From Candidatus Moraniibacteriota bacterium (GTDB lineage Bacteria; Patescibacteriota; Minisyncoccia; Moranbacterales; UBA2206), in assembly GCA_030645735.1 (NCBI GenBank), contig JAUSNP010000006.1, forward strand, positions 260,824 through 324,823: DNA of 64,000 nt. The letters run 5' to 3'. The notes below the pieces were generated by a model, which had not been told where the DNA came from, searched no databases, and saw only the letters and a program-made list of their open reading frames with translations. This document shows positions 1 through 64,000 of the stretch, piece after piece; within the stretch, counting starts at the first letter, position 1, and each line of letters opens with the position of its first letter. The position numbers were made by a program, and so were the translations under genes.

Positions 1-403
1 TTTTCCAAGAAAAAGTTTCCGGATATCGCTCAAACGACAAATCATGAATAGTGGAAATCAATTTAGTTTTTTGGCTCACACTGCCAAAGATGATGTTGGG
101 CATGAAAAAAATGTCCGCTCCGCCAATCAGCTGATCAATTTTCGGCCAATTCAAATACCAAAACAAAAAATTCAACAACTTATTAGGATAGTTGAATTTT
201 CGCAACGACACATTTGGATATTTTTCAAGCCAAGCAAAATCCGCTTTCGCAGAGCGAAAGGAATTGAAAAAAAGGACGAATTCATCCCGCGTGTCTAAAG
301 TGAAAATATTTTGCAAAAGATTGCGAGTATATTCTTCCACTCCCGTTCGCCGACCTTCCGCCAAGCATCTGACATCAATTCCGATTCGTGCCATATTTTT
401 TCT
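1..403 (-). CDS. Glycosyltransferase family 4 (group 1), 5' part only; the gene continues past the window start
   Basis: Minus-strand translation from the ATG at 401-403 reads MARIGIDVRCLAEGRRTGVEEYTRNLLQNIF..., a typical GT4 N-terminus. There is no stop inside the window, so the ORF track omitted it. Confidence 0.6.
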
Positions 404-413
404 ATTTCAATTC

Positions 414-1034
414 TTATTTCAAGTAATGTCGCAACATGATAATCCAAAATCCCAAAAATATTCCCATTGCCAACGAAGCTAGCAACAGAATAAGCGGACT
501 AACTCGATCCTGCACGATGACTGGATTTTGCGCCACTACCGCAAACCAAGTATTTTCATTTTGATTCTGATTCAAGGCTTCAGTGTTTTTAGTCACACCT
601 TCCAATACCGCTGAAGAAATTTTCTCAGCTGCATTTTCATCTTTGACTGAAAAAGAAACTGATACCACTTGTGAAGAAAGTTTTTCTGCTACAAAAGTTT
701 TTGACAGTTGGCGCAAACTCAAGCTAGCCGAATCCATTCCTGCCTTGTCCAGCACATCCGCCACTGTGCGTGGATTCTTGAGCCACTGCACAATTGTTTC
801 CGCAAATTTTTCATCCGCTTGCAGACGATAGAAATCATCATAGCGATAGTCGGCGGTTTGTTGAAAGCCACTACGCGTGATGTTTAGCGCTAATGAAGCT
901 GAAAATGAAATCGGCTTCAAGGTGAAATAGGCAAAAGTTCCCAGAATAACAATTGCAACAATGGACACAAATAACTTAAAGTTGTCTTTGAAGATTTTTA
1001 GATATTCTTTTAATTCCATATTCATTAAAATCAT
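414..1034 (-). CDS. Polysaccharide chain-length determinant (Wzz/Cap-like) membrane protein
   Basis: 206 aa with hydrophobic helices at both ends flanking a soluble domain. It sits between two glycosyltransferase genes. Confidence 0.5.
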   Translation of the reverse strand: MILMNMELKEYLKIFKDNFKLFVSIVAIVILGTFAYFTLKPISFSASLALNITRSGFQQTADYRYDDFYRLQADEKFAETIVQWLKNPRTVADVLDKAGMDSASLSLRQLSKTFVAEKLSSQVVSVSFSVKDENAAEKISSAVLEGVTKNTEALNQNQNENTWFAVVAQNPVIVQDRVSPLILLLASLAMGIFLGFWIIMLRHYLK

Positions 1035-1197
1035 AAATTCTAAATTACAAATACCAAATAAATTCTAAATTGCAATTTTCAAAATTCAAAACAGTTTTTT
1101 AAATTTTGGATTTTAGTTATTGTGATTTATTTAGGATTTGCAATTTTGGATTTTGGATTTTTCTTACTAATCCTAAAAAATACAAATTACACTGGCC

Positions 1198-2301
1198 TCA
1201 ATTTAATTTTTTAAACTTTTTATATTCACCTTCGATATATTCCTTTATTCTAGCCTTAAATAGGCTTTTGTCAAACTTTTTGGCCTTTTCTCGGCTATAT
1301 TCTGGGTCATATTGCAAAGCGTCCAACTTCTGAATAGCTGACACAATGTCTGAAACGGTCTGAGACTCAAAGAATATGCCTGATTTGCCTTCTTCTACAT
1401 GTTCCACCACATCTCCGCCTCGGAAGGCCACAATCGGCTTGCCAGAGGCCAGTGCTTCCATTGCTACAATTCCAAAGTCCTCCTCTTGTGGAAACAAAAA
1501 GGCTCGACATTTAGCATAATATTTCGGCAATTCCGAATCTGGCACACGACCCAAAAATTCAATATTTGAGTTAGCTAATTTCTGCAATCTTTTCATTTCT
1601 GGACCGCGACCAATGATTTTTAGCTTAAGCCCCAATTTATTGAAAGCCTTGATGGTGATGTCATGTCGTTTGTAGGCCACGAGCCTACCCACCATCAGAA
1701 ATGACCCGTCATTGTCGTTACTGACTGAGAATCTTTCTACATCCACGGGCGGATGAATGACGGTGCTATCGCGTTTATAATATTTTTTAATTCTTTTCGC
1801 TACAAAATTTGAATTGGCGATGATCTTATCTGGTCGTTCAGCGCTGACTCGATCCCAAATGCGAATATAGTTCATAAAAAACGGCACCAATTTCTTTACA
1901 ATATTGGGGAAATCAAAATCACTGGTATATTTCTGACAATCATCCCACGCATAGCGCATCGGGGTGTGCATATAGCACAGGTGCAATGTGTCTGGCCCGG
2001 TGATGATGCCTTTGGCATAGCTAGAAGAATCTGACAACACAATATCATAATTGGAAAAATCGAACTGCTCAATCGCCATGGGCATGAACTGCGGAAAAAT
2101 CCGATGATGCCTTTTGGCAAATGGCAATTTTTGAATAAAAGAAGTTTTGATTTTTTTGTCAGCAAAAACACCATGCATCAACTCTTTGTTGTACACCAAA
2201 GTATAAATTGGAGCATCAGGAAAAAGTTCAGTAAAACATTCCAGCACTCTTTCCGCTCCGCCATATTGAACCAAATAATCGTGAACTAAAGCTATGCGCA
2301 T
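1198..2301 (-). CDS. Glycosyltransferase family 4 (group 1 glycosyl transferase)
   Basis: 367 aa. N-terminus MRIALVHDYLVQYGGAERV. C-terminal GT4 motifs FLFPQEEDFGIVAMEALASGKPIV and EHVEEGKSG. The stop codon is TGA. Confidence 0.85.
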   Translation of the reverse strand: MRIALVHDYLVQYGGAERVLECFTELFPDAPIYTLVYNKELMHGVFADKKIKTSFIQKLPFAKRHHRIFPQFMPMAIEQFDFSNYDIVLSDSSSYAKGIITGPDTLHLCYMHTPMRYAWDDCQKYTSDFDFPNIVKKLVPFFMNYIRIWDRVSAERPDKIIANSNFVAKRIKKYYKRDSTVIHPPVDVERFSVSNDNDGSFLMVGRLVAYKRHDITIKAFNKLGLKLKIIGRGPEMKRLQKLANSNIEFLGRVPDSELPKYYAKCRAFLFPQEEDFGIVAMEALASGKPIVAFRGGDVVEHVEEGKSGIFFESQTVSDIVSAIQKLDALQYDPEYSREKAKKFDKSLFKARIKEYIEGEYKKFKKLN

Positions 2302-2921
2302 AAATTGAATCTTTTCTCTATTTTACCTTTTTTTCGAGTTTTGAACAAACAAAACTGAATTGATTAAAAAAGGGCTTGCAGATTAGCTAATCTGCAAGCC
2401 TTGCCCGAGCAACAGCATTACCCTCCTCCCCACCCCTTAGTAGATTTTGGTTTTATTTCCTTATTGCACTTTGTGCAAAAATATTTATCATCCACTAGAT
2501 AAACTCTTTCACCACACGCACAGGTTATATACCTCATTCTCCACCTCCCAAAGAACTATTTTTAGTTTTTCCAAACAAAAAAACACCCAGAAAGGTGCCA
2601 GCACTTGTTTCCACTCATCAACTCTGTTCATTTGACATGAACGACTTTGATTATCCCATGATTACGGAGGATGCCGAATTTTCACTCTATGCAAAAATCA
2701 CCTTTCCCGAGTTCTCGGGATAAACTAGACCCAACCCTCTGATATTATTCAGAGGATCTAATTTGTAGGTTTTGTAATTGTTAACTTGTATTCTCAGTAT
2801 AACATTATTATGTAAACTGTCAAAGGTATTTTCAAAAACTTTTTTTGAAAAACAAAAGAGGGATTCAAATCTGGCTAGATTTAAACCCCCCTCCCTCACT
2901 CGATTTTTCGAGCACACCCAA

Positions 2922-3570
2922 TCACTCAGTCACCGGACAATCGGGATAGTGCGGATTGTCATTAAACTTATCCGCAAAAAACTGAGCCCCCTTAACTTCA
3001 GGTATGCCGACATTGAAACTGAAGTCCGCAAGGACAGTGACAATGCGAAACTTCACCAAATCACTACATGGCCTTTGGGATAGCTGCCCGATGCCCTGTT
3101 TATGCTTCTGATACTCGCAGATTGCCTGCATAGTATCATCGCCAAGCAATCTTATGATGTCCGCAACCAAATCACGCTTCTCAATCCTCTCACCCAACAA
3201 CAGGATGACAGGTGAGGCATCCGAACTGCCACAATTCGCCATCTGCATAACTTCCTCCCGCTGTTGAATTCTTACTGAAGAAAAAGCACGGATTCTCATT
3301 AAGTTTTGTAGCAACTATTGCCACATTCACATCATCGCAAACACGCCGGCAAAAACGCAATGCTTCTAAGGTATGAACCAGAATGATCCCTTCTGCCCAC
3401 TCTCCAGAAAGATATTTGACATCCTCTGGATTATTGCCAGTGCTGTAGTTAAAAATTGCTTCCTTAATGTTGTCATCCAAGGAAGCTACTATCTCTTCAA
3501 GCACTCTTGCCATACACAACCCCCTCAGCAAAATTTTTTGATAAAAATCTCTCGTCAAGAGAAGTCTCAA
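2922..3570 (-). pseudogene. Two overlapping hypothetical ORFs (3190..3570 and 2922..3314) in different frames. This may be one frameshifted gene inside a GC-richer island.
   Basis: 126-aa and 130-aa ORFs overlap by 125 nt. Local GC is about 47% against about 36% in the flanks. No family is recognised. Confidence 0.3.
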
Positions 3571-3600
3571 CTAAGTTATTCAAAGAACACGAAACCTCTA

Positions 3601-5040
3601 TTAAAAATTCTTTCTTTTTCCAAACAAAACTCCAATTGTTTTGAGACATATCTGCACATCCAGCCACAACGACCAGTTTTCAATATAATATAAATCCAAT
3701 TTATACTCGTCTTCAAAATCCAAATCTGAACGACCAGAAACTTGCGCCATACCTGTCACGCCAGGTTTAATAGTCAACAATCTTCTGTGGTAATCCATAT
3801 ATTTTTCCACTTCTCGATGTTGGTGCGGACGTGGTCCCACCAAGCTCATCGAGCCAAACAAAACATTGAAAAATTGTGGCAATTCATCAATCGATAATTT
3901 TTCAATAAAACCACCAACCCTAGTTTTACGAGGATCTTTTTTGATTTTATACAATGGCCCCTTTCGAACACTTTGCGTTTCAATCAAATCTTTTTCCAAT
4001 TCCAAAGCTTCGTTCACTTTCGGGTTTTCACGAGTCACGCAACAATCCCATTTCATATAGCGGAATTTGTACACAAAAAAGCTTGCGCCATCGTTGCCCA
4101 CTCTTTCATTTTTATAAATAATTGGGCCCTTGCTATCAATCCAAATTGCCAGAGCTGTTAGAATCATAATCGGCGAAGTCAAAACAATTCCAATTACAGA
4201 AGCGACAATATCAAAAGTTCTCTTCAAAATCTTACCCCAACCATCCAGAGGCGTGTGCTTCACTTCAATCAATGGCTCGCCATTTAGGACACCAACTTCA
4301 TATTTAGAAGTCTGCAGGGTGGTCGGCATATATTTATATGTGATATTATTGAGCGCGCAATAATCGATTAATTTTGCCTGATCATCATCCGTCACTGATG
4401 GTTCACATAAAATTATTTCGTCGATCCCTTTTTCTTGGCGAATTATTTTAATCACTTTCAAATGCGCCGTTTCAATCTGATCGATAATGCGATAACCTAG
4501 ATTCTTATTCTGTTTGATTAGTTTGGCCATCGTATCCATCTTGCCATTGCGACCAATAAGCAAAACGCGATGCACGCCAATACCTCTACTCTTCAAAAGC
4601 CATTGTTGAAAAAGTTTCAAAATATATCTTCCCAGAATCACATAAGCCACTGCCATGAGCCAGGCAGCTAGAATTATAAAGCGCGAAGAAAACCATTCTC
4701 GTTTCAGGAATATCAAAATAATAATAATGACCAAACCAATGGAAGTGGCGCTGAAAATCTTCGCAGCTTCTTTCCAAAATTTTCTCGTCACGCGAATATC
4801 ATACAGCCCTTCGACGGCATAAATCAAAATAAAAAACGGCGCCGTAGCCAGAGCTATTTTTATATATTCATTTAAATATACACCATTGAGCGTCAATGAC
4901 TTTAATTGAAAATAATCCAAAACCATTGGCAATTCACGCACAGCAAAAGCACTGACCGCAGCCAGTACTATCATCAGAAAATCAATTGGAACTTGCAGAC
5001 CGCTAAAGAATAATTCGGATCGTTTCATAGTAAAACTCAC
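3601..5040 (-). CDS. Undecaprenyl-phosphate sugar phosphotransferase (WbaP/WcaJ-type priming transferase)
   Basis: 479 aa. N-terminal transmembrane segments plus the C-terminal bacterial sugar-transferase domain (RPMSLVGPRPHQ..., GVTGMAQVSGRSDL). Confidence 0.85.
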   Translation of the reverse strand: MSFTMKRSELFFSGLQVPIDFLMIVLAAVSAFAVRELPMVLDYFQLKSLTLNGVYLNEYIKIALATAPFFILIYAVEGLYDIRVTRKFWKEAAKIFSATSIGLVIIIILIFLKREWFSSRFIILAAWLMAVAYVILGRYILKLFQQWLLKSRGIGVHRVLLIGRNGKMDTMAKLIKQNKNLGYRIIDQIETAHLKVIKIIRQEKGIDEIILCEPSVTDDDQAKLIDYCALNNITYKYMPTTLQTSKYEVGVLNGEPLIEVKHTPLDGWGKILKRTFDIVASVIGIVLTSPIMILTALAIWIDSKGPIIYKNERVGNDGASFFVYKFRYMKWDCCVTRENPKVNEALELEKDLIETQSVRKGPLYKIKKDPRKTRVGGFIEKLSIDELPQFFNVLFGSMSLVGPRPHQHREVEKYMDYHRRLLTIKPGVTGMAQVSGRSDLDFEDEYKLDLYYIENWSLWLDVQICLKTIGVLFGKRKNF

Positions 5041-5131
5041 TAATTTAAGACAAATTTAAAAACTAATTTTCACGAATATTTGCGCTGATTTGTTTTTTAT
5101 TAGCATCTACTTCGCGAGTTCTTTGAATTGA

Positions 5132-5548
5132 GGATTTTCAAGGCAAATCTATAAGCCGGATTTTGTTGAAAGAAATCATTTATCTAGGCCAAACATTGCT
5201 GATTGGCTCTTGCAGTACCCGCCAATACGAAACACTATAAACTTCATCGAAACACTATCATGAAATTCACAATGCTTCGCATTGGCGTACGACCTTGCAT
5301 CTAGGTAAGGATTTAGCCGTTTCACTCCTCGACTTCACTCAGAGCAAGCCCTAAGTTTATTTCGAAGACTATTCCGCTTTTATACGGAATCTGCAATCCT
5401 TTCGAATTACAGCGTCTCTGCTCGCACCTCGTAGGTTACCCTAGACGGGTATTACCCGCTACCGATCCATTGCAAAGCAATGGTTGATGTCCGGACTTTC
5501 CTCCTCGACTTTGACGTCGAGGCGATTTCTCAATTTACCTTGAAAATT
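5132..5548 (-). ncRNA. rnpB: RNase P RNA, bacterial type
   Basis: Minus-strand reading contains the P4 5' strand GAGGAAAGTCCGGAC, the element GGCCTAGATAAATGATT (E. coli: GGCCUAGAUGAAUGACU), and the P4 3' strand ACAAAATCCGGCTTATAG. A P1 helix pairs tttcaaggtaaat with atttgccttgaaa at the two ends. Confidence 0.8.
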
Positions 5549-5639
5549 CCCAATTCAATTATTAAAAAACACTTCTTATCATAATTCATTTTTAGGACTT
5601 TGTCAATCATTGAAAACAAGTATTGCTTTATCTAAGCCA

Positions 5640-8249
5640 CTAAATCGCCTTCAAATTCTTTTTAAGCTCTTTCTGAATCTGCAATTTGTCCATATATTCG
5701 CCTATTCTAGTCTTTGTTGCCTCAAGAATCTCTTTCGGCGCTCCGGCTACAAAATTTTTGTTTTTGAGCATGCCTTCATTTTTGGCAATCAGATTTTCCA
5801 AATTCACAATCTCCTTGTCAATCGAGATGAGCTCTTTTTCCATATCAATTGATTTGGCAATGTTGAGTTGCAAAGCTCTTTTCCTTGTTGCCACCTGAAT
5901 CATTTTTGCTTTCACGCCTTTGCCGGTTTCAATTTTGACTCGCGCCAATCTTTCGATGATTTCTTTTTCTATTTTTTTCTTGCCAAAGCCCTCGATCAAA
6001 TTGACTGGGTCGATGTGATAGCTGGAACGAATGTTGCGAATCTTGGCAATCAATTCTTGCAAATCAGCAAAATCAATCTGCACTTTCGTATCGATACATT
6101 TTTTTGGATTCTTCGGCCACTGCGCCATCATCAGCATTTTACGACCATCAAACATTTGTTGATAAATTTCCTCAGTTACAAATGGTGTGAATGGATGCCA
6201 CAATTTCAAAATTTTATCTAAAACATAACCTAAAACCTTGGTGTTTTTTTCCAACTTGTGAATTTCCACATACCAATCTGCGAAACTGTCCCAAGTGAAT
6301 TTGCGCAAAGTATCTTGCGCCAAAGAAATGTTTTTGTCTTTCATAAACTCAGTCACGTTCCTTGTCGTTTCTTCGAGTTCGCACACAATCCAATTATCTG
6401 ACAAAGTTTTCAAATCTTTCTTGCTGATTTTTTCTACCAAGGCAAAGTTTTCATCTGCTTGGGTGCAATAACGGAAAATGTTCCACAGCTTGGTTACAAA
6501 ATTGCGGAAACCTTCAATTTTCTCTTCCGACAATCTTGAGTCCTGTCCTGGCGCAATGTCCATCACCAAACTCAAACGCAAAGCATCCGCGCCGAATTTA
6601 TTGATAATATCCATCGGGTCGATTCCATTGCCTTTTGATTTGGAAAATTTCTGCCCATCTTTATCACGCACTAGACCGGTGAAATACAAATTTTTGAAAG
6701 GTGTTTTGTCAGTGCGATAACTGCCCATCATCAACATGCGCGCTGCCCAGAAAAACAACAAGTCGCGCCCAGTAATCATGGCGTCAGTTGGATAGAAATT
6801 TTTTGCATCTTTGCCATTTGGATATCCCAGGGTTGAATATGGCCACTGACTGGAAGAAAACCAAGTGTCGAAAGTATTTTCATCTTGCACCCAGCCATCA
6901 CCTTTCGGTTTTTCCAATCCAACATAAATTTCTTGTTCCCCATTGACTTTTGACTTTCGACTTTCGACTTTCGACTTCTCTCGATACCAAACTGGGAATT
7001 GCGGACCCCACCAAATTTGTCGCGAGATGCACCAATCTTGCAAATTGGAAAACCACTGAATCAAAATTTTCTTGAAATTTTCTGGATAAATTTCCACCTT
7101 GCCAGACTTGATCAATTCCAAGGCTTGTTTCTTGAGAGAAATTTTCTCATCGTCAACTTTCACAAACCATTGATTGGAAATCAATGGTTCAATCACGGTT
7201 TTACATCTCTCGCAAACCGAAACATTGTTTGCCAAAGATTCTTCTTTTTCCAAAAATCCCAACGTCTGCAAATCAACCACAATTTTAGCGCGCGCTCCTA
7301 AAACATCAAATCCTTCATATTCTCCGCCATTGGCCGTGATTTTGGCCTTTTCATCAATCACAGAAATTTCTTCCAATTTGTGATCCTTGCCGATTTGCCA
7401 ATCCAATGGATCATGCGCTGGCGTGATTTTGACCGCGCCAGTTCCAAATTCCATATCGATGCGCCGATCAGCGATGACTGGAATTTCCCGATTCTGCAAT
7501 GGCAAAATTAGATTCTGTCCGATGAAACTCAAGAATCGCTTGTCCTTCGGATTGACGGCCACCGCCGTGTCACCCAGCATGGTTTCTGGACGCGTCGTGG
7601 CCACGGTCAAAAATTCCTTGGAATCTTTGACTGGATATTTAATATAATATAATTTTCCCGCTTGTTCTTTGTGCTCCACCTCCACATCAGCCAAAGCCGT
7701 GCCACAACGTGAACACCAATTGATGATGCGATGCCCTTTGTAGACTAAGCCGTCTTTATACATCTGCACAAAAGTTTCCAATGCAATTTTGAGGCCTGCT
7801 GGATCAAGAGTGAATTTTTCACGTGACCAATCTGCACTGATACCAATTTTCTTTTCTTGCGCGCGCATATACTGCGAACGATCCATACAAAAATCATAAC
7901 AAGCTTGATAGAATTTTTCCCGTCCCATCTCATGGCGGCTGATGCCCTGCTCGGCTTTGAGTTTTCGTTCAAACACCACTTGGGTTTGGATGCCAGCATG
8001 ATCCTTGCCTGGCAACAATAAAACCTTCTTACCTTGCATGCGCTCGAAACGTCCGAAGATATCCATCACGGTATAGCCACTAGCATGTCCCAGATGCAAT
8101 TCACCATTGGCATTGGGTGGTGGCAAAACATTGCAATATTTTTTAGTTGACTTGATATTGTCCGGGTTGAAAAAACTGCTCCCTTCCCAGAGTTTATATA
8201 TCGCGTCTTCGCGCTCCTTGAAATCAAATTGTTTAGAAATTTCTCGCAT
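5640..8249 (-). CDS. valS: Valine--tRNA ligase
   Basis: 869 aa. Class I HIGH (PPNANGELHLGHA) and KMSKS (KFSKSKGN) motifs, an editing domain, and a C-terminal coiled coil. It contains an in-frame 7-bp x5 tandem repeat at 6945-6979. Confidence 0.9.
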   Translation of the reverse strand: MREISKQFDFKEREDAIYKLWEGSSFFNPDNIKSTKKYCNVLPPPNANGELHLGHASGYTVMDIFGRFERMQGKKVLLLPGKDHAGIQTQVVFERKLKAEQGISRHEMGREKFYQACYDFCMDRSQYMRAQEKKIGISADWSREKFTLDPAGLKIALETFVQMYKDGLVYKGHRIINWCSRCGTALADVEVEHKEQAGKLYYIKYPVKDSKEFLTVATTRPETMLGDTAVAVNPKDKRFLSFIGQNLILPLQNREIPVIADRRIDMEFGTGAVKITPAHDPLDWQIGKDHKLEEISVIDEKAKITANGGEYEGFDVLGARAKIVVDLQTLGFLEKEESLANNVSVCERCKTVIEPLISNQWFVKVDDEKISLKKQALELIKSGKVEIYPENFKKILIQWFSNLQDWCISRQIWWGPQFPVWYREKSKVESRKSKVNGEQEIYVGLEKPKGDGWVQDENTFDTWFSSSQWPYSTLGYPNGKDAKNFYPTDAMITGRDLLFFWAARMLMMGSYRTDKTPFKNLYFTGLVRDKDGQKFSKSKGNGIDPMDIINKFGADALRLSLVMDIAPGQDSRLSEEKIEGFRNFVTKLWNIFRYCTQADENFALVEKISKKDLKTLSDNWIVCELEETTRNVTEFMKDKNISLAQDTLRKFTWDSFADWYVEIHKLEKNTKVLGYVLDKILKLWHPFTPFVTEEIYQQMFDGRKMLMMAQWPKNPKKCIDTKVQIDFADLQELIAKIRNIRSSYHIDPVNLIEGFGKKKIEKEIIERLARVKIETGKGVKAKMIQVATRKRALQLNIAKSIDMEKELISIDKEIVNLENLIAKNEGMLKNKNFVAGAPKEILEATKTRIGEYMDKLQIQKELKKNLKAI

Positions 8250-8255
8250 TATAAT

Positions 8256-9395
8256 TTATCTTAATTCCGCATTCAATTCCTTTTCAGTTTTTGTGCGGAT
8301 TTTTGCTTGGATCTCATTGATTTCTTCATTGGTCAAAGTTCTTTCAGATGAACGATAGGTTATGCGAAAGGTGTAGCTCTTTTTGTCCGCACCAAACTTT
8401 TCCTCATTCTCATATTCATCCAAAAGCTTCACTTCCTCAATTAGATTGTCCGCATAATCTCGAACGATTTCATAATAATTATTGAGGCTTATGTCCTTAT
8501 TAATGACAAATGAAATGTCTCTAGTAGTTGCGGGAAACTTGCTAACCTCTTTGAATTTACTGTTGATGTCTTTGAATTGACTTGTGATTCTTTCATCAGT
8601 CGACCAGATAATTCGAATATCCGGTATTTCCATTTTTATCATTGCCAATCTCTCTCCAAAACCAAAAGCCCAACCATTGTAGACTTCTGGATCTAGGCCA
8701 AAGTTTTTCAAAACAACCGGGCTAACTAGTCCAGCACCATTGACCTCCATCCAATCTCCGTTGAATTTGATATCCATCTCCAAACTCTCTACTGTGTATG
8801 GGAAATTGTCTTCCAAAAATTTATACTCAATGTCTGATCCAAAAATCCCCTTGGCCAAATCAATCTGAACATCTTTTAGATCCTGCTGAGTGACAATTTT
8901 TTTGTCTTTTTTGCAAATAAACAATCCATCAATTTGATGAAAAGCCGGAAAATGATGCCTGTCTATTTCATCTTTTCTAAAAACAATTCCTGGAGCCAAG
9001 GCCTTGATTTCACCTTCTTCTTCCAATTTTTTCAAAACCTCTTTGTCTTTCAAATAGAAAGACCAAAAAGCTGTCATCTGCGTTCTCAAGATATGCACAT
9101 CATCCAAATAATATGTGTCGGTTTCTCCTCGACTTGGATGATCCTTCGGAGCGTTCAAAAGATCAAAGCATTGCTCGACGGTTATGATTTTTGGAAATTC
9201 AACGATATCAAAGCCTTCAAATCTTGGTAAGTTTATTATTTGATCAAATAAAATTTTCACCGGTGAATGTTCTTTTTTTGTAAGGTCCGGCAAAGCCAAA
9301 AATCTTTTTATGCGCTCGGCTTTTATATCACTTCTTTTATTCAATTCTTCTATTAACTTTTTTTCATCATTGTCCTCAATAACAATCTTGCGCAT
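8256..9395 (-). CDS. pheS: Phenylalanine--tRNA ligase alpha-like catalytic subunit with a fused C-terminal FDX-ACB anticodon-binding domain (mitochondrial-type single-chain architecture)
   Basis: 379 aa. Class II motifs HPSRGETDTYYL, FRKDEIDRHHFPAFHQIDG and GWAFGFGERLAMI. The C-terminus FPATTRDISFVINKD...YTFRITYRSSERTLTNEEI matches the PheT C-terminal B8 (FDX-ACB) domain. Confidence 0.75.
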   Translation of the reverse strand: MRKIVIEDNDEKKLIEELNKRSDIKAERIKRFLALPDLTKKEHSPVKILFDQIINLPRFEGFDIVEFPKIITVEQCFDLLNAPKDHPSRGETDTYYLDDVHILRTQMTAFWSFYLKDKEVLKKLEEEGEIKALAPGIVFRKDEIDRHHFPAFHQIDGLFICKKDKKIVTQQDLKDVQIDLAKGIFGSDIEYKFLEDNFPYTVESLEMDIKFNGDWMEVNGAGLVSPVVLKNFGLDPEVYNGWAFGFGERLAMIKMEIPDIRIIWSTDERITSQFKDINSKFKEVSKFPATTRDISFVINKDISLNNYYEIVRDYADNLIEEVKLLDEYENEEKFGADKKSYTFRITYRSSERTLTNEEINEIQAKIRTKTEKELNAELR

Positions 9396-9405
9396 ATTTT
9401 TTTAT

Positions 9406-9876
9406 TTATTCTGATAAATTATTTATATAGTCTACAAATTTCATTCCGACTTCAGCCTTTTCATCCAAAACCATGATTCCACTGTGATCCGAGCCCAACC
9501 CAAGTTCATCCGCTGCGCAGAGCATTCCAAAAGATTTCACCCCGCGAATTTCGGCTTCTTTGATTTCAAGCCCATTGGACAATTTTGTTCCAACCGTTGC
9601 AACTGGCACAAGCTGACCAACTTGAATATTCGGCGCGCCACAGACAATTTGCAAAATTTCTCCTCCGATGTCTGTTTTTGTCACCTGCAACCTGTCAGCA
9701 TTAGGATGTTTTTCGATTTCCAAAATTCTACCCACCACCACGCCATCAAATTTCTGGGTCTGTTTTTCCAAGCCTTCAATTTCAGAAGAATCCACAGCCA
9801 AATCTTCCCCTTTTTCTTCTGGGGTTGATTTTGTTAGGCCTAAAATATTTTTTAACCAGTTGTAGTTATATTTCAT
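9406..9876 (-). CDS. Stand-alone PheT N-terminal tRNA-binding (B1, Myf/CsaA-like OB-fold) domain protein
   Basis: From Met10 of the listed ORF, 156 aa: MKYNYNWLKN..., VVVGRILEIEKHPNADRLQVTKTDIGGEILQIVCGAPNIQVGQLVPVA, GMLCAADELGL. It stops just after the B1 domain. Confidence 0.7.
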   Translation of the reverse strand: MKYNYNWLKNILGLTKSTPEEKGEDLAVDSSEIEGLEKQTQKFDGVVVGRILEIEKHPNADRLQVTKTDIGGEILQIVCGAPNIQVGQLVPVATVGTKLSNGLEIKEAEIRGVKSFGMLCAADELGLGSDHSGIMVLDEKAEVGMKFVDYINNLSE

Positions 9877-10169
9877 ACTTATTTTGCAAATTTTTTGCCT
9901 CATTCAAAGCAAAACATTCAATTTATAAAATTTCTTATTCTATTGCATTTCGATTCTTTTCCTCTTCTAATTCTACTTTCAAATGGGCAAAAAGTCAAAA
10001 CCAGCACAATAAAATAGGAAGGCCGTCAACACACTGGTCGACGGCCTAAAAAAGCAAAATCCTACATAATAAAGTTGTTCCTTTGTGCAACTTTATTCTA
10101 GCTCTGTTTTTCATTTTTCTGATACTTGGCAGTATCTTAAAATAATAACAAATTCCAAATAGATGAAAC

Positions 10170-10358
10170 CTAGTCACTTATCCCCTCCTCCCCATATTCA
10201 ACATAAATAACATGAACACCGCTTTCCTCAACTACCGAGTATCGAGTTAGCCCGCGTTTGATTGCATGCTCCTCAGCTTCATGCCTATCAAATGGAATTT
10301 TACGCCAAGCCACGGGATGTGGCTTTTCTAGTTCGCTTTTCATAACTAGCTCTGCCAC
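10170..10358 (-). CDS. Small hypothetical protein (about 62 aa), possibly DUF4258-like
   Basis: The listed ORF starts at TTG. A likelier start is the GTG at 10356-10358, 5 nt after GGAGGT. A rho-independent terminator hairpin (10021-10047) lies downstream. Confidence 0.35.
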   Translation of the reverse strand: MAELVMKSELEKPHPVAWRKIPFDRHEAEEHAIKRGLTRYSVVEESGVHVIYVEYGEEGISD

Positions 10359-10413
10359 GTCACACCTCCGTTTCAAAAATTTAAGTTTTTAAACAACCGA
10401 AGAAATATTCTAT

Positions 10414-11598
10414 CTAAAAAACAATTTTTGCAAAACCAAATTTTCCAACTTTCAAAACTGCGCCGTCATCAGATTTCGTCAAAACTTTCTGCCAGTCAGA
10501 TTCACGCGTGCCATTGATCTCCAATCCACCTTGTTCGATTTTTCGACGCGCCTCTCCATTACTCTTGGCCAAATCAGCCAATACTAAAAATTCAATCACC
10601 TTAATTTCTTCCCTATCCACCTTTACCTCCTTTACCTCCTCAGGTAGCTCCTTATTCGAAATTGTTTTCACAAAATATTCCTTGGCTTTTTCTGCCTCAA
10701 TTTCTCCATGATAAATCTTCACAATTTCTTGCGCCAAAACAATTTTAGCATCCCGCGGATTTTCCAGTTGCAAGAGTTTTTCGACTTCTTCCATTGGAAT
10801 TCTGGTACAATGGATTAGATATTCTTGCAGTAAAGAATCTGGGATGCTCATTATTTTTCCAAACATACTATTTGAGTCATCCAAAAGATTGATAGTGTTT
10901 CCCCAACTTGAACTCATCTTTCGACCATCTGTTCCAGAAATAATGTTGGTCATCAAAATGTCTTGTGGTTTTTGTCCAAATTTTTCTTGCAAAACTCTAC
11001 CAGCCAACAAATTGAATCGCTGGTCTTGTCCGCCCAATTCAACATCCGCTCGCAATTCCACACTGTCATAGCCTTGCATCAACGGATACAAAACTTCTCG
11101 CAAAGAAACTCGCTTGCCAGCGTCTAATCTTTTTTTGATATTATCTCTCGAAATAAATTCATGCAAAGAAAAACAATCAGCGTGCTCGCCAATTTCACGA
11201 TATCCCAATTTGTTCAACCAATCTGCATTATATACGACCTCAACTTTGCTCATATCCAAAAGCTTTCCGGCTTGCTCAGCATAGGCCTGCATATTTTTTT
11301 CTACCATTTCTTGAACCAACATTGGTCGCTCTGAGTCTTTGTCTGAAGTATCGCCAATCACCCCAGTAGCATTTCCCACCAAAAGAATGATGTGATGTCC
11401 CAATTCTTGCAGATCTTTCAATTTCAAAAGCAAAACCGCCCGGCCAATATGAATGTTTGGACTAGTCGGATCCATGCCAAACTTTATTCTCAGTTTTTCA
11501 CCGGAAAGTAGTTTTTTTCTTAAACTGTCTTTATTGATAGCCTCGGCAACGCCACGGCTCAAGATCTCATCTATTTGATTTTCCAAGTTTTTTTCCAT
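10414..11598 (-). CDS. tyrS: Tyrosine--tRNA ligase with C-terminal S4 domain
   Basis: HIGH-region GMDPTSPNIHIGRAV and the KMSSS motif. The listed ORF begins at a non-ATG codon; the first ATG is at 11598. Confidence 0.85.
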   Translation of the reverse strand: MEKNLENQIDEILSRGVAEAINKDSLRKKLLSGEKLRIKFGMDPTSPNIHIGRAVLLLKLKDLQELGHHIILLVGNATGVIGDTSDKDSERPMLVQEMVEKNMQAYAEQAGKLLDMSKVEVVYNADWLNKLGYREIGEHADCFSLHEFISRDNIKKRLDAGKRVSLREVLYPLMQGYDSVELRADVELGGQDQRFNLLAGRVLQEKFGQKPQDILMTNIISGTDGRKMSSSWGNTINLLDDSNSMFGKIMSIPDSLLQEYLIHCTRIPMEEVEKLLQLENPRDAKIVLAQEIVKIYHGEIEAEKAKEYFVKTISNKELPEEVKEVKVDREEIKVIEFLVLADLAKSNGEARRKIEQGGLEINGTRESDWQKVLTKSDDGAVLKVGKFGFAKIVF

Positions 11599-11646
11599 AT
11601 GTAAATAATACCAGCCTAAAGGCTTTCTTGCAACACTAATCAAAAT

Positions 11647-11678
11647 AAAACCAGCTTATTTGAAATAAGCTGGTTTTT
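11647..11678. terminator. Bidirectional intrinsic-terminator hairpin
   Basis: AAACCAGCTTATTTGAAATAAGCTGGTTT flanked by A and T runs, between the dsbA-like stop and the tyrS start. Confidence 0.5.
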
Positions 11679-11693
11679 ATATGAAAAGCTAGA

Positions 11694-12710
11694 TTATTGT
11701 CCAAATTTTTCATCAATTGTGCCTTGCAGGTCATCTTTACTGACTACGCCATTTTTGAGTTGATCATTGATGAAAGTGGCTGGTGTGCCAGAAAGTCCCA
11801 GACTGTCCGCCTCAACTTTGTTGGCATCAATGACAGATTGATATTGCTTTGAATCTAGACACTTGTTGAATTTATTGGTATCCAACTTGAGCGCTCGAGC
11901 ATAGTCCTTGAATTTTTGTGTGCCGGTGGTTTTACCCCATTCAGCCTGCGTGGCATAGAGCTTGTCGCCAAATTCCCAGAATTTATTTTGTTCCTGAGCG
12001 CAAGAGGCAGCCAAGGCCGCGCTATTGGCTTGTGGATGACTAGAAAGTGGCAAATGCTTATAGACAAACAAAGTCTTCTCGCCATAGGCCTTCATCGTTT
12101 CACGCACCGTGCTCCACATAAGCTTGCAATATGGGCATTGGAAATCTGAAAAAATCACCACTTTGACGGCTGAGTCTGTTTTGCCAAAAGTCGCATCATT
12201 TTCATTGACAGTCGGAGTTTGCAAATATTTCCCTGGTTCCAATCCCAATTCTTGAGTTTTCAAAACATAGTCTTCTTCTTTCTGATCAAACAAAACATTG
12301 GCTTGCGCAAAAAATTCTGTTTCTTCCAATCCCTTGTCAAAAATAAACGCTGGCAAAGTTTTGATGCTAAATTTCTCAATCAAATATTTTCCGTCCTGAC
12401 TGTTGGCATCCACTTCCTCCACTGCGATAGTTGGCAACACGCGATGGAACCACACCAACACTTCCGATGGATCACAGGCCACGCACGCATCATCACTCAA
12501 AACTTTCACGTTCATAGCTGGCTCACTATAGGCTACCCAGGTTTTGCCATTGGCTTCGAAGATGTCAGACTTGTTCAGATTTTTGGCAGAAAAACCGCCA
12601 CCCCGCACAACTTGCGCCACATCCACGAAAAGACTGCCCACAAAAAGTCCGGCCAACAAAATCACAATTGAGATTAGATTTTTAATTTTTGCTTCGTTAT
12701 TATGTTCCAT
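11694..12710 (-). CDS. Membrane-anchored DsbA-family thiol:disulfide oxidoreductase
   Basis: 338 aa. N-terminal transmembrane helix, CPYC active site, and tandem thioredoxin-like halves. Confidence 0.75.
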   Translation of the reverse strand: MEHNNEAKIKNLISIVILLAGLFVGSLFVDVAQVVRGGGFSAKNLNKSDIFEANGKTWVAYSEPAMNVKVLSDDACVACDPSEVLVWFHRVLPTIAVEEVDANSQDGKYLIEKFSIKTLPAFIFDKGLEETEFFAQANVLFDQKEEDYVLKTQELGLEPGKYLQTPTVNENDATFGKTDSAVKVVIFSDFQCPYCKLMWSTVRETMKAYGEKTLFVYKHLPLSSHPQANSAALAASCAQEQNKFWEFGDKLYATQAEWGKTTGTQKFKDYARALKLDTNKFNKCLDSKQYQSVIDANKVEADSLGLSGTPATFINDQLKNGVVSKDDLQGTIDEKFGQ

Positions 12711-12742
12711 AAAATTTATTTGATTTATCTAATTTAAATTGA

Positions 12743-13084
12743 TTATTCAGCTGGTTGATTTTCAGTTGTTTGTTGCTCAATGCTTTTCTTCGCCACCTCC
12801 AGTTGCATTTGATTGAAATCCACATCTTGTTTGACAATTTTCATCTGCCAATCATCATAGCCAATTGTAACTCGACGCGTGGCTTCTGTTTTAATGGCAA
12901 TACCTACTAGGATTCCAAGGATAAACAACAATCCAAATTCAATATAGCGATCCGTTTTTTTCTTGCGCTCAATTTCTTCCGGAGAAATTTCAGCTTCAGA
13001 AAAATCAACTTCGGCAACTTTTTCTATTTTTTCAACTTCTGCTTCCTGCACTGACTCATTCTCAGTTTTTATTTCCTCATCCAT
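12743..13084 (-). CDS. Hypothetical single-pass membrane protein with an acidic N-terminus
   Basis: 113 aa with a central transmembrane helix FGLLFILGILVGIAI. Confidence 0.4.
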   Translation of the reverse strand: MDEEIKTENESVQEAEVEKIEKVAEVDFSEAEISPEEIERKKKTDRYIEFGLLFILGILVGIAIKTEATRRVTIGYDDWQMKIVKQDVDFNQMQLEVAKKSIEQQTTENQPAE

Positions 13085-13267
13085 AAATTTGAATTTTTAC
13101 TAGGATTTATCGACTCCAAACTACTTTTAGATTAGCACAAACAAAAAAGCGCCACAACTTGCGCCCCATTTGCTTCTATTGCGTAATATTTGGTCTTCTG
13201 TATTTAAAAACCGCAGCCCAAGGTTTCCCTAGACTGCGGTTTACTGCATAGGCCCTGCTCGTTGAGT

Positions 13268-13453
13268 TTACAATATTTCAACGATCATTTTTGCTCCGTC
13301 CAAAACCTCCTTGCCCTTAGATTCGCCACTAGCGATATCTCGGACAAACTGCTTTAAAAGACCCTCCCTAAGCCCCGATGCCTCAACACCATCCTTCTTT
13401 GACAATGCAACCTTGATTCCATTGATTCTGTTTCCAATGTGTTCCAGTGTCAT
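13268..13453 (-). CDS. Small hypothetical protein (61 aa)
   Basis: Strong Shine-Dalgarno GGGAGGATGA before the ATG. A downstream hairpin plus T-run sits at 13208-13245 on the minus strand. GC about 47%. Confidence 0.4.
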   Translation of the reverse strand: MTLEHIGNRINGIKVALSKKDGVEASGLREGLLKQFVRDIASGESKGKEVLDGAKMIVEIL

Positions 13454-13582
13454 TATTCATCCTCCCGCTAAATTAATATCGCATAAACGACTCAATTACC
13501 TGCTTAGAAAAGTACTGTTCTAAAAGGAGATTATCATAAGTCTACTCGAAATGCAACTTGAATATCTATAGCTTTTATATTG

Positions 13583-14833
13583 TTACTCTTTGCGCAAGGC
13601 TTCCATCGGACTCAAAAGTGAAGCCTTGCGAGCTGGATAGAGTCCAAAAAGCACACCTGTGACCACCGAGAAACCCACGCCCAACAAAACTGAATAACCC
13701 GAAACGACAAAGTCCACAGCAAAACCAAAGTTGTGGGCGACTTTGCTTGCCAAAAATGCCAAACCGGCTCCCAACGCAATTCCGACCAATCCGCCTATGA
13801 CTGTGATGAAAATCGCTTCAAACAAAAACTGTTTCAAGATGATGGAATTTTTGGCACCCACCGCTTTGCGCAAACCAATCTCAGCTGTTCGCTCAGTGAC
13901 CGAAACATACATCACATTCATGATTCCCACCCCGCCTACAATCAAAGAAATCGAAGTCAAAGAAAGCAACAATGCATTGACAATCAAAAAGACTTTATCC
14001 AAAATGCCAGCCACCTCCGTGATGGAAGTGATGGCAAAATCATCTTTGTTGGGATCAGTGATTTTGTGTCGTTGTCGCATCAATCCATTGGCTTCATCGA
14101 TTGTCGCATCAGTTTGAGCCTTGTCTTTCATTTTTATAACCGAAGATTGGACATAATCAATGCCAGCAATTTTTTTCTGATAGGTGCGCATCGGCACATA
14201 GGCCAATTCATCGAAATTGAAAAAGCCTGTCGCCCCGCGTTCTTGCAGATAGCCAATCACACGATAATTGGCACCTTTGAGCTTGATATTTTTCCCAACT
14301 GGATTCTCATCAGCAAAAAGCGCCGTCTTGACCGCACTGCCCAAAACAATCACCTGATCCAAACTTTTATCCTCCTCGTCAGTAAATCCAACTCCACCAG
14401 CAAATTTCGTCTGCTGATCAATATCAAAAATTTGTGAAGTAGTCGCATACAGCATCGTCTGCTTGGTTTCCGGACCATAACTCGCAATAGCCTGTCCGAT
14501 ACTAGCCGCGTACCAGCCCGCTACATTGGACAATTTTCCCACGGCCTCAATATCTTCAATTTTCAAAGTTGTCACTGAACCACTCGAACTGCCTTGGATA
14601 TTCTTAGTTGAAGTCTTGCTTACTTGCGGTACCTTGACTTCCAAAGCAATGATGTCTGTGCCGAAGGCTTCAATTTGACCAACAATATAACCCTTCACGC
14701 CCAAACCAAATGACAAAACAACAATCACCGCCACCACGCCAATCACAATACCCAAAATCGACAAAGTCGTCCGACCAACATTGGCGCGCAGATTGTTGAG
14801 AGCTAATTTAATTGAAGTTACTATCTCATGCAT
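13583..14833 (-). CDS. ABC transporter permease, FtsX/MacB family
   Basis: 416 aa. N-terminal transmembrane helix, large periplasmic domain, C-terminal FtsX 3-TM bundle. Confidence 0.85.
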   Translation of the reverse strand: MHEIVTSIKLALNNLRANVGRTTLSILGIVIGVVAVIVVLSFGLGVKGYIVGQIEAFGTDIIALEVKVPQVSKTSTKNIQGSSSGSVTTLKIEDIEAVGKLSNVAGWYAASIGQAIASYGPETKQTMLYATTSQIFDIDQQTKFAGGVGFTDEEDKSLDQVIVLGSAVKTALFADENPVGKNIKLKGANYRVIGYLQERGATGFFNFDELAYVPMRTYQKKIAGIDYVQSSVIKMKDKAQTDATIDEANGLMRQRHKITDPNKDDFAITSITEVAGILDKVFLIVNALLLSLTSISLIVGGVGIMNVMYVSVTERTAEIGLRKAVGAKNSIILKQFLFEAIFITVIGGLVGIALGAGLAFLASKVAHNFGFAVDFVVSGYSVLLGVGFSVVTGVLFGLYPARKASLLSPMEALRKE

Positions 14834-14845
14834 AATATGATTCTT

Positions 14846-14950
14846 GTCATTCCGGCCTTGAGCCGGAATCTACTTATTGTAATTGCGAATTTAAATTTAA
14901 TTCAATGAAACACAGGGCAGATCCCGGGTCAAGCCCGGGATGACATTTTT
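14846..14950. mobile_element. MITE-like element with about 24-bp terminal inverted repeats, copy 1
   Basis: TGTCATTCCGGCCTTGAGCCGGAAT ... ATCCCGGGTCAAGCCCGGGATGACA. Each terminus is itself a hairpin. About 80% identical to the reverse complement of 56225-56320. Confidence 0.6.
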
Positions 14951-14955
14951 TTAAT

Positions 14956-16206
14956 TTATTCATATCTAAGCGCTTCCATTGGCGAAATTTTAGCAGCTTT
15001 GCGAGCTGGATAGAGTCCGAAAATGAATCCAATAGCAATTGAAACCGATGTCGCCACCAAGACCGATTGTCCGGAAACAATAAACTGCCAGTCATAACCC
15101 ATAAAATTCGTCACTACCGTAGAAATTATAAACGCCAGCGCAATACCCAAGACAATGCCGATTATGCCACCCGCTAGGGTTATCGTGGCCGATTCAATCA
15201 AAAACTGCAACATGATTGTGCCATTCTTAGCTCCCACGGCTTTACGCAACCCAACCTCACGAATGCGCTGATTGACTGAAATAAGCATAATATTCATAAT
15301 CCCCACTCCGCCAACTAGCAATGAAATTGAACCAACTGACAGCAAAAAATATTTCAAAATATCCGTGATGTTGGAAATGATCTTCAAAGCTGAAGCGGTG
15401 TCGCGCACCGAGAAATCATCATCCTTGGGATTTTTGATATCGTGCTGAATGCGCATGGTCTTGGCCACATCCTCCTTAGCCGCCGCAATTTCATCTGGAT
15501 TGGCAATTTTCAAACGGATATAGGACAAATGATCGATGCCCAAAATTATTTTTTGCGCCGTTTTGAGTGGCATCATAATCGCGTCGCTTGAACCACCTAC
15601 GCCAAACCCTGCGCTACCCTTGTCTTTCAACACTCCTACCACTGTGAAATTCTCGTCTTTCACTTTGATTTTTTTATTCAAGGCATCATCAATACCAAAT
15701 AAATCTTTCTTAGCGCCCGCACCTAACACGACAATGCGCGAAAGACTCACATCATCTTCTGGTACAAAAAAACGGCCTTGTTCCAATTCAACATTTTCCA
15801 CATTGATATAATCATGCGTCACGCCCATCACTGAAAAAGAAAAATCATTTTTTTGATAGCTCACTGTCTGCACGCCTTGCGCATAAGCACAGCCCGTTTC
15901 AACTTCGGGCACATTTTTCTTGTCCATCAAGGCTAAAAAATCCTCATACTTCAAAGTTGTGATGATGATGCCCAAGGCTTGTGCCGGTGGACCTTTTTCA
16001 TCCGAAGCACCAGGCAAAACTCCCACCAAATTTGAACCGATACCCGACACTTGATCCAAAATCAAAGTCTGCGCCGAACTGCCAATCGCCATAATCACAA
16101 TCACCGACGCCACGCCAATAATAATTCCCAGCACCGTCAAAAACGACCGAAATTTATTCGCCACCAAATTCCTATATGAAATTTTAACCGGATCCAAGAC
16201 TCGCAT
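14956..16206 (-). CDS. ABC transporter permease, FtsX/MacB family (paralog)
   Basis: 416 aa with the same topology as 13583..14833. Confidence 0.85.
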   Translation of the reverse strand: MRVLDPVKISYRNLVANKFRSFLTVLGIIIGVASVIVIMAIGSSAQTLILDQVSGIGSNLVGVLPGASDEKGPPAQALGIIITTLKYEDFLALMDKKNVPEVETGCAYAQGVQTVSYQKNDFSFSVMGVTHDYINVENVELEQGRFFVPEDDVSLSRIVVLGAGAKKDLFGIDDALNKKIKVKDENFTVVGVLKDKGSAGFGVGGSSDAIMMPLKTAQKIILGIDHLSYIRLKIANPDEIAAAKEDVAKTMRIQHDIKNPKDDDFSVRDTASALKIISNITDILKYFLLSVGSISLLVGGVGIMNIMLISVNQRIREVGLRKAVGAKNGTIMLQFLIESATITLAGGIIGIVLGIALAFIISTVVTNFMGYDWQFIVSGQSVLVATSVSIAIGFIFGLYPARKAAKISPMEALRYE

Positions 16207-16224
16207 AGCTCGTAAATCTCTAAT

Positions 16225-16950
16225 TTACTTTAAAAGTTCTCCGTCCATTGCAAAACGACGTGTAGTAATTTCTTTGTCGGAAACGATACCACCATCTTTC
16301 ATCAAGATGATGCGCTTGCCGTGTTCAGCAGTGAAGGTTTCGTGAGTGACGAGGATGATGGTTTTGCCAGCGTCGTTTAGGCCTTGCAAAATTTTCATGA
16401 CTTGCGTGCCGGATTTGGAGTCCAAGTTGCCGGTTGGCTCATCGGCAAAAATCACGCTGGGGTCATTGACCAAAGCGCGTGCAATGGCGACGCGTTGTCG
16501 CTCACCACCAGACAATTGATTGGAAAAATAATCCTTGCGATGTTCCATTCCCACGCTGCGCAAAGCTGACAAGACTTTGGCTGAATTGTCACCTGAGACA
16601 TCGCCATCATACAAAAGCGGCAACTCCACATTTTCATAAACCGTGGTGCGTGGCAACAGATTGAAAGTCTGGAAAACAAAACCGACTTTTTTGTTGCGAA
16701 TCTCCGCCAATTCATCATCCGAAAAACCGTTGGCATTTTGACCTTGAAATATATATTCTCCGCCCGTGGCGCGATCCAAAAAACCCAACATTTGCATCAA
16801 GGTTGATTTGCCCGAACCCGACGGCCCCATGATTGAAACAAATTCTCCCTCTGCCACATTGAAAGTCACACCGCAAACCGCCCGCGTCGAAACCCCCTCA
16901 TTCTCATAAGTCTTGCACAGATTCTTAACTTGGATTAATTGACTTGTCAT
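16225..16950 (-). CDS. ABC transporter ATP-binding protein (MacB/LolD-type)
   Basis: Walker A GPSGSGKST, signature LSGGERQRVAIARAL, Walker B IFADEPT. Confidence 0.9.
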   Translation of the reverse strand: MTSQLIQVKNLCKTYENEGVSTRAVCGVTFNVAEGEFVSIMGPSGSGKSTLMQMLGFLDRATGGEYIFQGQNANGFSDDELAEIRNKKVGFVFQTFNLLPRTTVYENVELPLLYDGDVSGDNSAKVLSALRSVGMEHRKDYFSNQLSGGERQRVAIARALVNDPSVIFADEPTGNLDSKSGTQVMKILQGLNDAGKTIILVTHETFTAEHGKRIILMKDGGIVSDKEITTRRFAMDGELLK

Positions 16951-16951
16951 C

Positions 16952-17950
16952 CTAGTTTGTTTTCGTAAAAGTCACAACCTTCTCCCCTGCTTTCAAATTA
17001 TTCAAAACTTCTACCATACCATTGTCGCCTGACAAACCAGTTTCAACATACACCTTTTCAACAGAGACGCCATCTGCTTTCAAAACTTCCACATATTGTC
17101 GTAGACCCTCGGTCTTAACTGCTCTTTGTGGAATCATCAAAACATCCTCAGCTTGCGCTGTCAAAACATCCACATTGCAACTCATGCCGATTTTGAGTCG
17201 CGCATCCGCACTGTCCAATTTCAATTTCACGCGATAATACACCACGTCTTGAATCACTGTTGAAGCTGGGTCAATTTCGACGACTGTCGCAGTGAAAATG
17301 TCTTTTTCAGTCAAAGCATCAAAAGTCACCAAGGCCTTTTGCTCAGTGGCAATTTTCACAATGTCTGCCTCAGGAATATTTGATTCTACAAATAAGTTGT
17401 CCGGATTGGCAATTGTCAGCACGGTTGCATTCATCACGGCTGTTTCATTGAGATCAATTTTTTTCTCAACTACTGTGCCATCCATTGGGGACACCATCAC
17501 TACATCACGCATTTGTCGCAAAACCGCATCACGCGCCGCCTCAAATTTCTGCACCACTGCTTTTTGCGCAACACGTTGGTCCCTTGAATACACATCATTA
17601 CCTTTCATATTATCTAGAGTGTTCTTCTGTGTTTTGATGTCCGCCTGCGCTTGTCGCAATTGTTCATTCAAAACACCTTTTTCAATCACAGCCAAGCGTT
17701 GACCTTTGGTCACCTTGTCACCGATTTCAACATTCATCTGTTCAATCTTGCCCGATGATTTGAATGACAAACCAACACTCTCATCTGATTTGAGTTCGCC
17801 AGTCACAGAAACAGTCTGTGTCAAATTGCCCTTCACCACATCTTCTGTGGTGTAGGTTGTGGTCGGCGCTTTGGGAGCAAAAAGTTTGTAACCACTAAAA
17901 ATCACCGCCGCGATGATAACTAACCAAATTATTTTCTTTTTATATTTCAT
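16952..17950 (-). CDS. Efflux periplasmic adaptor (HlyD/MacA membrane fusion protein family)
   Basis: 332 aa. N-terminal anchor, lipoyl-like beta hairpins, coiled coil, beta-barrel domain. Confidence 0.8.
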   Translation of the reverse strand: MKYKKKIIWLVIIAAVIFSGYKLFAPKAPTTTYTTEDVVKGNLTQTVSVTGELKSDESVGLSFKSSGKIEQMNVEIGDKVTKGQRLAVIEKGVLNEQLRQAQADIKTQKNTLDNMKGNDVYSRDQRVAQKAVVQKFEAARDAVLRQMRDVVMVSPMDGTVVEKKIDLNETAVMNATVLTIANPDNLFVESNIPEADIVKIATEQKALVTFDALTEKDIFTATVVEIDPASTVIQDVVYYRVKLKLDSADARLKIGMSCNVDVLTAQAEDVLMIPQRAVKTEGLRQYVEVLKADGVSVEKVYVETGLSGDNGMVEVLNNLKAGEKVVTFTKTN

Positions 17951-17964
17951 GATTTTTTTTATTA

Positions 17965-18387
17965 CTAAAATAATTTATTTTGCTCCGCGTCCAATGCTTG
18001 ATTCACCAATGCATCCGCCACTTTGTTTCTCTCACGAAAGACATGGGCAAATTCCACGGTTTTGAAATCCAACATCAAATTCCAAATTTCGATGAAAAAT
18101 CTTTGAATCCTTTCATCACTCAATTTATATTCATGATTCAACTGCTTCACCACCAATTCACTATCTAGATAGCACTGAATTTTCGATTGCTTGGAATTTT
18201 TGCCCAAAAGTTGTTTAAGTTTTTTTAAGCCAAAAATCAAAGCCATATATTCAGCTTCGTTATTGGTTTTCACTCCAATACACTCGCCATATTTCTTGCC
18301 GAGCGTTTCTATATAAACCCCAATACCAGCCGGCCCCGGATTGCCCCGTGAACCGCCGTCGGTATACATAACTATTTTTTCATTCAT
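17965..18387 (-). CDS. rnhA: Ribonuclease HI-like
   Basis: 140 aa. Motifs YTDGGSRGNPGPAGIG, NNEAEYMALIFGL, DSELVVKQL, RERNKVADALVNQAL. Confidence 0.8.
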   Translation of the reverse strand: MNEKIVMYTDGGSRGNPGPAGIGVYIETLGKKYGECIGVKTNNEAEYMALIFGLKKLKQLLGKNSKQSKIQCYLDSELVVKQLNHEYKLSDERIQRFFIEIWNLMLDFKTVEFAHVFRERNKVADALVNQALDAEQNKLF

Positions 18388-18502
18388 CCCGCACTAACTT
18401 TCCAACATAATCAATTTTTGAGATTACATTGAAAACATACAAATAATTAATTTCATGCGCAACCATGGAACTAGCCCACACAACTTGGAAAGTTAGTGCG
18501 GG
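18388..18502 (-). promoter_or_regulatory. Long stem-loop (18-bp perfect stem, about 79-nt loop) that abuts the rnhA start codon
   Basis: CCCGCACTAACTTTCCAA (18388-18405) is the exact reverse complement of TTGGAAAGTTAGTGCGGG (18485-18502). The left arm ends 1 nt before the rnhA ATG. Confidence 0.45.
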
Positions 18503-18517
18503 ACTCATACTCCTATT

Positions 18518-20239
18518 TTAACCTATTTTTAGTCGCAAATCAACCAATGCCAATTGCATCTTTTTGTTGCCATTCCACTCATCTTCCTGCAAATTGAAGA
18601 CCACATCCACCTTGTCGCCTACTTTCAAGTCTAGGAATTTGTCGCCAAAGCTGAAACCAATAGCTTCAAAAGTTTTTGGACTCGCTTGCGCACGCAAAGA
18701 CAATTTCAAATGCTTACTCCCATTGCCCACGGTTTTCAAATCATCAATCAGCAAATCTTTCATCAAGAAAATCGGCTCTTCGTTGCCTTCACCAAATGGT
18801 TGCAAGGCTTTGATGGCATCCACCAAATCCCAATTCACGTCCGCGGGTGAGATTTCCAAATCAATTTCAATAGTTGGCGTGATGTCCAAGCCCACCAATT
18901 CTTCTTCAATCAAACCAGAAAGTTTGTCATAAAACTTTTCCATGTTCTCATACTTAACTTGCACGCCTGCCGCTTGCGAATGTCCGCCATAACGAATGAG
19001 TAGTTCGGAGCATTTTTCCAAAGCTTTGATGATGTTCATTTGATCGATACTACGGAATGATCCCACAAATTGATCACCTTGTTTTTGAAAGACCGCCGTC
19101 GGCTTGTTGAATTCATCAGCCACGCGCCCAGCAATGAGTCCCAAGATTCCCACCTGCCAATGCTCGTTGGAAGCAAAAATCAATTTTTTGTCTTTGAAAG
19201 AATTTTCCGCCAAGGCACGCACTTCGCGCGTGATTTCTTTGGTTACCTTTTGTCGATCTTTATTTTTTTCTTCCACCTCCAGTGCCATCAGACGCGCTTT
19301 GACCACATCACGCTCAATCATCAACTCATAGGAAATGCTAGCATGATCCATTCTTCCGGCCGCATTGATTCTGGGCGCAATTTGAAAACCAATTTTTTGC
19401 GTGTCTGGCACAGAATTTTCATCAATCGCAATGCGTCCCACCTTGAACATTTCCAAAAGTCCAACCCGTCGAGTTTTGGACAACACTACCAAACCATATT
19501 TAGTCAGCACCCTATTCTCACCAACCAATGGCACGCAATCCGCCACAGTGCCAATCACCACCAAATCCAACAACCATTTCAACTGTTCCATCTTCGAGTC
19601 ATCCACTTTTTTCTGCACGGCCTGCGCCAGTTTGAAAGCCACGCCCACGCCAGCCAAATTCTCAAAAGGATAACCGCAACCTTCCACATGCGGATTGATG
19701 ATTGCCACAGCTTGAGGCAAAATTTTCGGAACATAATGATGATCAGTGATGATCACTTCGATGCCTAGTTCTCTAGCCTTTTCCACTTCAGCAATATTGG
19801 TGATGCCACAATCCACCGTGATGATGAGCGTCGCGCCTTCCTTGGCCAAAAATTCAATAGCTGGTTCGTTCATGCCATAGCCCTCCGTTTGTCGATCTGG
19901 AATGTAGGCAATGATTTTTTCAAAACCCACATTCGTCAGCGCCTCATACATCAAAGATGTTGCGGTCACGCCATCCGCGTCATAGTCACCAAAGATAGCA
20001 ATTTTTTCTGAATTCTTTTTGGCCAACAAAATCCGCGCCACTGCTTTTTCCATATCAGCGAAAAGAAATGGATCATGCACATCTTTGTCATAGTCAAAAT
20101 CAAAAAACTTCTCCAAAGTCTCCTCACCCACCACACCACGATTGGCCAACAATTGCAAAACCACTGGATGAAATCTCTCTTTCAACTCAGCACTCACCCC
20201 ACCCAACTTCTCCTTCACCTGCCAGATTTTATTTGTCAT
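18518..20239 (-). CDS. recJ: Single-stranded-DNA-specific exonuclease RecJ
   Basis: 573 aa. DHH motifs (IFGDYDADGVT, ITDHH), a DHHA1 domain, and a C-terminal OB fold. Confidence 0.85.
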   Translation of the reverse strand: MTNKIWQVKEKLGGVSAELKERFHPVVLQLLANRGVVGEETLEKFFDFDYDKDVHDPFLFADMEKAVARILLAKKNSEKIAIFGDYDADGVTATSLMYEALTNVGFEKIIAYIPDRQTEGYGMNEPAIEFLAKEGATLIITVDCGITNIAEVEKARELGIEVIITDHHYVPKILPQAVAIINPHVEGCGYPFENLAGVGVAFKLAQAVQKKVDDSKMEQLKWLLDLVVIGTVADCVPLVGENRVLTKYGLVVLSKTRRVGLLEMFKVGRIAIDENSVPDTQKIGFQIAPRINAAGRMDHASISYELMIERDVVKARLMALEVEEKNKDRQKVTKEITREVRALAENSFKDKKLIFASNEHWQVGILGLIAGRVADEFNKPTAVFQKQGDQFVGSFRSIDQMNIIKALEKCSELLIRYGGHSQAAGVQVKYENMEKFYDKLSGLIEEELVGLDITPTIEIDLEISPADVNWDLVDAIKALQPFGEGNEEPIFLMKDLLIDDLKTVGNGSKHLKLSLRAQASPKTFEAIGFSFGDKFLDLKVGDKVDVVFNLQEDEWNGNKKMQLALVDLRLKIG

Positions 20240-20408
20240 TTCTTGTATATGTAAAATAGCAAATTTATTTCCGAAAAATTCCTGTCTGAGAATACAAATT
20301 TTATCTGAAATTTTCCTATGGCCGTCATTTGATTGAGGGAAAATTTCAGCAATAAAATTTAGTGCTCGAGTTTAATTTTGAGGAAATAAATTTGCTATAA
20401 TATTTAAT

Positions 20409-22481
20409 TTATCCGACAATTATTTTCACATCCACCGCCACTGCACTCTTCCCGTCATTATAAATCAACACTGGGTTGATATCCAACTCTTTGATATCTG
20501 CAATTTCTTGCGCCAATTCCGACACCCCCAACAACATCTGCGCCATCTCATCCGCATTGTGCGCTTTTTGTCCGCGCGTTTCTTCGAATAAAAATTTGAT
20601 CTTACTGCGCATCAATGATTTTTTTATTTCAGCCAGATTCAATGGCGGCACCAAAAAATTCACCATCTTGAAAACTTCGGTGTAAATCCCACCCAACCCA
20701 TACACCACAATCGGACCAAATATACTATCCTGTTTGATGCCCATAATCAATTCGGTTTTGATAGACAACATTTCTTGAATGATCAAATTTTCTCCTGGGA
20801 AATTGACTTTCATTTGCGCCTGCGCCTGTTGCAATTCCTCTTGATTTTTGATATTCAAAATCACGCCTTGCTTGTCAGTCTTGTGCAAAACTTTGTCACT
20901 ATCCACTTTCATCACCACTGAGAATTTAGCAATTTCCGGCAAATCATCATCCACTGTCAAATTGCTCACCGCTGGCGTCGCGATGCCATACATTTTAGCT
21001 ACATCGCTGGCTTCAGAAAATGACAAAGCCGTGCGTTTTTCTTTTTTGACTTTCGCAATTATTTTGGAAACTTCTGCTTGTCGCGCAATGTTCACCACAA
21101 ATTCTTTCCGATTAGCCACGACTTCTTTTCTATTTTCATTCCAGACATAATAGTCGTTCAGTGCGTTGACGGCCTCATCTGGGAAAACAAAATTCGGCAC
21201 TTCATTCTCATGCAGTCGGGCAATTTCTTTTTCCACTCTTTCGCCACCAATAAAAATTGTCGCCACCATTTTGTTGGTTCTGTTTTTGAATTCCACAATC
21301 TTGCTGACAATCTTCCCGACTGGAGTTTGATCTTGCGCTGTCAGCACGCACAAAATTGCGCCAATTTTTTCATCCTGTTCCAAAACCTCTAAAGCTTTTT
21401 CATAACGATCTTCCATCGCATCACCCAAAAGATCGATTGGATTTTCCACCGATGATTCCGCTGGCAAAAAAGCCCGCAAACTTTTTTTTGTTTCTTCGCT
21501 CAAATTCACCAATTCAATCGTCTTGCCGCCAAAAGCATCCGTGGTCAAAACCCCTGGGCCGCCCGCATTGGTGATGATAGCCACGCCTTTTTCTTTGGGC
21601 GCGCTTGCCACTGACATAGTTTCAATCAAAGCAAAAAATTCTTCCAAATTTTCCGCCCGCAACACGCCGGCTTTTTCAAAAACCGCATCCATAATTTCAT
21701 TACTGCCGGCCAACGCGCCCGTGTGGGAAGAAATAGCCTTCTGCGCTTTTTCAGTTTTGCCCGCTTTCAAAATCACGACGGGTTTTTTCTGCGCAACGCG
21801 TGAAGCCACTTCAATAAACTTCTGACCATTTTCGATGCCCTCCAAATACATACCCACGACCTTGGTGCTTTCGTCATTCTCCAAATATTCCAAAACTTCT
21901 GCTTCGCTCAGTTGCATCTTGTTGCCCACAGAAATGATGTTGGCGAACTTGATGTTTTCTTTGCGCGCAATGTCCATAATTGCCACTGCTAATGCACCCG
22001 ATTGTGACACAAAAGAAATGTTTCCAGCTTGTGGCATGCCACCCGCAAATGAAGCATTGAGTTTCAATTTTGGAATGATGAAACCCAAACAGTTTGGTCC
22101 CAAAATGTTCAAATCTTTTTCCTCAGCCAACTTTTTCAATTCTTCTTCGCGCGCCTTGCCTTCGGCGTCAGTTTCGGAAAAACCTGCCGAAATCACCACA
22201 AAGTTTTTGATTTTGTCTGACGCCTCACGAATGACTGGCACCACAATTTTCGATGGCAAAACAATGATAGCTAAATCAACTTTCTCAGTGATATCCGTCA
22301 AGCTTTTGAAAGTGCGCTGATCAAAAAGTTTCTCATGTTTCGGATTGACCAAAAAAATCTTGCCAGCATAGCCCAACTCCAGAATGTTTCGCGTGATCAC
22401 ATTCCCCACCTTGCCTCGCTCCTGCGAAGCGCCGACGATGGCGATGGATTGAGGATTGAATAATTTATTTAGTTTCGACAT
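20409..22481 (-). CDS. Acetate--CoA ligase, ADP-forming (fused alpha/beta acyl-CoA synthetase, NDP-forming)
   Basis: 690 aa. CoA-binding N-terminus IAIVGASQERGKVG, succinyl-CoA-synthetase-like domains, ATP-grasp C-terminus. Confidence 0.8.
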   Translation of the reverse strand: MSKLNKLFNPQSIAIVGASQERGKVGNVITRNILELGYAGKIFLVNPKHEKLFDQRTFKSLTDITEKVDLAIIVLPSKIVVPVIREASDKIKNFVVISAGFSETDAEGKAREEELKKLAEEKDLNILGPNCLGFIIPKLKLNASFAGGMPQAGNISFVSQSGALAVAIMDIARKENIKFANIISVGNKMQLSEAEVLEYLENDESTKVVGMYLEGIENGQKFIEVASRVAQKKPVVILKAGKTEKAQKAISSHTGALAGSNEIMDAVFEKAGVLRAENLEEFFALIETMSVASAPKEKGVAIITNAGGPGVLTTDAFGGKTIELVNLSEETKKSLRAFLPAESSVENPIDLLGDAMEDRYEKALEVLEQDEKIGAILCVLTAQDQTPVGKIVSKIVEFKNRTNKMVATIFIGGERVEKEIARLHENEVPNFVFPDEAVNALNDYYVWNENRKEVVANRKEFVVNIARQAEVSKIIAKVKKEKRTALSFSEASDVAKMYGIATPAVSNLTVDDDLPEIAKFSVVMKVDSDKVLHKTDKQGVILNIKNQEELQQAQAQMKVNFPGENLIIQEMLSIKTELIMGIKQDSIFGPIVVYGLGGIYTEVFKMVNFLVPPLNLAEIKKSLMRSKIKFLFEETRGQKAHNADEMAQMLLGVSELAQEIADIKELDINPVLIYNDGKSAVAVDVKIIVG

Positions 22482-22533
22482 ATGCTTATTTTAGCGTATT
22501 TAAAGCAAAATTTTATATAGCTTAGACATCTAT

Positions 22534-22561
22534 TGACTTTTTTATATTTTTGTGCTATTAT
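22534..22561 (+). promoter_or_regulatory. Sigma70-like promoter candidate for the small ORF at 22637
   Basis: TTGACT, 16-nt spacer, TATTAT. Confidence 0.35.
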
Positions 22562-22636
22562 TGCAAATCAGTAGTTCTTTATTAAATCAACTGCCCGCTC
22601 CCGAGGCCGTAGAAAAAATTTCGGAGAGGAGAAACC

Positions 22637-22834
22637 ATGAAAACATTGATGATCATCAGTGCCGTGGCGGCCCTGGGTATGCTGGCAGGGGCCTTGCTCG
22701 TCGGTTTGAACATTGACGAGTTGGCCAAGATCTCCGAGAGCTTCACAAAGCTCGGAGTAATCTTATCCGTTGGTACGCTGGCCAGCACGGCAGTATACTG
22801 CGCCACAGATCTATCTCTGAGCAAGAGGAACTAG
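22637..22834 (+). CDS. Small hydrophobic protein (65 aa; two predicted membrane helices)
   Basis: Strong Shine-Dalgarno GGAGAGGAG before the ATG, its own promoter and its own terminator. GC about 55% against about 38% background. Confidence 0.5.
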   Translation: MKTLMIISAVAALGMLAGALLVGLNIDELAKISESFTKLGVILSVGTLASTAVYCATDLSLSKRN

Positions 22835-22855
22835 AAGACCCCCTTTGCTCGACCA

Positions 22856-22900
22856 ATCACCATTCGCCAGTCTCATCGGCGCGTGGTGATTTTTTTATTT
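22856..22900 (+). terminator. Rho-independent terminator
   Basis: ATCACCA...TGGTGAT stem followed by TTTTTTTATTTTT. Confidence 0.6.
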
Positions 22901-23881
22901 TTAAATTTCACTTTCTTTTAATAATCCTTCCACCGCTCCATATTTTTGCACCACGCTGCTACTATTGCTGATTCCCCAATTCAAACATTCTTGCAAACTT
23001 TTTTCTTTCAGATGCGCCGCAATGAAACCACTCGAAAAGGCGTCACCGGCACCCAAAGTGTCGGCCACTTTTTCTTTGCGTGCCTCCACATGCACAAATT
23101 CTTGTCCAGAAAGTCCCCAAGCGCCACGCGCGCCATCAGTCAAAGCCACAATTTTTGCGCCCAATCCGTTCAATTTTTCAGCTAAAAACTTTTCGTCGTT
23201 CAATTCTTCTATTGAAAACTCACCGACCTTTTCTACAATCTCCAATGCTTCATCCTTATTCACAATCACCATTTCCGATTGCACAATCGTGGCCATGACT
23301 TTAGCAACATCGCTCTTGAGGTTTTTTTGTCCCGGATTGAAAATCAATTTTACATTCTCGTCTTTGGCCAATTGCAAAACTTTGTCCAATTTGCTTTCCC
23401 AATTTTCCTGTGCGTTGCCATTGAGCGAACTGACAAACATCCATTGCGCGCCAACTTTTTTCATTCCATCAGAATCTATTTCTAATTTTTCATTTGAATC
23501 ACGATCAGAAAAAATAATGCGGTCTTCGCTCGGAATGTGCGCCACGATTGTCGACAAATCTGAGTGATGATCACCAGCCTGAACCAAATCAATGTCCACA
23601 CCATTTTTCTGTAATTCCTCCTTGATCCAATCACCAGCTTGATCTTGACCTACGCGCGTGCAGCAAAGAGTTTCCACTCCCAAGCGTGCCAAACCACAGG
23701 CCACATTAGCCGCGCACCCGCCGATGGCTTCATGTCGAGCTTGTGTAACTTGATATTTCGCGCCCAACTCAAAAACGATCTTTCTTTGCGCCTCCAGATC
23801 TTCCGGTGTTTCAATCACCACACCATCCGTGATGGGAAAGATAATATCCTTAGTTGATGAGCCAATACAAATTATTTTCAT
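22901..23881 (-). CDS. PfkB-family carbohydrate kinase (ribokinase-like)
   Basis: 326 aa. GGCAANVACGLARLG and the C-terminal TLGAGDAFSSGFIA motif. Confidence 0.75.
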   Translation of the reverse strand: MKIICIGSSTKDIIFPITDGVVIETPEDLEAQRKIVFELGAKYQVTQARHEAIGGCAANVACGLARLGVETLCCTRVGQDQAGDWIKEELQKNGVDIDLVQAGDHHSDLSTIVAHIPSEDRIIFSDRDSNEKLEIDSDGMKKVGAQWMFVSSLNGNAQENWESKLDKVLQLAKDENVKLIFNPGQKNLKSDVAKVMATIVQSEMVIVNKDEALEIVEKVGEFSIEELNDEKFLAEKLNGLGAKIVALTDGARGAWGLSGQEFVHVEARKEKVADTLGAGDAFSSGFIAAHLKEKSLQECLNWGISNSSSVVQKYGAVEGLLKESEI

Positions 23882-23899
23882 AAAATAAAAATTATTTAG

Positions 23900-25453
23900 T
23901 TATCCTAATAATGAACTCTCTTTCATGACTTTCGGTTTCTTGATGCCCAAAATATCTAAAATAGTTGGCGCAATATTGCCCAGTTTACCTTTTTTGATTT
24001 TCTTATCTTTGAATTTTTCACCAATCACAATGAATGGCACTGGATTTTTTGAGTGGAAAGTGTTGATTTGCTCCGAGTCAAAATCAATCATATCATCCGC
24101 GTTGCCATGATCAGCCGTGATAATCAAATTTCCACCGCGCTCCAAAATTTCTTTCGACAAAATTTCAATTTGTTTGTCCAACACTTCCACGGCCTCCACG
24201 GTCGCTTTCAAATCACCTGTGTGCCCCACCATATCGGCATTGGCATAGTTAATTGCGATAAAATCATAGGCGTCGTTTTTAATTTTATCCATCACAAATT
24301 GCGTAATCGCCTGCGCCGACATTTCCGGACACTTCGCATAGGAATCCACTACTTGGGATTTTATCATCACTCGATCTTCGCCATCTACGGGATCCGCGTA
24401 ACCGCCATTCAAAAAATATGTGACATGCGCAAATTTTTCTGACTCGGCAATATATAACTGCTTGAGATTTCCCAGGGCCATCGGCAAAGTCGCTGAGATA
24501 GTATGTTCTGGAAAAGCCGTGTGCTCATCCAGGCCTGGTCCGAAATCAGTTAGGGTCACGAAATATAAATTCTGCAGTTTATCAATGATAGGCATGTCAT
24601 CACTCAAAATGCTTTTTTGATCATTAGCTACGAAAAGCTTACTAAACTGACGCGCCCGATCGGAACGGAAATTGTAAAAAACTATTGAGTCATTGGCTTT
24701 TATTTTAGCCACCGGATTTCCATTTTCTGTGATAAAAGTTGGCAATAGATATTCATCGGTTAAATTGCTTGCGTAAGCTTTTTCGATAGCTTCTTCCGCT
24801 GATTGAGCTTGCTCACCGCGCCCAAAAACCATCACGTCATAGGCTAAGGCTAATCTTTTCCAATTTTTCGCTCGATCCATAGCATAAAATCTTCCAGAAA
24901 GCGTGGCGATTTTTCCAATGCCCTCTTCGTCCATAATTTTACGAAAATTTTTCAAATGAGTCAGCGCGCTTTTGGGATATGAATCACGACCATCCGTAAA
25001 AAGATGACAGAAAACTTCTTTGACTTTGTGTTTTTTGGCTAATTTTAAAATAGCTCTGAAATGATCTGGGTCGGCATGCGGACTGTCTGAGTTGCCCATC
25101 AGTCCCATCACATGAAAATTGCCCTCTGATTTTTCAACATGTTTAACCGCGCCAATAATAGCTGGGTTCATAAAAAAACTTTCATCTCGGATACTATCAG
25201 AAATATATTTTGAATCTTGCGCAACAATCCGACCCGCGCCAATATTCATATGCCCTGCTTCCGACCCACTCATTTTGTGATCTTCCAAGCCAACACAAGT
25301 CCCAGTTGCGCATAATGTATTGGAAGGATAAATCTCAAATAACCGATCAATGGTCGGTTTTTTAGCGAGGGTTATGGCATTGCCTTTTGATGGAGGCGCA
25401 ATGCCATAGCCATCCAAGATAACTAAAACTGTGGGTGATTTCTGCTCAGACAT
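23900..25453 (-). CDS. gpmI: 2,3-bisphosphoglycerate-independent phosphoglycerate mutase
   Basis: 517 aa with an iPGM N-terminus VLVILDGYGIA and metalloenzyme motifs. Confidence 0.85.
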   Translation of the reverse strand: MSEQKSPTVLVILDGYGIAPPSKGNAITLAKKPTIDRLFEIYPSNTLCATGTCVGLEDHKMSGSEAGHMNIGAGRIVAQDSKYISDSIRDESFFMNPAIIGAVKHVEKSEGNFHVMGLMGNSDSPHADPDHFRAILKLAKKHKVKEVFCHLFTDGRDSYPKSALTHLKNFRKIMDEEGIGKIATLSGRFYAMDRAKNWKRLALAYDVMVFGRGEQAQSAEEAIEKAYASNLTDEYLLPTFITENGNPVAKIKANDSIVFYNFRSDRARQFSKLFVANDQKSILSDDMPIIDKLQNLYFVTLTDFGPGLDEHTAFPEHTISATLPMALGNLKQLYIAESEKFAHVTYFLNGGYADPVDGEDRVMIKSQVVDSYAKCPEMSAQAITQFVMDKIKNDAYDFIAINYANADMVGHTGDLKATVEAVEVLDKQIEILSKEILERGGNLIITADHGNADDMIDFDSEQINTFHSKNPVPFIVIGEKFKDKKIKKGKLGNIAPTILDILGIKKPKVMKESSLLG

Positions 25454-25456
25454 ACA

Positions 25457-26725
25457 TTATTTTTTATTTTTCAATTCCTCTTCAATTCTCAAAAGTCGGT
25501 TATATTTACAAATTCTTTCTCCTCTGGAAAGCGAACCGGACTTGATATACTCCGCTTGCGCGCCCACCGCCAAATCCGCGATGAAATCATCGGTGGTTTC
25601 GCCACTTCGATGCGAAATCACAATCTTCATCTTGTTTTTCTTGGCTAGCTTGATGCAATTGATGGTTTCAGTCAGTGAGCCAATTTGGTTCACCTTGATC
25701 AAAACTGAATTGCAGGCTTTTTCTTTGATGGCAGTTTCCAATCTTTTCACATTGGTCACCAAAAGATCATCACCGATTGTCATAACCTTATCGCCAATTT
25801 TCTCATTCATCGCACGCCAACCTTCCCAATCCTGCTCATGCAAACCATCTTCCACAGAAATTACATTATATTTTGTGATCCATTCGTTATAGATGTTCAC
25901 CAACATCTCTCGCGTGATGCCATTACTTTCTGGTTTGAAAATATATTGCCCTTCTTTTTCGTCAAAAAATGATGAAGCGGCGGCGTCGATACCAGTATTA
26001 ACTTCGGTTCCTTTTTTATAACCAGCCTCCTCAATCGCTCGATTCATAAGCTCTAATGGTTTTGAATTGCTTTCAAGGCGTGGCGCAAAACCACCTTCAT
26101 CACCCACAGCCACACTTTGTCCTTCGGAAGCCAGGATATCTTTCAATTTATGAAAAATTTCACTGCCAGCGCGGAATTGTTCTTTGAAAGTTTTTATGCC
26201 GTTAGGTACAATTTTATATTCCTGAATTGAAAGCCCAGAGTCACTGTGTTTTCCACCATTGATGACATTGAACATTGGAATCGGCATTTTTAAGTTCTTG
26301 GTTGGTAGTTTGTAGTTAGTAGCGATATATTTATACAACGGCAAATTTTGCTCCGTCGCTGCGGCTCTACAAACAGCCAAGGAAACACCTAGAATTGCGT
26401 TAGCTCCTAAATTAGTTTTATTTTCTGTGCCATCCAAATCTAACATTGCTTGGTCAATTAACTCCTGATCTCCAGCCTCCATACCAAGCACTACTTTTTG
26501 AATTTTCTGATTCACATTCTCCACCGCTTGCAAAACTCCCAGACCATTGAATCTTTTCTTGTCGCCATCGCGCAACTCTAAAGCCTCGAAAGTTCCCGTT
26601 GAAGCGCCAGATGGCACAGCTGCCATTGCCTTCACGCCTGATTCCAGTGTCACCTCGACTTCGACTGTCGGATTGCCTCTGGAATCCAAAATTTCCCGCG
26701 CGTATATTTTCTTAATTGCTGACAT
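25457..26725 (-). CDS. eno: Enolase
   Basis: 422 aa. IYAREILDSRGNPTVEVEV N-terminus; SHRSGETTD. Confidence 0.9.
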   Translation of the reverse strand: MSAIKKIYAREILDSRGNPTVEVEVTLESGVKAMAAVPSGASTGTFEALELRDGDKKRFNGLGVLQAVENVNQKIQKVVLGMEAGDQELIDQAMLDLDGTENKTNLGANAILGVSLAVCRAAATEQNLPLYKYIATNYKLPTKNLKMPIPMFNVINGGKHSDSGLSIQEYKIVPNGIKTFKEQFRAGSEIFHKLKDILASEGQSVAVGDEGGFAPRLESNSKPLELMNRAIEEAGYKKGTEVNTGIDAAASSFFDEKEGQYIFKPESNGITREMLVNIYNEWITKYNVISVEDGLHEQDWEGWRAMNEKIGDKVMTIGDDLLVTNVKRLETAIKEKACNSVLIKVNQIGSLTETINCIKLAKKNKMKIVISHRSGETTDDFIADLAVGAQAEYIKSGSLSRGERICKYNRLLRIEEELKNKK

Positions 26726-26803
26726 AGATTTAATTTTTCACACTTATTGTGCGATTCATATTATGTGTATTATATGACTATTATATCACAGGAATAGCCA
26801 AAC

Positions 26804-26830
26804 AAAAAACGGGCTTTTTACCCGTTTTTT
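26804..26830. terminator. Bidirectional terminator hairpin
   Basis: AAAAAACGGGCTTTTTACCCGTTTTTT. Confidence 0.55.
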
Positions 26831-26846
26831 ATACACTCCAAATAAT

Positions 26847-27884
26847 TTATGCTTTCAAAACCTCAATCCCTGGCATCACATTGCCAGCCACAAAGTCTAG
26901 CATAGCGCCACCGCCAGTTGAGACAAAAGAAATGTCATCCATCGCATGATTTTTTTCCAAAATTTCCAAGGTTTCTCCGCCACCCACCAAAACAAAAGCA
27001 CCACTAGCGACGACCGCCTCCAGAATATCATTGGAACTCTTGGCGTATTTTTCATCTTCAAATTTGCCAGTTGGGCCATTCCATGCAATGGTTTTGGCAC
27101 CAGCAATAATTTCCTTGAATTTTTCCACTGTTTTTGGACCAATATCCAAGCGGTCATCTACAAAATCAGTTGGTAGAATCACCTTGTCAGAAAATTCGAT
27201 TTTTTGGTCAATGGCTTCATTGGCAATTTTGCCACCGACTAAAATATAATCGTATTTTTCCTCAAAAAACTTGATGACTGGCAGTTTAGTTTCAATCTTG
27301 GCTCCACCAATAATCGCCACTGCTGGCGCAATCGGATGGTCTTTGATGATAGTCATTTCATGAATCTCCTCTAGCAAGCGAAAACCTGCACAGCTTGGCA
27401 AAATCTTGGTCACGCCAGTGACAGAGGCCTGATCGCGATGACACACGGAAAAAGCATCATTTACAAATACATCAAAATTTTCCGCTAATTGTTTGGCAAA
27501 TTCTGCGTCATTAGTTTCATCGCCTGCGTAAAATCGCACATTTTCCAAAAGCAAAGCTCCACCCAACATATCATCCATAGCTGTGGTAACTTTTTCACCC
27601 ACACAATCCGAAACAAAAGTGAGATTGGTGGCCAAAATTTCTTTGGCATCAAAAACGATTTGCTCAAGTGAAAACTCCGGATTTGGCACGCCACCGGGTC
27701 GGCCAAAATGGGAAATCATCGCCACCTTGCAATTCTTGTTCAATAGATAATCCAAGGTTTCTTTAGCAGCTGCAATCTTGAAAGACTCTTTGACTTTGTC
27801 ATTTTCAAGAGACACATTGAAATCCACCCGCAATAAAACTTTTTTACCCTCCAAATCCATGTCCTGAATTCTTTTGATCTCCAT
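26847..27884 (-). CDS. pgk: Phosphoglycerate kinase (short form)
   Basis: 345 aa. LRVDFNV and GGGA...G motifs. Confidence 0.8.
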   Translation of the reverse strand: MEIKRIQDMDLEGKKVLLRVDFNVSLENDKVKESFKIAAAKETLDYLLNKNCKVAMISHFGRPGGVPNPEFSLEQIVFDAKEILATNLTFVSDCVGEKVTTAMDDMLGGALLLENVRFYAGDETNDAEFAKQLAENFDVFVNDAFSVCHRDQASVTGVTKILPSCAGFRLLEEIHEMTIIKDHPIAPAVAIIGGAKIETKLPVIKFFEEKYDYILVGGKIANEAIDQKIEFSDKVILPTDFVDDRLDIGPKTVEKFKEIIAGAKTIAWNGPTGKFEDEKYAKSSNDILEAVVASGAFVLVGGGETLEILEKNHAMDDISFVSTGGGAMLDFVAGNVMPGIEVLKA

Positions 27885-27908
27885 AATTTTGAAAAAATTA
27901 AAAAAATA

Positions 27909-29018
27909 TTAAAAATTACCTCTACCCATTCCCAACACCGCGATAATCACTCCAATCATCGCTGTCACCATCGTGAAAATCCAAGCGCGCATTGTGACTT
28001 TTGTTTCTGGCCAGCCCAAGGCTTCAAAGTGATGATGAATTGGCGCTGCCAAAAAAACTTTGCGCTTGAAAAATTTTTTCGAAGTCAACTGGATAACTAC
28101 TGATCCAGATTCAATGATATAGATGAAAACTATGACAAACAAAGCAATAGCAGAATTGGTCAGCATCGCTACTACACCTAATGTCGTTCCTAACGCGATT
28201 GCTCCTGTGTCGCCCATAAAAAATCTGGCTGGATGAATATTGAACCACAGAAAGGCCAAGAGGGCACCCGCAATGGCCGCACAGAAAGCCGCTAAATTCA
28301 TTTTGTTATGAAAAAAAGAAATGAACGCGAATGAACTAAAGGCAATTGAAAGCACTCCCGCATTAAGACCATCTAGACCATCAGTTTCATTAGATGAGAT
28401 AGCTGAAAAAAGAATCACAAAAATAAACAGCGGGATGTACCACCAGCCAATCTCAAAATTGCCCATAGCTGGGATATGAATTGAATTCCAATTTAATTTG
28501 AAATAAAACCACCAAGCCCCCAAAGCGGCAATCAGAATCAACCAACCAAATCGCATGATGAAACGCATACCACCACCTTTATTGCTTCCAATTCCCCGAA
28601 TACTCATCCAATCATCAAACAGCCCAAGAATTCCCGCCGTCACCAAGGTAAAAAGTGGTAGCCAGGTTTGAGAGCGGCTCAGAAAATCCAATCGTGCGAT
28701 AAAATTTGTGTTAGTCCACTTAGCAATAATTGGGAACAAATAATGTGAAAGAAAAATCATAATCAGAACTACCACCCAAATCAAAATTCCGCCCATCGTT
28801 GGCGTGCCACTTTTGTTTTTGTGTAACTCATTAACGAAGGTTAATTTTTCACCATCAACTGAATTTTGTTTGATTTTGATGCCAATTTTATACTTATATA
28901 AAAAATGCGTCATCACTGGCGCTAACAAAAAAGCCACGACAAAAGCGGTGAAGCCTGTCACTAAAACTTTTAAAATATCCACTACCACCGGAATTTGTTG
29001 TATTTGCGCAAAGCCCAT
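27909..29018 (-). CDS. mraY: Phospho-N-acetylmuramoyl-pentapeptide transferase
   Basis: 369 aa polytopic membrane protein. MGGILIW, DGLDGL, HHHFE motifs. Confidence 0.85.
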   Translation of the reverse strand: MGFAQIQQIPVVVDILKVLVTGFTAFVVAFLLAPVMTHFLYKYKIGIKIKQNSVDGEKLTFVNELHKNKSGTPTMGGILIWVVVLIMIFLSHYLFPIIAKWTNTNFIARLDFLSRSQTWLPLFTLVTAGILGLFDDWMSIRGIGSNKGGGMRFIMRFGWLILIAALGAWWFYFKLNWNSIHIPAMGNFEIGWWYIPLFIFVILFSAISSNETDGLDGLNAGVLSIAFSSFAFISFFHNKMNLAAFCAAIAGALLAFLWFNIHPARFFMGDTGAIALGTTLGVVAMLTNSAIALFVIVFIYIIESGSVVIQLTSKKFFKRKVFLAAPIHHHFEALGWPETKVTMRAWIFTMVTAMIGVIIAVLGMGRGNF

Positions 29019-29038
29019 AAATATATTTTGTTAAAATA

Positions 29039-30088
29039 TTATTGCCATTTATAATTTTCAAAAACCCAATTGACCAGTGTCCGCATGTCATCCCAGCGCT
29101 GTTCATCATTCAGGAGAACAGAAATTATTTTATGTTTGCCAGTAGGATCTTCTGCTCCAAGCATCAATGATTTGCCTGCCATGGGCGTGAAACCAGTTTT
29201 TCCTCCCACACAACCTGGCAATGTTTCCAAAAGCATATCAGTGTTTTTCAACTCGTGCATATATTTCCCATCCGTTGAATAAAACTTTCCGTCTGGAATT
29301 TTCATAATGTCCCAAATCTTATTATATTTTAAGGAATAAGCAGAAATCCTAGCTAAATCATAGGCGCTGGAATAGCATTGATCTTCTTCACCATCAATTT
29401 CCAGGCCAGAGGGGGTGCAAAAATGCGTATCTTTGAGACCCATATCCTTAACTTTGTCATTCATCATTTCAACAAATTTTTTCGGACTGCCAGCAATGTG
29501 TGTTGCCAAAGCCGTGGCCGCATCATTGGCGCTGTTCATCAGCATCGCTTTCATCAAATCAATGGCACGAACTTTTTCACCCACATACATCCGATTTGCA
29601 TTGCAAAAAATACTAGTTGGACATCCCACGATTGTACCAACCACATTCAAATCTTCCTTCGTCAAAATCACTTCTTCATCTAAATTTTTGATATTTTCCA
29701 TTGCCAAAATAGCTGTCATCATTTTTGTGAGCGATGCGATTTGTGTTCTTTTGCGACCATTGTCATAGTGAATAACCGTTCCAGTGTCCACATCAATCAC
29801 CACTGAAGATCCAGCCCAAACTTTGAGATCAACCACATTTTTTTTGCGTATCGGAAAAAGCCCTGAAGCCATGGCTGAGTTAATTGGAAAAATGCTGTGA
29901 TTTTCAATGTCTTTTGACTCAAAAGGAACTGGATTTTCTGCCACCGCTGGCAATCCACAAACATCTGCCGTCTGACAAGATGCCTCCACAACAGCCTCAT
30001 GACTGCTAGAAAAATTTCCAGCCAAATCACCATAGAACCAAAGAGGCGCAAATGGCATTATTAAAAATGTGATGACTAAATTCAACAT
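29039..30088 (-). CDS. D-alanyl-D-alanine carboxypeptidase (PBP5/6-type, S11)
   Basis: SLTK (SxxK), SANDAA (SxN), KTGFT (KTG) motifs. N-terminal hydrophobic signal. Confidence 0.8.
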   Translation of the reverse strand: MLNLVITFLIMPFAPLWFYGDLAGNFSSSHEAVVEASCQTADVCGLPAVAENPVPFESKDIENHSIFPINSAMASGLFPIRKKNVVDLKVWAGSSVVIDVDTGTVIHYDNGRKRTQIASLTKMMTAILAMENIKNLDEEVILTKEDLNVVGTIVGCPTSIFCNANRMYVGEKVRAIDLMKAMLMNSANDAATALATHIAGSPKKFVEMMNDKVKDMGLKDTHFCTPSGLEIDGEEDQCYSSAYDLARISAYSLKYNKIWDIMKIPDGKFYSTDGKYMHELKNTDMLLETLPGCVGGKTGFTPMAGKSLMLGAEDPTGKHKIISVLLNDEQRWDDMRTLVNWVFENYKWQ

Positions 30089-30691
30089 CTATTCTTTATT
30101 ATCCAGAACTTCCTGCCCGCTAACCGGCGCAGACTCTGGGATATGATTAGATCCGATTATACTATCAATTCTATCATCCTTAGAAAGAGTTTCATAGTCC
30201 GGCAATTTATCAATGCTTTCAATGCCTAATTTTTTCAAAAAATCGAAAGAAATTTTATACAAATAGCCTCGATTATCCTTGGGATTTTCAATTCGCTCCA
30301 AAAGTCCCCGCATCATCAGTGAGCGCACTGTAAAACTGCAATTTACGCCACGGATAGCCTCAACTTCCACGCGCGTAATCGGTCCGCGATAAGCAATAAT
30401 TGAAAGCACCTCCAGCCCTGCTCGGCTCAAATTTTCTTGAATTTCACTTTTTACCAATTGATCAATCAGTTGAGCATTTTCAGGATCAGTCGCCATTTGG
30501 ACTTCTTGCTCTTTACGCAAAATCACAATACCCCGTTTGCCACCGACATATTCGTCTTTTAGAATTTCCAAAACCGCTTCAATCTCAGGCACCGTCGAAT
30601 CAGTCACCTTGGCAATTTTCACCAAACTCACTGGTTCACCACTGACAAACAAAATGCTTTCAATCGCTGATTTTAATTTTGCATTCTCCAT
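30089..30691 (-). CDS. scpB: Segregation and condensation protein B
   Basis: 200 aa with tandem winged-helix domains. Adjacent to scpA. Confidence 0.8.
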   Translation of the reverse strand: MENAKLKSAIESILFVSGEPVSLVKIAKVTDSTVPEIEAVLEILKDEYVGGKRGIVILRKEQEVQMATDPENAQLIDQLVKSEIQENLSRAGLEVLSIIAYRGPITRVEVEAIRGVNCSFTVRSLMMRGLLERIENPKDNRGYLYKISFDFLKKLGIESIDKLPDYETLSKDDRIDSIIGSNHIPESAPVSGQEVLDNKE

Positions 30692-30695
30692 AATT

Positions 30696-31406
30696 TTAAA
30701 TTGATGTTTTATTTTTTAACATTATTTCATGAAATAAATCTCCTTGCTCAACATCCACAATTCTTTGTTTAACCATTTCTAGCATTGCCAAGAAAGACAA
30801 TATGACATCAATTTTATTTTCGGCTCCACTTGTCAATTCAGTAAAGGACATTTCCACGCGTTGGCGCAAAGTGTTTTGCAAATCATTGATTCGTTCTTCT
30901 AGGGTGATGACTTCTTGCACCACTTCTTCATCCAGTTTTTCAATAATCGGAATCTCATTTAGAACCAACAGGAAATATTTCTTGAAATCATACACATTCA
31001 AATCTTCTGGCGGATAGAAAAGCGCTTGCACACCTGCAAAGCCGGCTCGGTCATAACTAATTCTGCCAGCTTCGGCCATCCTGCCCAAAACCATTGAAGC
31101 GTCTTTGAATTTTTTGTATTCTTCCAATTGCTTGGCCAAATCCTTGATTTCTTCTTCCTCCTCCTCAGTGAATGTCAAAAGTGGCAACAGCGCGCGCGAC
31201 TTGATCAAAATCAGCTTGGCCGCGATAGACAAAAATTCAGCCAAATGACCCAGTTTGATATTCGTATCTCCCTTGATGTATTCCAAATATTGGTCTGTCA
31301 CATGCGCCAAACTCAATTCAGTGATGTTGAGCTTTTCTTTCTCAATCAACTCCAAAAGCAAATCCATTGGACCCTCAAATTTATCTGTTTTTATGTTATA
31401 TATCAT
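30696..31406 (-). CDS. scpA: Segregation and condensation protein A
   Basis: 236 aa, FEGPMDLLLELI N-terminus. Confidence 0.8.
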   Translation of the reverse strand: MIYNIKTDKFEGPMDLLLELIEKEKLNITELSLAHVTDQYLEYIKGDTNIKLGHLAEFLSIAAKLILIKSRALLPLLTFTEEEEEEIKDLAKQLEEYKKFKDASMVLGRMAEAGRISYDRAGFAGVQALFYPPEDLNVYDFKKYFLLVLNEIPIIEKLDEEVVQEVITLEERINDLQNTLRQRVEMSFTELTSGAENKIDVILSFLAMLEMVKQRIVDVEQGDLFHEIMLKNKTSI

Positions 31407-31542
31407 ATTGGGGTAATTTTAGCCGTTCACAGCCTTTTTTGAGCGTTTGAATCACTCTAATATCATACCATTTAGTCGGTTTTTTTTCAAATAAAAACAG
31501 CGCCCTAATTTCAGGCCCTGCTCTCAACGCAAAGCATCGCCC

Positions 31543-32742
31543 CTATCCCTTCACGAGATCATTTTCACAGCCATTATCTACCAATTTGAAAGCCGGATAC
31601 AGAGCTGACAAAACCACTAGGCCAGTGAAAATGAAAGCAAATTTGATTGGCAGAAAGAAAAGAATAAACGACGAAAAGGTGGTAGCGGCGATATAGGCCA
31701 CTGGCAAAGAGGTGCGAAAGAAATTAATGATGTCCACATCGAAAGCGTCCACTTTCTTGAAAAAATAGGAATCGCGTAAAATTTCAATCAACGACGCACC
31801 GATTCTAGTGACAAACAAAACAACTGCCCACACAACCACACTGCCCGAACCAATGAAATAGATTGCAATGGTTGAAATAGCCATCGTAAAAATTGCGAAG
31901 AGCAAAAACTCTTTTTCACCGAATTTTTTGTCTGCCAAGACACCCATAGGATATTGCAACAGCACAAATGGCGCCAGCATGATGGTGAAAATCAAACCGA
32001 TACTTTCCCACGAATAACCCAAATCACGCAGATAGATTGGAGTGTAGATGGTCATCAAAGCATAAAAAAATTCCAATACAAAAGAAACATAATAAATTCT
32101 CATAATATCCTTTTTAGCTAAAACTTTTCTAATTACATCTAGAACTTTTAATTTCTGTTCAAACCTATGGTTGATGTTCCTAAAGCCCAACAGACCAAAA
32201 ATAAGCACGAAGCAATTGAAAATCAGAGCGAAAACAAAAATTCCCTCAAAACCAATTTTATCCAAAACATACACTGAGGCAAACGGTCCAAACCAAAAAC
32301 CCGCGTTGAGAATTGTGAGATGCAGCCCGCGAATCCGACCTGATTTGTTGTCCACCGAAAAACTTTCCACAATCACATCCAACGCTACCCATTCAATATG
32401 CCCCATAATAATATACAGCATCAACAGCAAAACGCCTGACAATGATGGATTAGTAAAAATCAGAACGGTTGAAATAATAATATTAAGCAACACGGAGAAA
32501 TAAAAAACATTCGACTTGCCCAGGAGCCGCACCAATTTGTGCAAATTCAACAAAATAAGCAAGAAAATCAAATACGAAACGCCATAAAAAATTCCGACAC
32601 TTTCTGTGCCAGTCGCTAATTTAAAATACGAAGACATGACATAGACCAATACAGCTTGTGAAAAGCCCATCAAAAAAGTCACAAAACTCGATAACCGCAA
32701 CCTGTTTTCGTCCAAATTTTCTTTGTGTTTATTTTTTAGCAT
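31543..32742 (-). CDS. MFS-type transporter
   Basis: 399 aa, about 12 predicted transmembrane helices. Confidence 0.6.
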   Translation of the reverse strand: MLKNKHKENLDENRLRLSSFVTFLMGFSQAVLVYVMSSYFKLATGTESVGIFYGVSYLIFLLILLNLHKLVRLLGKSNVFYFSVLLNIIISTVLIFTNPSLSGVLLLMLYIIMGHIEWVALDVIVESFSVDNKSGRIRGLHLTILNAGFWFGPFASVYVLDKIGFEGIFVFALIFNCFVLIFGLLGFRNINHRFEQKLKVLDVIRKVLAKKDIMRIYYVSFVLEFFYALMTIYTPIYLRDLGYSWESIGLIFTIMLAPFVLLQYPMGVLADKKFGEKEFLLFAIFTMAISTIAIYFIGSGSVVVWAVVLFVTRIGASLIEILRDSYFFKKVDAFDVDIINFFRTSLPVAYIAATTFSSFILFFLPIKFAFIFTGLVVLSALYPAFKLVDNGCENDLVKG

Positions 32743-32802
32743 CGTTTGTTTTTATTTTAAATTAAAAAGTTGAGGCGATTTTTATTTCGCCTCAAATATT
32801 TA

Positions 32803-34122
32803 TTATGGTGTCAATCTTTTCACATCGCGCGGAAATAGAATTGCTTCCTTGATACTGCCAAGCCCAAGAATTTTTTGCACAATTCGTTCTGATCCAAGTC
32901 CCCAACCGCCATGTGGAGGAATACCATATTTGAAAATATCCAAATAATGTTTGAAATCTTCTGGATTCAATTTATGTTTTTGCATGCTAGCCACCAATTG
33001 ATTGTAGTCATGAATTCGCTGACCGCCACTGGCAATTTCCACACCCATAAACAGAAGATCGAAGGTTTCCGTATACTGTGGGTCAGCGCTAGGCATCGAA
33101 TAGAATGGACGAATACTGGTCGGGTAGTGTGTCAAGAAAACAAAATCGCAATTATGATTCTTCTTAACCCAATCACAAATCATTCGCTCGCCTTCGGCAT
33201 CGATATCAACTTCTTCCATTTTTTTGCCATATTCTTTATCTAAAATATCCAGAGCTTCTGTTAATTTCATTCGCGGAATTTTTTCTACCGGTAGAATCTG
33301 CGCCTCATATTTTTCCAAATCAGCCTGACAATTTTTGGCAATTGACGCCATCACAAGTATCATTATTTTTTCCAATTGAGCCATCACGTCCTCAAAACTA
33401 TCCACAAAAGCCATCTCGCCGTCCAAACCGATAAATTCATTCACATGACGAGTCGTGAAATGCGGTTCCGCACGGAAAAGCGGTCCGATTTCAAAAACCC
33501 TTTCAAACACGCCTGCCATAGCTTGTTTATAAAATTGCGGACTTTGTGCTAAAAAGGCATCTTGTTCAAAATATTTTATTTTGAAAAAGTTTGCTCCGCC
33601 TTCCGTAGCCGCGTTCAAAATTTTCGGGGTTTTTATTTCCGTAAATCCTGCTTGATTCATAACTTCAGCATAGCTACGCAAAAGCTCAGAATAGATTCGG
33701 AAGATTGATTTTATCTTGTCATTGCGCAGAGCAATAGTTCGATTATCTAAGAGTGTGTCTAAATTCAAATTCAAATCCTCAGTTGACACATCAATTGGCA
33801 ATTCCACTTCAGGCTTAGAAATTATGTTCAATTTTTCTACTTCAATTTCCACGCCACCAGTAGGAAGTTTTTCATTTTTTGCTCCACCCGGACGTGCTTT
33901 CACCAATCCCTCAACTTCAATAATATATTCACCACGAATTTCTTTGGCCGCTTTGTGTGCTTCTTCTTTATCCGGAATAATCACCATCTGAATCTTGCCG
34001 CTGCGGTCGCGCAAATCGATAAAAATCAGTTTGCCATGATCGCGCCTGATATTGACCCAGCCTTGCAATTTTACAACCTGACCTATGAGTCCAGGCGTTT
34101 CACCAATCATCGTTCGTTCCAT
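32803..34122 (-). CDS. aspS: Aspartate--tRNA ligase, archaeal/eukaryotic type (probably non-discriminating Asp/Asn)
   Basis: 439 aa. Anticodon-binding OB-fold, class IIb motifs FRAEPHFTTRHVNEF and GGWGLGSERIVQ, and the AspRS-specific QSPQ loop (LAQSPQFYKQ). Confidence 0.8.
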   Translation of the reverse strand: MERTMIGETPGLIGQVVKLQGWVNIRRDHGKLIFIDLRDRSGKIQMVIIPDKEEAHKAAKEIRGEYIIEVEGLVKARPGGAKNEKLPTGGVEIEVEKLNIISKPEVELPIDVSTEDLNLNLDTLLDNRTIALRNDKIKSIFRIYSELLRSYAEVMNQAGFTEIKTPKILNAATEGGANFFKIKYFEQDAFLAQSPQFYKQAMAGVFERVFEIGPLFRAEPHFTTRHVNEFIGLDGEMAFVDSFEDVMAQLEKIMILVMASIAKNCQADLEKYEAQILPVEKIPRMKLTEALDILDKEYGKKMEEVDIDAEGERMICDWVKKNHNCDFVFLTHYPTSIRPFYSMPSADPQYTETFDLLFMGVEIASGGQRIHDYNQLVASMQKHKLNPEDFKHYLDIFKYGIPPHGGWGLGSERIVQKILGLGSIKEAILFPRDVKRLTP

Positions 34123-34146
34123 ATTTTCAATTTACTTTTTTTAAAA

Positions 34147-34956
34147 TTATTTATTCAAAATTCTGCTGACTTCTTTGCTCAATTCGTTGGGGGTGATTTG
34201 AGTTTTAATGAAAAAACTTTCTATGCCCATTTCCTTGACTCTTTTTATCACATCGCCTTCCACGGAGGCTGACAGCACAATGATTGGAATATTCTTTGTT
34301 TGATCTTCCATTTTAAGTTTAGTAATCATCTCTTCGCCTGTCATGGCCGGCATAATCATATCTATCACAAAAAGATCGAATTTGTCGCGCAAAGCTTCTT
34401 TCACTCCCCAAGCGCCATTGGTGGCCGACTCGACTGCGAAACCATCTTGCCGCAACTTTTCTCCAAACATTTCAATAAAAATCTCTTCATCTTCTATGAT
34501 TAGAATTTTTTTCTTGTCAGCATCATTCTGAACATTGCTCGACTCTGCCAAAGCAGTCGCCCTGCTTTCATTTTTCTGTTGCTCCTGAAATTGTCCCATC
34601 AATCTTTGAATCTCTTTCACTAGCTCACTTGGACTATGTTCAGACTTGGCTACAAAACCATTAGCTCCCAAAGCGATAGCTTTGTCTCGATCCTCCTTCT
34701 GGCTCAAATTGCTCGTCACAATAATTCTGATGTTTGGATCAAACTCGCCATTGCGCAAACTTTCAATCACTTGAAAACCATCCATTTTCGGCATAATCAA
34801 GTCTGTCATCACCACATCCACTTTTTCAGTTCGCGCCACATTCAAAGCTTGCTCGCCATTTGTCACGGCAAAAACCTCAAAACCTGAATCAGTGAACTTC
34901 TTGTTATAGATCTCCGAAATCATCGGATCATCTTCGACTATAATAATTTTAGTCAT
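34147..34956 (-). CDS. Response regulator with two tandem receiver (REC) domains and no output domain
   Basis: Two CheY-like units (DLIMPKMDG and DMIMPAMTG) joined by a Gln-rich linker. Confidence 0.7.
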   Translation of the reverse strand: MTKIIIVEDDPMISEIYNKKFTDSGFEVFAVTNGEQALNVARTEKVDVVMTDLIMPKMDGFQVIESLRNGEFDPNIRIIVTSNLSQKEDRDKAIALGANGFVAKSEHSPSELVKEIQRLMGQFQEQQKNESRATALAESSNVQNDADKKKILIIEDEEIFIEMFGEKLRQDGFAVESATNGAWGVKEALRDKFDLFVIDMIMPAMTGEEMITKLKMEDQTKNIPIIVLSASVEGDVIKRVKEMGIESFFIKTQITPNELSKEVSRILNK

Positions 34957-35013
34957 AATGCCAATACTTTTTTATATTTAACTATCCCTTATTATATAGG
35001 CAATTCAACATTT

Positions 35014-35871
35014 TTACAACTTTTCAATCCGAGCTAGCACGCCTTCAATGATCCAGTCTGGTGTCGAAGCCCCCGCCGTCACCGCCACCTTTTCCAAACC
35101 AGAAAACCACTCGTCCGTCAAATCTTCAGCTCTCTCAATGAAGATTGTTTTGGGATTCACACTCGTGGCGATTTCAAACAAGCGATTGGAGTTGGCGCTG
35201 TCCGGTGAACCGATCACCACCACGCCATCATTGTCCCGCGCCAAATTCTTGATTTCGTCTTGTCTTTGATCAGTGGCCAAACAAATCGTGTCCAGACTTT
35301 CCGCATTGGGATATTTAGCCTTCAAAAACTCCACCACTTCTTTCACAAAATCCTTGCTCTGCGTGGTTTGAGTGAGCACCACAACCTTTTCCAAACCGCT
35401 CAAATCCAAATTGCGCAATTCTTCTTGATTAGAAACCAGCAAAGCTTTCTCTCCGCCCCACTCAAAAATGCTTTTCACTTCTTTATGATCCCTGTCTCCG
35501 ACCAAGATGATGGTATAGCCTCGATTGAAATAGACCTGCGCCAAACGTTGCACCTTGATCACACGTGGACAAGTCGTGTCAATGATTTCAATGCCTTTCA
35601 CTTTGGCAATCTCATAAATTTTCGGCCCCGCCCCATGCGCGGTGATTATCAATGTGCCGATTTCTCCAGCCTTGGAATCCAGAAAAGTTTGCATATCGAT
35701 TTTCGCAATGCCTTTCTCCTCTATTTTATTCACCACATCCTGATTGTGCACCAAAGACCCCAAAACAAAAACTGGCTTTTTGATCTTTTCCGAATCAATA
35801 TTCTGCACAATCTCAAATGCCCTCCGCACTCCATCGCAAAACCCCGCAAATTGACTCAGTGTGATTTTCAT
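35014..35871 (-). CDS. ispH: 4-hydroxy-3-methylbut-2-enyl diphosphate reductase
   Basis: 285 aa. FCDGVRRA and ITAHG motifs. Three conserved Cys. Confidence 0.85.
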   Translation of the reverse strand: MKITLSQFAGFCDGVRRAFEIVQNIDSEKIKKPVFVLGSLVHNQDVVNKIEEKGIAKIDMQTFLDSKAGEIGTLIITAHGAGPKIYEIAKVKGIEIIDTTCPRVIKVQRLAQVYFNRGYTIILVGDRDHKEVKSIFEWGGEKALLVSNQEELRNLDLSGLEKVVVLTQTTQSKDFVKEVVEFLKAKYPNAESLDTICLATDQRQDEIKNLARDNDGVVVIGSPDSANSNRLFEIATSVNPKTIFIERAEDLTDEWFSGLEKVAVTAGASTPDWIIEGVLARIEKL

Positions 35872-35898
35872 AAAATTTACAAAGATTAAAAATTATTT

Positions 35899-37707
35899 TT
35901 AATCAACATCTCCGACTTGCTGCAATTGTAACAATTTTTGGTAGAGTCCGCCATCGGATTTGGCCAGTTCGAAGTGGCTGCCGAATTCGATGACACGGCC
36001 TTTTTCTAGGACGATGATTTTGTCAGCTTTTTTGATGGTGCTCAAGCGATGCGCGATCAAAATCACGGTGCGATTTTTGGAAATTTTGTCCATGGCGTCT
36101 TGAATGAGTTTTTCACTTTGCGAATCCAAATTGCTGGTGGCTTCATCAAAAATTAAGATGCGCGGATTGGCCAAAATGGCGCGTGCGATGCCGATTCTTT
36201 GCCGTTGTCCGCCAGACAATTTGATGCCACGCTCACCAGCCATCGTGTCATAGCCATCTGCAAATTGAGAAATGAATTCTTCGGCATTAGCCACCCGCGC
36301 CGCCGCTTGAATTTCTTGGAAAGTCGCGTTGGGTCTGGCATAACTAATATTATCTTTCAAGGACGCGCTGAAAATTTCCACGTCTTGCGGCACAATCGCC
36401 AAAAATTTGCGGAAACCTTGCAAATCATATTCTTTGATATTCTTTCCGTCCAACAACACTTCGCCCTTGTTGGCATCATAGTGGCGATAGATCATGCGCA
36501 CCACCGTGGTTTTGCCGCCGCCCGATGGTCCGACCAAAGCTGTCACGCAATCTTCCTGGATTTTGAAACTGACTTTGTCCAAAGCTTTCAAGGCGTTGTC
36601 TTTGTAGGCGAATTCAACATCTCTGAATTCAATTTCTCCCCGCAAATTTTTTGGCTTCAAACCATTGGCTGGATTTTCAATGTCAGATTTTTCCAAAGAC
36701 AAAAAATATAATCGATCCACAGCTTCAGCACTTTCCATAATGCGATCATATAATCGAGAAATTCGATAGAGTGACAACAAAGCCTTTTCTGAAATCGTGT
36801 AAACAAAAACCATTGTTCCAATTGTGATCATGCCATGATAAATCAAATACATGCCGGAAATTATGATCAAAACCCGACCAGAATCAATTACAAAATTTCT
36901 TTTCAAATTTTGTTTAATAATTTTCCAAAATTCAAATAGAACTTGTACGCGTATCTTTTCTCTAATTTTACTGAATATATTTATTTCCCGATCTTCCTGT
37001 ACAAATGACTTTACGGCATTGATGTTGATGATAGCTTGAGTCATCATGCCCGAAGCCTCTTCCTCTATGCCAAAGCGCGCTTTGCGATATGGATAAACAT
37101 CCTTATTAATCGCAATTGTCAGATAAATAAATACGGTCGCAAAAACCAAAACTATCAAACCAAAATACCAACTGATAAAAAACAATATTCCTACCGTGAA
37201 GAAAAGCTGCATACTAGATGGTGCCACATCCCAAAAAAAGTTTCCCATCAATTCATTGATCTTATTCGCCCCTCGCTGGATTTTGATTATCTTATTACCA
37301 GTATTTTCTTTTTCATGATAACCCAAACCCAAAGAAACCATCTTAGTAAATGCATTAACATAAAGATAAACTTCGGATTCAGTCAGAATCCTAAAAATCC
37401 TTCGATCTTGTAAATACGCCAGAATTGAAGTTGTCTGGTTAGCCAAAAACATTGCGACAATGAAAATCAAAAGTTGTTTTATTTCAATCCCAGCTGTTGA
37501 AAAAGTTGTGATCAAGTCAATGATTAGCTTCAAGAAATATGGCCCCACCAAACGCATTGACTCAAGACAAAAAGTCACTACAAACAAACGCAAAATCTGC
37601 TTACGTGAAGGCTTCAATAAAATCCAAAGGCGCACCCAAAATCCATTGATATTGGGTTTTTTAACTTTTTTTATTTCAATTTTTTCCTTTTCTGCTTTTT
37701 TACTCAT
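35899..37707 (-). CDS. ABC transporter, fused permease/ATP-binding exporter (MsbA-like)
   Basis: 602 aa. Six-TM domain plus nucleotide-binding domain (GPSGGGKTT, LSGGQRQRIGIARAIL). Confidence 0.85.
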   Translation of the reverse strand: MSKKAEKEKIEIKKVKKPNINGFWVRLWILLKPSRKQILRLFVVTFCLESMRLVGPYFLKLIIDLITTFSTAGIEIKQLLIFIVAMFLANQTTSILAYLQDRRIFRILTESEVYLYVNAFTKMVSLGLGYHEKENTGNKIIKIQRGANKINELMGNFFWDVAPSSMQLFFTVGILFFISWYFGLIVLVFATVFIYLTIAINKDVYPYRKARFGIEEEASGMMTQAIININAVKSFVQEDREINIFSKIREKIRVQVLFEFWKIIKQNLKRNFVIDSGRVLIIISGMYLIYHGMITIGTMVFVYTISEKALLSLYRISRLYDRIMESAEAVDRLYFLSLEKSDIENPANGLKPKNLRGEIEFRDVEFAYKDNALKALDKVSFKIQEDCVTALVGPSGGGKTTVVRMIYRHYDANKGEVLLDGKNIKEYDLQGFRKFLAIVPQDVEIFSASLKDNISYARPNATFQEIQAAARVANAEEFISQFADGYDTMAGERGIKLSGGQRQRIGIARAILANPRILIFDEATSNLDSQSEKLIQDAMDKISKNRTVILIAHRLSTIKKADKIIVLEKGRVIEFGSHFELAKSDGGLYQKLLQLQQVGDVD

Positions 37708-37765
37708 ACTATTACTATAACGAATTACCGCTCCGTTTTAGCGGAGCGGTAATACTTGTCTCGGA

Positions 37766-39013
37766 TTATTTATTCTGAAAATATTTGACTATTTCAGAAT
37801 TATCCAAAGATACATATTCAACTGCTCCACTTTTTCTATTTTTAATTTCCACTTGGTTGTCACGAATGTTTTTCTCGCTGACAATCACTTGATATGGCAA
37901 ACCGATCAAATCTGCATCGGCAAATTTCACGCCCGCATTTGCCTCTCGATCATCAAACAAAACTTCTAGGCTCTTTTCAGTCAAGGCATCATAAATTTCT
38001 TGTGCCTTGTCATTTTGATTCAAGCTCAACAAATGAATTTTGAACGGCGCCACTGTTTCCGGCCAAATCATTCCCTTGTCATCATGATGCGTCTCTGCAA
38101 TCGTACCCATCAATCTTGAAATTCCTATTCCATAAGAACCCATAAAAACCAACTGACTCTCGCCTTTCTCATCCTTGTATTTCAAACTGAACGGCTCGGA
38201 AAATTTATGGCCCAACGAAAATATATTTCCTACTTCAATAGCTTTCCTCTCAACCAAACTGTTTTTATCCAAACCAAGATCTTTCAAAACTTCATCTGTA
38301 TAAACCTCTTTGTTAACAGCAATGCCTTTTTTCTCATCAATATAAATTATATCTTCACCCGCCTCACTGATTGTTTGAAATTCATGTGAATATTTGGAAA
38401 AAGATCCGCCTGAAGCGAATGTCATAAAAGTTTTATCGCCCAAACCAACTCGTTCAAAAACATTTTTATACGCAACCTTGGCTTTTTCATAATATTCATC
38501 ATGTTGCGTCTCATTTTTTGAAAAAGAATACAAAGCTTTCCAGAAAAATTCCTTGCCCCGCATGATGCCTGATTTAGCACGCGCTTCATTTCGAAAAACA
38601 GTCCTAATATCATAGACATACACTGGCAAATCTTTGTATGATGAAATAAAATTGGTCATCATATTTGACATCGGTTCTTCGTGTGTGAAAGCCAGGGCCA
38701 GTTCAGTTCCGTTTTTCAATTTAGTCTTAAACCAATTGTCCACCAAGTCATCATCCCATCTGTTGGTTTTCTTCCAAACTTCTTGTCTTTGCAACGCCGT
38801 TGATTGCATCTCAACACCACCAGTTTTATTCATTTCATCCCTGACAATATCAGCGATTTTATTCACCACTCGAAGACCCAAAGGTAAAATTGCATATACA
38901 CCTGCCATTTCCTTATATATAAACCCTGCCCGAATCAAAAGTTGAGCGTTAATACTCACTTCGTCTTTCAGGGCATCTTTTTGAGTTTTCGTAAACAGTT
39001 TTGATTGTTTCAT
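37766..39013 (-). CDS. proS: Proline--tRNA ligase, short form without the INS editing domain
   Basis: 415 aa. LLIRAGFIYKEMAGVYAILPLGLRV N-terminus, class II core, anticodon-binding domain. Confidence 0.8.
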   Translation of the reverse strand: MKQSKLFTKTQKDALKDEVSINAQLLIRAGFIYKEMAGVYAILPLGLRVVNKIADIVRDEMNKTGGVEMQSTALQRQEVWKKTNRWDDDLVDNWFKTKLKNGTELALAFTHEEPMSNMMTNFISSYKDLPVYVYDIRTVFRNEARAKSGIMRGKEFFWKALYSFSKNETQHDEYYEKAKVAYKNVFERVGLGDKTFMTFASGGSFSKYSHEFQTISEAGEDIIYIDEKKGIAVNKEVYTDEVLKDLGLDKNSLVERKAIEVGNIFSLGHKFSEPFSLKYKDEKGESQLVFMGSYGIGISRLMGTIAETHHDDKGMIWPETVAPFKIHLLSLNQNDKAQEIYDALTEKSLEVLFDDREANAGVKFADADLIGLPYQVIVSEKNIRDNQVEIKNRKSGAVEYVSLDNSEIVKYFQNK

Positions 39014-39071
39014 AAATTTTTCTTTAATATATGTATAATATTACAAAATAGCTCATTTGCCAAGTCACTTG

Positions 39072-39101
39072 GAGAGGCATCGAAAGATTTCGATGCCTCT
39101 C
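39072..39101. promoter_or_regulatory. Perfect 14-bp-arm palindrome between the proB stop and the proS start
   Basis: GAGAGGCATCGAAA ga TTTCGATGCCTCTC. Confidence 0.4.
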
Positions 39102-39114
39102 ACTTTTGGTTAAA

Positions 39115-39864
39115 TTAATAGAATCTGGTTCCAAAATCCCTCTCTTCACAAACTGCCCGTAAAATGAAATTGTCTTCCCTGGCTGGCATCAGACAAACTT
39201 GCATCCTAGCCCGTGCCAATTCAACTAGAGTTAAGACTTTTGTTCGCATACCATCAGACCCATGACCCAATTCACTACCGCCCTTGGCACATTGCAAAAT
39301 GCTTTCAATTTCACAAGCTTTGATGCGATGCATCACTTGACCATCTAGACTCAGAAAGCCTAATTGATCAAAACCAATCACAGCTACATCTGCCTCAACC
39401 AACAAACACATCAATTTGAAAAGTTTGTCGTTATCAGCACATTGCTCGAGAGCCCTAATTTCCTCATTATCAATCACATCATTAGCATTGATAATTGGAA
39501 CCACATCAACCAGAAACGCTTCTTGCATAATCTTTTTTGTCAGACAAGTTTTCTGACTAGACACATCAATCAATTGCTCATCGGTCAACAGCATCTGCGC
39601 GCCATCGATGCCAAATTTTTCCAGCGCCAAACGAAATTCATTGGCAATGCGTATTTGTCCAACCGCTGAGCGCAAATTTTTTGAACGATTCTGATTTGCA
39701 TCACTCGCAATTGCTCCCGAAGTCACTAGAAAAACTCCCCAACCATCTCGCACAAGTTTTGCAACTTGTCTACAAACTTGCCCAATCAATTGAGAGTTGA
39801 TTTTTCCCGCACTCACCAATGTAGTTGAACCCAATTTTATGCCAACAATCTTTTTCTTTTCCAT
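39115..39864 (-). CDS. proB: Glutamate 5-kinase (no PUA domain)
   Basis: 249 aa. VGIKLGSTTL, VTSGAIA, AVGQ, GQMLLT, PIINANDVI, GSDGMRTK motifs align with E. coli ProB. Confidence 0.75.
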   Translation of the reverse strand: MEKKKIVGIKLGSTTLVSAGKINSQLIGQVCRQVAKLVRDGWGVFLVTSGAIASDANQNRSKNLRSAVGQIRIANEFRLALEKFGIDGAQMLLTDEQLIDVSSQKTCLTKKIMQEAFLVDVVPIINANDVIDNEEIRALEQCADNDKLFKLMCLLVEADVAVIGFDQLGFLSLDGQVMHRIKACEIESILQCAKGGSELGHGSDGMRTKVLTLVELARARMQVCLMPAREDNFILRAVCEERDFGTRFY

Positions 39865-39944
39865 CTTATTTAACCTCTTTAATTTTTTATACTAGGGCGA
39901 ATAAGTATTTTTTACTTATTCGCCCCACTCTTGATTCCTTTTTT

Positions 39945-40502
39945 TTACAAAGTACGAAAGAAGATTCCACGCTCATCCGGCACAGAAACAATCTTGCCTT
40001 CCATGAATTTTCTGGAAACAACCCGTTGTGTCCCAATGATTCTATAGCCATTTTCTTCGAAGATGGGTCGCATTTTTGAATCGAGATTTGTCCGCCCAAT
40101 TGCATACAAAAATCCATTTTGTTTGGCAATGTTCAAACACTCCTCATGCAGCTTGCTTGCGATTCCCAAGTTACGACTACTCCTTTTCACAAAGATATCG
40201 GCAATATAAATCACTTCTTCAACCTCAATACTCTGTGGAACAAAAACAACAACATCACTCTTGAGGCTAACTGGAAAAGCAAATGCTGCCCCGACAATCT
40301 TACCAAGATATGATTGCCAGCCTAGAGAAATATTTTCTGGATAGCGAATCATCTCCCTGAGCCAAGCCGCAGCCTCACCTGATGCAAAAACTTCACACCA
40401 TGGATATTCTGCAAAACACAACTCATATGTCTTGGCCAGTCTCCGCGTCATTGCGCGAGTGACCATCACACTTCTTCCCAATATTAACATGTGCTTCTTC
40501 AT
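39945..40502 (-). CDS. GNAT-family N-acetyltransferase
   Basis: 185 aa. The acetyl-CoA-binding region RNLGIASKLHEECLNIAKQNGF. A perfect hairpin GGCGAATAAGTATTTTTTACTTATTCGCC lies downstream (39896-39930). Confidence 0.6.
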   Translation of the reverse strand: MKKHMLILGRSVMVTRAMTRRLAKTYELCFAEYPWCEVFASGEAAAWLREMIRYPENISLGWQSYLGKIVGAAFAFPVSLKSDVVVFVPQSIEVEEVIYIADIFVKRSSRNLGIASKLHEECLNIAKQNGFLYAIGRTNLDSKMRPIFEENGYRIIGTQRVVSRKFMEGKIVSVPDERGIFFRTL

Positions 40503-40589
40503 ACTCTTAGCTCCTCGTTGTTTTGTTTGAAATCAAAATGAGCAACTCGTTATTGAGCTGCTCATATGTATTAAAAAGTTTTTTATTCT

Positions 40590-40670
40590 ACTTCAAAAAA
40601 ATTTCAAACACATAAAAACCGCCCAATTCTCTGGGGTTATTGTGTTGCGGATGATTGTTTATGTTTTTGA
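40590..40670 (-). repeat. Copy A of a ~110-bp 3'-flank element (hairpin-terminator plus 30-codon micro-ORF at 40578..40670)
   Basis: About 80% identical to 41545-41625. The hairpin CCCAG-agaa-TTGGG is followed by CGGTTTTT (minus-strand sense). Confidence 0.55.
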
Positions 40671-40708
40671 AATTATTCATACATTTAATTAGTACTGCGT
40701 GATTTAGT

Positions 40709-41449
40709 TTACATTTTTTGCTTATTTATCTCGTACAATACATTACTATTTTTAATCTTTTTTAATTTATAACAAACTAGATCTGGATATTGACCCACGA
40801 AAAGTGGGTAAAAGTTTTTCATCTTTTTCCAATCTTCCAACTTCAGAGTTTTTTTATTTTTTCTTTTAATTTGCCCTATGACACTAAAAAATTCTCTATT
40901 CTTCATTTCTTTTTCAATATCCACATTCCTATCGGAGTTTTTCAAAAAATCTAATAATATCTTTTTTAATTCTCTTTTTATTCCATTATCTGATTTTTCA
41001 CCACTTTCTATTTCAATGCCAACCCCATTTTTTGCAAATGTAACCAAAGAACCCTTGGTTGCACTTGAGCTAGGCCAGATTAAAATTCTTTTGATATTAA
41101 AAAGCAACGCCAGTCCTAAATTTTCTAAATTCAACTTAGTCATTATGATGAATATGCCAGTCTTTGAAACACTTCCATGCAAATCTATAACGCAATCATA
41201 TTTTTGAATTTTCTTAAAAAGCATTTCGGCTCGTCTTTCTTCATAATTGCCCATTACATCTCCTGGAAAAACCCTATTCAAATCAGACTCAATAAATCGA
41301 ACCTTCTTTTTCAAAGCCCTTGGATTTGCAATAATAGATGCAAATTTTCCACATAACTTAGTTTTGTTTATTTCTCTTATAACTTCCACGCCAATTGACT
41401 CATCACCATGCACGGCGGTTACAAGCAATATTTTCTTGTTATTTTTCAT
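40709..41449 (-). CDS. Succinylglutamate desuccinylase/aspartoacylase-family zinc hydrolase
   Basis: 246 aa. AVHGDESIG and DLHG zinc-ligand motifs. Confidence 0.6.
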   Translation of the reverse strand: MKNNKKILLVTAVHGDESIGVEVIREINKTKLCGKFASIIANPRALKKKVRFIESDLNRVFPGDVMGNYEERRAEMLFKKIQKYDCVIDLHGSVSKTGIFIIMTKLNLENLGLALLFNIKRILIWPSSSATKGSLVTFAKNGVGIEIESGEKSDNGIKRELKKILLDFLKNSDRNVDIEKEMKNREFFSVIGQIKRKNKKTLKLEDWKKMKNFYPLFVGQYPDLVCYKLKKIKNSNVLYEINKQKM

Positions 41450-41544
41450 AGTTTTTCATTGTCATTTTTAAAAGTTAAAAAAAAACAGCCCTTTCTAGGC
41501 TGGTTCTACATGCTTTCAAAAAATTATATCCATCTATTTCATAA

Positions 41545-41625
41545 TAATTTCAATCGCACAAAAACCGCCTAGTTTGCTAGGATGCCAATTTCGCGGGTGA
41601 TTGTTTATATTTTTGAAATTATTCA
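41545..41625 (-). repeat. Copy B of the ~110-bp 3'-flank element (micro-ORF at 41533..41625)
   Basis: The hairpin CCTAG-caaa-CTAGG is followed by GCGGTTTTT. It lies 3' of the HIT gene. Confidence 0.55.
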
Positions 41626-41659
41626 TATGCCTAATTAATAACATGCGTTAAATTTTTTG

Positions 41660-42112
41660 TCAACCGTTGATTTTTTTCGTCAACTCAGCTAATTTTTCAT
41701 CATCAGCTCGCTTATAGTCATGCGAGGACATGTAGCCTTCGTATGTTTCAAAGTATTTTTCAACATTGGAAGCGTGTTTGCGCCATTCGTCTGTCTTGGT
41801 GCCGTGCATGGGGAAAAGTTTGGCGTGCAAGTGATCGACGCCGAAACCTTCAAACATCAAGCCAGTGCGCCCAACGTCGGGCAATTTTTCGTCCAACAAT
41901 TTGCCGACTTTTTTGGCCGCGCCAACCAAACCCTGCAAAACTTCTTCTGGCGCGTCAAAAGCATAGCTCGGATGATGCGCTTTGGTCACCACTACCGAAA
42001 AACCTTCCGTGTTGGGAAAAATAGACAGAAAAGCTAAATGCAAATCATCCTCCCAAATTTTGTGACTCGGAATTTCACCAGCAACAATTTTACAAAATAT
42101 ACAATCAGACAT
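41660..42112 (-). CDS. HIT-family (histidine triad) nucleotide hydrolase/transferase
   Basis: 150 aa. CIFCKI N-terminus and the histidine triad VDHLHAKLFP. Confidence 0.8.
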   Translation of the reverse strand: MSDCIFCKIVAGEIPSHKIWEDDLHLAFLSIFPNTEGFSVVVTKAHHPSYAFDAPEEVLQGLVGAAKKVGKLLDEKLPDVGRTGLMFEGFGVDHLHAKLFPMHGTKTDEWRKHASNVEKYFETYEGYMSSHDYKRADDEKLAELTKKING

Positions 42113-42156
42113 ATAAAACTATTTTTTATCTCGTAGGGGTTTCACCCCTACATTGT

Positions 42157-42813
42157 TTATTCTAATTCTGGTGCCGTGCTCGCGTCAGAGCTGATTGGGC
42201 AAACATCAGCGGTTGTGCTGTCACAAGGCGCAGTAGTTTCAGCACTCGCATCTTCACTTGCAACTTCCTCATCAACCACGCATTCTGCATCAGTTGCTGG
42301 ATCACATTCTTCTTCAACTACACATTCTTCATCCACCTCTGGATCGCACTCCTCTTCAACCACACACTCCTCATCAACTTCTGGATCGCATTCTTCTTCC
42401 TCAACTGGATTTTCTTCGGTATACACAATTGGATCATTACAGGAAGAAGCGTATTGTTCTTCCATATTGGTCTCGTCACAGAAAATATATTCACATTCTG
42501 GTTCATTTTCTCCACAAGTCAACGCATCACATTCTTCATCATTGGGATCGCACAATGGAATTCGACTAGCATTTCTTTTAATCACTTGAAAATACCAACT
42601 GTTTTCCTCTGGATCTTCCACGCAAGCTTCACCTTCTACAGTCGATTCCGGATCGCATTCCCACAAGAAACATTTTTCCGCATATGGGTCACAATCAGTT
42701 TGCGCTTCGATAATATAATCCTTTTTGACCATTATCTTCCAATAAGTCACCGCCACCGAACCCACAATCAACAAGGCAAAAACCGCGAAAAGAATTTTAG
42801 ATTTTTTGTCCAT
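42157..42813 (-). CDS. Membrane-anchored acidic cysteine-rich repeat protein (about seven CDPxxDEEC-type repeats)
   Basis: 218 aa. N-terminal transmembrane helix. Then TDCDPYAEKC, WECDPEST, LCDPNDEEC and three near-identical EECDPEVDEECVVE units, which are visible as 42-bp tandem DNA repeats. Confidence 0.6.
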   Translation of the reverse strand: MDKKSKILFAVFALLIVGSVAVTYWKIMVKKDYIIEAQTDCDPYAEKCFLWECDPESTVEGEACVEDPEENSWYFQVIKRNASRIPLCDPNDEECDALTCGENEPECEYIFCDETNMEEQYASSCNDPIVYTEENPVEEEECDPEVDEECVVEEECDPEVDEECVVEEECDPATDAECVVDEEVASEDASAETTAPCDSTTADVCPISSDASTAPELE

Positions 42814-42868
42814 AGTAAGATTTTTATTTTATTTTTTATATCTTTATTATACCACCTACTGACCACCC

Positions 42869-42897
42869 TTGACAACCTCGCCAAACCTTGCTATACT
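42869..42897 (+). promoter_or_regulatory. Near-consensus sigma70 promoter
   Basis: TTGACA, 17-nt spacer, TATACT, about 100 bp upstream of the DEAD-box helicase gene. Confidence 0.45.
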
Positions 42898-43000
42898 AGC
42901 TTTTTATGTTAATACTTTGTCTTTGAAGCTCTTTTATAGAGTTCTAGTCTATTCCTTAAGTTGAAACATAAAATTTTTAATTTTTTATGTTTTAACAAAC

Positions 43001-44239
43001 ATGTACAACAAATCACGACGCGGACCGTCCGCGGCAGGTAGACCTGCTCAAAACTCAAGAAACCGCAGTGCTCGTCCAGCTGGACCACGAAGCTTTAGTG
43101 GCAACAGTCGCCCGAAAAGAGGCGGATTTACTGGCGCCTACATTGACCCCAAGATGTTTATCAACAAAGCCGTAGCCGCTCTGCCGGAAGAACCGCATGT
43201 AGTGAAAACTCTTTTTGCCGATCTCGCCCTCAATGATCAATTAAAGCATGCTATTGGCAAACGCGGATATCTGCATCCAACTGACATTCAAGCTAAAACT
43301 ATCCCCCATATTCTGGAGGGCAAAGATGTGATTGGTTTAGCTAACACTGGAACTGGCAAGACTGGCGCCTTTCTTTTGCCAATGATCAACAAGATTATGC
43401 AAGACCCGCGACAAAAACTTTTGGTCGTCGTGCCAACGCGTGAATTAGCTATTCAAATTCAAGATGAATTTTTCGCTTTCACCGAAGGACTTCGTATTCA
43501 ATCCGTTGTAGTGGTGGGAGGAGCCAATATTCGTCCGCAAATTCAAAGACTGCGCTCTCGACACAATGTAGTCATCGGAACTCCTGGACGACTTAAGGAT
43601 GTTATCAACCGCAAAGAATTGAAATTGGAAGGCTTCACTAATATCGTACTCGATGAAGCTGACCGCATGCTAGACATGGGATTCATTGCAGATGTGAAAC
43701 TTTTGATGTCACTTCTTTCTTCCCCACGACAAACATTATTGTTCTCTGCGACACTTTCCAAGGAAATTGAAGCGTTGGTGCAACAATTCTTGACTGATCC
43801 AGTGCGTGTTTCAATCAAATCGCGAGAAACATCAGCGCAAGTTGATCAAGACATCGTGCGTGTCGGCAAAGATGAAGACAAGGTGGAAGTTTTGCGAGCC
43901 CTTTTGGCTCAAACTCATTTCAAAAAAGTTTTGATTTTCGCTCGCACTAAACGCGGAGCTGAAAAATTAGCTGACGCTTTATACAAAATGGGCTTCAAGG
44001 CTGATTCAATCCATGGTGACAAATCACACTATCAACGTCAACGATCATTGCAACTTTTCAAAGATAATCGCGTGGAAATTCTGGTCGCCACCGATGTTGC
44101 CGCTCGCGGACTTGATATCCCTGATGTTAGTCATGTTATCAACTTCGACCTACCCGGCAGTTATGAGGATTACATCCACCGCATCGGCCGAACTGGTCGC
44201 GCTGGAAAAACTGGAACGGCGTTGACTTTCATCAATTAG
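43001..44239 (+). CDS. DEAD-box ATP-dependent RNA helicase with an N-terminal Arg/Ser-rich extension
   Basis: Q-motif, GTGKTGAF, DEAD, SAT, HRIGRTGRAG. Confidence 0.85.
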   Translation: MYNKSRRGPSAAGRPAQNSRNRSARPAGPRSFSGNSRPKRGGFTGAYIDPKMFINKAVAALPEEPHVVKTLFADLALNDQLKHAIGKRGYLHPTDIQAKTIPHILEGKDVIGLANTGTGKTGAFLLPMINKIMQDPRQKLLVVVPTRELAIQIQDEFFAFTEGLRIQSVVVVGGANIRPQIQRLRSRHNVVIGTPGRLKDVINRKELKLEGFTNIVLDEADRMLDMGFIADVKLLMSLLSSPRQTLLFSATLSKEIEALVQQFLTDPVRVSIKSRETSAQVDQDIVRVGKDEDKVEVLRALLAQTHFKKVLIFARTKRGAEKLADALYKMGFKADSIHGDKSHYQRQRSLQLFKDNRVEILVATDVAARGLDIPDVSHVINFDLPGSYEDYIHRIGRTGRAGKTGTALTFIN

Positions 44240-44253
44240 ACCGATCGCCCACC

Positions 44254-44291
44254 AAAAAAATACACTTGCTTTATGCAAGTGTATTTTTTTT
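44254..44291 (+). terminator. Rho-independent terminator
   Basis: ATACACTTGC ttta GCAAGTGTAT followed by a T8 run. Confidence 0.65.
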
Positions 44292-44429
44292 GTCTAAGCA
44301 ACGAGCCCAAAACTAAACAGATTGACTTTTGTTTATTCCCATGCTACAACTACAGCATAAAAGGGTTGTTTTAAATAATTAGAAGTGACCTAGAAAGGAT
44401 CATCTTTAATTAATCTAATATACAATCAT

Positions 44430-44669
44430 ATGGGTATTCTTATTTGGGTCATCTTTGGCGCTTTAGTTGGTTGGGTCGCCTCCATGATTATGGGTTCTGG
44501 TAGTGGAATAATTCAAGACATTATTGTTGGTATCGTCGGCGCCTTGTTTGGAGGCTGGCTCATGAGCTTCTTCGGCAAAGGTGGTGTATCTGGTTTCAAC
44601 TTATACAGCTTTCTCGTCGCCTTGTTGGGCGCCGTCGTCCTAATCGCCATTGTGCGCGCCTTGCGTTAA
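44430..44669 (+). CDS. GlsB/YeaQ/YmgE-family transglycosylase-associated membrane protein
   Basis: 79 aa. G-rich transmembrane helices (GALVGWVASMIMG...GIVGALFGGWL). Confidence 0.65.
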   Translation: MGILIWVIFGALVGWVASMIMGSGSGIIQDIIVGIVGALFGGWLMSFFGKGGVSGFNLYSFLVALLGAVVLIAIVRALR

Positions 44670-44718
44670 ATGCAAAACTCGCCACAAATAAAAACAAGAC
44701 TCGCTAGAGTCTTGTTTT

Positions 44719-45837
44719 TTATTCAGAACTGTTTCTAATAAGTGTTTTTATTTTATTTTCCGCCTCATCCTGCTTTGTTTTGAATTCCTCATATTGTTTC
44801 TTGAACACCTCATAAGCTTGACGATCAATTTCAATCGTCCTTCCACTTTCACTAACGAAAGAATATTTATCATCGGAACCAAAATTGCCTTGCATAATTC
44901 TCTCCAACGCACCTCTTTGCTCTCGATAGCCCGAAGCGTATTCGGCAACATCATCCAGTCTGATTCCGCTATAACTCATTCCCCTATCGGATTTGATATG
45001 CTGGTAGCGTGGATCTTTCTGAAGGGCAATCATCAGACGTGCCACATCTTCTTGATTGGCAAAATTAGTTACAAACCTAGTTTCTTTTCCATCTTTTTCA
45101 AATGGATATGTTTTGGCTTCATCCAAATATTTGAAAGCAATAGCAATTTTTTCTTTGCTTGCGACATCTATCACTAAATCACGAAGTAAAATCATATCCT
45201 TAAGTGGAATATCAAAATAAATCCGTTCCTTACCCCATTCAAGCGTCCCAGACTCTTTCATTTTTTTGGCTTCTTGATTGCGATATTCATACCAAAAAAC
45301 ACCTTCAACAGTTTCGCCATTTTTAACTCTAAAAGTATTAAAGGTGTCTTCTGCTTCAGTATTGGTTGGAACCTCTGGGCCTTGCGTTGGAAGACCCGCC
45401 CTCTTTCTAATTTCATCGGCTGCCATTTGATCATTTTCTCCTTCCTCATCCTTTTCTGATTCTTTTATTTGATCAGCCGACTCTTTATTTCGCAAAGCTT
45501 TGATGGCTAATATTTTTTTCTTTTGTTCACTTTGAGTTTTTTCCGAATCCACATACATTGGAATTATCCAAATATCTTCCAAAACTTCAGCTGGGATTCC
45601 CTCATATTGAGGTGGGATCAAATTCAAACCATCCACATTGTCTTCGGATTGAGAAGCCGGCTCATTTTTTTCTTGCTTCTTTTTATTTCTTTCTACATCT
45701 ATTCCACTACGAAATGACAACGGCAGTTGTTCTATCTCTCCCTCGGTTAAATTCCCAGCTTTAAAACGAGCTAGATATTCCGCCGCCTTAGCTTCTCCGC
45801 CTGTCAAAACTGGCGTTTGTTTATCTGGTTTTAGCAT
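44719..45837 (-). CDS. Hypothetical protein (372 aa; acidic, no recognised domain)
   Basis: Intact ORF flanked by terminator hairpins (44690-44722 and 45940-45960). Confidence 0.5.
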   Translation of the reverse strand: MLKPDKQTPVLTGGEAKAAEYLARFKAGNLTEGEIEQLPLSFRSGIDVERNKKKQEKNEPASQSEDNVDGLNLIPPQYEGIPAEVLEDIWIIPMYVDSEKTQSEQKKKILAIKALRNKESADQIKESEKDEEGENDQMAADEIRKRAGLPTQGPEVPTNTEAEDTFNTFRVKNGETVEGVFWYEYRNQEAKKMKESGTLEWGKERIYFDIPLKDMILLRDLVIDVASKEKIAIAFKYLDEAKTYPFEKDGKETRFVTNFANQEDVARLMIALQKDPRYQHIKSDRGMSYSGIRLDDVAEYASGYREQRGALERIMQGNFGSDDKYSFVSESGRTIEIDRQAYEVFKKQYEEFKTKQDEAENKIKTLIRNSSE

Positions 45838-45969
45838 AATTCTTTATTATCTTTTTATAATTCAATTATATCACATCCTACGCCATATTTTTTTGTGCCT
45901 CACAAAAACATTTATCCACCTCACTTTCTTATACGCAAAAACGCTCACAATGAGCGTTTTATATATTAG

Positions 45970-46040
45970 CACGGGTGGAAGGAGTCGAACCCTCACCAAA
46001 GGTTTTGGAGACCTCCGTTCTACCGCTAAACTACACCCGC
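45970..46040 (-). tRNA. tRNA-Trp (anticodon CCA)
   Basis: Cloverleaf: acceptor GCGGGTG/CACCCGT, anticodon loop CTCCAAA, T-loop TTCGACT, discriminator G. Confidence 0.75.
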
Positions 46041-46167
46041 CCGCCTCATTTGCCAATGAAATGAAAAATACCTACTCTCCGATTTTCATTAAGCTATAAA
46101 AATCATATTCGTAAAAATAATCTCACTAGCAAATGTGGCGGGCACGCCCAAATGGACATACCAAAGA

Positions 46168-46332
46168 TTATTTCGCTTCTTTGTGCACTGTGTGAACCTT
46201 GCATTTCTTGCAATGTTTTTTCATTTCCAACTTTTCTTTCAACATCTTCTTGTTACGAGTTGTGAAATAGTTAGTTGATTTGCAGACTTCGCATTTCATC
46301 TTCGCTAGATTGTCGTTGCCTTTTTTTGCCAT
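46168..46332 (-). CDS. rpmG: 50S ribosomal protein L33
   Basis: MAKKGNDNLAKMKCEVCKSTNYFTTRNKK...KKHCKKCKVHTVHKEAK (54 aa from the ATG at 46332). The listed ORF is over-extended at its 5' end. Confidence 0.85.
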   Translation of the reverse strand: MAKKGNDNLAKMKCEVCKSTNYFTTRNKKMLKEKLEMKKHCKKCKVHTVHKEAK

Positions 46333-46428
46333 AATATTTTCGTGGAACGTGGAACGTGGAACGTAAATCATTGATAGGATATACGTTTCGCGTTATGCGT
46401 TTTGCGTTATATGATTTACAAATTATTA

Positions 46429-46501
46429 ATTTCGCTTGAGCCGTTGAGCAGAATCGAACTGCTGACCTCATCCCTACCAAGGATGTGCTCTACCAACTGA
46501 G
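46429..46501 (-). tRNA. tRNA-Thr (anticodon GGT)
   Basis: GCCGTTGTAGCTCAGTTGGTAGAGCACATCCTTGGTAGGGATGAGG...TTCGATTCTGCTCAACGGCT. Confidence 0.8.
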
Positions 46502-46626
46502 CTACAACGGCAACTTCATTACAATAACCAAATTCCAAGATACAAACATCAAACAAATTTCAAAATTCAACATGGATATTTTTTGGAATTTGTTATTTGT
46601 TTTTTTGGTTTTTGTCACGAAGTGAC

Positions 46627-46712
46627 TGGTGGGCAGAGAGGGAGTCGAACCCCCGTAGACCGAAGTCGACAGATTTACAGTCTGTTGTAATTGACCACTC
46701 TACCATCTGCCC
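46627..46712 (-). tRNA. tRNA-Tyr (anticodon GTA), long variable arm, CCA encoded
   Basis: GGGCAGATGGTAGAGTGGTCAATTACAACAGACTGTAAATCTGT...GGGGGTTCGACTCCCTCTCTGCCCACCA. Confidence 0.8.
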
Positions 46713-46728
46713 ATTTTCAACAACCCAG

Positions 46729-46800
46729 AGCCGCCTTTCGGATTCGAACCGAAAACCTACTGTTTACAAAACAGTTGCTCTACCGTTGAGCTAAGGCGGC
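46729..46800 (-). tRNA. tRNA-Thr (anticodon TGT)
   Basis: GCCGCCTTAGCTCAACGGTAGAGCAACTGTTTTGTAAACAGTAGGTTTTCGGTTCGAATCCGAAAGGCGGCT. Confidence 0.75.
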
Positions 46801-46845
46801 ATAAATTTTTAAAACACCAATAACCAAACATCAAATCACAAAATT

Positions 46846-47625
46846 CTATCTTCTGTGCATAATTGTCTCCAATCTTTTCATGCGATATCTAACATTGCGA
46901 TTTTTCGGATCTAATTTCAAAACTTGCTTGAAACATTCCTTGGCATCATTCAAACTGTCAATTTCCATATAATATTCCCCTAGTCTTTCATAGGCTTCCG
47001 TGTCTTTCGGGTTAGCCGCGATTCTTTCAATCAAAAGATCTTCCAAACGGTCTTTCATTTCCGTGCGCGCTTGCGGAGTCACCACTCGGTCGCTCACAGT
47101 CGGTCTAATCACCTTTTCTTCCTGATTTATCACAACTGCCTGCTGCTCGGCTTTGCTAGCCTCAATCTTATCAGAAGAAACAGATTTTTTCAATCTATTC
47201 AGATAACCAGCTTTCTTTTCCGGTTGATAATTTTTAACCTTATTTATTATATCATCTTCTTCGATATTTTCTAGTGTTGCTCTATTCTTTTCAATTTGTT
47301 TCGAATTGCCATTTCTTGTGTTACGAATTGAATCGCCTAAATCCTTCGAGTGACTTTCTAATTTCAAAAACACTATGCGAGCTCTGCGAGTCATTTTTTC
47401 CAAAACAATCAACAAAAAATGCTTGATATCATTCCAATGGATATTCTTTGTTCGAATAATAATTCGACGAAAAAATCCAGCCTCAGCCAACATTTCGATT
47501 CTTTCTTGGTCTAGCATCGCCGAATCATCCAAATTAGCAACTTGAGGCGCCTTCTTCATAAAAAAAATTACGATTCCGACCAAACTCAGGATTATTAATA
47601 TTGGAGGTATGATTTGATACAACAT
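46846..47625 (-). CDS. Membrane-anchored TPR-repeat protein
   Basis: N-terminal transmembrane helix and C-terminal TPR-like helices (AYERLGEYYMEIDSLNDAKECFKQVLKLDPKN). Confidence 0.5.
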   Translation of the reverse strand: MLYQIIPPILIILSLVGIVIFFMKKAPQVANLDDSAMLDQERIEMLAEAGFFRRIIIRTKNIHWNDIKHFLLIVLEKMTRRARIVFLKLESHSKDLGDSIRNTRNGNSKQIEKNRATLENIEEDDIINKVKNYQPEKKAGYLNRLKKSVSSDKIEASKAEQQAVVINQEEKVIRPTVSDRVVTPQARTEMKDRLEDLLIERIAANPKDTEAYERLGEYYMEIDSLNDAKECFKQVLKLDPKNRNVRYRMKRLETIMHRR

Positions 47626-47626
47626 A

Positions 47627-48403
47627 TTACTTTATATCTTCTTTTTTTACTGATACATATTTGCCTGTTTCCAGTTTCACCTTGATTTCCTGCGTGATGG
47701 CATTCACTTCAATCACAAAACCTTTCCCTTCGGTCGTGTTCACCGTGCTATGCAATTCTGGCATACCTACTAACATTTCTTTATATTGTTGTGCTTCATA
47801 CACTAAGCAACACATGAGTCGTCCACATAAGCCAGAAATTCGATCCGTTCCGCGATGAGCAATTTGCTGAACTCTAGCCATATCAGTAGTGATGCTTTGC
47901 ATATTCCCGCCATTTCTCACACAGCACAATTCCCGACCGCAAATGCCATAGCCACCCAATTTTCGCGCTTCATCTCGAGAACCAATTTGTTGCATACGAA
48001 TTGATTTCTTGAATTGCTTGGACAAATTTTTCACCAAATCACGGAAGTCAATGCGACCATCGGCCGTAAAGGCAAAAACAATTTGTTTGCCATCCAAGCT
48101 CAAGCGCACATCAATCAATTTCATTTCCAAACCAGTGGTTTTGATTTCCGCACGACACACATCCAAGCATTCTTTTTTCTGACTTTCCTGTTGCGCAAAA
48201 ACTTCTCGATCTCTTTCTGTGGCAACACGCAAAATTCTGTCTTTCGGTTCATCTTTTGTGTCCACTTCTACATCCTCCACAATTCCGATTTCATTAGAAT
48301 ATTCCGTGGCAACGATAACCTTATCGCCTTTCGCCAATTTATAATCACTTGCGTATAATTTGGGATTTTCCCAGGAATATAAACTAACTAAGACTTTAAT
48401 CAT
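47627..48403 (-). CDS. PSP1 C-terminal domain protein (RicT/YaaT-like)
   Basis: Cysteine-cluster motifs GICGRELCC and LCGRLMCCL. Confidence 0.6.
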   Translation of the reverse strand: MIKVLVSLYSWENPKLYASDYKLAKGDKVIVATEYSNEIGIVEDVEVDTKDEPKDRILRVATERDREVFAQQESQKKECLDVCRAEIKTTGLEMKLIDVRLSLDGKQIVFAFTADGRIDFRDLVKNLSKQFKKSIRMQQIGSRDEARKLGGYGICGRELCCVRNGGNMQSITTDMARVQQIAHRGTDRISGLCGRLMCCLVYEAQQYKEMLVGMPELHSTVNTTEGKGFVIEVNAITQEIKVKLETGKYVSVKKEDIK

Positions 48404-48494
48404 AAACTCACTAACTCAATACGAATTATTAACTAATCAACACGAATTTTCGCTTCCATTCGTTTTTCATTAGCTTCCAATTCGCGAGTCTCTA

Positions 48495-49079
48495 TTATAC
48501 TTCCAAGCGGGAAAATTCTCCAACTTGAATGTTTTCTCCTATTTTACTTATCTTTTCTGTAATCAATTCTCCCACAGTTTGATCAGGATTCTTCACAAAC
48601 GGTTGAGTCAACAAAGAAATTTCTTCACGGAATTTCTTTTCCTTGCCCTCCAAAATCGTTTTCATAATATCTTCCGGTTTTTTTTCTTCCGCCAATTGCG
48701 CTGTCCAAATTTCTCTTTCTTTTTCCACCAATTCAGTTGGGACTTCTTCCGGTTTCAGATATTTTGGAGAGGCTGCTGTGATGTGCATTGCAATGTCTTG
48801 CGCCAAAGCTTTGAATTCCTCATTGCGTCCAACAAAGTCAGTTTCGCAAAGAAGCTTCACAACTGCACCCACACGTCCATTGGAATGGATATATGATGCA
48901 ATCACGCCTTCGCCAGCTACTCGATCAGATTTCTTCATGGCTTTTTCCTGGCCTCTTTTTCTCAGAATTTCAATTGCTTTTTGATCATCGCCTTGCGCTT
49001 CGTCTAATGCCTTTTTAACCTCCACAACTCCAGCACCAGTTCTTTCGCGTAAGTTTTTTATTTGTTCTAATGTACTCAT
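48495..49079 (-). CDS. tsf: Elongation factor Ts (short form)
   Basis: MSTLEQIKNLRERTGAGVVEVKKAL... from the ATG at 49079. The listed ORF begins at an upstream GTG. Confidence 0.85.
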   Translation of the reverse strand: MSTLEQIKNLRERTGAGVVEVKKALDEAQGDDQKAIEILRKRGQEKAMKKSDRVAGEGVIASYIHSNGRVGAVVKLLCETDFVGRNEEFKALAQDIAMHITAASPKYLKPEEVPTELVEKEREIWTAQLAEEKKPEDIMKTILEGKEKKFREEISLLTQPFVKNPDQTVGELITEKISKIGENIQVGEFSRLEV

Positions 49080-49186
49080 TTTTTTATACCGATTCGAACC
49101 CACGAATGAATGCGAATCTACGAACTTATTTTTTAATTTTTATTCGCGATTATTCGAGCCACATTAGCGTCGATTCGCGAGTTATA

Positions 49187-50011
49187 TTATTTAGCTTCTG
49201 TTTTAGCAGTAGCTACAGTTTCTTTCATTGTTTTGGCTTTTTCTTTTCCAGCCAAAACTGCTTTTGTTACATAGGCAATCATCAAACGAAGGGCTGAAAC
49301 AGCATCTTCATTGGATGGAATTGGATAATCGATGTTGTTTGGATTTACATTGGTGTCAACCAAAGCGATGATTGGAATGTTTCTTTTCATAGCTTCTTTG
49401 ATAGCCAAATCATCCTCAATCACACCAGTTACAAAAATTGCCGCTGGAAGTTTCATCATGTTCTTGATTCCACCCATTCTTCGCTCCAATCTTTCCAATT
49501 CCTCAGCAATTTTCATTTGTTCAAATTTGGTATATTTTTCATATTCACCATTTTTGGTTTTCAATTCTCCATCACGCAAGAATCTGGTTCGGCCTGACAT
49601 CACGCCGAAGTTAGTGAAAGTTCCACCCAACCATCGGTCAATCACGAAAGGTGATCCACATTTTCTTGCAGCTGATTCAACTAATTTCTTGGCTTGCTTT
49701 TTTGTTCCTACAAAAAGGACTTCTTGACCTTCAGAAACAATCTTTTCAATGAAAGTTGAGGCTTCTTGCAATTTAGCAACCGTCTTTTGCAAATCTAGGA
49801 TATTTACACCATTTCGAGTACCGAAGATGTATTCATCCATTTTTGGGTTTTTTCTTGATTTTTGGTGTCCGAAATGTACACCAGCTTTCAACATCGAATT
49901 CATATCGATGGTCAAACCGGCAAAATCAAAATCAGCGAAATAGTCTTCGCTGGCCTTTTTTGAAACTGGTTCCACTACAGCAGTTTCCACTGTTTTCTTT
50001 TCCTCTGTCAT
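49187..50011 (-). CDS. rpsB: 30S ribosomal protein S2 with an N-terminal extension
   Basis: LKAGVHFGHQKSRKNPKMDEYIFGTRNGVNILDLQKT. Confidence 0.9.
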   Translation of the reverse strand: MTEEKKTVETAVVEPVSKKASEDYFADFDFAGLTIDMNSMLKAGVHFGHQKSRKNPKMDEYIFGTRNGVNILDLQKTVAKLQEASTFIEKIVSEGQEVLFVGTKKQAKKLVESAARKCGSPFVIDRWLGGTFTNFGVMSGRTRFLRDGELKTKNGEYEKYTKFEQMKIAEELERLERRMGGIKNMMKLPAAIFVTGVIEDDLAIKEAMKRNIPIIALVDTNVNPNNIDYPIPSNEDAVSALRLMIAYVTKAVLAGKEKAKTMKETVATAKTEAK

Positions 50012-50184
50012 TTTATTGTGTCCTTAATTTATTATTTCCCGTCCCGAGTACTCGGGACTGAGACCGCTACTTTTTGTTTAAATTTAGCCCTTATTCCCTC
50101 TTTAGCTTGAGCTAGAAAGGGCAGGAATAGGCCCAAAAAGTATGTGTTTTTTATACCTAGATAGTATATCAGCCCCCTCACCCC

Positions 50185-50213
50185 TTGTCAATTCCACCTA
50201 CTCATGCTAGACT
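50185..50213 (+). promoter_or_regulatory. Promoter candidate for rpmE
   Basis: TTGTCA, 17-nt spacer, TAGACT. The perfect palindrome GTCCCGAGTACTCGGGAC lies upstream at 50040-50057. Confidence 0.3.
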
Positions 50214-50294
50214 CTATAGGTAATTTAAACCACTATTATATAACTATAATCCGTATAAAACAGTTTTGTGCGTGATTTGTAATTTTGTAGACAT

Positions 50295-50549
50295 ATGAAA
50301 AAGAAGATCCACCCAGAGTACCATGAAGACGCGAAAATCACTTGCGCTTGTGGCAATATTATTGAAACGGGCTCAGTAGTCAAGGAAATGAAGGTTGACA
50401 TTTGCAGCGCTTGTCATCCTTTCTACACTGGCAAGAAGAAATCACTCGACACAACTGGTCGCGTTGATCGCTTCAAGAAGCTGGCTGAAAAAGCTGAAGC
50501 TAAAAAAATTGTCAAGAAAACAACTCGAGTTTCAAAAAACAAGAAATAA
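50295..50549 (+). CDS. rpmE: 50S ribosomal protein L31
   Basis: [27 protein letters not shown]...[13 protein letters not shown]. Confidence 0.9.
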
Positions 50550-50574
50550 TCTCACTTCGATATCAAAAAACTCA

Positions 50575-50820
50575 TCCGCAAGGGTGAGTTTTTTGATTAC
50601 ACGTCATTTTTATTTCATAAAAATTACGGTTTGTCCATTTTCTTTGGCAGCAAAGAAAGTGGACGAAAAGAAACTGCTGCCCAGACTCGTGCTGTCTAAA
50701 TTTCTAGCGTACTCGCTAAAATTCCAATAAGAACGCTAAAAGGAAAACTAGTATGTAATTTCTTAACGCTCGTGCGCTGAAATTTAGAAACGCACTTCGT
50801 TATGGGCGAAAGTTTTTTTT
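50575..50820 (-). repeat. Dispersed ~250-bp intergenic repeat, copy B, inverted relative to copy A
   Basis: The reverse complement aligns at about 75% to 55290-55550 (GTGCGTTTCTAAATT...GAGCGTTAAGAAATT...AATTTTAGYGAG...TTTAGACAGCAC...CTTTGCTGCCAAAGAAAATGGAC). It includes a terminal terminator hairpin. Confidence 0.6.
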
Positions 50821-51724
50821 AAATTTTAAATATTAATTCGGCCGTCATTCCCTGTTTACGTTTGCGGTGCTTGATGGCACCTAGGAAGTGCGATTCTTTT
50901 TCAGTGAAACCAACTGAGACAATTAGATTTTGCCATCGTTCTATTGATTTATATTGCATTGTCCAAGGCATGTAGGTGTTTTGTAGATTCATCAACCAAT
51001 CATTGATGAACAAAAATTTTATTTTGTCTTCTGGGGACAACTGCAAGAAATCAGCGGTCACCTCTGACATTTGCAAATTGAATTTGGCCAAATATTTTTC
51101 GATTTCTTCCACTTCACAATTTGTCTCCGGAAAAGATTCTTCAAAAACGATTAGTTTCCCATCTGCCTTCAAAACCCGCCTGAGTTCTGCAAAAATCCCC
51201 TGCGACTCCTGCTCACTTTTCAAATGATGCAAAACCAGTTTGATTGTCACCAGATCCACTGACGCATCTACAATTTCACTCAGACTTCGGTGAAATTCAA
51301 TGCGGGTGTCCAGCCCATTCAAAACCGGCTGGCTCTTCAAATCAATTCCAATCAATTTTTTGATCTCCAAATTTTTCTCAGCCATGTTTTTCAAAAACGC
51401 CAATTTGCCACAACCGAAATCCAACATCGTTTCCACACCCCGCAAATCCTCTTCAATCATTTCCAAAAACATATCCCCTGGCTTGCCCAAGTCCAAGCTG
51501 TCATCGCGAAACTCTTTCAACTTTTTTTGATACAACTTGTTGATTTCTCGATTCGATCCAAGATTTTTGATTTCCGCAAAAAACGCTTCCACAAATTTTT
51601 CTGGGTCAATCAGATTTTCATGATTGGCAACCCAATGTTTTTTGAGCACAGCCAAAATATCCTTGGATGCCAAAATATCCAGAGGGTTTTTCAGTATTTC
51701 AGAATCAACAATATTCTTTAGCAT
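50819..51724 (-). CDS. Class I SAM-dependent methyltransferase
   Basis: 301 aa, motif I MLDFGCGKLAF. Confidence 0.6.
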   Translation of the reverse strand: MLKNIVDSEILKNPLDILASKDILAVLKKHWVANHENLIDPEKFVEAFFAEIKNLGSNREINKLYQKKLKEFRDDSLDLGKPGDMFLEMIEEDLRGVETMLDFGCGKLAFLKNMAEKNLEIKKLIGIDLKSQPVLNGLDTRIEFHRSLSEIVDASVDLVTIKLVLHHLKSEQESQGIFAELRRVLKADGKLIVFEESFPETNCEVEEIEKYLAKFNLQMSEVTADFLQLSPEDKIKFLFINDWLMNLQNTYMPWTMQYKSIERWQNLIVSVGFTEKESHFLGAIKHRKRKQGMTAELIFKI

Positions 51725-51733
51725 AAATCAGTT

Positions 51734-52288
51734 CTATTTTTTAGTTGCCAAGACATCCATATCACTAGCATCATGAACTGCTTCAATTATAGACTGCAAT
51801 TTATTTCTTATTTCATTCTCGTCACCAGTCCTTGGTATATTTGGCACAACTCCTGGCCTACCAGAAAGCGACCCGTCATTATCTCTGAAGAATCTAAATA
51901 ACAATTTTGCCGACCAACCAATTTCCATTATCTTATCAAAATGTTCTCTTTCGTGTTCAACAAGTTCCTGAGCTAACTCCTTATTATGCAATAGATCTGC
52001 TAGAAATTCCCTCATTTCATCCAAGCCACTAAGTTCAATCTCCCCTGGTTTTAAAATTCCAAATTGCGTTGAGTCATTAGCATTAAATTCTTGTAAGCTT
52101 ATGCGTCCATGAATAAAATTATTTACCGACATAGCAGATTCTTTATCTTCTGCTTCAACCTCAATGAGTTGTCGCGCCTCTTTCTTTGCTAAAAGAGTTC
52201 TAGCTACTAAATTTTGCAAATCCTCCTTTTCTACAAATGCATCTTTCTTACTTGGCTTATCATACATATTCACATGTGGTATTTCCAT
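51734..52288 (-). CDS. Hypothetical protein (184 aa)
   Basis: Intact ORF immediately upstream of the methyltransferase and co-directional with it. No recognised domain. Confidence 0.45.
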   Translation of the reverse strand: MEIPHVNMYDKPSKKDAFVEKEDLQNLVARTLLAKKEARQLIEVEAEDKESAMSVNNFIHGRISLQEFNANDSTQFGILKPGEIELSGLDEMREFLADLLHNKELAQELVEHEREHFDKIMEIGWSAKLLFRFFRDNDGSLSGRPGVVPNIPRTGDENEIRNKLQSIIEAVHDASDMDVLATKK

Positions 52289-52416
52289 AAAAGTAGTTAT
52301 TAAATAAATTAGATATTTTCACAAACCAATGTAATCTTTTTGACTTTATACCCTTAATAAAGTATAATCTACTAAGGTTTGAATGTAAATCAGACTATTT
52401 TAAAATAACAAAAAAC

Positions 52417-53478
52417 ATGAATCCGATTGCACTGGAAGTCAAAAAAGAATATGCCGAAATCGAAGCTCAGCTCAACTCGCCTGAGTTGCTTTCTGATATG
52501 CCAAAAATGGCCAAACTTGGCAAACGCCAAGCGGAGTTAGCTGACACGATGCGCCTCATTCAAGAAATGGAAACGATTGAAAAGAATATGAAAGACAATG
52601 CTGGCCTCATCAATGCAGATGAAGATGCTGAGATGAAACAAATGGCTATGGATGAAAACGTTCAACTGGCGCAAAGAAAAGAGCAAGTCGAAAAAGACTT
52701 GGAAGAATTGCTCATTCCCAAAGATCCCAACGATGACAAGAATATCATCGTGGAAATCCGTGCCGGTGCGGGTGGCGATGAATCAGCCTTGTTTTCGGCC
52801 GAACTTTTTCGCATGTATTCACGCTTGGCTGAAAAAAATGGTTGGCGTGTGGTTTTGCTCAACTCCAATGTCAATGGCGTAGGCGGATATAAGGAAGTCA
52901 CTTTTGAAATCAATGGTTTCGGTGTCTATGGCAAAATGAAATTTGAATCCGGCGTACATCGTGTGCAAAGAATCCCAGAAACAGAAAAGAATGGTCGCGT
53001 TCACACCTCCACTTCCACGGTAGCTGTTTTGCCTGAAGCGGAAGAAATGGATTTCAAATTGGATGACAACGACATTCGCGTAGACACTTTCTGTTCATCT
53101 GGTCCGGGCGGTCAATCAGTCAACACCACCAAGAGCGCTGTGCGCTTGACTCACATTCCCACAGGCCTGATTGTTTCCTGCCAAGATGAAAAATCACAAA
53201 TCAAGAACAAAGAAAAGGCCATGAAAGTTTTGCGTTCTCGCCTCTTGCAATTGGAAGAAGATCGTCGCGCCAAAGAATTGGGCGACGCGCGACGCGATCA
53301 AATTGGCACCGGTGACCGCAGTGAAAAAATCAGAACTTATAACTTCCCGCAAGACCGCATCACCGACCACCGCATCAAACAAAACTGGAGCAACATTCAT
53401 GGTGTCATGGAAGGCAATTTGGATGAAATTATCAAAGCCTTGGCTGAAGAAGAAAGAAAACTAAAAATGCAACAATAA
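52417..53478 (+). CDS. prfA: Peptide chain release factor 1
   Basis: GGQ motif ([11 protein letters not shown]) and an RF1-type tripeptide region, RVQRIPETE (PET in place of PAT/PVT). Confidence 0.85.
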
Positions 53479-53576
53479 AAATAAAAAAAATAATCACTTT
53501 TGAGTTCTTATTTTTTATATACACAAATTCTAGGATTTAATTTAAAATTCTGGAAACAACATTGGGGAGATGAAAA

Positions 53577-53879
53577 ATGTCAGGAGGAAAGAAAAAGCTG
53601 GTTACACCTATTTGGGGAAATCCTTTTGAGGTCGACATATCCAATGAGGCCTGTGGCAAATTCGAATTTGTACACAACGATATTACGCAACATTTTGTGC
53701 ACGGTCAAGTCTTTAAACATCCACAACACGGAACTGGAGTTGTGGAGGGAGTTGCATCCTCAGTAGGCGGACCAGATCCTGGGCCTAATGTCCTTTGGAT
53801 AATCTTTGAAGAGGATGTGAAAAAATGTGGGAAATTGGTCGTATCCTTCTGCGCCGAAATCAAGGAAGTTTCTAAATGA
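53577..53879 (+). CDS. Hypothetical protein (100 aa)
   Basis: Strong Shine-Dalgarno GGGGAGATG. A downstream nested terminator hairpin plus T-run at 53895-53940. Confidence 0.45.
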   Translation: MSGGKKKLVTPIWGNPFEVDISNEACGKFEFVHNDITQHFVHGQVFKHPQHGTGVVEGVASSVGGPDPGPNVLWIIFEEDVKKCGKLVVSFCAEIKEVSK

Positions 53880-53948
53880 AGCTTTACCGCTTCAAGAACC
53901 GCCAAGAACCTAAATGGTTCCAGGCGGTTTTTTATTTAAAAATAGATA

Positions 53949-54290
53949 TCAGATATTCATCAACACCACACCCACCATTGCCAAGCTAATTCCAACCCCC
54001 TGTGTCAGGGAGATTTTTTCACCAAAGATAAGCAGGCCAGATAGGATAATTGTCAGTGAATAGAAAACGATATGGATGTTGCCCGCAATGCTCAAGTCCC
54101 AGTGACGTCGAAAGACAAAAATGAAAAAAGAAACTTGCACCAAAATCAGAAGCAGAATCACTGCCATCCATGGGCTTTTGAGCGCTGACCAGAAACTGCC
54201 AGTCAAAGCAATTCTTTTGATCAATGAATCAGCAATACCCACCGACACGCCAGCCATAATCACTGCCAATAATTGTAGAATATTCGGCAT
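53949..54290 (-). CDS. Small 4-TM membrane protein (SMR/EamA-like small transporter of the drug/metabolite transporter superfamily)
   Basis: 113 aa with four hydrophobic helices. Confidence 0.5.
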   Translation of the reverse strand: MPNILQLLAVIMAGVSVGIADSLIKRIALTGSFWSALKSPWMAVILLLILVQVSFFIFVFRRHWDLSIAGNIHIVFYSLTIILSGLLIFGEKISLTQGVGISLAMVGVVLMNI

Positions 54291-54363
54291 AAATTTGTCT
54301 GTTACACGAAGTTATGATATTGTTTAGCCTGTAATTTACTATGCTCATAGTAACATAAATCAG

Positions 54364-55272
54364 ATGCAAATCGAAACTATTGGTGACCTGCAAAAAGAAT
54401 ACTTTGGCAAAATCGATCATCTCGATTTGGATTTGATTGTGGCGCATTCAATCAAAAAAACTCGGGAATTCGTGATGTCACATCCCGAACACAAGCCCAC
54501 AGGCGCCCAATTGGCCAAAATCAAGACATTTGCCCAGCGAAGGGCCAAACACGAGCCCTTGGCCTATATTTTGGGTCACAAAGAGTTCTTCGGCCTGAAT
54601 TTCAAAGTTTCGCCGGATACCCTGATTCCCCGACCGGAAACGGAGTTGCTCGTTGAACTCGCAATGCAAAACGTGGAACGTGAAACACAAAACGCAAAAT
54701 CGTTACACGATATGCGTTACACGATATGTGACATCGGCACTGGCAGTGGGAATATAATAATCTCAGTTGCAAAAACAATGACCATTGACCGATTACCGAT
54801 GATCAACTTTTTTGCTATCGACATTTCCAAAGAGGCTTTGAAGATTGCCAAACAAAATGCCAAGATCAACGCAATTTCTGACAAAATAAAATTTATCCAT
54901 GGAAATCTATTAGATCCAATTATAAAAAATCCTACCAACTACCAACTACCAACTACCAACTTAGTTATTCTGGCTAATCTTCCCTACCTCTCTCAAGAGA
55001 TTTATTCCGCCACCCTGCCCAATGTCAAAAAGTTTGAACCCAAGTCCGCCCTCTGGAGCGCCAAAGAAGGTTTGGATCATTATGAAAAATTATTACAACA
55101 AATTGCAGAGCTAAAATCGTGTTATATATTTCATGTTTCATGTTTCATGGAAATTAGCCCCGAACAAAAAACCAAACTTCCCAAAATTATCAAAAAGCAT
55201 CTTCCTCAAGCAAAAACACAATTCCACAAAGACTTAGCTGGCAAGTGGAGAGTTTGTGCAATTAAAGTTTAA
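54364..55272 (+). CDS. prmC: Release factor glutamine N5-methyltransferase (HemK)
   Basis: LAYILGHKEFFGLNFKV, RPETE, DIGTGSGNI, and NLPY in place of NPPY. It contains a 7-bp x4 tandem repeat at 54932-54959. Confidence 0.75.
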   Translation: MQIETIGDLQKEYFGKIDHLDLDLIVAHSIKKTREFVMSHPEHKPTGAQLAKIKTFAQRRAKHEPLAYILGHKEFFGLNFKVSPDTLIPRPETELLVELAMQNVERETQNAKSLHDMRYTICDIGTGSGNIIISVAKTMTIDRLPMINFFAIDISKEALKIAKQNAKINAISDKIKFIHGNLLDPIIKNPTNYQLPTTNLVILANLPYLSQEIYSATLPNVKKFEPKSALWSAKEGLDHYEKLLQQIAELKSCYIFHVSCFMEISPEQKTKLPKIIKKHLPQAKTQFHKDLAGKWRVCAIKV

Positions 55273-55289
55273 AATTTAAAAAAATAAAT

Positions 55290-55575
55290 CCGCGCCTTGG
55301 CGTTAGTGCGTTTCTAAATTCCAGATTGTGAGCGTTAAGAAATTTTTCGCTGCTCCTCTTAGCGGAAAGTCGTCCCTAAAATTTTAGTGAGCAATCTGAG
55401 AATTTAGACAGCACAAGCCGGCGCCGGCGGTTTCTTTTTGCCACTTTCTTTGCCGCCAAAGAAAATGGCGAACTGTTTTCTTTGCTGCCAAAGAAAATGG
55501 ACACTCTGTTCTTTTGCTGCCAAAAGAAAGTTAGAGCTGAAAATCAAAAACCCGCATGTTAGCGGGTTTTTGATA
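55290..55575 (+). repeat. Dispersed ~250-bp intergenic repeat, copy A
   Basis: Conserved 5' block CCGCGCCTTGGCGTTAGTGCGTTTCTAAATT. Three tandem hairpins with CNGC loops (TTTCTTTGCCGCCAAAGAAA, TTTTCTTTGCTGCCAAAGAAAA, TTCTTTTGCTGCCAAAAGAAAG). A terminal terminator AAAAACCCGCATGTTAGCGGGTTTTT. Confidence 0.6.
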
Positions 55576-55671
55576 TGCTTTTAAGTTAATCATTCAGGAA
55601 CACTTATTCTGCCGGTACCAGCAAGATACTTGTTCTAGTAGATTAGTTAAAAGTTGATAGTTTATCTAAGA

Positions 55672-55827
55672 CTATTTCTTTTTCTTTTTTGCTACAACTT
55701 TCTTTTTAGCTACTTTCTTTACTGCCTTTTTAGCTACTTTTTTTACAGCTTTTTTTGCAACTTTTTTTACTGCCTTTTTTACAGCTTTTTTTGCAACTTT
55801 TTTTACTGCTTTCTTTTTTGCTGCCAT
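55672..55827 (-). CDS. Lys/Ala-rich histone H1-like 'KKAV' repeat DNA-binding protein (51 aa); not in the supplied ORF track
   Basis: Manual minus-strand translation from the ATG at 55825-55827: MAAKKKAVKKVAKKAVKKAVKKVAKKAVKKVAKKAVKKVAKKKVVAKKKKK, ending at TAG. Shine-Dalgarno AAGGAAGGTGA lies 8 nt upstream. Confidence 0.6.
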   Translation of the reverse strand: MAAKKKAVKKVAKKAVKKAVKKVAKKAVKKVAKKAVKKVAKKKVVAKKKKK

Positions 55828-56224
55828 GTGGGTTTCACCTTCCTTTCTATTTTTAGTTTTATTTTTATACTTTTTTGTTTCGACCTTTTTATTTCGTCAG
55901 GAATATTTTTTAAAATTAAAAAATATTTCTCAACTACATAAATTATATAACATTTAAATTTATTTGCAATAGCAAAAAGTTATCCACAGGGCAAATTTTT
56001 TAACTTTCATTTTTTATTTTCTATTTTAAAAAATAATTTATTTTGCTTTTTGAAAAACATTGGGTGATTCTAAGTTAAAAGTTAAAAAATTAAAATTACA
56101 AAATCCAAATCACAAATCACAAACAAATCACAAATCTCAAAATTTTAAATAAAATCTAAATTTAAAAATTTAAAAAAACTTTCCGCGCCTTGCGTAGTGC
56201 GTTTCTAAATTTAATTGTCATCCC

Positions 56225-56320
56225 AGGCTTGACCTGGGATCTTCCTTACAATTCATCCAATAAATTAAATTTCGCGATTACAGTGAGTAGATTCCGGCTC
56301 AAGGCCGGAATGACAGACTT
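56225..56320. mobile_element. MITE-like element, copy 2 (inverse orientation), adjacent to a partial copy of the 250-bp repeat
   Basis: TGTCATCCCAGGCTTGACCTGGGAT ... ATTCCGGCTCAAGGCCGGAATGACA. The reverse complement aligns to 14846-14950. It is preceded by CCGCGCCTTGCGTAGTGCGTTTCTAAATTT at 56185-56225. Confidence 0.6.
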
Positions 56321-56383
56321 AAAAACATTTTAATAGAGAAAGTTAGCCCCGATATTATGCCCAAAATGCCATTTTTTGTCTAG

Positions 56384-56412
56384 TTGACGCACTGCTCAGA
56401 TGCGTTTAGAAT
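56384..56412 (+). promoter_or_regulatory. Sigma70-like promoter candidate
   Basis: TTGACG, 17-nt spacer, TAGAAT, about 100 nt upstream of the ATG at 56513. Confidence 0.4.
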
Positions 56413-56512
56413 TTATAGACAGAGACAATTTGGTCGGAACTACCCTAAAAAGGTAGATAAGCTTCAACGAAAGCCCCTTAACAATTAATATAGAAAGGAA
56501 GGTGAAACAAAC

Positions 56513-57091
56513 ATGGAAGAAGAAATCAAAACTGAAGAAGAAATGGATCAAGAAATTTCAACCAAGCAATGGCTTCAAGACAACCTTCGCATCATCATTA
56601 GCATCCTAATCGTGGTTGCTATCGCTGGCGGAATCTATTCATACTCAAACCGAGGAGAAGATTCAGCTAAGAATGATCAGGAAGTTGCTCAACAAGAAGA
56701 ATCAACTGGCGATAATTCAGAAGTTACCATAGACAAAATTTCTGAAACTACCCCAGCAGCTAAAACTGAAACTGTTGCATCTAGCCAAGAAACTGAAAAA
56801 TCTTTTATTGAAAAGGCTGGAAAGGGAGATGGCTCAACCGTTCTTGCTCGCAGAGCTCTAGCTAATTTTCTAGAAAAGAACCAAGACTCAGCCCTAACAG
56901 CAGAACACAAAATCTATATTGAGGACTATCTGCGCAAGAATGTTTCCCACAAAGGAAGCGTGCACATTGGAACTTCGATAGAATTCTCTAAAGACCTAAT
57001 TCAAGATGCGATTGCAAAATCGAAGAATCTGAACGAAAAACAATTACAGAATTTGCACAAGTATGCCGTTAGAGTTCCCTCTCTAGCATAG
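56513..57091 (+). CDS. Hypothetical membrane-anchored protein (192 aa)
   Basis: Acidic N-terminus, one transmembrane helix. Its ribosome-binding context ATAGAAAGGAAGGTGAAAC is nearly identical to that of the KKAV gene. Confidence 0.5.
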   Translation: MEEEIKTEEEMDQEISTKQWLQDNLRIIISILIVVAIAGGIYSYSNRGEDSAKNDQEVAQQEESTGDNSEVTIDKISETTPAAKTETVASSQETEKSFIEKAGKGDGSTVLARRALANFLEKNQDSALTAEHKIYIEDYLRKNVSHKGSVHIGTSIEFSKDLIQDAIAKSKNLNEKQLQNLHKYAVRVPSLA

Positions 57092-57220
57092 TTTTTCTTG
57101 CTAGAAGATAAATCAAGAAAAAATTTCATTGCTCCTTATCTCATAGTTAAGTATATTACTACTTTCTAATAACAAAACCCCTCGATGAAAATCGGGGGGT
57201 TTTGTGTTTAAAAATAAATT

Positions 57221-58249
57221 TTAAACTTGTTTCTTTTCGTCTAATTTTTTATTTATGAAAATCAGGGCAATCGCCATAATCACAACCGTAGCTATCAAGG
57301 TTATGCTCTTACCAATCATACGCGTATTGAGAGCCACAATCGCTATCATCGCAGTGACAGAATAATAATATAGCGCGATTTTTCTTTGTGACCATCCCAA
57401 TTCCAATAATTTGTGATGTAAATGATTATTATCTGGTCTGAATATAGATTTACGATTTTTGAAGCGCTCGCCAATCACCCAAACAAAATCAATCATCGGC
57501 AGAGCCATCACTAGAATCGCCGTGGCAATTTTAGTCCCAGCAAAAATTGCCAAAAAGGCCAAAGCAAAGCCCATAAACATTGAGCCGGCTGTGCCTGCCA
57601 AAATCATTGAGGGATAGAAATTGAAAATGAGAAAGCCCAACGAAGAGCCTGCCAAAATCATTGCCAAAATGGCCACCGGTGGTTGATTGACTTCTGGACG
57701 CAAGCTCAAAAAGAAAATCGTCAGCGCGCCAATGAAAGAAATGCCACCCGAAAGGCCGTCAATTCCATCCAGCCAATTCATTGAATTGATCATCAGCACT
57801 GCCCAAAATATGACCAAGGCAATGGAAAAAATGACGGCCAAGCCAGAACTCAAGTCAATTGTGCCACCACCCAGCGGATGTGTTACAAAATAGATTCGTA
57901 CGCCAAAAATAAAAATGATGATAGCCGCCGATACTTGATAAAAAAACTGAGTTTTCCAAAAAACTTCGCGCACATCATCCCACACGCCAACTGCTAAAAT
58001 AATCAACAGCGCCGCGATTACGCCATAAAGTTGCATACTTATATATAAATCTGCATTTAGAAAAATTGTTAGGATGAAAGACAAAATCATCGCAATACCA
58101 CCCAATCGGAAAGCATTTTTTTTGTGAATGTGCCGACTAGATTTTCGACAAACCCAATTAATTTTGGTTGCCGCAAATTTCAGCAAAAAAATGAAAACCG
58201 CGGTGAGAATGAAGGCAGTGATAAAAGGAATTATGAATTTTGTCATCAA
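57221..58249 (-). CDS. UDP-GlcNAc:undecaprenyl-phosphate GlcNAc-1-phosphate transferase-like (WecA/TagO, MraY-WecA family)
   Basis: 342 aa polytopic. VWDDV, NSMNWLDGIDGL, HLHH motifs. Confidence 0.75.
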   Translation of the reverse strand: MMTKFIIPFITAFILTAVFIFLLKFAATKINWVCRKSSRHIHKKNAFRLGGIAMILSFILTIFLNADLYISMQLYGVIAALLIILAVGVWDDVREVFWKTQFFYQVSAAIIIFIFGVRIYFVTHPLGGGTIDLSSGLAVIFSIALVIFWAVLMINSMNWLDGIDGLSGGISFIGALTIFFLSLRPEVNQPPVAILAMILAGSSLGFLIFNFYPSMILAGTAGSMFMGFALAFLAIFAGTKIATAILVMALPMIDFVWVIGERFKNRKSIFRPDNNHLHHKLLELGWSQRKIALYYYSVTAMIAIVALNTRMIGKSITLIATVVIMAIALIFINKKLDEKKQV

Positions 58250-58250
58250 T

Positions 58251-58682
58251 TTAATAGTTTATAAGAATTACGCTGACAGAAGCGACAATTAAACTCAACT
58301 GAATCATTAGCGTTGCCATCAACAAAATATAACTGGCGATGCGCTCCTTTCTTTCATAGAAAAATACTGAAAGAGTCAGATTAATTGCAAACAAAATTAT
58401 TCCAATAAGTGGCAACAGATAAGCCTGCTTATAATCACCTATTGAATCTACTCCAAAATAGACATTGTAATGTAAAATAATAGAAAAATCCACCGGTTTG
58501 ACCCAGATTTTCAAAATAAGCCAATTGATCAAATTAGACGCCAAACTCAAAATTAAAAGCCAGATTACAATATGGCTTTTAAAATATTCGTGCGCCAAGA
58601 ATTCCATCACCTTTGATTGCGGGCTGATTTCGATGAGGTGCCCGGAATGTTTCAGGCTAAATTTTTTCATTTTATTCAACAC
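58251..58682 (-). CDS. Hypothetical membrane protein (143 aa)
   Basis: Three to four hydrophobic helices. Confidence 0.4.
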   Translation of the reverse strand: MLNKMKKFSLKHSGHLIEISPQSKVMEFLAHEYFKSHIVIWLLILSLASNLINWLILKIWVKPVDFSIILHYNVYFGVDSIGDYKQAYLLPLIGIILFAINLTLSVFFYERKERIASYILLMATLMIQLSLIVASVSVILINY

Positions 58683-59757
58683 TTGGTTTATCCAGCATTA
58701 TTGGCTCAATACTTTTTTCCACTTCGGTAATCTTAGAAACATCCTTGTCAATTTTGCCCAATTCTTTGTAAGCAACATTGAAATGATTCACCGTTGTTCC
58801 CAGACTGCCTTGTACTTTTTTCATATAATCCTCAAAAGCTACGATGTGCTTGCCTAGTTTTTCCACATTGATTCGAATTTCTTTGGCGCTTTCCTCAATT
58901 TGCATCGCCCGCAAGCCCTGCAAAACTGTTTGCAAATAGGCCAAAAAAGAAGTTGGCGAAACAATAATAACTTTTTTATCACGGAAAGCATATTCAATCA
59001 AGTCGCGCGTGTTGACCTGCACTGCGCCAACTTTATTCACCAAGAGATCATAGTAGATGGCCTCAGAGGGAATAAACATAAAAGCAAAATCCATCGTACC
59101 CTCCTCCGGTTTGATATATTTGGAAGTTTCGTCGATGCGATTTTTCAAATCCTGTTTGAACATTTTCTCAAAAACTTCTTTTTCCTGCACATCCTTGGCA
59201 TTCAAAATCCGCTCATAATTCTCCAAAGAAAATTTGGAATCAATCGGCACCACCTTGTCTTTCACGAAAACCACCGCATCCACAATCACAGCGTCAGAAA
59301 AGGCATATTGCATTTTGTATGAATTGGGTGGCAAAACATTGCGCAAAGTTTCTTCTAGAAAATATTCACCCAAAATTCCTCTTTGCTTGGGATTTTTCAA
59401 AATGTCCTGCAAATTTTGCAGCTGAGCCGAAAAATTCACCACTTGCTTGTTGGTTTCATCCAGTTTAGTCAATTTTTCAGTTACATCAGAGATGAGCTTA
59501 TGTGATTGACCACTGATGCCCTGCACGGTTTGAATAGTCTGGTTGATTTGCGATTGGGTTGAGCGATGGGTTTCTGACAGTTTGCGATCCACCATATTGC
59601 GCAAATCTTCATTTTGCTGTGACAGCATCTTTAAGCGTTCCACAATTGCCACTGCGTCATTACTTTTGTTGCCTTGGCTATTGCGTAGAAAAAAATTCAG
59701 CCACAACAAAAATGCCGCGCCCGCCAAAATTAGAAATATTATCAAAATATAGGTCAT
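58672..59757 (-). CDS. rmuC: DNA recombination protein RmuC
   Basis: N-terminal transmembrane helix and coiled coil. RmuC core ILGEYFLEETL...PIDSKF...FAFMFIPSEA. Confidence 0.75.
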   Translation of the reverse strand: MTYILIIFLILAGAAFLLWLNFFLRNSQGNKSNDAVAIVERLKMLSQQNEDLRNMVDRKLSETHRSTQSQINQTIQTVQGISGQSHKLISDVTEKLTKLDETNKQVVNFSAQLQNLQDILKNPKQRGILGEYFLEETLRNVLPPNSYKMQYAFSDAVIVDAVVFVKDKVVPIDSKFSLENYERILNAKDVQEKEVFEKMFKQDLKNRIDETSKYIKPEEGTMDFAFMFIPSEAIYYDLLVNKVGAVQVNTRDLIEYAFRDKKVIIVSPTSFLAYLQTVLQGLRAMQIEESAKEIRINVEKLGKHIVAFEDYMKKVQGSLGTTVNHFNVAYKELGKIDKDVSKITEVEKSIEPIMLDKPSVE

Positions 59758-60350
59758 TTTATCTTCGCAATCAAATGTTTAAGTCCTGGGATTTTATTAA
59801 TCAATTCCTCATGTGGACCTTCTAAAAATTCTAGGATAAATTTGTCCAGCATATTCAAACGATATTTGAATTCCTCTCCGCTCATCAAAACAAAGTCAAT
59901 CTCTTTGCCAATTTCAGCTTCTAGACTCGCCATCAAATTTTTCAAACGTGCCCGGCGGATGTCATCGCCAACAATAATCATATCCGCCTTGCCCTTTTGA
60001 TAGTTGATAAACACGCCGCTGATGGCCGCTAGCTTTATGTTGCCAATCTTAGCAATGTTGGCCAAGCTTTTGCATTGCGGATAAACATTTGATTTTGAAA
60101 TCAAATTTTTCAATTCCGGATAGAAGCTGAAATTTTGATTCAGGACATAGGAAATCTTACCTCTTCTGGAGTGCTTCAAAATGAATTTTATTTTACTCAA
60201 GCGTTCCACTTCTTTCTTGGCTGTATTTTTCAACATATTCCTGCGAGCTATCTCTAGGTAGGTATACTCCTGATCGGGATTCTGCAAAAAAAATCTAAGT
60301 AAACTCGCTCTCTCCTTTGAACCAAAAAGACTCTCTAGAATTTCTAACAT
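59754..60350 (-). CDS. Hypothetical protein with an N-terminal winged-helix and a C-terminal minimal nucleotidyltransferase-like region
   Basis: SKERASLLRFFLQNPDQEYTYLEIARR (wHTH-like). ADMIIVGDD...IDFVLMS (NTase-like). Confidence 0.35.
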   Translation of the reverse strand: MLEILESLFGSKERASLLRFFLQNPDQEYTYLEIARRNMLKNTAKKEVERLSKIKFILKHSRRGKISYVLNQNFSFYPELKNLISKSNVYPQCKSLANIAKIGNIKLAAISGVFINYQKGKADMIIVGDDIRRARLKNLMASLEAEIGKEIDFVLMSGEEFKYRLNMLDKFILEFLEGPHEELINKIPGLKHLIAKIK

Positions 60351-60491
60351 TGGGTTATGTATTAGTTTATTATGTCTGGATATGCCTATTTATAGTATAA
60401 TATCTACCACCCAAAAAGTAAACTACCTTCAAAACCGCCGGATTTCTGAAAATCCAGTTTTTATGCTACAATACAAGCAAACTAAGAAGCT

Positions 60492-62714
60492 ATGACTAAA
60501 AGAAAATCTGAAAATAAAATAGTTGAAATTCAACCAGAATTTGAGAATATTCTAGTTTGCAACGACCGGCAAATGACTCCGTATGTTGAGATTCTCGTTC
60601 AAGAGCCAGAAAATATCAGCAATCAAAATCTAGGCACCCTCATCGGGGTTTTTGAGGTTACTGACACAACCGAAGATTCTTCCTATATCGTCAACTACCT
60701 AATTTCCATCATCAAGAAGGAATATTTTTCCAAGCCCAAGCGCGGACCGATTGAAAGTCTTGAATCAGCTCTGCACAAAGCCAATCTAGCTCTATCCAAT
60801 TTGGCTGAACACGAAAACATTGGCTGGCTCGGAAAATTAAATGTGCTAATTGCGGTTATTGAAAAAAATAGCTTGCACCTTTCTCAGGCTGGAAATGCTT
60901 GCGCCTTGCTTTTGCGCTCCAAAACTATCACAGATGTCAGTGAAGGGCTGGCGCCAGCCAAATCAGAACTAAATCCGATGAAAACTTTTGTCAGCGTGTC
61001 TAGTGGCCGACTTGAAAAAAATGACAAGCTGATTCTGACTACGGACAGCATTTTTGATATTTTCTCATTAGAGGAAATCAAAAAAAGCTCCTTGCGTTTC
61101 TCCGACAAAAATTTCGTCCAATTTCTGAAAACTGCCCTTGGCTCAGAACTGGAAAGAGCCGCTGTTTTGATTGCCGACCTCAAGGATCAACAAGAAATAG
61201 CCCAGCCAGAACCGCAAAAACAAAAACGCGACCTCAATGTTTTCAGCAAAGACGCTTTTGCAAAAACAAAAAAAGCAAAGACTGAACAAAATGCACAAAT
61301 TACGCAAGATTTGCAAAAAGAGATTCAGTATGAAAAAGCTGGCTTTGTTGATGAAAAAACTGGGCATATCTATATCAAAGATGATTTTCAAACAACCTTG
61401 GCGCAGGACGCTGGCCCAACTTACACTGAAAAAATTCTACAGAAATCTGCCAATCTGTCCTCTGATACGGCTAAAATGGCTAAGAACTTGGCAGTCAACA
61501 CTCTACGCAATATCCGCCTGCCCAAATTTTCCAACCTACAATCCAAGGCGCGCAAACTGCAACCAGATTATCAATCTATCATTGAAACCGTCCGGACACA
61601 GGCCAAGGCACGCGCTAAGACAGCTGGTTCTGCCTCCACCGTATTCATTGAAAAATCAACCGTTTTGGCAAAAGTTGTTTTTTCACAAAAAAATGGACGC
61701 CTTGCAATCTTTGTTTGCAAAAATATTTACCACAAAATCATTTCCCTTGTGCGTCTAGCTCTGCCAAGATTTGATAAAATACGAGATATTTTGCGTAAAA
61801 TGGATTATCAACAAAAATTATACGTGGCCTTGATTTTTGTGCTAATTTTTATCGTACCCCTAGTCGGCATCAATATAAAAAACAATCTTGATGCCAAAAG
61901 AGCCGCCCAAGTGGCCGTCGCCAACAAGCCCGCTCCTTTACCGCTCGAACAAGACAAAAATGTTTTGCGCATTGACACACCCATGTTAATTTATACTGGC
62001 AATGATATTCTAAAAACAATAAACTTGAATAACAAAATTTTTGTTGTTACCAGCTCTAATATAGTTGATTTAGAAAAAAATCAGTCATTTGCCATTCCAC
62101 AAGAATTCACTAACCCAGCCCAAGTGGCTGGCATGCAAGACTTGAATTTGATATTTTTGCTGAACAAAAACAAGCAAATCATGTCTTTCAGTCCAATTTC
62201 AACTGAATTCAAAAACAACAACCTGACTGTCCCAGTTGATGCCACCATAACTGGCATGGGAACTTATCTGACCTATATCTATCTACTGGATTCAAAGAAT
62301 AATCAAATCTATCGTTATCCACGAGCTGAGGGTGGTTTTGGTGAAAAAACTAACTGGCTCAAAGAAACACTCGACCTTTCCAATACGAACGGTTTAGCAA
62401 TGAATGAAAATATTTTCATCTCCAACAACACTGGAATTTTGAAATTGTTCCGTGGTCAAAAACAAGATTTTTCAATTGAAGAAACTGCCACACCAATCAG
62501 CATCAGCAAAATTGCCATCGGAGAACAAAGTGGCACAATCTTCATTCTTGATACACAAAATTCCCGCGTGATTCATCTGGATGGTGAAAACAAAATAGTG
62601 GCACAATATTATAACCCCAAAATAAATTCCGCTACTGACATTACTATTAGTGAAAATAATAATACTATCTACATTTCCAACAATGCCACTACTGAAGCTA
62701 TTGCGATAAACTAA
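60492..62714 (+). CDS. Large hypothetical protein: PP2C-like (probably catalytically degenerate) domain, one TM helix, C-terminal beta-propeller-like repeats
   Basis: N-terminal 230 aa with PPM-like motif positions (IGVFEVTD, SQAGNACALLLR, LILTTDSIFD, AAVLIADL) but non-canonical acidic residues. TM helix LYVALIFVLIFIVPLVGI. C-terminal repeats (IYRY, GTIFILD, NNTIYISNN). Confidence 0.45.
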   Translation: MTKRKSENKIVEIQPEFENILVCNDRQMTPYVEILVQEPENISNQNLGTLIGVFEVTDTTEDSSYIVNYLISIIKKEYFSKPKRGPIESLESALHKANLALSNLAEHENIGWLGKLNVLIAVIEKNSLHLSQAGNACALLLRSKTITDVSEGLAPAKSELNPMKTFVSVSSGRLEKNDKLILTTDSIFDIFSLEEIKKSSLRFSDKNFVQFLKTALGSELERAAVLIADLKDQQEIAQPEPQKQKRDLNVFSKDAFAKTKKAKTEQNAQITQDLQKEIQYEKAGFVDEKTGHIYIKDDFQTTLAQDAGPTYTEKILQKSANLSSDTAKMAKNLAVNTLRNIRLPKFSNLQSKARKLQPDYQSIIETVRTQAKARAKTAGSASTVFIEKSTVLAKVVFSQKNGRLAIFVCKNIYHKIISLVRLALPRFDKIRDILRKMDYQQKLYVALIFVLIFIVPLVGINIKNNLDAKRAAQVAVANKPAPLPLEQDKNVLRIDTPMLIYTGNDILKTINLNNKIFVVTSSNIVDLEKNQSFAIPQEFTNPAQVAGMQDLNLIFLLNKNKQIMSFSPISTEFKNNNLTVPVDATITGMGTYLTYIYLLDSKNNQIYRYPRAEGGFGEKTNWLKETLDLSNTNGLAMNENIFISNNTGILKLFRGQKQDFSIEETATPISISKIAIGEQSGTIFILDTQNSRVIHLDGENKIVAQYYNPKINSATDITISENNNTIYISNNATTEAIAIN

Positions 62715-62730
62715 AATTCATCTACCCAAC

Positions 62731-62762
62731 AAAAAAGCAGAGTTTTTAAACTCTGCTTTTTA
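62731..62762. terminator. Bidirectional terminator hairpin
   Basis: AAAAAAGCAGAGTTTTTAAACTCTGCTTTTT. Confidence 0.55.
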
Positions 62763-62801
62763 ACTTTCCGAAGGTTGAACCTTCGGAGCTAAATTCGAAG
62801 C

Positions 62802-63320
62802 TTATATTTTACCCACAAGCGTACAGTTAGTAGAGTTCGTTCCGCATTCGCCATAAGTGCATGTAGCACCAGTTTGCAGTTGTCCATTACAACCTCTTGA
62901 CCAATTCCAGAAGCCATAACCATAACAGATTTGGCTTAATGCTGGACAACTATACACATTTGTTGTTCCTGTCGCTGACGACGCCGCCCAACTCGCATTT
63001 CCGCTTGCGTCCGATGTCAAAACTTTACCTGCGCCTGGCGCGCCAGATGTGATTTGCAAGGCGCCTTTTAATATAGTGCTCCCACTTTGGACAGTCAATC
63101 CATTTACAGCTCCGCCAGTATTGAGGATTAGTCCGCCAATTTTTGTTTGACCAATATTGCTGGTGTTGATTGGCGCACCGAGATTGCCTCCTGGCGGAGT
63201 GGCGGATGGCGCCACCCAAGCATTGGAAATAGATAGTCCGATGAAAATAATGAACGCTAGCGTTAGGCCAGTAGACATTATTCCAACTTCTTTGACGCTA
63301 TTTTTGATTTTTTGCAACAT
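62802..63320 (-). CDS. Secreted or membrane-anchored Gly/Thr/Ser-rich protein with a C-terminal Cys-rich module
   Basis: N-terminal hydrophobic segment, G/S/T-rich middle, and C-terminal CPALSQICYGYGFWNWSRGCNGQLQTGATCTYGECGTNSTNCTL. Confidence 0.5.
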   Translation of the reverse strand: MLQKIKNSVKEVGIMSTGLTLAFIIFIGLSISNAWVAPSATPPGGNLGAPINTSNIGQTKIGGLILNTGGAVNGLTVQSGSTILKGALQITSGAPGAGKVLTSDASGNASWAASSATGTTNVYSCPALSQICYGYGFWNWSRGCNGQLQTGATCTYGECGTNSTNCTLVGKI

Positions 63321-63355
63321 ATTTTTATTATATTAAAAAAATTATTTATTATTTC

Positions 63356-63652
63356 TTAATTATTTTGAGCTGTTGTGCTGTCTAACATCTCTTGACTGAT
63401 GTCTGGTTTGCTATTTTTGGGTGCTGAAATGCTATCTAACACTTCTTGACTAATTTCTTCTCCACTGCCTTCTGGCGCAGTAATGCTTTCGCGCATTTTT
63501 TCTTGTTCTGTTTTTTCTTTCTCAGAAATATTTTTCACAGCAGCATTTTGAATAGCTATCTTCTGATCTTTTTTCAACTTCACATACAAAAAACCAACCG
63601 TCAAAGCAACAGCGATTATGATGGCAATTGTTATTTTTATAATTCTGGACAT
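63356..63652 (-). CDS. Small membrane-anchored protein with an internal repeat (ISQEVLDSISAPKNS / ISQEMLDSTTAQNN)
   Basis: 98 aa. N-terminal transmembrane helix. The internal repeat is visible at DNA level (63370-63480). Confidence 0.45.
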   Translation of the reverse strand: MSRIIKITIAIIIAVALTVGFLYVKLKKDQKIAIQNAAVKNISEKEKTEQEKMRESITAPEGSGEEISQEVLDSISAPKNSKPDISQEMLDSTTAQNN

Positions 63653-63712
63653 TTTTTTATTTACCCCGTTGAATTCCGCCCTAGGCGGACATATTCAACT
63701 GGGGTTATCTTT

Positions 63713-64000
63713 TTAGTTAGGTGAAACTTCGCGCCAATTCAAAGTTCTTTTGCTACACGCTGGACAAATCACATCTGAACAAGTTTTTCCAGCAGTGATA
63801 CAATCAGCCTGAGCAGCTGATGTAGTTCCACAATTATCTGTCTTCATACAATACCAAGTGTTGGTTGTCGGTGTTGCTCCACAAGCGCCACAAGATGATG
63901 ACACGCCACAACTATATGTGAAGTTTCCATCCGACACACACGCGGTTGGAACGGCCACTGACATTTTTGAAAAATCTATCCAGCCCAGCTCACCTGACCA
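63713..64000 (-). CDS. Cys-rich secreted protein, 3' part only (paralog of 62802..63320); the gene continues beyond the window end
   Basis: The frame is open to the window edge. ...VAVPTACVSDG... resembles AWVAPSATPPGG of the paralog, and the C-terminus is Cys-rich. Confidence 0.4.
   Translation of the reverse strand, partial: WSGELGWIDFSKMSVAVPTACVSDGNFTYSCGVSSSCGACGATPTTNTWYCMKTDNCGTTSAAQADCITAGKTCSDVICPACSKRTLNWREVSPN

Follow-up and report, generated by a model that had tools for sequence, protein, structure and literature searches.

A putative single-chain, mitochondrial-type phenylalanyl-tRNA synthetase in place of pheS-pheT in a Candidatus Moraniibacteriota bacterium

Reviews describe the heterotetrameric form of phenylalanyl-tRNA synthetase (PheRS) as conserved in all known prokaryotes and the monomeric form as unique to mitochondria (PMC3275996). 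The 64-kb stretch of Candidatus Moraniibacteriota DNA analysed here, referred to as the window, carries two adjacent genes that bear on this generalisation. With canonical (alpha-beta)2 PheRS, as encoded in sister genomes (L072, L076 and L004; TIGR00468 plus TIGR00472), they share a homologous catalytic core (PF01409), an FDX-ACB domain homologous to B8, a small ORF homologous to PheT residues 1-150 and the chromosomal slot between tyrS and valS. They differ from it in having no alpha coiled-coil, no B3/B4 (editing), B5 or B6/B7 modules and no full pheT adjacent, in carrying B8 on the catalytic chain, whose core shares only about 30% identity with resident PheS, and in scoring below both the pheS and the pheT cutoffs.

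Mitochondrial PheRS (human FARS2, yeast MSF1, PheRS-M, TIGR00469; PDB 3CMQ, 3TUP) is the best sequence and fold match to the window protein and, in the tree, falls like it with the fused rather than the canonical forms. It is likewise one chain in which a PheS-type module is joined to B8/FDX-ACB, and likewise has neither the alpha coiled-coil nor the B3/B4 editing module. The window protein, by contrast, is bacterial and cytoplasmic, has no presequence, lacks the ~30-residue insertion that divides the FARS2 match in two, and is accompanied by a free-standing PheT B2 protein. The 'PheS-related mystery ligase' SrmL (NF051887) shows the same layout, a PheS-like core plus FDX-ACB in ~350 aa, but its active site, with HP[Y]T and other changes, is unlike that of the window protein. 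The OB fold of the small ORF is common to free-standing tRNA_bind proteins (YtpR, Trbp111/CsaA, the MetRS C-terminal domain, Arc1p/EMAP II and TapR), and like TapR (TyrS-associated PheT N-terminal domain-related protein) the small ORF adjoins tyrS; unlike these proteins, it keeps a PheT-specific N-terminus, MKYNYNWLK. A search of the full-text literature, which was not exhaustive, found no description of bacterial single-chain PheRS, SrmL or pheT loss in Patescibacteria. We consider it likely that the 379-aa protein of the window is the cell's only PheRS, a single-chain enzyme without cis-editing that has replaced the canonical genes in their slot.

Table 1. Features of the locus, in window coordinates
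Feature	Position	Strand	Basis
Single-chain mitochondrial-type PheRS gene (putative), 379 aa	8256..9395	-	ORF, Pfam, NCBIfam, PDB sequence search, AF2, Foldseek
Catalytic core, residues 38-274: class II motifs 2 and 3, FP[FY]T Phe-pocket motif	8574..9284	-	PF01409, motif alignment
FDX-ACB (PheT B8-like) anticodon-binding domain, residues 285-379	8259..8543	-	PF03147
Stand-alone PheT N-terminal remnant (B1B2), disordered B1 fragment and B2 OB-fold, 156 aa	9406..9876	-	Pfam, NCBIfam, AF2, Foldseek
valS, downstream boundary of the slot	5640..8249	-	Pfam, synteny
tyrS, which bounds the ancestral pheS-pheT slot on its upstream side	10414..11643	-	Pfam, synteny with L072, L076
Promoter-like site TTGACT-17-TAGAAT, preceding B1B2 and the fused gene	9970..9998	-	Consensus match only
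Hairpin resembling a terminator, separating tyrS/orf68 from the B1B2-fused pair	10020..10047	-	Sequence prediction

Domain content and predicted fold of the two genes

The ORF list and Pfam searches confirm both ORFs picked out by the initial annotation, which had read the larger one as a mitochondrial-type PheS core joined to an FDX-ACB domain and had placed valS directly after it. The 379-aa protein matches tRNA-synt_2d at 173.7 bits, and its C-terminal ~90 aa, following the core on the same chain, match FDX-ACB at 94.5 bits, as that reading supposed; valS starts 6 nt past the stop codon. The alpha N-terminal coiled-coil (PF02912), found in canonical neighbours, gives no Pfam match in this protein. 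The mitochondrial family model pheS_mito (TIGR00469) scores 240 bits, just under its cutoff of 258.35, and the nearest 50%-identity representative of the fused protein (P0241) passes that cutoff with 264.3 bits; the canonical pheS model (TIGR00468) reaches 166.5 bits against 237.45. One ~350-aa protein that passes the pheS_mito cutoff is from the alga Vitrella, so such proteins cannot be counted as bacterial. In a PDB sequence search the top match is human FARS2 (186 bits), with E. coli PheS at 136 bits.

In the motif alignment the fused core keeps class II motifs 2 and 3 as well as the residues of the Phe pocket, with Arg140 of motif 2, FHQ at 152-154, Arg249 of motif 3, and Ala243, the counterpart of E. 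coli A294, in register. In the window's subclade FPYTVES replaces FPFT[DEH]PS and motif 3 is shorter by one residue, changes that also set the subclade apart from mitochondrial PheRS. These unusual alterations of the active-site motifs count against a plain single-chain PheRS reading. The AF2 model (pLDDT 90.7, pTM 0.84) takes the closed domain arrangement of 3CMQ. Over the whole chain, Foldseek aligns it with human mtPheRS (5mgv/3cmq) at TM 0.79-0.80 and an rmsd of 2.5-2.9 A across ~389 columns, and bacterial PheS alpha chains match the core part alone (TMq ~0.55). The mitochondrial-type architecture is upheld by this whole-chain similarity together with the FARS2 match.

The upstream ORF (9406-9903, minus strand) extends to 165 aa from its first ATG and matches tRNA_bind at 79.3 bits. 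Its probable start is the ATG at 9876, which agrees with the NCBI gene model (P0121) and with PheT N-termini. Over profile positions 1-155 of 798 it matches pheT_bact (TIGR00472) with 176 bits, below the cutoff of 402.65, and it shares 64% identity with the N-terminal part of a canonical PheT from Moranbacteria. Residues 1-32 are predicted to be disordered (pLDDT <50), and the OB fold is modelled with pLDDT >90. Foldseek pairs the model with PheT N-termini and with YtpR, the OB fold being 50-52% identical to the YtpR structures 3bu2 and 9a77_B. The YtpR model (NF045760) scores 137 bits against a cutoff of 100, matching profile positions 68-185 of 185 only; unlike YtpR, the small ORF lacks the N-terminal half. 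Its scores fall below the cutoffs of TapR (NF045867; 65.2 against 120 bits) and CsaA/Trbp111 (30 against 150). In the T. thermophilus scheme (PMC3275996), the tRNA_bind or EMAP-II-like OB domain carries the name B2. Since the folded part of the small ORF is B2 and only its N-terminal piece belongs to B1, the modules missing from the locus are B3-B7. The initial annotation had labelled this ORF the PheT B1 tRNA-binding domain and listed B2-B7 as absent; the PheT N-terminus, the tRNA_bind match and the absence of B3-B7 stand, and B2 is present as the OB fold. We refer to the gene as B1B2. Judged by its chromosomal position and its PheT-specific N-terminal sequence, it is a descendant of pheT.

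The small protein may have the trans-acting role that the initial annotation proposed for it. Alternatively, B1B2 could be a slowly decaying leftover of pheT with no protein function, kept perhaps for the promoter or translation start of the fused gene. Decay would be consistent with its loss in L010, L028, L031 and L032, with the 52-aa fragment in L029, with a rate of evolution about four times that of its neighbours and with the predicted disorder of the B1 piece. B2 is also dispensable in some CPR canonical PheRS: the canonical PheT of L057 and L083 lacks it, and a B2-lacking case has been reported (PMC5370408). These observations have to be set against the distribution and conservation of the gene. 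In a scan of species-representative genomes with a fused-plus-canonical query, B1B2 adjoins the fused gene as an intact ORF in 13 of the 22 fused-type representatives and is missing in 9 (best 80 of 472 matches); it is intact also in L001 and L086-L088. Its OB fold keeps 29 invariant columns, and the confident predicted fold and its identity to YtpR tRNA-binding proteins likewise argue for a retained protein. With dS saturated, dN/dS is 0.10-0.18 for B1B2, far under 1, as compared with 0.03-0.04 for the fused gene and 0.05 for valS, values that establish strong purifying selection on both genes. A functionless leftover is therefore rather unlikely. The absence of B1B2 in 9 of the 22 and its fragmentary state in L029 rule it out as an obligatory subunit of the fused enzyme.

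Replacement of pheS-pheT between tyrS and valS

The gene order of the window is g16225, MacB, MacB, g12743, g11694, tyrS, [B1B2, fused], valS, sugar transferase, and that of its canonical relatives L076 and L072 is MacB-MacB-x-x-tyrS-pheS-pheT-valS-sugar transferase. The flanking genes are 53-78% identical between the window and these relatives, in which [pheS, pheT] fills the slot; the synteny comparison also covers L086 and L088. Because the same flanking genes enclose B1B2 and the fused gene in the place of pheS-pheT, the comparison of gene order demonstrates that the canonical genes between tyrS and valS were replaced in situ in the window's lineage. Neither the slot nor the tyrS-to-fused gaps of L028, L031, L032 and L010 hold remnants of pheS or B3-B7, and the 68-aa ORF between tyrS and B1B2 has no Pfam match and no similarity to PheS. 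Searched against the whole window, PheT of E. coli and of L072, the nearest canonical relative, match only with residues 1-151 and from ~667/696 to the end. Neither ORF, nor any frame of the 64 kb, contains B3-B7 sequence or a second PheS, and PF03483-like editing sequence (B3/B4) was found neither in the two ORFs nor elsewhere in the window. Upstream of the B1B2-fused pair, the Rfam search gave neither a T-box nor any other leader. These source-genome searches for pheS and pheT covered 64 kb of a 329.6-kb contig; since the pheS-pheT slot itself is replaced, a canonical pheT elsewhere in the genome is unlikely.

Across 79 species-representative genomes, 21 have the fused gene only, 57 the canonical genes only and 1 has both, among the best 80 of 472 matches, a depth at which canonical PheS less than ~58% identical to the query would escape notice. 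Canonical pheS is seen in 1 of the 22 fused-type representatives and in none of the other 21 (again the best 80 of 472 matches), with search patterns that recover 91% of known Moranbacterial PheS. On this sequence evidence the fused gene and canonical pheS-pheT are nearly mutually exclusive across genomes. The match lists of the fused protein and of B1B2 share many contig sizes, which indicates adjacency, and the canonical list shares none, a comparison of low power. The best 120 clusters of the fused protein, from many independent assemblies, are all 345-398 aa long and contain both domains. Although we found it in no paper, the architecture is widespread in Patescibacteria metagenomes, and the earlier expectation that it would be unusual for a bacterium does not hold.

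A different reading would make the fused protein an accessory paralogue with another, SrmL-like role and leave housekeeping charging to a canonical PheRS encoded elsewhere. In RA.bin150 (JAKLFF010000001.1, 470,928 bp), pheS, a 796-aa pheT and the fused gene, all of them intact, lie ~40 kb apart on one contig, so coexistence is possible. The fused gene of that genome adjoins a PLP-decarboxylase-like gene and a radical-SAM/SPASM gene; it also nests among replacement-type fused genes. An accessory role would also be compatible with the SrmL score of 239 bits, the derived active-site motifs of the window's subclade and the limited portion of the source contig in view. Yet the SrmL score (238.9 bits) falls short of the cutoff of 300, and true SrmL proteins, such as P0305 with 402 bits, group apart as a clade of their own with 100% bootstrap support. 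The ancestral slot itself has been replaced, with no pheS or B3-B7 remnant left there, 21 of the 22 fused-type representatives (best 80 of 472 matches) show no canonical pheS at 91% pattern sensitivity, and the dN/dS of the fused gene is equal to or under that of valS. A second pheT would furthermore mean a duplicated B1B2 in a ~1-Mb genome. Taken together, these points make an accessory paralogue quite improbable.

Origin of the fused gene

The core of the fused protein is 29-31% identical to resident PheS and its FDX-ACB domain 26-32% identical to resident Moranbacterial PheT B8; the corresponding identities to mitochondrial-type proteins are 35-44%, or 34-44% for the FDX-ACB domain taken by itself. 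This low identity to the resident genes, with higher identity to mitochondrial-type proteins, establishes the fused gene as foreign to the locus and horizontally acquired. The FDX-ACB identity also speaks against a foreign core having joined the resident B8, and this reading was rejected. The fused gene could in principle have arisen locally and recently, if the core of the resident pheS had been relocated to follow B2 and fused with B8, and B3-B7 had been deleted. B1B2 and the fused gene do fill exactly the pheS-pheT slot, and the order B1B2, core, B8 resembles a pheT whose middle has been exchanged for a catalytic core. The identities of both halves to resident PheS and B8 are, however, far below the 72-78% found for valS and tyrS of the sister genomes, both halves are nearer to mitochondrial-type proteins, and more basal lineages carry the same fused gene with no B1B2 and in different surroundings (e.g. 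upstream of gyrB). Local de novo fusion from resident pheS and pheT is accordingly very improbable and was rejected. In a metagenome-assembled genome one might suspect an error of assembly or gene calling, such as a frameshift or truncation in pheT or a chimeric contig. This can be dismissed, since an independent Logan assembly contains both ORFs with identical boundaries, B1B2-fused ORFs recur across NCBI, ENA and JGI in dozens of MAGs and metagenome contigs, and no frame holds fragments of pheT B3-B7.

In an unrooted neighbour-joining tree of the core, canonical PheS is split from all fused forms in 100% of 200 bootstraps, and the CPR fused proteins form a clade of their own (100% bootstrap) on the fused side with mitochondrial PheRS and SrmL. 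The phylogeny called for by the initial annotation places the window protein on the side of the mitochondrial enzyme, and the branching order relative to mitochondrial PheRS and SrmL has no support. tyrS and valS were dropped as clocks for the horizontal transfer of the fused gene, as they have discordant histories of their own. The position of all fused forms on one side of the split, and the closeness of both domains to mitochondrial-type rather than resident sequences, are consistent with a tentative and broader proposal. The single-chain core-plus-FDX-ACB PheRS may be an old bacterial invention, the Patescibacteria clade, SrmL and mitochondrial PheRS deriving from one ancestral fusion; mitochondria might have received the already-fused enzyme from a bacterial donor, and the gene might still be spreading in CPR, displacing pheS-pheT. 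Because this is an unrooted neighbour-joining tree with sparse sampling, the gene may instead have passed from eukaryotes to bacteria, or the fusions may have arisen independently.

Proposed mode of action and implications

We propose that two genes took the place of the canonical pheS-pheT operon between tyrS and valS. The first would be a horizontally acquired single-chain mitochondrial-type PheRS consisting of catalytic core and FDX-ACB; the second would be what is left of the 5' end of the former pheT, which now encodes a free-standing 156-aa protein with the B2 OB-fold as its folded portion. The 379-aa protein would serve as the sole PheRS of the cell and presumably acts in the manner of human mtPheRS, with Phe activated in the class II site and the GAA anticodon read by FDX-ACB after a closed-to-open domain swing. 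Since the fused protein has no B3/B4 module, Tyr-tRNAPhe would not be editable in cis. The B2 protein probably binds tRNA as an accessory, dispensable factor similar in kind to Trbp111, YtpR and Arc1p and shares a transcript with the synthetase; of the whole mechanism, this is the weakest step. The initial picture of a minimal mitochondrial-like PheRS with a tRNA-binding protein is retained in its architecture and fold, to which the in-situ slot swap adds support, and is revised in the B1 label and the supposed rarity.

At NCBI both B1B2 and the fused gene are annotated as hypothetical proteins, so pheS and pheT markers seem to be missing in such MAGs. The replacement proposed here would explain these apparent losses, which would lower completeness estimates. 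A compact PheRS of 379 aa is also a candidate for engineering. The canonical relatives L072/L076, the window and RA.bin150 provide natural before, after and both-present genomes that show the displacement of an essential two-gene synthetase. If our reading is true, a bacterial lineage with a mitochondrial-type single-chain PheRS contradicts the generalisation that restricts the monomeric form to mitochondria (PMC3275996), and bacterial relatives would make the origin of mitochondrial PheRS testable. It further predicts a free-living or episymbiotic bacterium without cis-editing of Tyr- or m-Tyr-tRNAPhe.

Domain architecture of the locus

The initial annotation placed a PheS-type core and an FDX-ACB domain in one 379-aa ORF, next to a stand-alone PheT B1 tRNA-binding ORF and with the middle modules of PheT missing nearby; Pfam and NCBIfam matches, together with the matching of PheT to the window at its two ends only, confirm this architecture in all but one respect. 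The 379-aa protein, encoded by what we call the fused gene, contains a tRNA-synt_2d-type class II core (PF01409, 173.7 bits, residues 38-274) and FDX-ACB (PF03147, 94.5 bits, residues 285-379), and it scores under cutoff against the NCBIfam models pheS_mito (240 bits, cutoff 258), SrmL, the 'PheS-related mystery ligase' (239 bits, cutoff 300), and pheS (166 bits, cutoff 237). The small upstream protein carries tRNA_bind (PF01588, 79.3 bits), matches profile positions 1-155 of pheT_bact (176 bits) and exceeds the YtpR cutoff of 100 with 137 bits. It is thus an N-terminal piece of PheT as proposed, but its folded domain is B2, an EMAP-II-like OB fold in the nomenclature of PMC3275996, preceded by a B1 fragment (hence B1B2); in its AlphaFold model residues 1-32 are disordered (pLDDT <50) and the OB fold exceeds 90. 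When aligned to the window, PheT from E. coli and from the closest canonical (pheS-pheT) relative match solely at residues 1-151 and from ~667/696 to the end, and these queries detected no B3-B7 within the 64-kb window, where no second PheS was found either.

The genes are ordered tyrS, 68-aa ORF, B1B2, fused gene and valS on the minus strand, with 10 nt between B1B2 and the fused gene. The probable start of B1B2 is 9876, giving 156 aa, in agreement with the NCBI model P0121 and with PheT N-termini. B1B2 shows 100% identity to a protein annotated as hypothetical on a 329,606-bp contig from a Candidatus Moranbacteria MAG. No T-box was found upstream of B1B2. In L008 tyrS abuts B1B2 directly; the 68-aa ORF and the spacer that follows it are thus an insertion particular to the lineage of the window. 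Every 2-kb bin (1-64000) has a negative GC skew, and up to ~52 kb the minus strand holds almost all long ORFs, a pattern consistent with a single replichore and a strong strand bias of its genes. No tRNA-Phe occurs in the window.

Features of the window; dN/dS was computed against close relatives with saturated dS, so the values are rough
Feature	Position	Strand	dN/dS	Remark
RNase P RNA, bacterial class A	5136-5541	minus		Just downstream of valS; Rfam RF00010, 123.5 bits
valS	8249-5640	minus	0.05	
Fused gene	9395-8256	minus	0.03-0.04	379 aa
B1B2	9903-9406	minus	0.10-0.18	165-aa ORF
Promoter-like site	9998-9970			Upstream of B1B2
Terminator-like hairpin	10047-10020			Upstream of B1B2
Spacer	9904-10169			266 bp, strong hairpin; between 68-aa ORF and B1B2
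68-aa ORF	10170-10376	minus		Between tyrS and B1B2; no Pfam match
tyrS	11643-10414	minus		
tRNA cluster	45969-46800	minus		Trp-CCA, Thr-GGT, Tyr-GTA, Thr-TGT
740-aa ORF	60492-62714	plus		No Pfam match at E 1e-4 or better

Structure and origin of the fused protein

The resemblance to the mitochondrial enzyme noted at the outset extends to the predicted structure. Among solved structures, human mitochondrial PheRS entries are closest in sequence (186 bits, versus 136 bits for E. coli PheS). The AlphaFold model (pLDDT 90.7, pTM 0.84) superposes on human mtPheRS in its closed state over the full chain (5mgv, 3cmq; TM 0.79-0.80, rmsd 2.5-2.9 Å), the match to bacterial alpha subunits being confined to the core. 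The motif-2 and motif-3 arginines, the FHQ motif, the FP[FY]T pocket motif and the alanine at the position of E. coli A294 are conserved. In the subclade of the window protein, with L002, L003, L006-L016 and L022 (at least 79% identity to the window protein), FPYT[VI]ES replaces the near-universal FPFT[DEH]PS at residues ~198-204 and one residue is deleted inside class II motif 3 (GFG-ERLA, residues ~241-250); more distant fused proteins of Patescibacteria (CPR) keep the standard motifs.

The fused gene did not arise at this locus from resident parts, since both domains are distant from their resident counterparts: the core shares 29-31% identity with resident PheS and the FDX-ACB 26-32% with resident B8, and each is 35-44% identical to mitochondrial-type proteins. 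More basal lineages carry the fused gene in other contexts, for example upstream of gyrB, without B1B2. The core phylogeny called for initially (unrooted neighbor joining) places canonical PheS on one side and every fused form on the other in 100% of 200 bootstraps. The fused side holds the CPR clade, FARS2-like proteins, a ~350-aa group and SrmL; support is 100% for the CPR clade and for the SrmL clade, and no clear branching order emerges among the fused groups.

Replacement of pheS-pheT and its distribution

The strongest evidence on PheRS replacement is synteny. In the canonical genomes L076 and L072 the genes run g16225, MacB, MacB, g12743, g11694, tyrS, pheS, pheT, valS, sugar transferase; the flanking genes of the window keep this order at 53-78% identity, and B1B2 plus the fused gene fill the place of pheS-pheT, so that B1B2 is a positional remnant of the pheT 5′ end. 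The tyrS-B1B2-fused-valS arrangement is found again in many other genomes, and no pheS or B3-B7 remnant is left at the loci of this type examined. The ancestral pheS-pheT operon has been destroyed in the window's lineage. Separately, the identity of tyrS is out of step with its neighbors in comparisons with L006, L013, L016 and L024 (in L006, fused gene 93%, valS 74-77%, tyrS only ~50%), which suggests that these genomes have seen tyrS replacements and fits the two TyrRS types described in CPR (PMC5370408).

The best 120 clusters for the fused protein range from 345 to 398 aa, and every one has the two domains. Their sources are assemblies of Moranbacteria, Wolfebacteria and unclassified Patescibacteria at NCBI, JGI, ENA and Logan; NCBI labels the proteins hypothetical. 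An assembly artefact is excluded by this recurrence and by an independent Logan contig on which the genes are identical. Other Moranbacteria commonly carry canonical pheS-pheT. Species representatives were scanned with a joint query of the fused protein and canonical Moranbacterial PheS, with patterns from both halves (of 120 known Moranbacterial PheS, 109 are recovered by the canonical patterns; the fused patterns find 57 of 120), and the best 80 of 472 matches comprised 22 fused-type and 58 canonical loci. Among these 80, a single assembly, RA.bin150, appeared twice, and the two types are therefore nearly mutually exclusive, yet coexistence occurs. Its contig JAKLFF010000001.1 carries an intact 338-aa pheS, 796-aa pheT and fused gene ~40 kb apart (L015, 229198-242343; L038, 189635-202651). 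The canonical locus includes valS and has 40% GC; the fused locus has 35%, its gene flanked by NIF3-family, PLP-decarboxylase-like and radical-SAM/SPASM genes. RA.bin150 could be a transitional genome, its fused gene could have another role, or the contig could be chimeric.

In ENA, the label 'uncultured Bdellovibrionales bacterium' is attached to many contigs whose gene content is typical of Moranbacteria, and 'Candidatus Bathyarchaeia archaeon' to the canonical locus L080; these labels are probably taxonomic mislabels or mis-binning (record titles of L009, L011, L013, L016, L020, L028, L050, L058, L074, L075, L078, L082, L080).

Proposed roles of B1B2 and the single chain

The OB fold of B1B2 has 29 invariant columns, and the protein shares 50-52% identity with tRNA-binding proteins of the YtpR type. 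It is missing beside the fused gene in 9 of the 22 representatives (among the best 80 of 472 matches) and shrunk to a 52-aa stub in L029. We read B1B2 as a selected but dispensable tRNA-binding accessory and not a subunit. Among free-standing proteins its closest structural relative is YtpR of B. subtilis, taken from an integrative model that also contains GatB (PDB 9a77_B); this hints at partners beyond PheRS for YtpR-type OB proteins among the tRNA-dependent enzymes. B2 is absent from the canonical PheT of L083 (7025-9055) and L057 (7028-9025), where residues 1-37 are followed by 155 onward, in agreement with the remark that many CPR PheRS beta subunits are without B2 (PMC5370408).

Heterotetrameric PheRS is considered conserved in all known prokaryotes, with the mitochondrial enzyme the only monomeric class II case (review, PMC3275996), and we found no literature report of a bacterial counterpart; such bacterial single-chain proteins are, implicitly, already in databases. 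By analogy with human mtPheRS, the single chain would activate Phe, its FDX-ACB would swing from closed to open so as to read the anticodon of tRNAPhe, and charging of the tRNA would follow. Editing of Tyr-tRNAPhe in cis would be impossible because the B3/B4 module is absent. Trbp111, Arc1p and the MetRS C-terminal domain raise tRNA affinity, and the B2 protein may do the same in trans.

Follow-up and report, generated by a model that had tools for sequence, protein, structure and literature searches.

The Neisseria NTS (CGTCATTCCCGCGMAVGCGGGAATCYRG) and a broader Ssn-related motif (SRM) were defined by Chenal et al. (Nat Commun 2025, PMC11893778). In many bacteria, hairpins of the SRM type flank ssnA, a 94-aa single-domain GIY-YIG gene (cd10448). 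SsnA binds the hairpin as single-stranded DNA only and on one strand only, and the cut is made a few nucleotides upstream. Cleavage depends critically on the GTC before the palindrome, and binding on the C that follows it. The arrangement hairpin-ssnA-hairpin was likened to an insertion sequence, the demonstrated activity being the nicking of ssDNA only; for the NTS of Neisseria meningitidis it was found that Ssn limits the integration of incoming single-stranded DNA (PMC11893778). The published SRM pattern, HGTCWYN(0-2)YYVSBRHN(0-5)WNVSBRGN(0-2)RNCYNB, was made by hand from 29 genomes of four phyla (PMC11893778). Patescibacteria, gene-less doublets with a conserved core and in-frame insertions are not mentioned in the main text of that paper, and a literature search returned no further publication on the Ssn system.

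Here, we describe two inverted doublets of such hairpins, A and B, in a stretch of 64,000 nucleotides from a Candidatus Moraniibacteriota bacterium, in the following called the window, whose G+C content is 36-44%. All features are collected in Table 1. An earlier note on this DNA had reported a unit of ~105 bp (14846-14950) in a 122-bp spacer and a reversed second copy with about 80% identity (56225-56320). Both were recovered, the first as a unit of 101 nt at 14845-14945 and the second at 56216-56315 with an overall identity of 84%, which drops to 70% in the AT-rich core. Every end of A and B is a hairpin composed of GTCAT, an 8-bp stem, a CTTGA loop and a C, and the double change in the stem of one arm of B (CCCAGG/CCTGGG) is compensatory. 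Doublet B is placed in a divergent intergenic region between the ORFs 55672-55827 (-) and 56513-57091 (+) and is not operonic.

Table 1. Features of the window and of the corresponding loci in relatives. Loci outside the window carry no window coordinates.
Feature	Position	Strand	Description
Doublet A	14845-14945	+	complete 101-nt unit TGTCA...TGACA (TGTCATTCCGGCCTTGAGCCGGAATCTAC...GCAGATCCCGGGTCAAGCCCGGGATGACA) in the permease-permease spacer
Doublet A, arm 1	14845-14873	+	SRM-type hairpin TGTCAT TCCGGC CTTGA GCCGGA ATCTAC; covariance model 43.5 bits, E 1e-9
Doublet A, AT-rich core	14874-14916	+	between the arms; 70-79% identity among copies A, B and C
Doublet A, arm 2	14917-14945	-	SRM-type hairpin TGTCAT CCCGGG CTTGA CCCGGG ATCTGC; covariance model 39.8 bits
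Doublet B	56216-56315	-	100-nt second copy, inverted relative to A; intergenic
Doublet B, arm matching arm 2 of A	56216-56244	+	CCCAGG/CCTGGG versus CCCGGG/CCCGGG; covariance model 39.1 bits
Doublet B, arm matching arm 1 of A	56287-56315	-	identical over 30 nt; covariance model 42.3 bits
Downstream MacB/FtsX-type permease gene	13583-14833	-	416 aa; start codon 11 nt from doublet A
Upstream MacB/FtsX-type permease gene	14956-16206	-	416 aa; stop codon 10 nt from doublet A
Empty site in the class I SAM methyltransferase gene	51095-51145	-	codons FEESFPE-TNCEVEEIEK
Permease spacer, L122			permease 96% identical in protein, 88-91% in DNA; spacer 70 nt; no hairpin
Permease spacer, L123/L124			permease 81% identical in protein; spacer 39 nt; no hairpin
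Permease spacer, L125			permease 74% identical in protein; spacer 125 nt, AT-rich; no hairpin
Methyltransferase insert, L126			100 nt; in frame, syntenic locus, DNA confirmed
Methyltransferase insert, L160			79 nt; in frame, syntenic locus, DNA confirmed
Methyltransferase insert, L161			~78 nt; in frame, syntenic locus, DNA confirmed
Methyltransferase insert, L162			~95 nt, longer stems; in frame, syntenic locus, DNA confirmed

Doublets A and B are confirmed as real, far beyond chance. The hairpin pattern has four exact matches in the window, whereas 0.23 are expected even when up to two mismatches are allowed; these four hairpins make up the two copies of the subfamily within the 64 kb. A covariance model trained solely on hairpins from other genomes, without any window sequence, assigns 39-43.5 bits to the four ends (E 1e-9 to 2e-8), and the next-best score in the 64 kb is 13.9 bits. 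In the reverse orientation the ends obtain 11.7-13.9 bits. As single-stranded DNA, each end is predicted to fold into an 8-bp stem with a 5-nt loop at -8.1 to -9.3 kcal/mol (-8.7 kcal/mol for arm 1 of A). The whole doublet A can also be folded into one long RNA hairpin (-43.9 and -47.0 kcal/mol, z -6.5 and -7.8). A Logan contig of run SRR13727526 with 3,981 bp reproduces window positions 10893-14873 and ends 29 nt into doublet A. An assembly break is to be expected there, since this stretch is common to A and B and thus repeated.

All four ends follow the form TGTC-AT(T/C)CC...GG(A/G)AT-C, i.e., they show GTC before and C after the palindrome. One of them (14917-14945, minus strand) is an exact match to the SRM pattern, and the other three deviate from it at two positions which form one base pair and compensate each other. 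The hairpins of Chenal et al. and those of doublets A and B are alike in the GTC, in a palindrome starting with AT(T/C)CC, in a short loop and in the C after the stem; the loop itself is CTTGA on both arms in the window and of GMAVG type in NTS. As judged from sequence, the ends of A and B belong to the NTS/SRM hairpin family. The published work considers individual hairpins and how they cluster around genes, chiefly in Pseudomonadati, whereas the window carries inverted doublets without a gene.

A scan of one genome per species detected the 26-nt end motif TGTCATYCCNGNCTTGANCNGGRATC in at least 120 stretches of genomic sequence, which represent more than 20 phyla; ~0.3 matches would be expected by chance, as estimated from the size of the collection. 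The phyla include Proteobacteria, Bacteroidota, Chloroflexota, Planctomycetota, Actinomycetota, Nitrospirota and Spirochaetota, and the motif is also present in Fibrobacterota, Elusimicrobia, Omnitrophota, Dependentiae, several CPR lineages and others. The number of viral contigs with the motif is only 27, which lends little weight to a phage origin. The motif pattern left three stem pairs free. At the free pairs, Watson-Crick pairing was observed in 133, 135 and 127 of the 137 matches listed, with up to four pair types. Such near-perfect compensatory pairing shows that the hairpin itself is under selection. In a separate alignment, two-sided changes occur at seven out of eight stem pairs, the sequences having been preselected for perfect stems.

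An inverted partner at a distance of at most 260 nt downstream was found for approximately 58% (73 out of 126) of the matches listed, versus 16 out of 129 in the back-to-back control. Thus, the inverted doublet is the usual form of the family and its commonest arrangement. Doublets measure 55-201 nt among the matches listed, with a median of 81 nt, which makes those of the window ordinary family members by size. At one locus, L073, four copies are lined up in an array with a 124-nt period. Of the 137 listed hairpins, 18 lie in long open frames; most of these come from genomes of high G+C content, in which long frames are frequent anyway, so that the count says little on whether in-frame insertion is a general property.

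The earlier note had called the unit MITE-like. A classical MITE is an internally deleted DDE-type insertion sequence, and a transposase acts in trans on its terminal inverted repeats. The anatomy of the doublets would fit, as both have terminal inverted repeats, a small size and no ORF; several copies and presence/absence polymorphism, described below, would fit as well. However, no target-site duplication was found in copies A and B, in the third copy C introduced below, or in 72 doublets from other genomes under four boundary definitions. The direct repeats flanking these 72 doublets are at the shuffled expectation, with one offset slightly above it for 1-nt repeats. The absence of a target-site duplication means that the label fails in its usual, transposase-derived sense. 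Furthermore, the stems covary such that the hairpins are kept, which suggests that they are recognised in the form of single-stranded hairpins rather than as a duplex site for a transposase, and all longer elements found with such ends code for a GIY-YIG nuclease of ~95 aa. We therefore regard a transposase-derived MITE as extremely unlikely.

Among the at least 120 loci, L093 (Saccharibacteria) and L039 (Flavobacteriales) each have a GIY-YIG ORF next to the hairpins. In L039, hairpins occur on both sides of the ORF, and both share the CTTGA loop with the hairpins of the window. The L093 protein has 94 aa and carries Tyr6, Tyr17 and Glu64, the residues that were mutated in SsnA of N. meningitidis; its homologues include P0232, a 96-aa GIY-YIG protein from Candidatus Moranbacteria. 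The locus L127/L128 (GCA_002790635.1) consists of TGTCATTCCCGACTTGATCGGGAATCCAG, 16 nt, a 96-aa GIY-YIG ORF, 1 nt and the inverted hairpin CTAGATTCCCGCCTTCGCGGGAATGACA. Moranbacteria thus possess a full-length form of the unit whose ends are of the same type. The earlier note had proposed to look for a longer element with matching ends and a transposase: L127, from the same candidate phylum, is such an element, its product being a 96-aa GIY-YIG nuclease instead of a transposase. Size, gene architecture and catalytic residues suggest that the single-domain proteins (94-96 aa) of L127, L093 and L039 belong to the Ssn clade (cd10448). NCBIfam yielded no specific family for the nuclease, and a PDB sequence search with it gave only weak matches to UPF0213 GIY-YIG proteins.

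In the window itself, an iterative HMM search of all six frames detected no GIY-YIG gene, and as there are only four hairpins, no window ORF is bounded by hairpins. Among the loci recovered, no full-length unit has arms with exactly the subterminal sequences ATCTAC/ATCTGC. Core A was also considered as a remnant of the 3' end of ssn, with AATTCAATGA directly before the right arm common to A and L127; this stretch is too short to count and provides no more than a lead.

A similar anatomy is found in REP doublets (REPINs), which are spread by RAYT, a Y1 HUH transposase related to TnpA of IS200/IS605. Both are made of inverted hairpin palindromes ~50 nt apart, lack target duplications and occupy intergenic sites, and in one relative a gene with a weak Y1_Tnp Pfam match adjoins the permease pair. 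This very relative, however, has no hairpin in its permease spacer. Moreover, the hairpin is of the SRM/NTS type (GTCAT...ATC) and not a GTAG-headed REP, it flanks GIY-YIG genes and not RAYT genes, and the window contains no hairpin-bounded ORF. Spread of the doublets by a RAYT is considered very unlikely.

Empty sites, which the earlier note had proposed to look for, were observed in both directions: the permease spacer is empty in three relatives (Table 1), and copy C occupies a site that is empty in the window. Copy C stems from another Moranbacteria genome (L126) and is 89% identical to copy A, with 79% in the core. It is the single locus returned when a metagenome scan with a core-specific pattern was used to search for further copies of the subfamily. 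With A, B and C, the former description is borne out: the repeat is palindromic and non-coding, is present in several copies and ends in inverted hairpins. The rpsB, rpmE and methyltransferase genes of the window genome and of the L126 genome are 70-80% identical, and the copies are thus more alike than the genomes that carry them. A second doublet subfamily is common to L122, where it is located downstream of rplL, and to L160, at unrelated loci, and its left arm TGTCATTCCCGTGAAAACGGGAATCTAGTCA is identical in both copies. These comparisons show doublets that are gained and lost quickly between close relatives.

Copy C is inserted in frame within the orthologue of the class I SAM methyltransferase gene of the window (50819-51724). 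It adds ~30 residues (CHSGLEPES...IPGQARED) after the conserved FEESFPE motif. Doublets at the same codon position were found in four out of 51 methyltransferase orthologues (five sequences, L126 and P0266 being the same protein), and the ORFs of L126, L160, L161 and L162 are intact despite their doublets. The carriers are distributed over at least three clades of a neighbour-joining tree, and the sister of the L160 protein, with 84% identity, is empty. The inserts of L126 and L160 come from two different subfamilies, both with copies at other places. A history of repeated insertion or replacement at what would be a preferred site is thus favoured over one ancient insertion. In the AlphaFold model of the L160 protein (mean pLDDT 88.5, pTM 0.88), the insert, residues 216-241, is a low-confidence loop between a strand and a helix (block means 54-78), and the rest is modelled with confidence. 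The model thus predicts that the methyltransferase fold is kept despite the insert.

The hairpins could also be immobile, i.e., recognition marks for Ssn which are kept by the host and limit the integration of incoming ssDNA, as the NTS do in N. meningitidis. This is the only biological role of the family that has been shown experimentally, and whichever strand enters the cell, a doublet would present a site on it that can be cleaved. On the other hand, the density of four hairpins in 64 kb is low, and the similarity of copies from non-orthologous sites of different genomes exceeds that of ribosomal-protein genes. Insertion into coding sequence, together with rapid gain and loss, resembles spread and not maintenance. 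Immobile host marks are thus judged unlikely, although marking and mobility are compatible with each other and not exclusive.

At doublet A, the genomic context has to be considered as well. The spacer between the permease genes comprises 122 nt (14834-14955). Both permeases have the domain composition MacB_PCD+FtsX and share 37% identity, and the pair is preceded by genes for an ABC ATPase and a HlyD-type adaptor, so that the context is that of a MacAB-like efflux operon. Within such an operon, the doublet might act on the RNA level, as an intercistronic terminator, an attenuator, an mRNA-stabilising hairpin or a small-RNA gene like WsnRNA46. The operon transcript would contain a very stable hairpin (-47 kcal/mol, z -7.8), and the core of A includes a weak promoter-like site, TTGAAT-18-TACAAT, on the minus strand, which points at the downstream permease gene. 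Furthermore, a sub-threshold match to WsnRNA46 extends over the whole model (34 bits, E 1e-5).

Several observations speak against such a function. On the sense (minus) strand of the operon, no U-tract follows the hairpin at doublet A; a terminator-like arrangement is seen on the plus strand only, antisense to the operon, and none was found at doublet B. On strand grounds, the reading of doublet A as a terminator or attenuator, which the earlier note had put forward for the operon, was rejected. In its mRNA context, a stretch of 171 nt, doublet A is predicted to pair with itself (-50 kcal/mol), and neither the stop codon upstream of it nor the AUG, 11 nt downstream, is paired. The promoter-like site is not conserved in doublet B. 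Three relatives do without the doublet, and their spacers are AT-rich and unrelated; a Shine-Dalgarno sequence is missing from these spacers, too. Copy B is located in a divergent promoter region and copy C within a coding sequence, contexts without a common regulatory logic.

The Rfam results point in the same direction. At gathering thresholds, neither doublet A nor doublet B was matched. A permissive search returned sub-threshold matches to WsnRNA46, as the best, and to plant microRNA precursors, the latter being dismissed as generic long-hairpin matches. The WsnRNA46 scores of copy A (RF02625; 34.0 and 32.8 bits) amount to about half of the gathering score of 65.3 bits and are equal on both strands, and copy B has no match at E <= 0.01. 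The consensus of WsnRNA46, a Wolbachia small RNA, likewise forms an inverted doublet, ~130 nt long, of GUGUCAU...GGGAUCCAG hairpins. With copy A, the alignment covers the full length of the model on either strand; the stems and the core, by comparison, are unrelated in sequence. Altogether, a host function on the RNA level is quite improbable. Most likely, doublet A is a tolerated passenger that is co-transcribed in the efflux operon as a self-contained hairpin, and, according to the predicted fold, it most likely neither terminates sense transcription nor occludes the adjacent stop and start codons.

We consider it probable that the doublet is a non-autonomous, REPIN-like pair of inverted Ssn-related hairpins, that is, the ends of a hairpin-ssn-hairpin unit in which a short AT-rich core replaces the nuclease gene. 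In the single-stranded state, as it arises during replication, transformation or repair, each strand of such a doublet would have a single forward hairpin (GTC, stem, loop, stem, C), located at the 5' end of the strand. If the biochemistry of the Ssn proteins of Neisseria and Wolbachia is extrapolated, an Ssn whose gene lies at another place in the genome may bind this hairpin and nick a few nucleotides upstream. With one forward hairpin per strand and upstream nicking, the nicks would come to lie at the two outer boundaries, on opposite strands. Together with host repair or recombination, they would provide a likely route for the copying, loss and replacement of doublets. One may speculate that fill-in of the two staggered nicks duplicates the unit in tandem, which would fit the array in L073. 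We infer that Ssn may mobilise the doublets. One nick per strand is insufficient by itself to explain insertion at new sites. It is a further step, which we hold to be doubtful, that Ssn-type doublets are true mobile elements moved in trans by a GIY-YIG single-strand nuclease, without transposase or target duplication, with a preferred landing site and with in-frame colonisation of coding sequences.

The hairpin family and its nuclease are already known since their description in 2025, and how the repeats multiply is the question on which the present loci bear. Added here are the occurrence in CPR bacteria with their small genomes, gene-less doublets with a conserved core and the methyltransferase hotspot. 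Presence/absence differences are clean between genomes which are ~90% identical, and copies are more conserved than ribosomal-protein genes. The doublets make the question of mobility testable. With respect to annotation, they explain a class of assembly breaks and odd peptides (CHSGLEPES..., ...IPGQARED) in CPR proteins. Should nuclease-driven mobility be true, the methyltransferase hotspot would document, for the first time in nature, repeated site-directed insertion by an Ssn system. Such mobility could then unify Rickettsia palindromic elements (RPE), WsnRNA46-type repeats and NTS as one nuclease-driven class that spans more than 20 phyla, the Candidate Phyla Radiation among them. The best name for the repeats in the window is gene-less doublets of Ssn-type hairpins; they are neither a MITE in the transposase sense nor a terminator.

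Three known systems allow a comparison. Correia elements, a MITE of Neisseria, and the doublets are both inverted-repeat units of ~100-150 bp that reside in intergenic or intercistronic positions, are co-transcribed and can form long hairpins. Correia elements come with TA target duplications as well as IHF and promoter modules. The two are unrelated in sequence, and no duplication was found at the doublets. The REP/REPIN-RAYT system is alike in its inverted hairpin palindromes and missing target duplication, and also in a small single-gene 'master' with the same flanking hairpins and in the presumed recognition of ssDNA. It differs in the enzyme, an HUH Y1 transposase with another fold and chemistry than the GIY-YIG nuclease, and in the head of the hairpin, GTAG in REP versus GTCAT in the doublets. 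Besides, REP are species-specific, whereas the doublet hairpin is conserved across phyla. Finally, RPE are short palindromic repeats that are found in frame within protein genes at tolerated positions (PMC10969869). The same trait is seen in relatives of the doublets described here, with in-frame doublets in a methyltransferase loop of at least four orthologues, the two copies of the window itself being intergenic.

At least four orthologues of a conserved class I SAM methyltransferase, spread over at least three clades, carry differing hairpin doublets in frame at one shared codon position. The same position is empty in approximately 43 orthologues, including that of the window. The native site, GAAGAATCTTTTCCGGAG, contains the motifs GAATCT and TTCCGG, which are similar to the two halves of the hairpin.

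Coordinates of the methyltransferase site in the window and in loci of relatives (L126, L160, L161, L162), and of the approximately 230-nt repeat
Feature	Sequence	Position	Strand
Empty methyltransferase site	window	51095-51145	
In-frame doublet in methyltransferase	L126	2326-2426	
In-frame doublet in methyltransferase	L160	2145-2225	
In-frame doublet in methyltransferase	L161	2103-2183	
In-frame doublet in methyltransferase	L162	~2150-2245	
~230-nt repeat, full copy 1	window	50600-50840	+
~230-nt repeat, full copy 2	window	55260-55530	-
~230-nt repeat, partial third copy	window	56153-56212	-

Doublets A and B, the gene-less inverted hairpin pairs of the window, form a subfamily with copy C in L126, and its core carries AATTGCGAA, with AATCGCGAA as the version in B (window 14878-14890 and 56270-56282, and the core in L126). 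This core stretch agrees in eight out of nine nucleotides with AAT TGT GAA (Asn-Cys-Glu), the native codons at the empty methyltransferase site (window 51113-51124). The insert core of L160 includes ATT TGT GAC (Ile-Cys-Asp), in agreement with the native motif [IV]-C-[DE]. Captured host sequence, selection that keeps the Cys residue, or chance could each account for this likeness between core and native codons.

Additional doublets were found in relatives at positions that have no counterpart in the window. One is located after the rplL terminator in L122, the locus of a close relative with a 96% identical permease, and the loop of its right arm is enlarged by 28 inserted nucleotides (8626-8732); in L161, a further one separates bacA from prfA (244-324). 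An Azospirillaceae MAG holds four doublet copies in a head-to-tail tandem array with a period of 124 nt (L073 2588-3085), and duplicated doublet blocks occur in other genomes (L115 535 and 762; L077 3811-3990). Such tandem arrays could be the trace of a copying mechanism. Close homologues of the small GIY-YIG nuclease (P0121-P0240) are mostly encoded on very short contigs (0.5-3 kb). Such fragmentation would be expected if the gene between the hairpins acts as a repeat in its own right and thereby interrupts assembly. Among viral contigs, the hairpin motif was observed in only 27.

The core of doublet A comprises a promoter-like site, TTGAAT-18 nt-TACAAT, with 9 out of 12 matches (window 14876-14905, minus strand). 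It is directed at the downstream permease gene and is not conserved in doublet B. In L122, the place of doublet A is taken by a spacer of short simple repeats of the TTTGTGA/TTTGTAA type (3931-4000); repeats of this type also fill intergenic sequence in the window (56100-56150). The make-up of the efflux operon also differs among relatives: in L122, the ATPase gene and the first permease gene are separated by an additional gene of 582 aa without Pfam match (831-2579), and in another relative (that of protein P0004) the gene immediately upstream of the permease pair encodes 223 aa and has a weak match to Y1_Tnp.

A further repeat of approximately 230 nt, unrelated to doublets A and B, brackets a 4.5-kb block of the window (methyltransferase, a hypothetical gene, prfA and prmC) with two full, mutually inverted copies. 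Its predicted RNA fold is strong (-74.3 kcal/mol, z -6.5) and contains a hairpin of 16 bp; at the corresponding locus of L126, the repeat is conserved to approximately 71%. No Rfam match was obtained for the repeat, which may represent either a non-coding RNA or a further palindromic element. At its start, the AT-rich stretch CGTCATTTTTATTTCATAAAAATTACG (window 50603-50629, plus strand) looks like a hairpin head, with GTCAT and an 8-bp palindrome. This resemblance is probably due to chance, since the palindrome is followed by T instead of C and the covariance model of the hairpin does not detect the stretch.

Doublet B lies only 3 nt from the end of the partial repeat copy. Its intergenic region adjoins an ORF of 51 aa on the minus strand (window 55672-55827), which is made of 12-nt tandem repeats. 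The Lys/Ala/Val-rich product (MAAKKKAVKKVAKKAV...) is similar to a histone-like basic protein.

Follow-up and report, generated by a model that had tools for sequence, protein, structure and literature searches.

Repeats flanking an AstE-like gene in Moranbacteria DNA as probable ribosome-mediated transcription attenuators

Two similar sequences bracket an AstE/AspA-family gene on the minus strand of the DNA analysed here, a stretch of 64,000 nucleotides (the window). These two copies are paralogous leaders arranged in series along one gene string, and not insertion scars. Judging from the sequence, we put the probability at roughly 0.6 that each copy acts close to the promoter as a ribosome-mediated transcription attenuator of the trp type, often on a leaderless transcript, and gates the adjoining downstream gene or genes. 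Leader B would control the AstE-like gene, and leader A the genes for a GNAT acetyltransferase and a ProB-like kinase. The leader is a previously uncatalogued regulatory element of Moranbacteria/Parcubacteria; the attenuator mechanism itself is textbook.

The two direct copies that an earlier note on this DNA had described are present in the window. On the minus strand they span 40530-40688 (copy A) and 41477-41634 (copy B), and each contains a covarying hairpin together with an ORF of 30 codons. A repeat search of the window returned them as one family (D3, 40573-40694 versus 41519-41640, 122 nt, 74% ungapped identity, spacing 946), and the MAFFT alignment gives a mean column identity of 80%, in agreement with the similarity of about 80% reported earlier for the sequences 3' of the two genes. 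The first 34 nt of copies A and B are identical at 32 of 34 positions, and the window has exactly two occurrences of the 34-nt core ATGAATAATTTCAAAAAYATAAACAATCAYCCGC, against an expectation of 0 (100 shuffles). Both hairpins described previously were located with a U-run behind each, at 40622-40635 (CCCAG/TTGGG) and 41568-41581 (CCTAG/CTAGG), and both 30-codon ORFs were confirmed, at 40588-40680 and 41534-41626.

The homology reaches beyond the segments first compared and covers about 155-190 nt per copy. Each copy has a second, stronger terminator hairpin outside the span that had been noted, at 40538-40565 in copy A and at 41486-41502 plus T9 in copy B. The small hairpin, which had been taken for a terminator, belongs instead to the ORF as its region 1:2 hairpin, with a probable role as pause or anti-antiterminator element, and the terminator proper is found some 60 nt further downstream.

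All leader features and putatively controlled genes described below lie on the minus strand. The -35 hexamer of leader B (TTGACA, 41658-41663) overlaps the HIT stop codon at 41660-41662 and is separated by a 17-nt spacer from an extended -10 element (TGT TATTAA, 41635-41643). This -10 element ends 8 nt before the ATG, so that the transcription start predicted from promoter geometry falls at or within 2 nt of the AUG, and the transcript would be leaderless. Leader ORF B (30 codons plus TAG, MNNFKNINNHPRNWHPSKLGGFCAIEIIMK) has no Shine-Dalgarno sequence, and an in-frame upstream ATG, also present in copy B, would give 36 aa. Codons 3-5 form the 5' strand of helix P1 (AAUUUCAA, 41613-41620), which pairs with the 3' strand UUGAAAUU (41546-41553), a helix supported by covariation in the alignment of copies. 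Hairpin P2 (regions 1:2) reads CCUAG-CAAA-CUAGG and is followed by a U5 run. Region 2 (CUAGGCGGUUUUUGUGCGAUUGAA, 41549-41572) has two alternative partners, the 5' half of the leader or region 3 (UGAAAGCAUGUAGAACCAGCCUAG, 41495-41518). Region 3 is the 3' strand of the antiterminator and holds the segment CAGCCUAG, and its last 10 nt are the 5' arm of the terminator. Hairpin search, covariation and RNAalifold all point to an intrinsic terminator, CAGCC-UAGAAAG-GGCUG plus U9, at 41477-41504. The start codon of the AstE/AspA-family gene, the putative target of leader B (40709-41449, 246 aa, Pfam PF24827; best NCBIfam match aspartoacylase, below cutoff), follows 27 nt after the terminator end, an interval too short for a promoter.

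Leader A is preceded by a degenerate promoter, TGTAAA-N17-AATTAA (40681-40713), and is the sole copy without TTGACA. Its -35 position overlaps the AstE stop codon, and leader A is probably also fed by AstE read-through. Leader ORF A (30 codons plus TAG, MNNFKNINNHPQHNNPRELGGFYVFEIFLK) was annotated as a gene in Logan contig L001, which is identical. The 5' strand of its helix P1 (40667-40674) pairs with 40600-40607, and hairpin P2 (CCCAG-AGAA-UUGGG, then a U5 run) was obtained from the hairpin search and from covariation. Covariation and folding define region 2 plus the P1 3' strand (UUGGGCGGUUUUUAUGUGUUUGAAAUU, 40600-40626) as well as region 3 (UUUUAAUACAUAUGAGCAGCUCAA, 40553-40576). The terminator, AUGAGCAGCUC-AAUAAC-GAGUUGCUCAU and then UUUUGAUUU (40530-40565; hairpin search, folding and covariation), has a weaker U-run and is followed downstream by the RBS GAGGAG. 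Domain and family searches assign the putatively controlled genes to a GNAT acetyltransferase (39945-40502) and a ProB-like amino-acid kinase (39115-39864). The ProRS gene downstream of these has its own TTGGCA-17-TATTAT promoter after a hairpin.

We searched related contigs with nhmmer and a covariance model and obtained 14 homologous canonical copies from about 11 Moranbacteria/Parcubacteria contigs, together with three longer variants. Each related contig holds one or two copies, always between a promoter and a same-strand gene. The genes downstream of the copies encode AstE-like proteins, GNATs of three sizes, a ProB-like kinase, HisG, a HAD hydrolase and an unknown 403-aa protein, and those downstream of the longer variants an MFS transporter or a GNAT. 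The upstream genes differ at every locus (HIT, GcpE, NUDIX-like, PALP, DUF169 and others), and the position of the copies relative to the downstream gene start is constant.

A contig scan with the back-translated MNNFKNINNHP pattern gave no match, and a relaxed two-block pattern returned 12 loci, five of them chance matches. The loci L008, L012, L016, L017 and L018, from gut, Bacteroidia or Clostridia contigs, were rejected as copies on account of in-frame stops or a position inside genes. The more distant AstE loci L023 and L025 carry no copy of the leader. In the window, the covariance model also matched 11645-11783 (E = 0.018), where an ordinary terminator follows a gene; this is not a third copy.

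This distribution bears on the origin of the repeats. The earlier note had read them as the footprint of a cassette insertion or duplication, and a mobile repeat (MITE, attC-like) around the AstE-like gene would be a similar explanation. Two direct copies do flank exactly one gene in the window, and the 32/34 identity at their start suggests recent duplication or gene conversion. In relatives, however, the element occurs singly or paired before unrelated genes, and the search for further copies found so many unrelated genes next to it that the note's own argument turns against a cassette. The comparison with related genomes points the same way: orthologs of the AstE-like gene adjoin ProRS without flanking copies in L002 and L004, and in L015 the two copies bracket a GNAT gene. 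The density is low, with only two copies in 64 kb and one or two per related locus, every copy is oriented with its downstream gene, and there is no adjacent integrase or transposase and no recombinase nearby. We give a cassette or mobile-element origin almost no credence.

The same comparison weighs against plain intrinsic terminators of the upstream HIT and AstE genes, that is, a generic 3' module. Hairpins with U-runs do stand 3' of both genes, and HIT and AstE read-through transcripts would stop here. But it is the upstream genes that vary by locus and the downstream gene start that keeps its position, and a terminator has no need for a conserved promoter, an invariant AUG with an ORF, or a covarying antiterminator. 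We consider this explanation very improbable. The elements were first described by their position 3' of HIT and AstE; they are better understood as leaders that stand 5' of the AstE-like and GNAT genes and have promoters of their own.

The promoter is found across the family: TTGACA, a 16/17-nt spacer and a TG-extended -10 element are present in 12 of the 13 aligned copies, and the form in canonical copies is a near-perfect TTGACA-16/17-TGnTAnnn, which makes a strong sigma-70 promoter immediately before the leader. The distance from the -10 element to the ATG is 6-8 nt in seven copies, and a distance of 19-20 nt also occurs; a 5' UTR of about 13 nt is predicted for five copies, which would therefore not be strictly leaderless in their initiation. 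Between the terminator U-run and the downstream RBS or start codon lie about 15-70 nt with no evident promoter-like sequence. The downstream genes, having no promoter of their own in this short post-terminator interval, would thus depend on read-through.

The alignment supports two RNA folds, OFF and ON, which are mutually exclusive and supported by covariation. The OFF fold consists of P1 (columns 15-22/85-92), P2 (54-58/66-70) and the terminator (137-146/153-162). In this fold 91.9% of cells are paired, as compared to 26-56% in slid controls, ten pairs have changed on both sides, and the observed score was reached by none of 500 shuffles. Compensatory pairs in P1 are 16/91 (AU:7, GC:5) and 20/87 (CG:6, UA:5), and because of these two pairs P1 was preferred over an outer helix proposed by RNAalifold (columns 3-10/79-86), which shows one-sided changes only, lies partly upstream of the predicted start site and was rejected. 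Every copy has a terminator with a GC-rich stem and a U5-U9 run, with compensatory changes in six pairs, and RNAalifold independently recovers both P2 and the terminator.

The ON fold is built on pairing between regions 2 and 3, which gives an antiterminator of about 24 bp (columns 66-89/120-146). Here 88.4% of cells are paired, versus 30-50% in slid controls, and again none of 500 shuffles reached the observed score. Compensatory pairs include 66/146 (CG:6, UA:6), 68/144 (AU:10, GC:3) and 71/141 (CG:11, UA:2), and columns 56, 68, 144 and 155 show a four-way covariation across regions 1 to 4. Covariation across the copies supports the earlier suggestion that the hairpin is part of a functional RNA. 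The longer variants keep the three-way pairing logic. In the 31 nt that separate P1 from P2, hardly any nucleotide or sub-structure is conserved.

Calculated energies are -17 to -29 kcal/mol for the antiterminator, -9 to -20 kcal/mol for the terminator alone and -14 to -24 kcal/mol for the 5' hairpin; the antiterminator is stronger than the terminator alone in 12 of 13 copies, the exception being L013. Folded as a single sequence, the 122-nt core gives unremarkable z-scores (-0.7 to -1.9), and a significant value was obtained only for copy A including its terminator (z = -4.3).

We propose that these folds work as an attenuator in the following manner. The transcript would start at or a few nt before the invariant AUG of the leader ORF. 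In the OFF state, the A/C-rich 5' half of the ORF would pair with the U/G-rich region 2 in its 3' half (P1 and P2), and regions 3 and 4 would form the GC-rich terminator with its U-run. In the ON state, the 2:3 pairing of about 24 bp would use up the 5' arm of the terminator. With no stalled ribosome, the 5' hairpin would form first and then the terminator, and transcription would end short of the structural gene. If a ribosome instead starts translation at the AUG, which is often leaderless, and comes to a halt between about codons 3 and 14, it would occupy the 5' half; this would free region 2, the antiterminator would form and RNA polymerase would read through. A fast ribosome that crosses region 2 to the stop codon should likewise give termination, a branch that is a kinetic argument, since region 2 lies inside the ORF and not after the stop as in trpL. 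The small hairpin and the U5 run inside the ORF probably act as a pause or 1:2 element. The sensed signal is most likely a shortage of charged tRNA or slowed elongation, with no single regulatory amino acid that we can name. Transcription start, translation of the ORF and termination we infer alike from the sequence.

The leader ORF has 28-30 codons and an invariant ATG in all 14 canonical copies, none of which has a Shine-Dalgarno sequence before it. Start, frame and length are kept in 14 of 14, so the claim of a conserved micro-ORF holds, and the unconserved start or stop that would have spoken against it was not seen. No in-frame stop is found, versus 28 and 43 in the other two frames; per sequence, the chance of an open frame is about 0.1-0.5, and the sole indel inside the ORF across copies is 3 nt long. 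Substitutions by codon position amount to 132/146/206, and the dN/dS comparison that the earlier note had called for yields 0.11-0.49, although both signals are confounded by RNA-structure constraints and such selection statistics are descriptive only, because the sequences are related and non-independent.

The peptide has a conserved C-terminal motif, LG[GC]F[YC]VF[EK], and a hypervariable stretch at codons 6-17. Its conserved C-terminal residues lie where the RNA is base-paired, and sequence conservation, the test for a conserved functional microprotein, is not independent of nucleotide and RNA constraints. In the longer variants, an ORF of 45-50 codons reads the conserved GGCGGUUUUUGUG motif in a different frame. 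A profile of the 11 peptides, tandem-duplicated, was compared to 5.8 billion proteins and matched only four called ORFs, all at these loci. Asn (5x), His (6-9x) and Pro (3x) codons are enriched; since pairing with region 2 already demands an A/C-rich 5' strand, this enrichment is confounded. No run of a single regulatory codon is conserved in the leader ORFs.

Two more specific functions were considered for the ORF and rejected. A RiPP precursor or a microcin-C-like system (with HIT, GNAT and a carboxypeptidase-like neighbour) does not fit the hypervariable peptide, the varying downstream genes and the lack of a conserved modifying-enzyme core. Proline-specific sensing, considered as ProRS is often downstream, does not fit two leaders without Pro codons or the window ProRS with its own promoter.

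An independent small gene, duplicated and merely adjacent to its neighbours, would encode a microprotein of about 30 aa or an sRNA of about 150 nt, possibly acting in trans. Its own promoter and terminator, a dN/dS below 1, the conserved C-terminal motif and the gene calls made at this ORF in some assemblies would all suit such a gene; in other bacteria, action in trans is reported both for terminated attenuator RNAs and for leader peptides (rnTrpL/peTrpL). However, the downstream genes are promoterless after the terminator and need read-through, the middle of the peptide is hypervariable, and the motif lies in another frame in the longer variants. The conserved residues fall on base-paired RNA segments, and the covarying antiterminator would be without a role in a plain small gene. 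We regard this possibility as quite improbable.

On the other hand, the switch could be flipped by a trans-acting factor on the 5' half (an RNA-binding protein, uncharged tRNA, a small molecule or an antisense RNA), with the ORF incidental and untranslated. We hold this to be unlikely, though it deserves some weight: both alternative folds are well supported and translation of the ORF is a prediction, a Shine-Dalgarno sequence and an obvious regulatory codon run are lacking, and the A/C-rich 5' strand alone could bias the codons. Yet the segment between P1 and P2 is nearly unconserved, which argues against an aptamer-like core or a protein-binding repeat. Rfam 15 returned no family match, T-box and riboswitch families included, at the gathering threshold or even at E<=10, where only noise (snoRNA, miRNA, TCV_H4) appeared. 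A trans-acting factor also leaves unexplained the invariant AUG at the predicted 5' end, the stop counts of 0 versus 28 and 43, the 3-nt indel and the frames of the 45-50-codon variants.

The attenuator reading can be compared with known systems. Like the ribosome-mediated attenuators of amino-acid operons in Proteobacteria (trpL, hisL, pheL/pheM, thrL, ilv and the Rfam leader families), the leaders combine a short ORF close to the promoter with four pairing regions (1:2, 2:3, 3:4), in which antiterminator and terminator exclude each other and a 1:2 hairpin could serve as a pause site. An intrinsic terminator stands just before the first structural gene, and the genes downstream include some of amino-acid metabolism (HisG, ProB-like kinase). 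Unlike the proteobacterial attenuators, to which they show no sequence or covariance-model similarity, the leaders have no cognate codon run, region 2 lies inside the ORF with the stop codon after it, there is no Shine-Dalgarno sequence, and the transcript is apparently leaderless. Moreover, one leader family here precedes many functionally different genes, and the host belongs to a Patescibacteria/CPR lineage.

In leaders of the pyrBI type, or the antibiotic-inducible ones of erm and cat, it is the translation status of the ORF and not a cognate codon run that decides the RNA fold, and this, together with a U-rich pause segment inside the leader, resembles our proposal. Unlike pyrBI, the leader ORF here does not run into the terminator, and there is no link to pyrimidine or resistance genes and no known arrest motif. 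T-box elements and metabolite riboswitches share the 5' leader with competing antiterminator and terminator helices before aminoacyl-tRNA-synthetase-linked and amino-acid genes, whereas the leaders described here have no conserved aptamer, specifier loop, T-box sequence or Rfam match, and their putative sensor segment is hypervariable yet kept as an open reading frame.

In mycobacteria, leaderless polycysteine short ORFs are reported to attenuate the genes downstream in the operon (Canestrari et al., bioRxiv 10.1101/834739). The likeness lies in a leaderless short ORF as first cistron and in translation-dependent attenuation, which is predicted here; the mycobacterial ORFs differ in having Cys codon runs and responding to cysteine, and the canonical terminator/antiterminator pair with a U-run is evident in our leaders.

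If the attenuator family is real, CPR organisms would be using coupled transcription-translation, probably with leaderless initiation, for regulation. To our knowledge, hardly anything is known so far of how the uncultivated, genome-reduced CPR/Patescibacteria regulate their genes. As the mechanism is textbook, the value of the finding lies in its phylogenetic setting and in the missing codon run, and not in a new principle. The family would mark out a few scavenging and amino-acid genes around ProRS that are regulated together and whose function is otherwise opaque, and it would offer a compact, covariation-supported switch, testable in a heterologous host. For annotation, it suggests that sporadically called ORFs of 28-30 codons be treated as leader peptides, and such repeats as regulatory leaders and not as scars of mobile elements.

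A broader and speculative reading, to which we attach small credence, is that one leaderless leader-ORF family serves as a clade-wide sensor of slow translation in Moranbacteria/Parcubacteria. It would couple general tRNA charging or elongation rate, or alternatively nascent-peptide arrest by the conserved LGGFYVFE tail, to a scavenging regulon, and the terminated leader RNA, expected to be abundant, or the peptide might act in trans. If this reading is correct, CPR bacteria would have their first described regulatory RNA regulon, and with it the first evidence that transcription and translation are coupled in them. The regulon so conceived would take in HisG, the ProB-like kinase, the AstE-like deacylase, the GNATs, a nucleoside hydrolase operon and MFS transporters.

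The two direct repeats are best explained as ribosome-mediated transcription attenuators, a reading drawn from promoter, fold and ORF evidence together with the established logic of trp-type attenuation; we put the involvement of the ribosome at a probability of about 0.6. The broader claim, that they are terminator/antiterminator leaders controlling the downstream genes, is very probable.

The window belongs to a Candidatus Moranbacteria MAG. The genes around the repeats all lie on the minus strand, in the order HIT (42112-41660), repeat B, an AstE/AspA-family gene (41449-40709), repeat A, a GNAT gene (GNAT185, 40502-39945), a ProB-like amino-acid kinase gene (39864-39115) and a ProRS gene (39013-37766). 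A repeat search of the window paired 40573-40694 with 41519-41640 at 74% ungapped identity (mean column identity of copies A and B after MAFFT alignment, 80%), and the window has exactly two occurrences of the 34-nt repeat core, none being expected by chance; neither the core search nor a covariance model found a further copy in these 64 kb. The search, the alignment and the ORF coordinates bear out the earlier note on the repeat pair, on the small hairpins with their U5 runs (copy A 40622-40635; copy B 41568-41581) and on the 30-codon ORFs (ORF A 40588-40680; ORF B 41534-41626). ORF A is annotated as a gene on Logan contig L001, whose sequence is identical. Omitted from the earlier note was a second, much stronger terminator hairpin, about 35 nt past the stop codon in both copies (copy A 40538-40565; copy B 41486-41502 plus T9).

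Homologs were collected from contigs with AstE-like homologs, from a two-block pattern scan of genome and metagenome collections and from a protein search with a tandem peptide profile, and canonical copies were identified on these contigs by nhmmer and a covariance model. With redundant contigs merged (L002 with L014, L004 with L009; both copies of L015 also on L019 and L020), there are 14 distinct canonical copies (winA and winB, which are copies A and B, L002, L004, L006, L007, L010, L011, L013, L015a, L015b, L021, L022 and L024) and three longer variants (L022:2258-2510, L021:2865-3060 and L024:1448-1690), all on Parcubacteria/Moranbacteria-type contigs. Five pattern matches in other phyla were chance matches. 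The longer variants share the promoter of the canonical copies and have an extra internal hairpin and a different terminator (CCTCGGCT...AGCCGAG).

Each copy sits directly 5' of the following gene, on the same strand. Copy B precedes the AstE-like gene and copy A precedes GNAT185 and the kinase gene; elsewhere the following genes are GNAT179, AstE and ProRS (L004), a 403-aa protein, M19 dipeptidase, Asp/Glu racemase, AstE and ProRS (L002), GNAT337 (L006, L015a), the kinase (L015b, L011; ProRS next in L015b), HisG (L007, L022, L021; ProRS or HisI next), HAD hydrolase, nucleoside hydrolase, AstE and ProRS (L024), a HAD-like gene (L010), and MFS transporter or GNAT genes (longer variants). The genes 5' of the copies are mutually unrelated (HIT, GcpE, PALP, DUF169 and others). 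The earlier note had taken the repeats, which in the window bracket the AstE-like gene, for the footprint of a cassette insertion or duplication. AstE orthologs in L002 and L004 adjoin ProRS without flanking copies, and the two copies in L015 bracket a GNAT gene, not AstE. These contexts, together with the same-strand 5' placement before varied genes and the unrelated upstream genes, show that the repeats are paralogous 5' leaders and do not qualify as a cassette or mobile-element footprint.

Within the window, the first 34 nt of the leaders (41593-41626 and 40647-40680) are identical at 32/34 positions and the remainder at about 70%, and the 3' half of copy B (CCUAG/CUAGG, CAGCCUAG terminator) resembles the MNSFN subgroup from other genomes, which together suggests that these leaders underwent gene conversion or arose by recombination. 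In two more distant relatives (L023:6960-8708 and L025:6938-8693) the GNAT and AstE-like pair has no leader copy and is preceded instead by a TrpR-family (PF01371) gene; given its position, a protein repressor may there replace the attenuator.

The shared anatomy was read from one alignment, numbered so that the A of the ATG falls in column 9. In 12/13 copies the promoter has a perfect TTGACA, separated by a 16/17-nt spacer from a TG-extended -10 element. The -10 element ends 19-20 nt 5' of the ATG in five copies and 6-8 nt in seven, so that in these seven the predicted transcript should be leaderless, with its start at the AUG or no more than about 2 nt from it. The leader ORF lacks a Shine-Dalgarno sequence in every copy; most downstream genes, by contrast, are preceded by AGGAGG-like sites. 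The -35 element of copy B overlaps the HIT stop codon; the promoter of copy A is degenerate and overlaps the AstE stop, and this copy is probably also fed by read-through. The leader ORF is followed by a GC-rich terminator stem with a U5-U9 run, and a downstream RBS or start codon within about 15-70 nt. Since no promoter-like sequence is evident in this interval, transcription of the downstream genes must, judging from sequence, pass through the leader terminator.

Several sequence features favour translation of the leader ORF, despite the missing Shine-Dalgarno sequence. Every copy keeps the ATG at the predicted transcript 5' end, and the ORF extends over 28-30 codons with its stop codon always just 3' of the outer-helix (P1) 3' strand. 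Across 28 codons in 13 copies there are no in-frame stops, against 28 and 43 in the remaining two frames (any single sequence would stay open with a chance of about 0.1-0.5), and the sole indel within the ORF is of 3 nt, in L006. dN/dS is 0.11-0.49 in ten pairs (Nei-Gojobori) and substitutions by codon position number 132/146/206, all ORF statistics coming from related sequences in which RNA pairing constrains the same nucleotides. The third bases of a Pro and a Leu codon covary synonymously with pairing preserved (CCC..UUG or CCU..CUA). Conservation of the micro-ORF thus holds, but the element does not qualify as a conserved microprotein. The longer variants have 45-50-codon ORFs in which the conserved GGCGGUUUUUGUG motif is read in a different frame (A-V-F-V vs G-G-F-Y-V), as is the conserved GGCGGTTTTTGTG motif; the sequences therefore indicate that what the copies conserve is the openness of the frame through the hairpin and not a peptide.

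Two folds that exclude each other are supported by covariation. The OFF fold comprises P1 (columns 15-22/85-92, codons 3-5 with codons about 26-27), the small hairpin P2 (54-58/66-70) and the terminator (137-146/153-162); 91.9% of its cells are paired, vs 26-56% with partners slid 1-3 columns. Ten pairs change on both sides, none of 500 shuffles reached the observed covariation, and RNAalifold independently recovered P2 and the terminator. Two pairs in P1 are cleanly compensatory, 16/91 (A-U x7, G-C x5) and 20/87 (C-G x6, U-A x5). The ON fold joins region 2 (columns 66-89, CUAGGCKGUUUUURUGYGUUURAA) to region 3 (columns 120-146, ...AUACAUA..CAGCCUAG), with 88.4% of cells paired vs 30-50% in slid controls, a score reached by 0/500 shuffles, and five compensatory pairs, among them 66/146 (C-G x6, U-A x6), 68/144 (A-U x10, G-C x3) and 71/141 (C-G x11, U-A x2). 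Columns 56, 68, 144 and 155 switch jointly (U-A-U-A/G vs C-G-C-G), which shows co-evolution of regions 1, 2, 3 and 4, and regions 2 and 4 are near-duplicates (CUAGGCUGUUUUU), so that either can serve as the partner of region 3. In individual copies the 5' hairpin has a folding energy of -14 to -24 kcal/mol, the antiterminator one of -17 to -29 and the terminator one of -9 to -20. As long as region 2 is free, the antiterminator is more stable than the terminator in every copy except L013; with region 2 held by the first-transcribed 5' half, the terminator is predicted to form. The same pairing logic is found in the longer variants. Of the earlier interpretation, a functional RNA with a covarying hairpin and a conserved micro-ORF therefore stand, and the cassette footprint does not; nor is P2 the terminator, as it sits inside the ORF with a stronger terminator 3' of the stop codon.

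On a ribosome-free leader, the 5' half and region 2 would pair, regions 3 and 4 would form the terminator and transcription would stop. An unimpeded ribosome crossing region 2 to the stop codon would likewise lead to termination, since 2:3 pairing would be prevented. A ribosome that stalls between about codons 3 and 14 would cover the 5' strand (at codons about 12-14 also the P2 5' arm) and leave region 2 free, allowing the 24-bp antiterminator to form and RNA polymerase to read into the structural gene. P2 and its U5 run within the ORF are a plausible pause synchronising ribosome and polymerase. Leader B would gate transcription into the AstE-like gene, and leader A transcription into the GNAT and kinase genes; ProRS follows a hairpin and has its own promoter. 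That hairpin (39072-39101, between the kinase and ProRS genes) is a perfect 13-bp palindrome (GAGAGGCATCGAAA..TTTCGATGCCTCTC) without a U-run on the coding strand, and a TTGGCA-17-TATTAT promoter comes next.

Codons 2-17 are enriched in Asn (5x), His (6-9x), Pro (3x) and Trp, and the strand must be A/C-rich to pair with the U/G-rich region 2. Because of this need, the lack of a conserved codon run in the leader ORFs and the heterogeneity of the regulated genes, we tentatively favour slow translation in general, or tRNA charging, as the signal.

The element works like classical leader-peptide attenuators (trpL, hisL, pheL and others), but it has no cognate codon run and no Shine-Dalgarno sequence, its region 2 lies inside the ORF, and one leader family is reused 5' of many unrelated genes. 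Its predicted leaderless start makes it also resemble the mycobacterial leaderless sORF attenuators (bioRxiv 10.1101/834739). It matches no Rfam family and, having no conserved aptamer, does not qualify as a riboswitch or T-box; limited literature searches returned no description of attenuators in Patescibacteria/CPR. The mechanism is ordinary, but in this poorly understood phylum the leaders are a first candidate for a regulatory RNA family with its regulon; the proposed attenuator is directly testable.

Other features were seen in the window. A gene at 42157-42813 (minus strand) encodes an acidic, Cys-rich 218-aa protein with a hydrophobic N-terminal segment, three 42-nt (14-aa) tandem repeats (EECDPEVDEECVVE) and no match in Pfam; close to the leader in L013 there is a similar gene. 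Nine overlapping copies of a 12-nt periodic repeat at 55679-55828 probably encode a Lys/Ala-rich repeat on the minus strand. Two short heptamer arrays (CGTGGAA x3, then CGTTATG-like) lie 8.3 kb apart at 46341-46411 and 54658-54728, the former adjoining four clustered tRNA genes (45970-46800, minus strand). A bacterial class A RNase P RNA (123.5 bits) lies at 5136-5541 on the minus strand.
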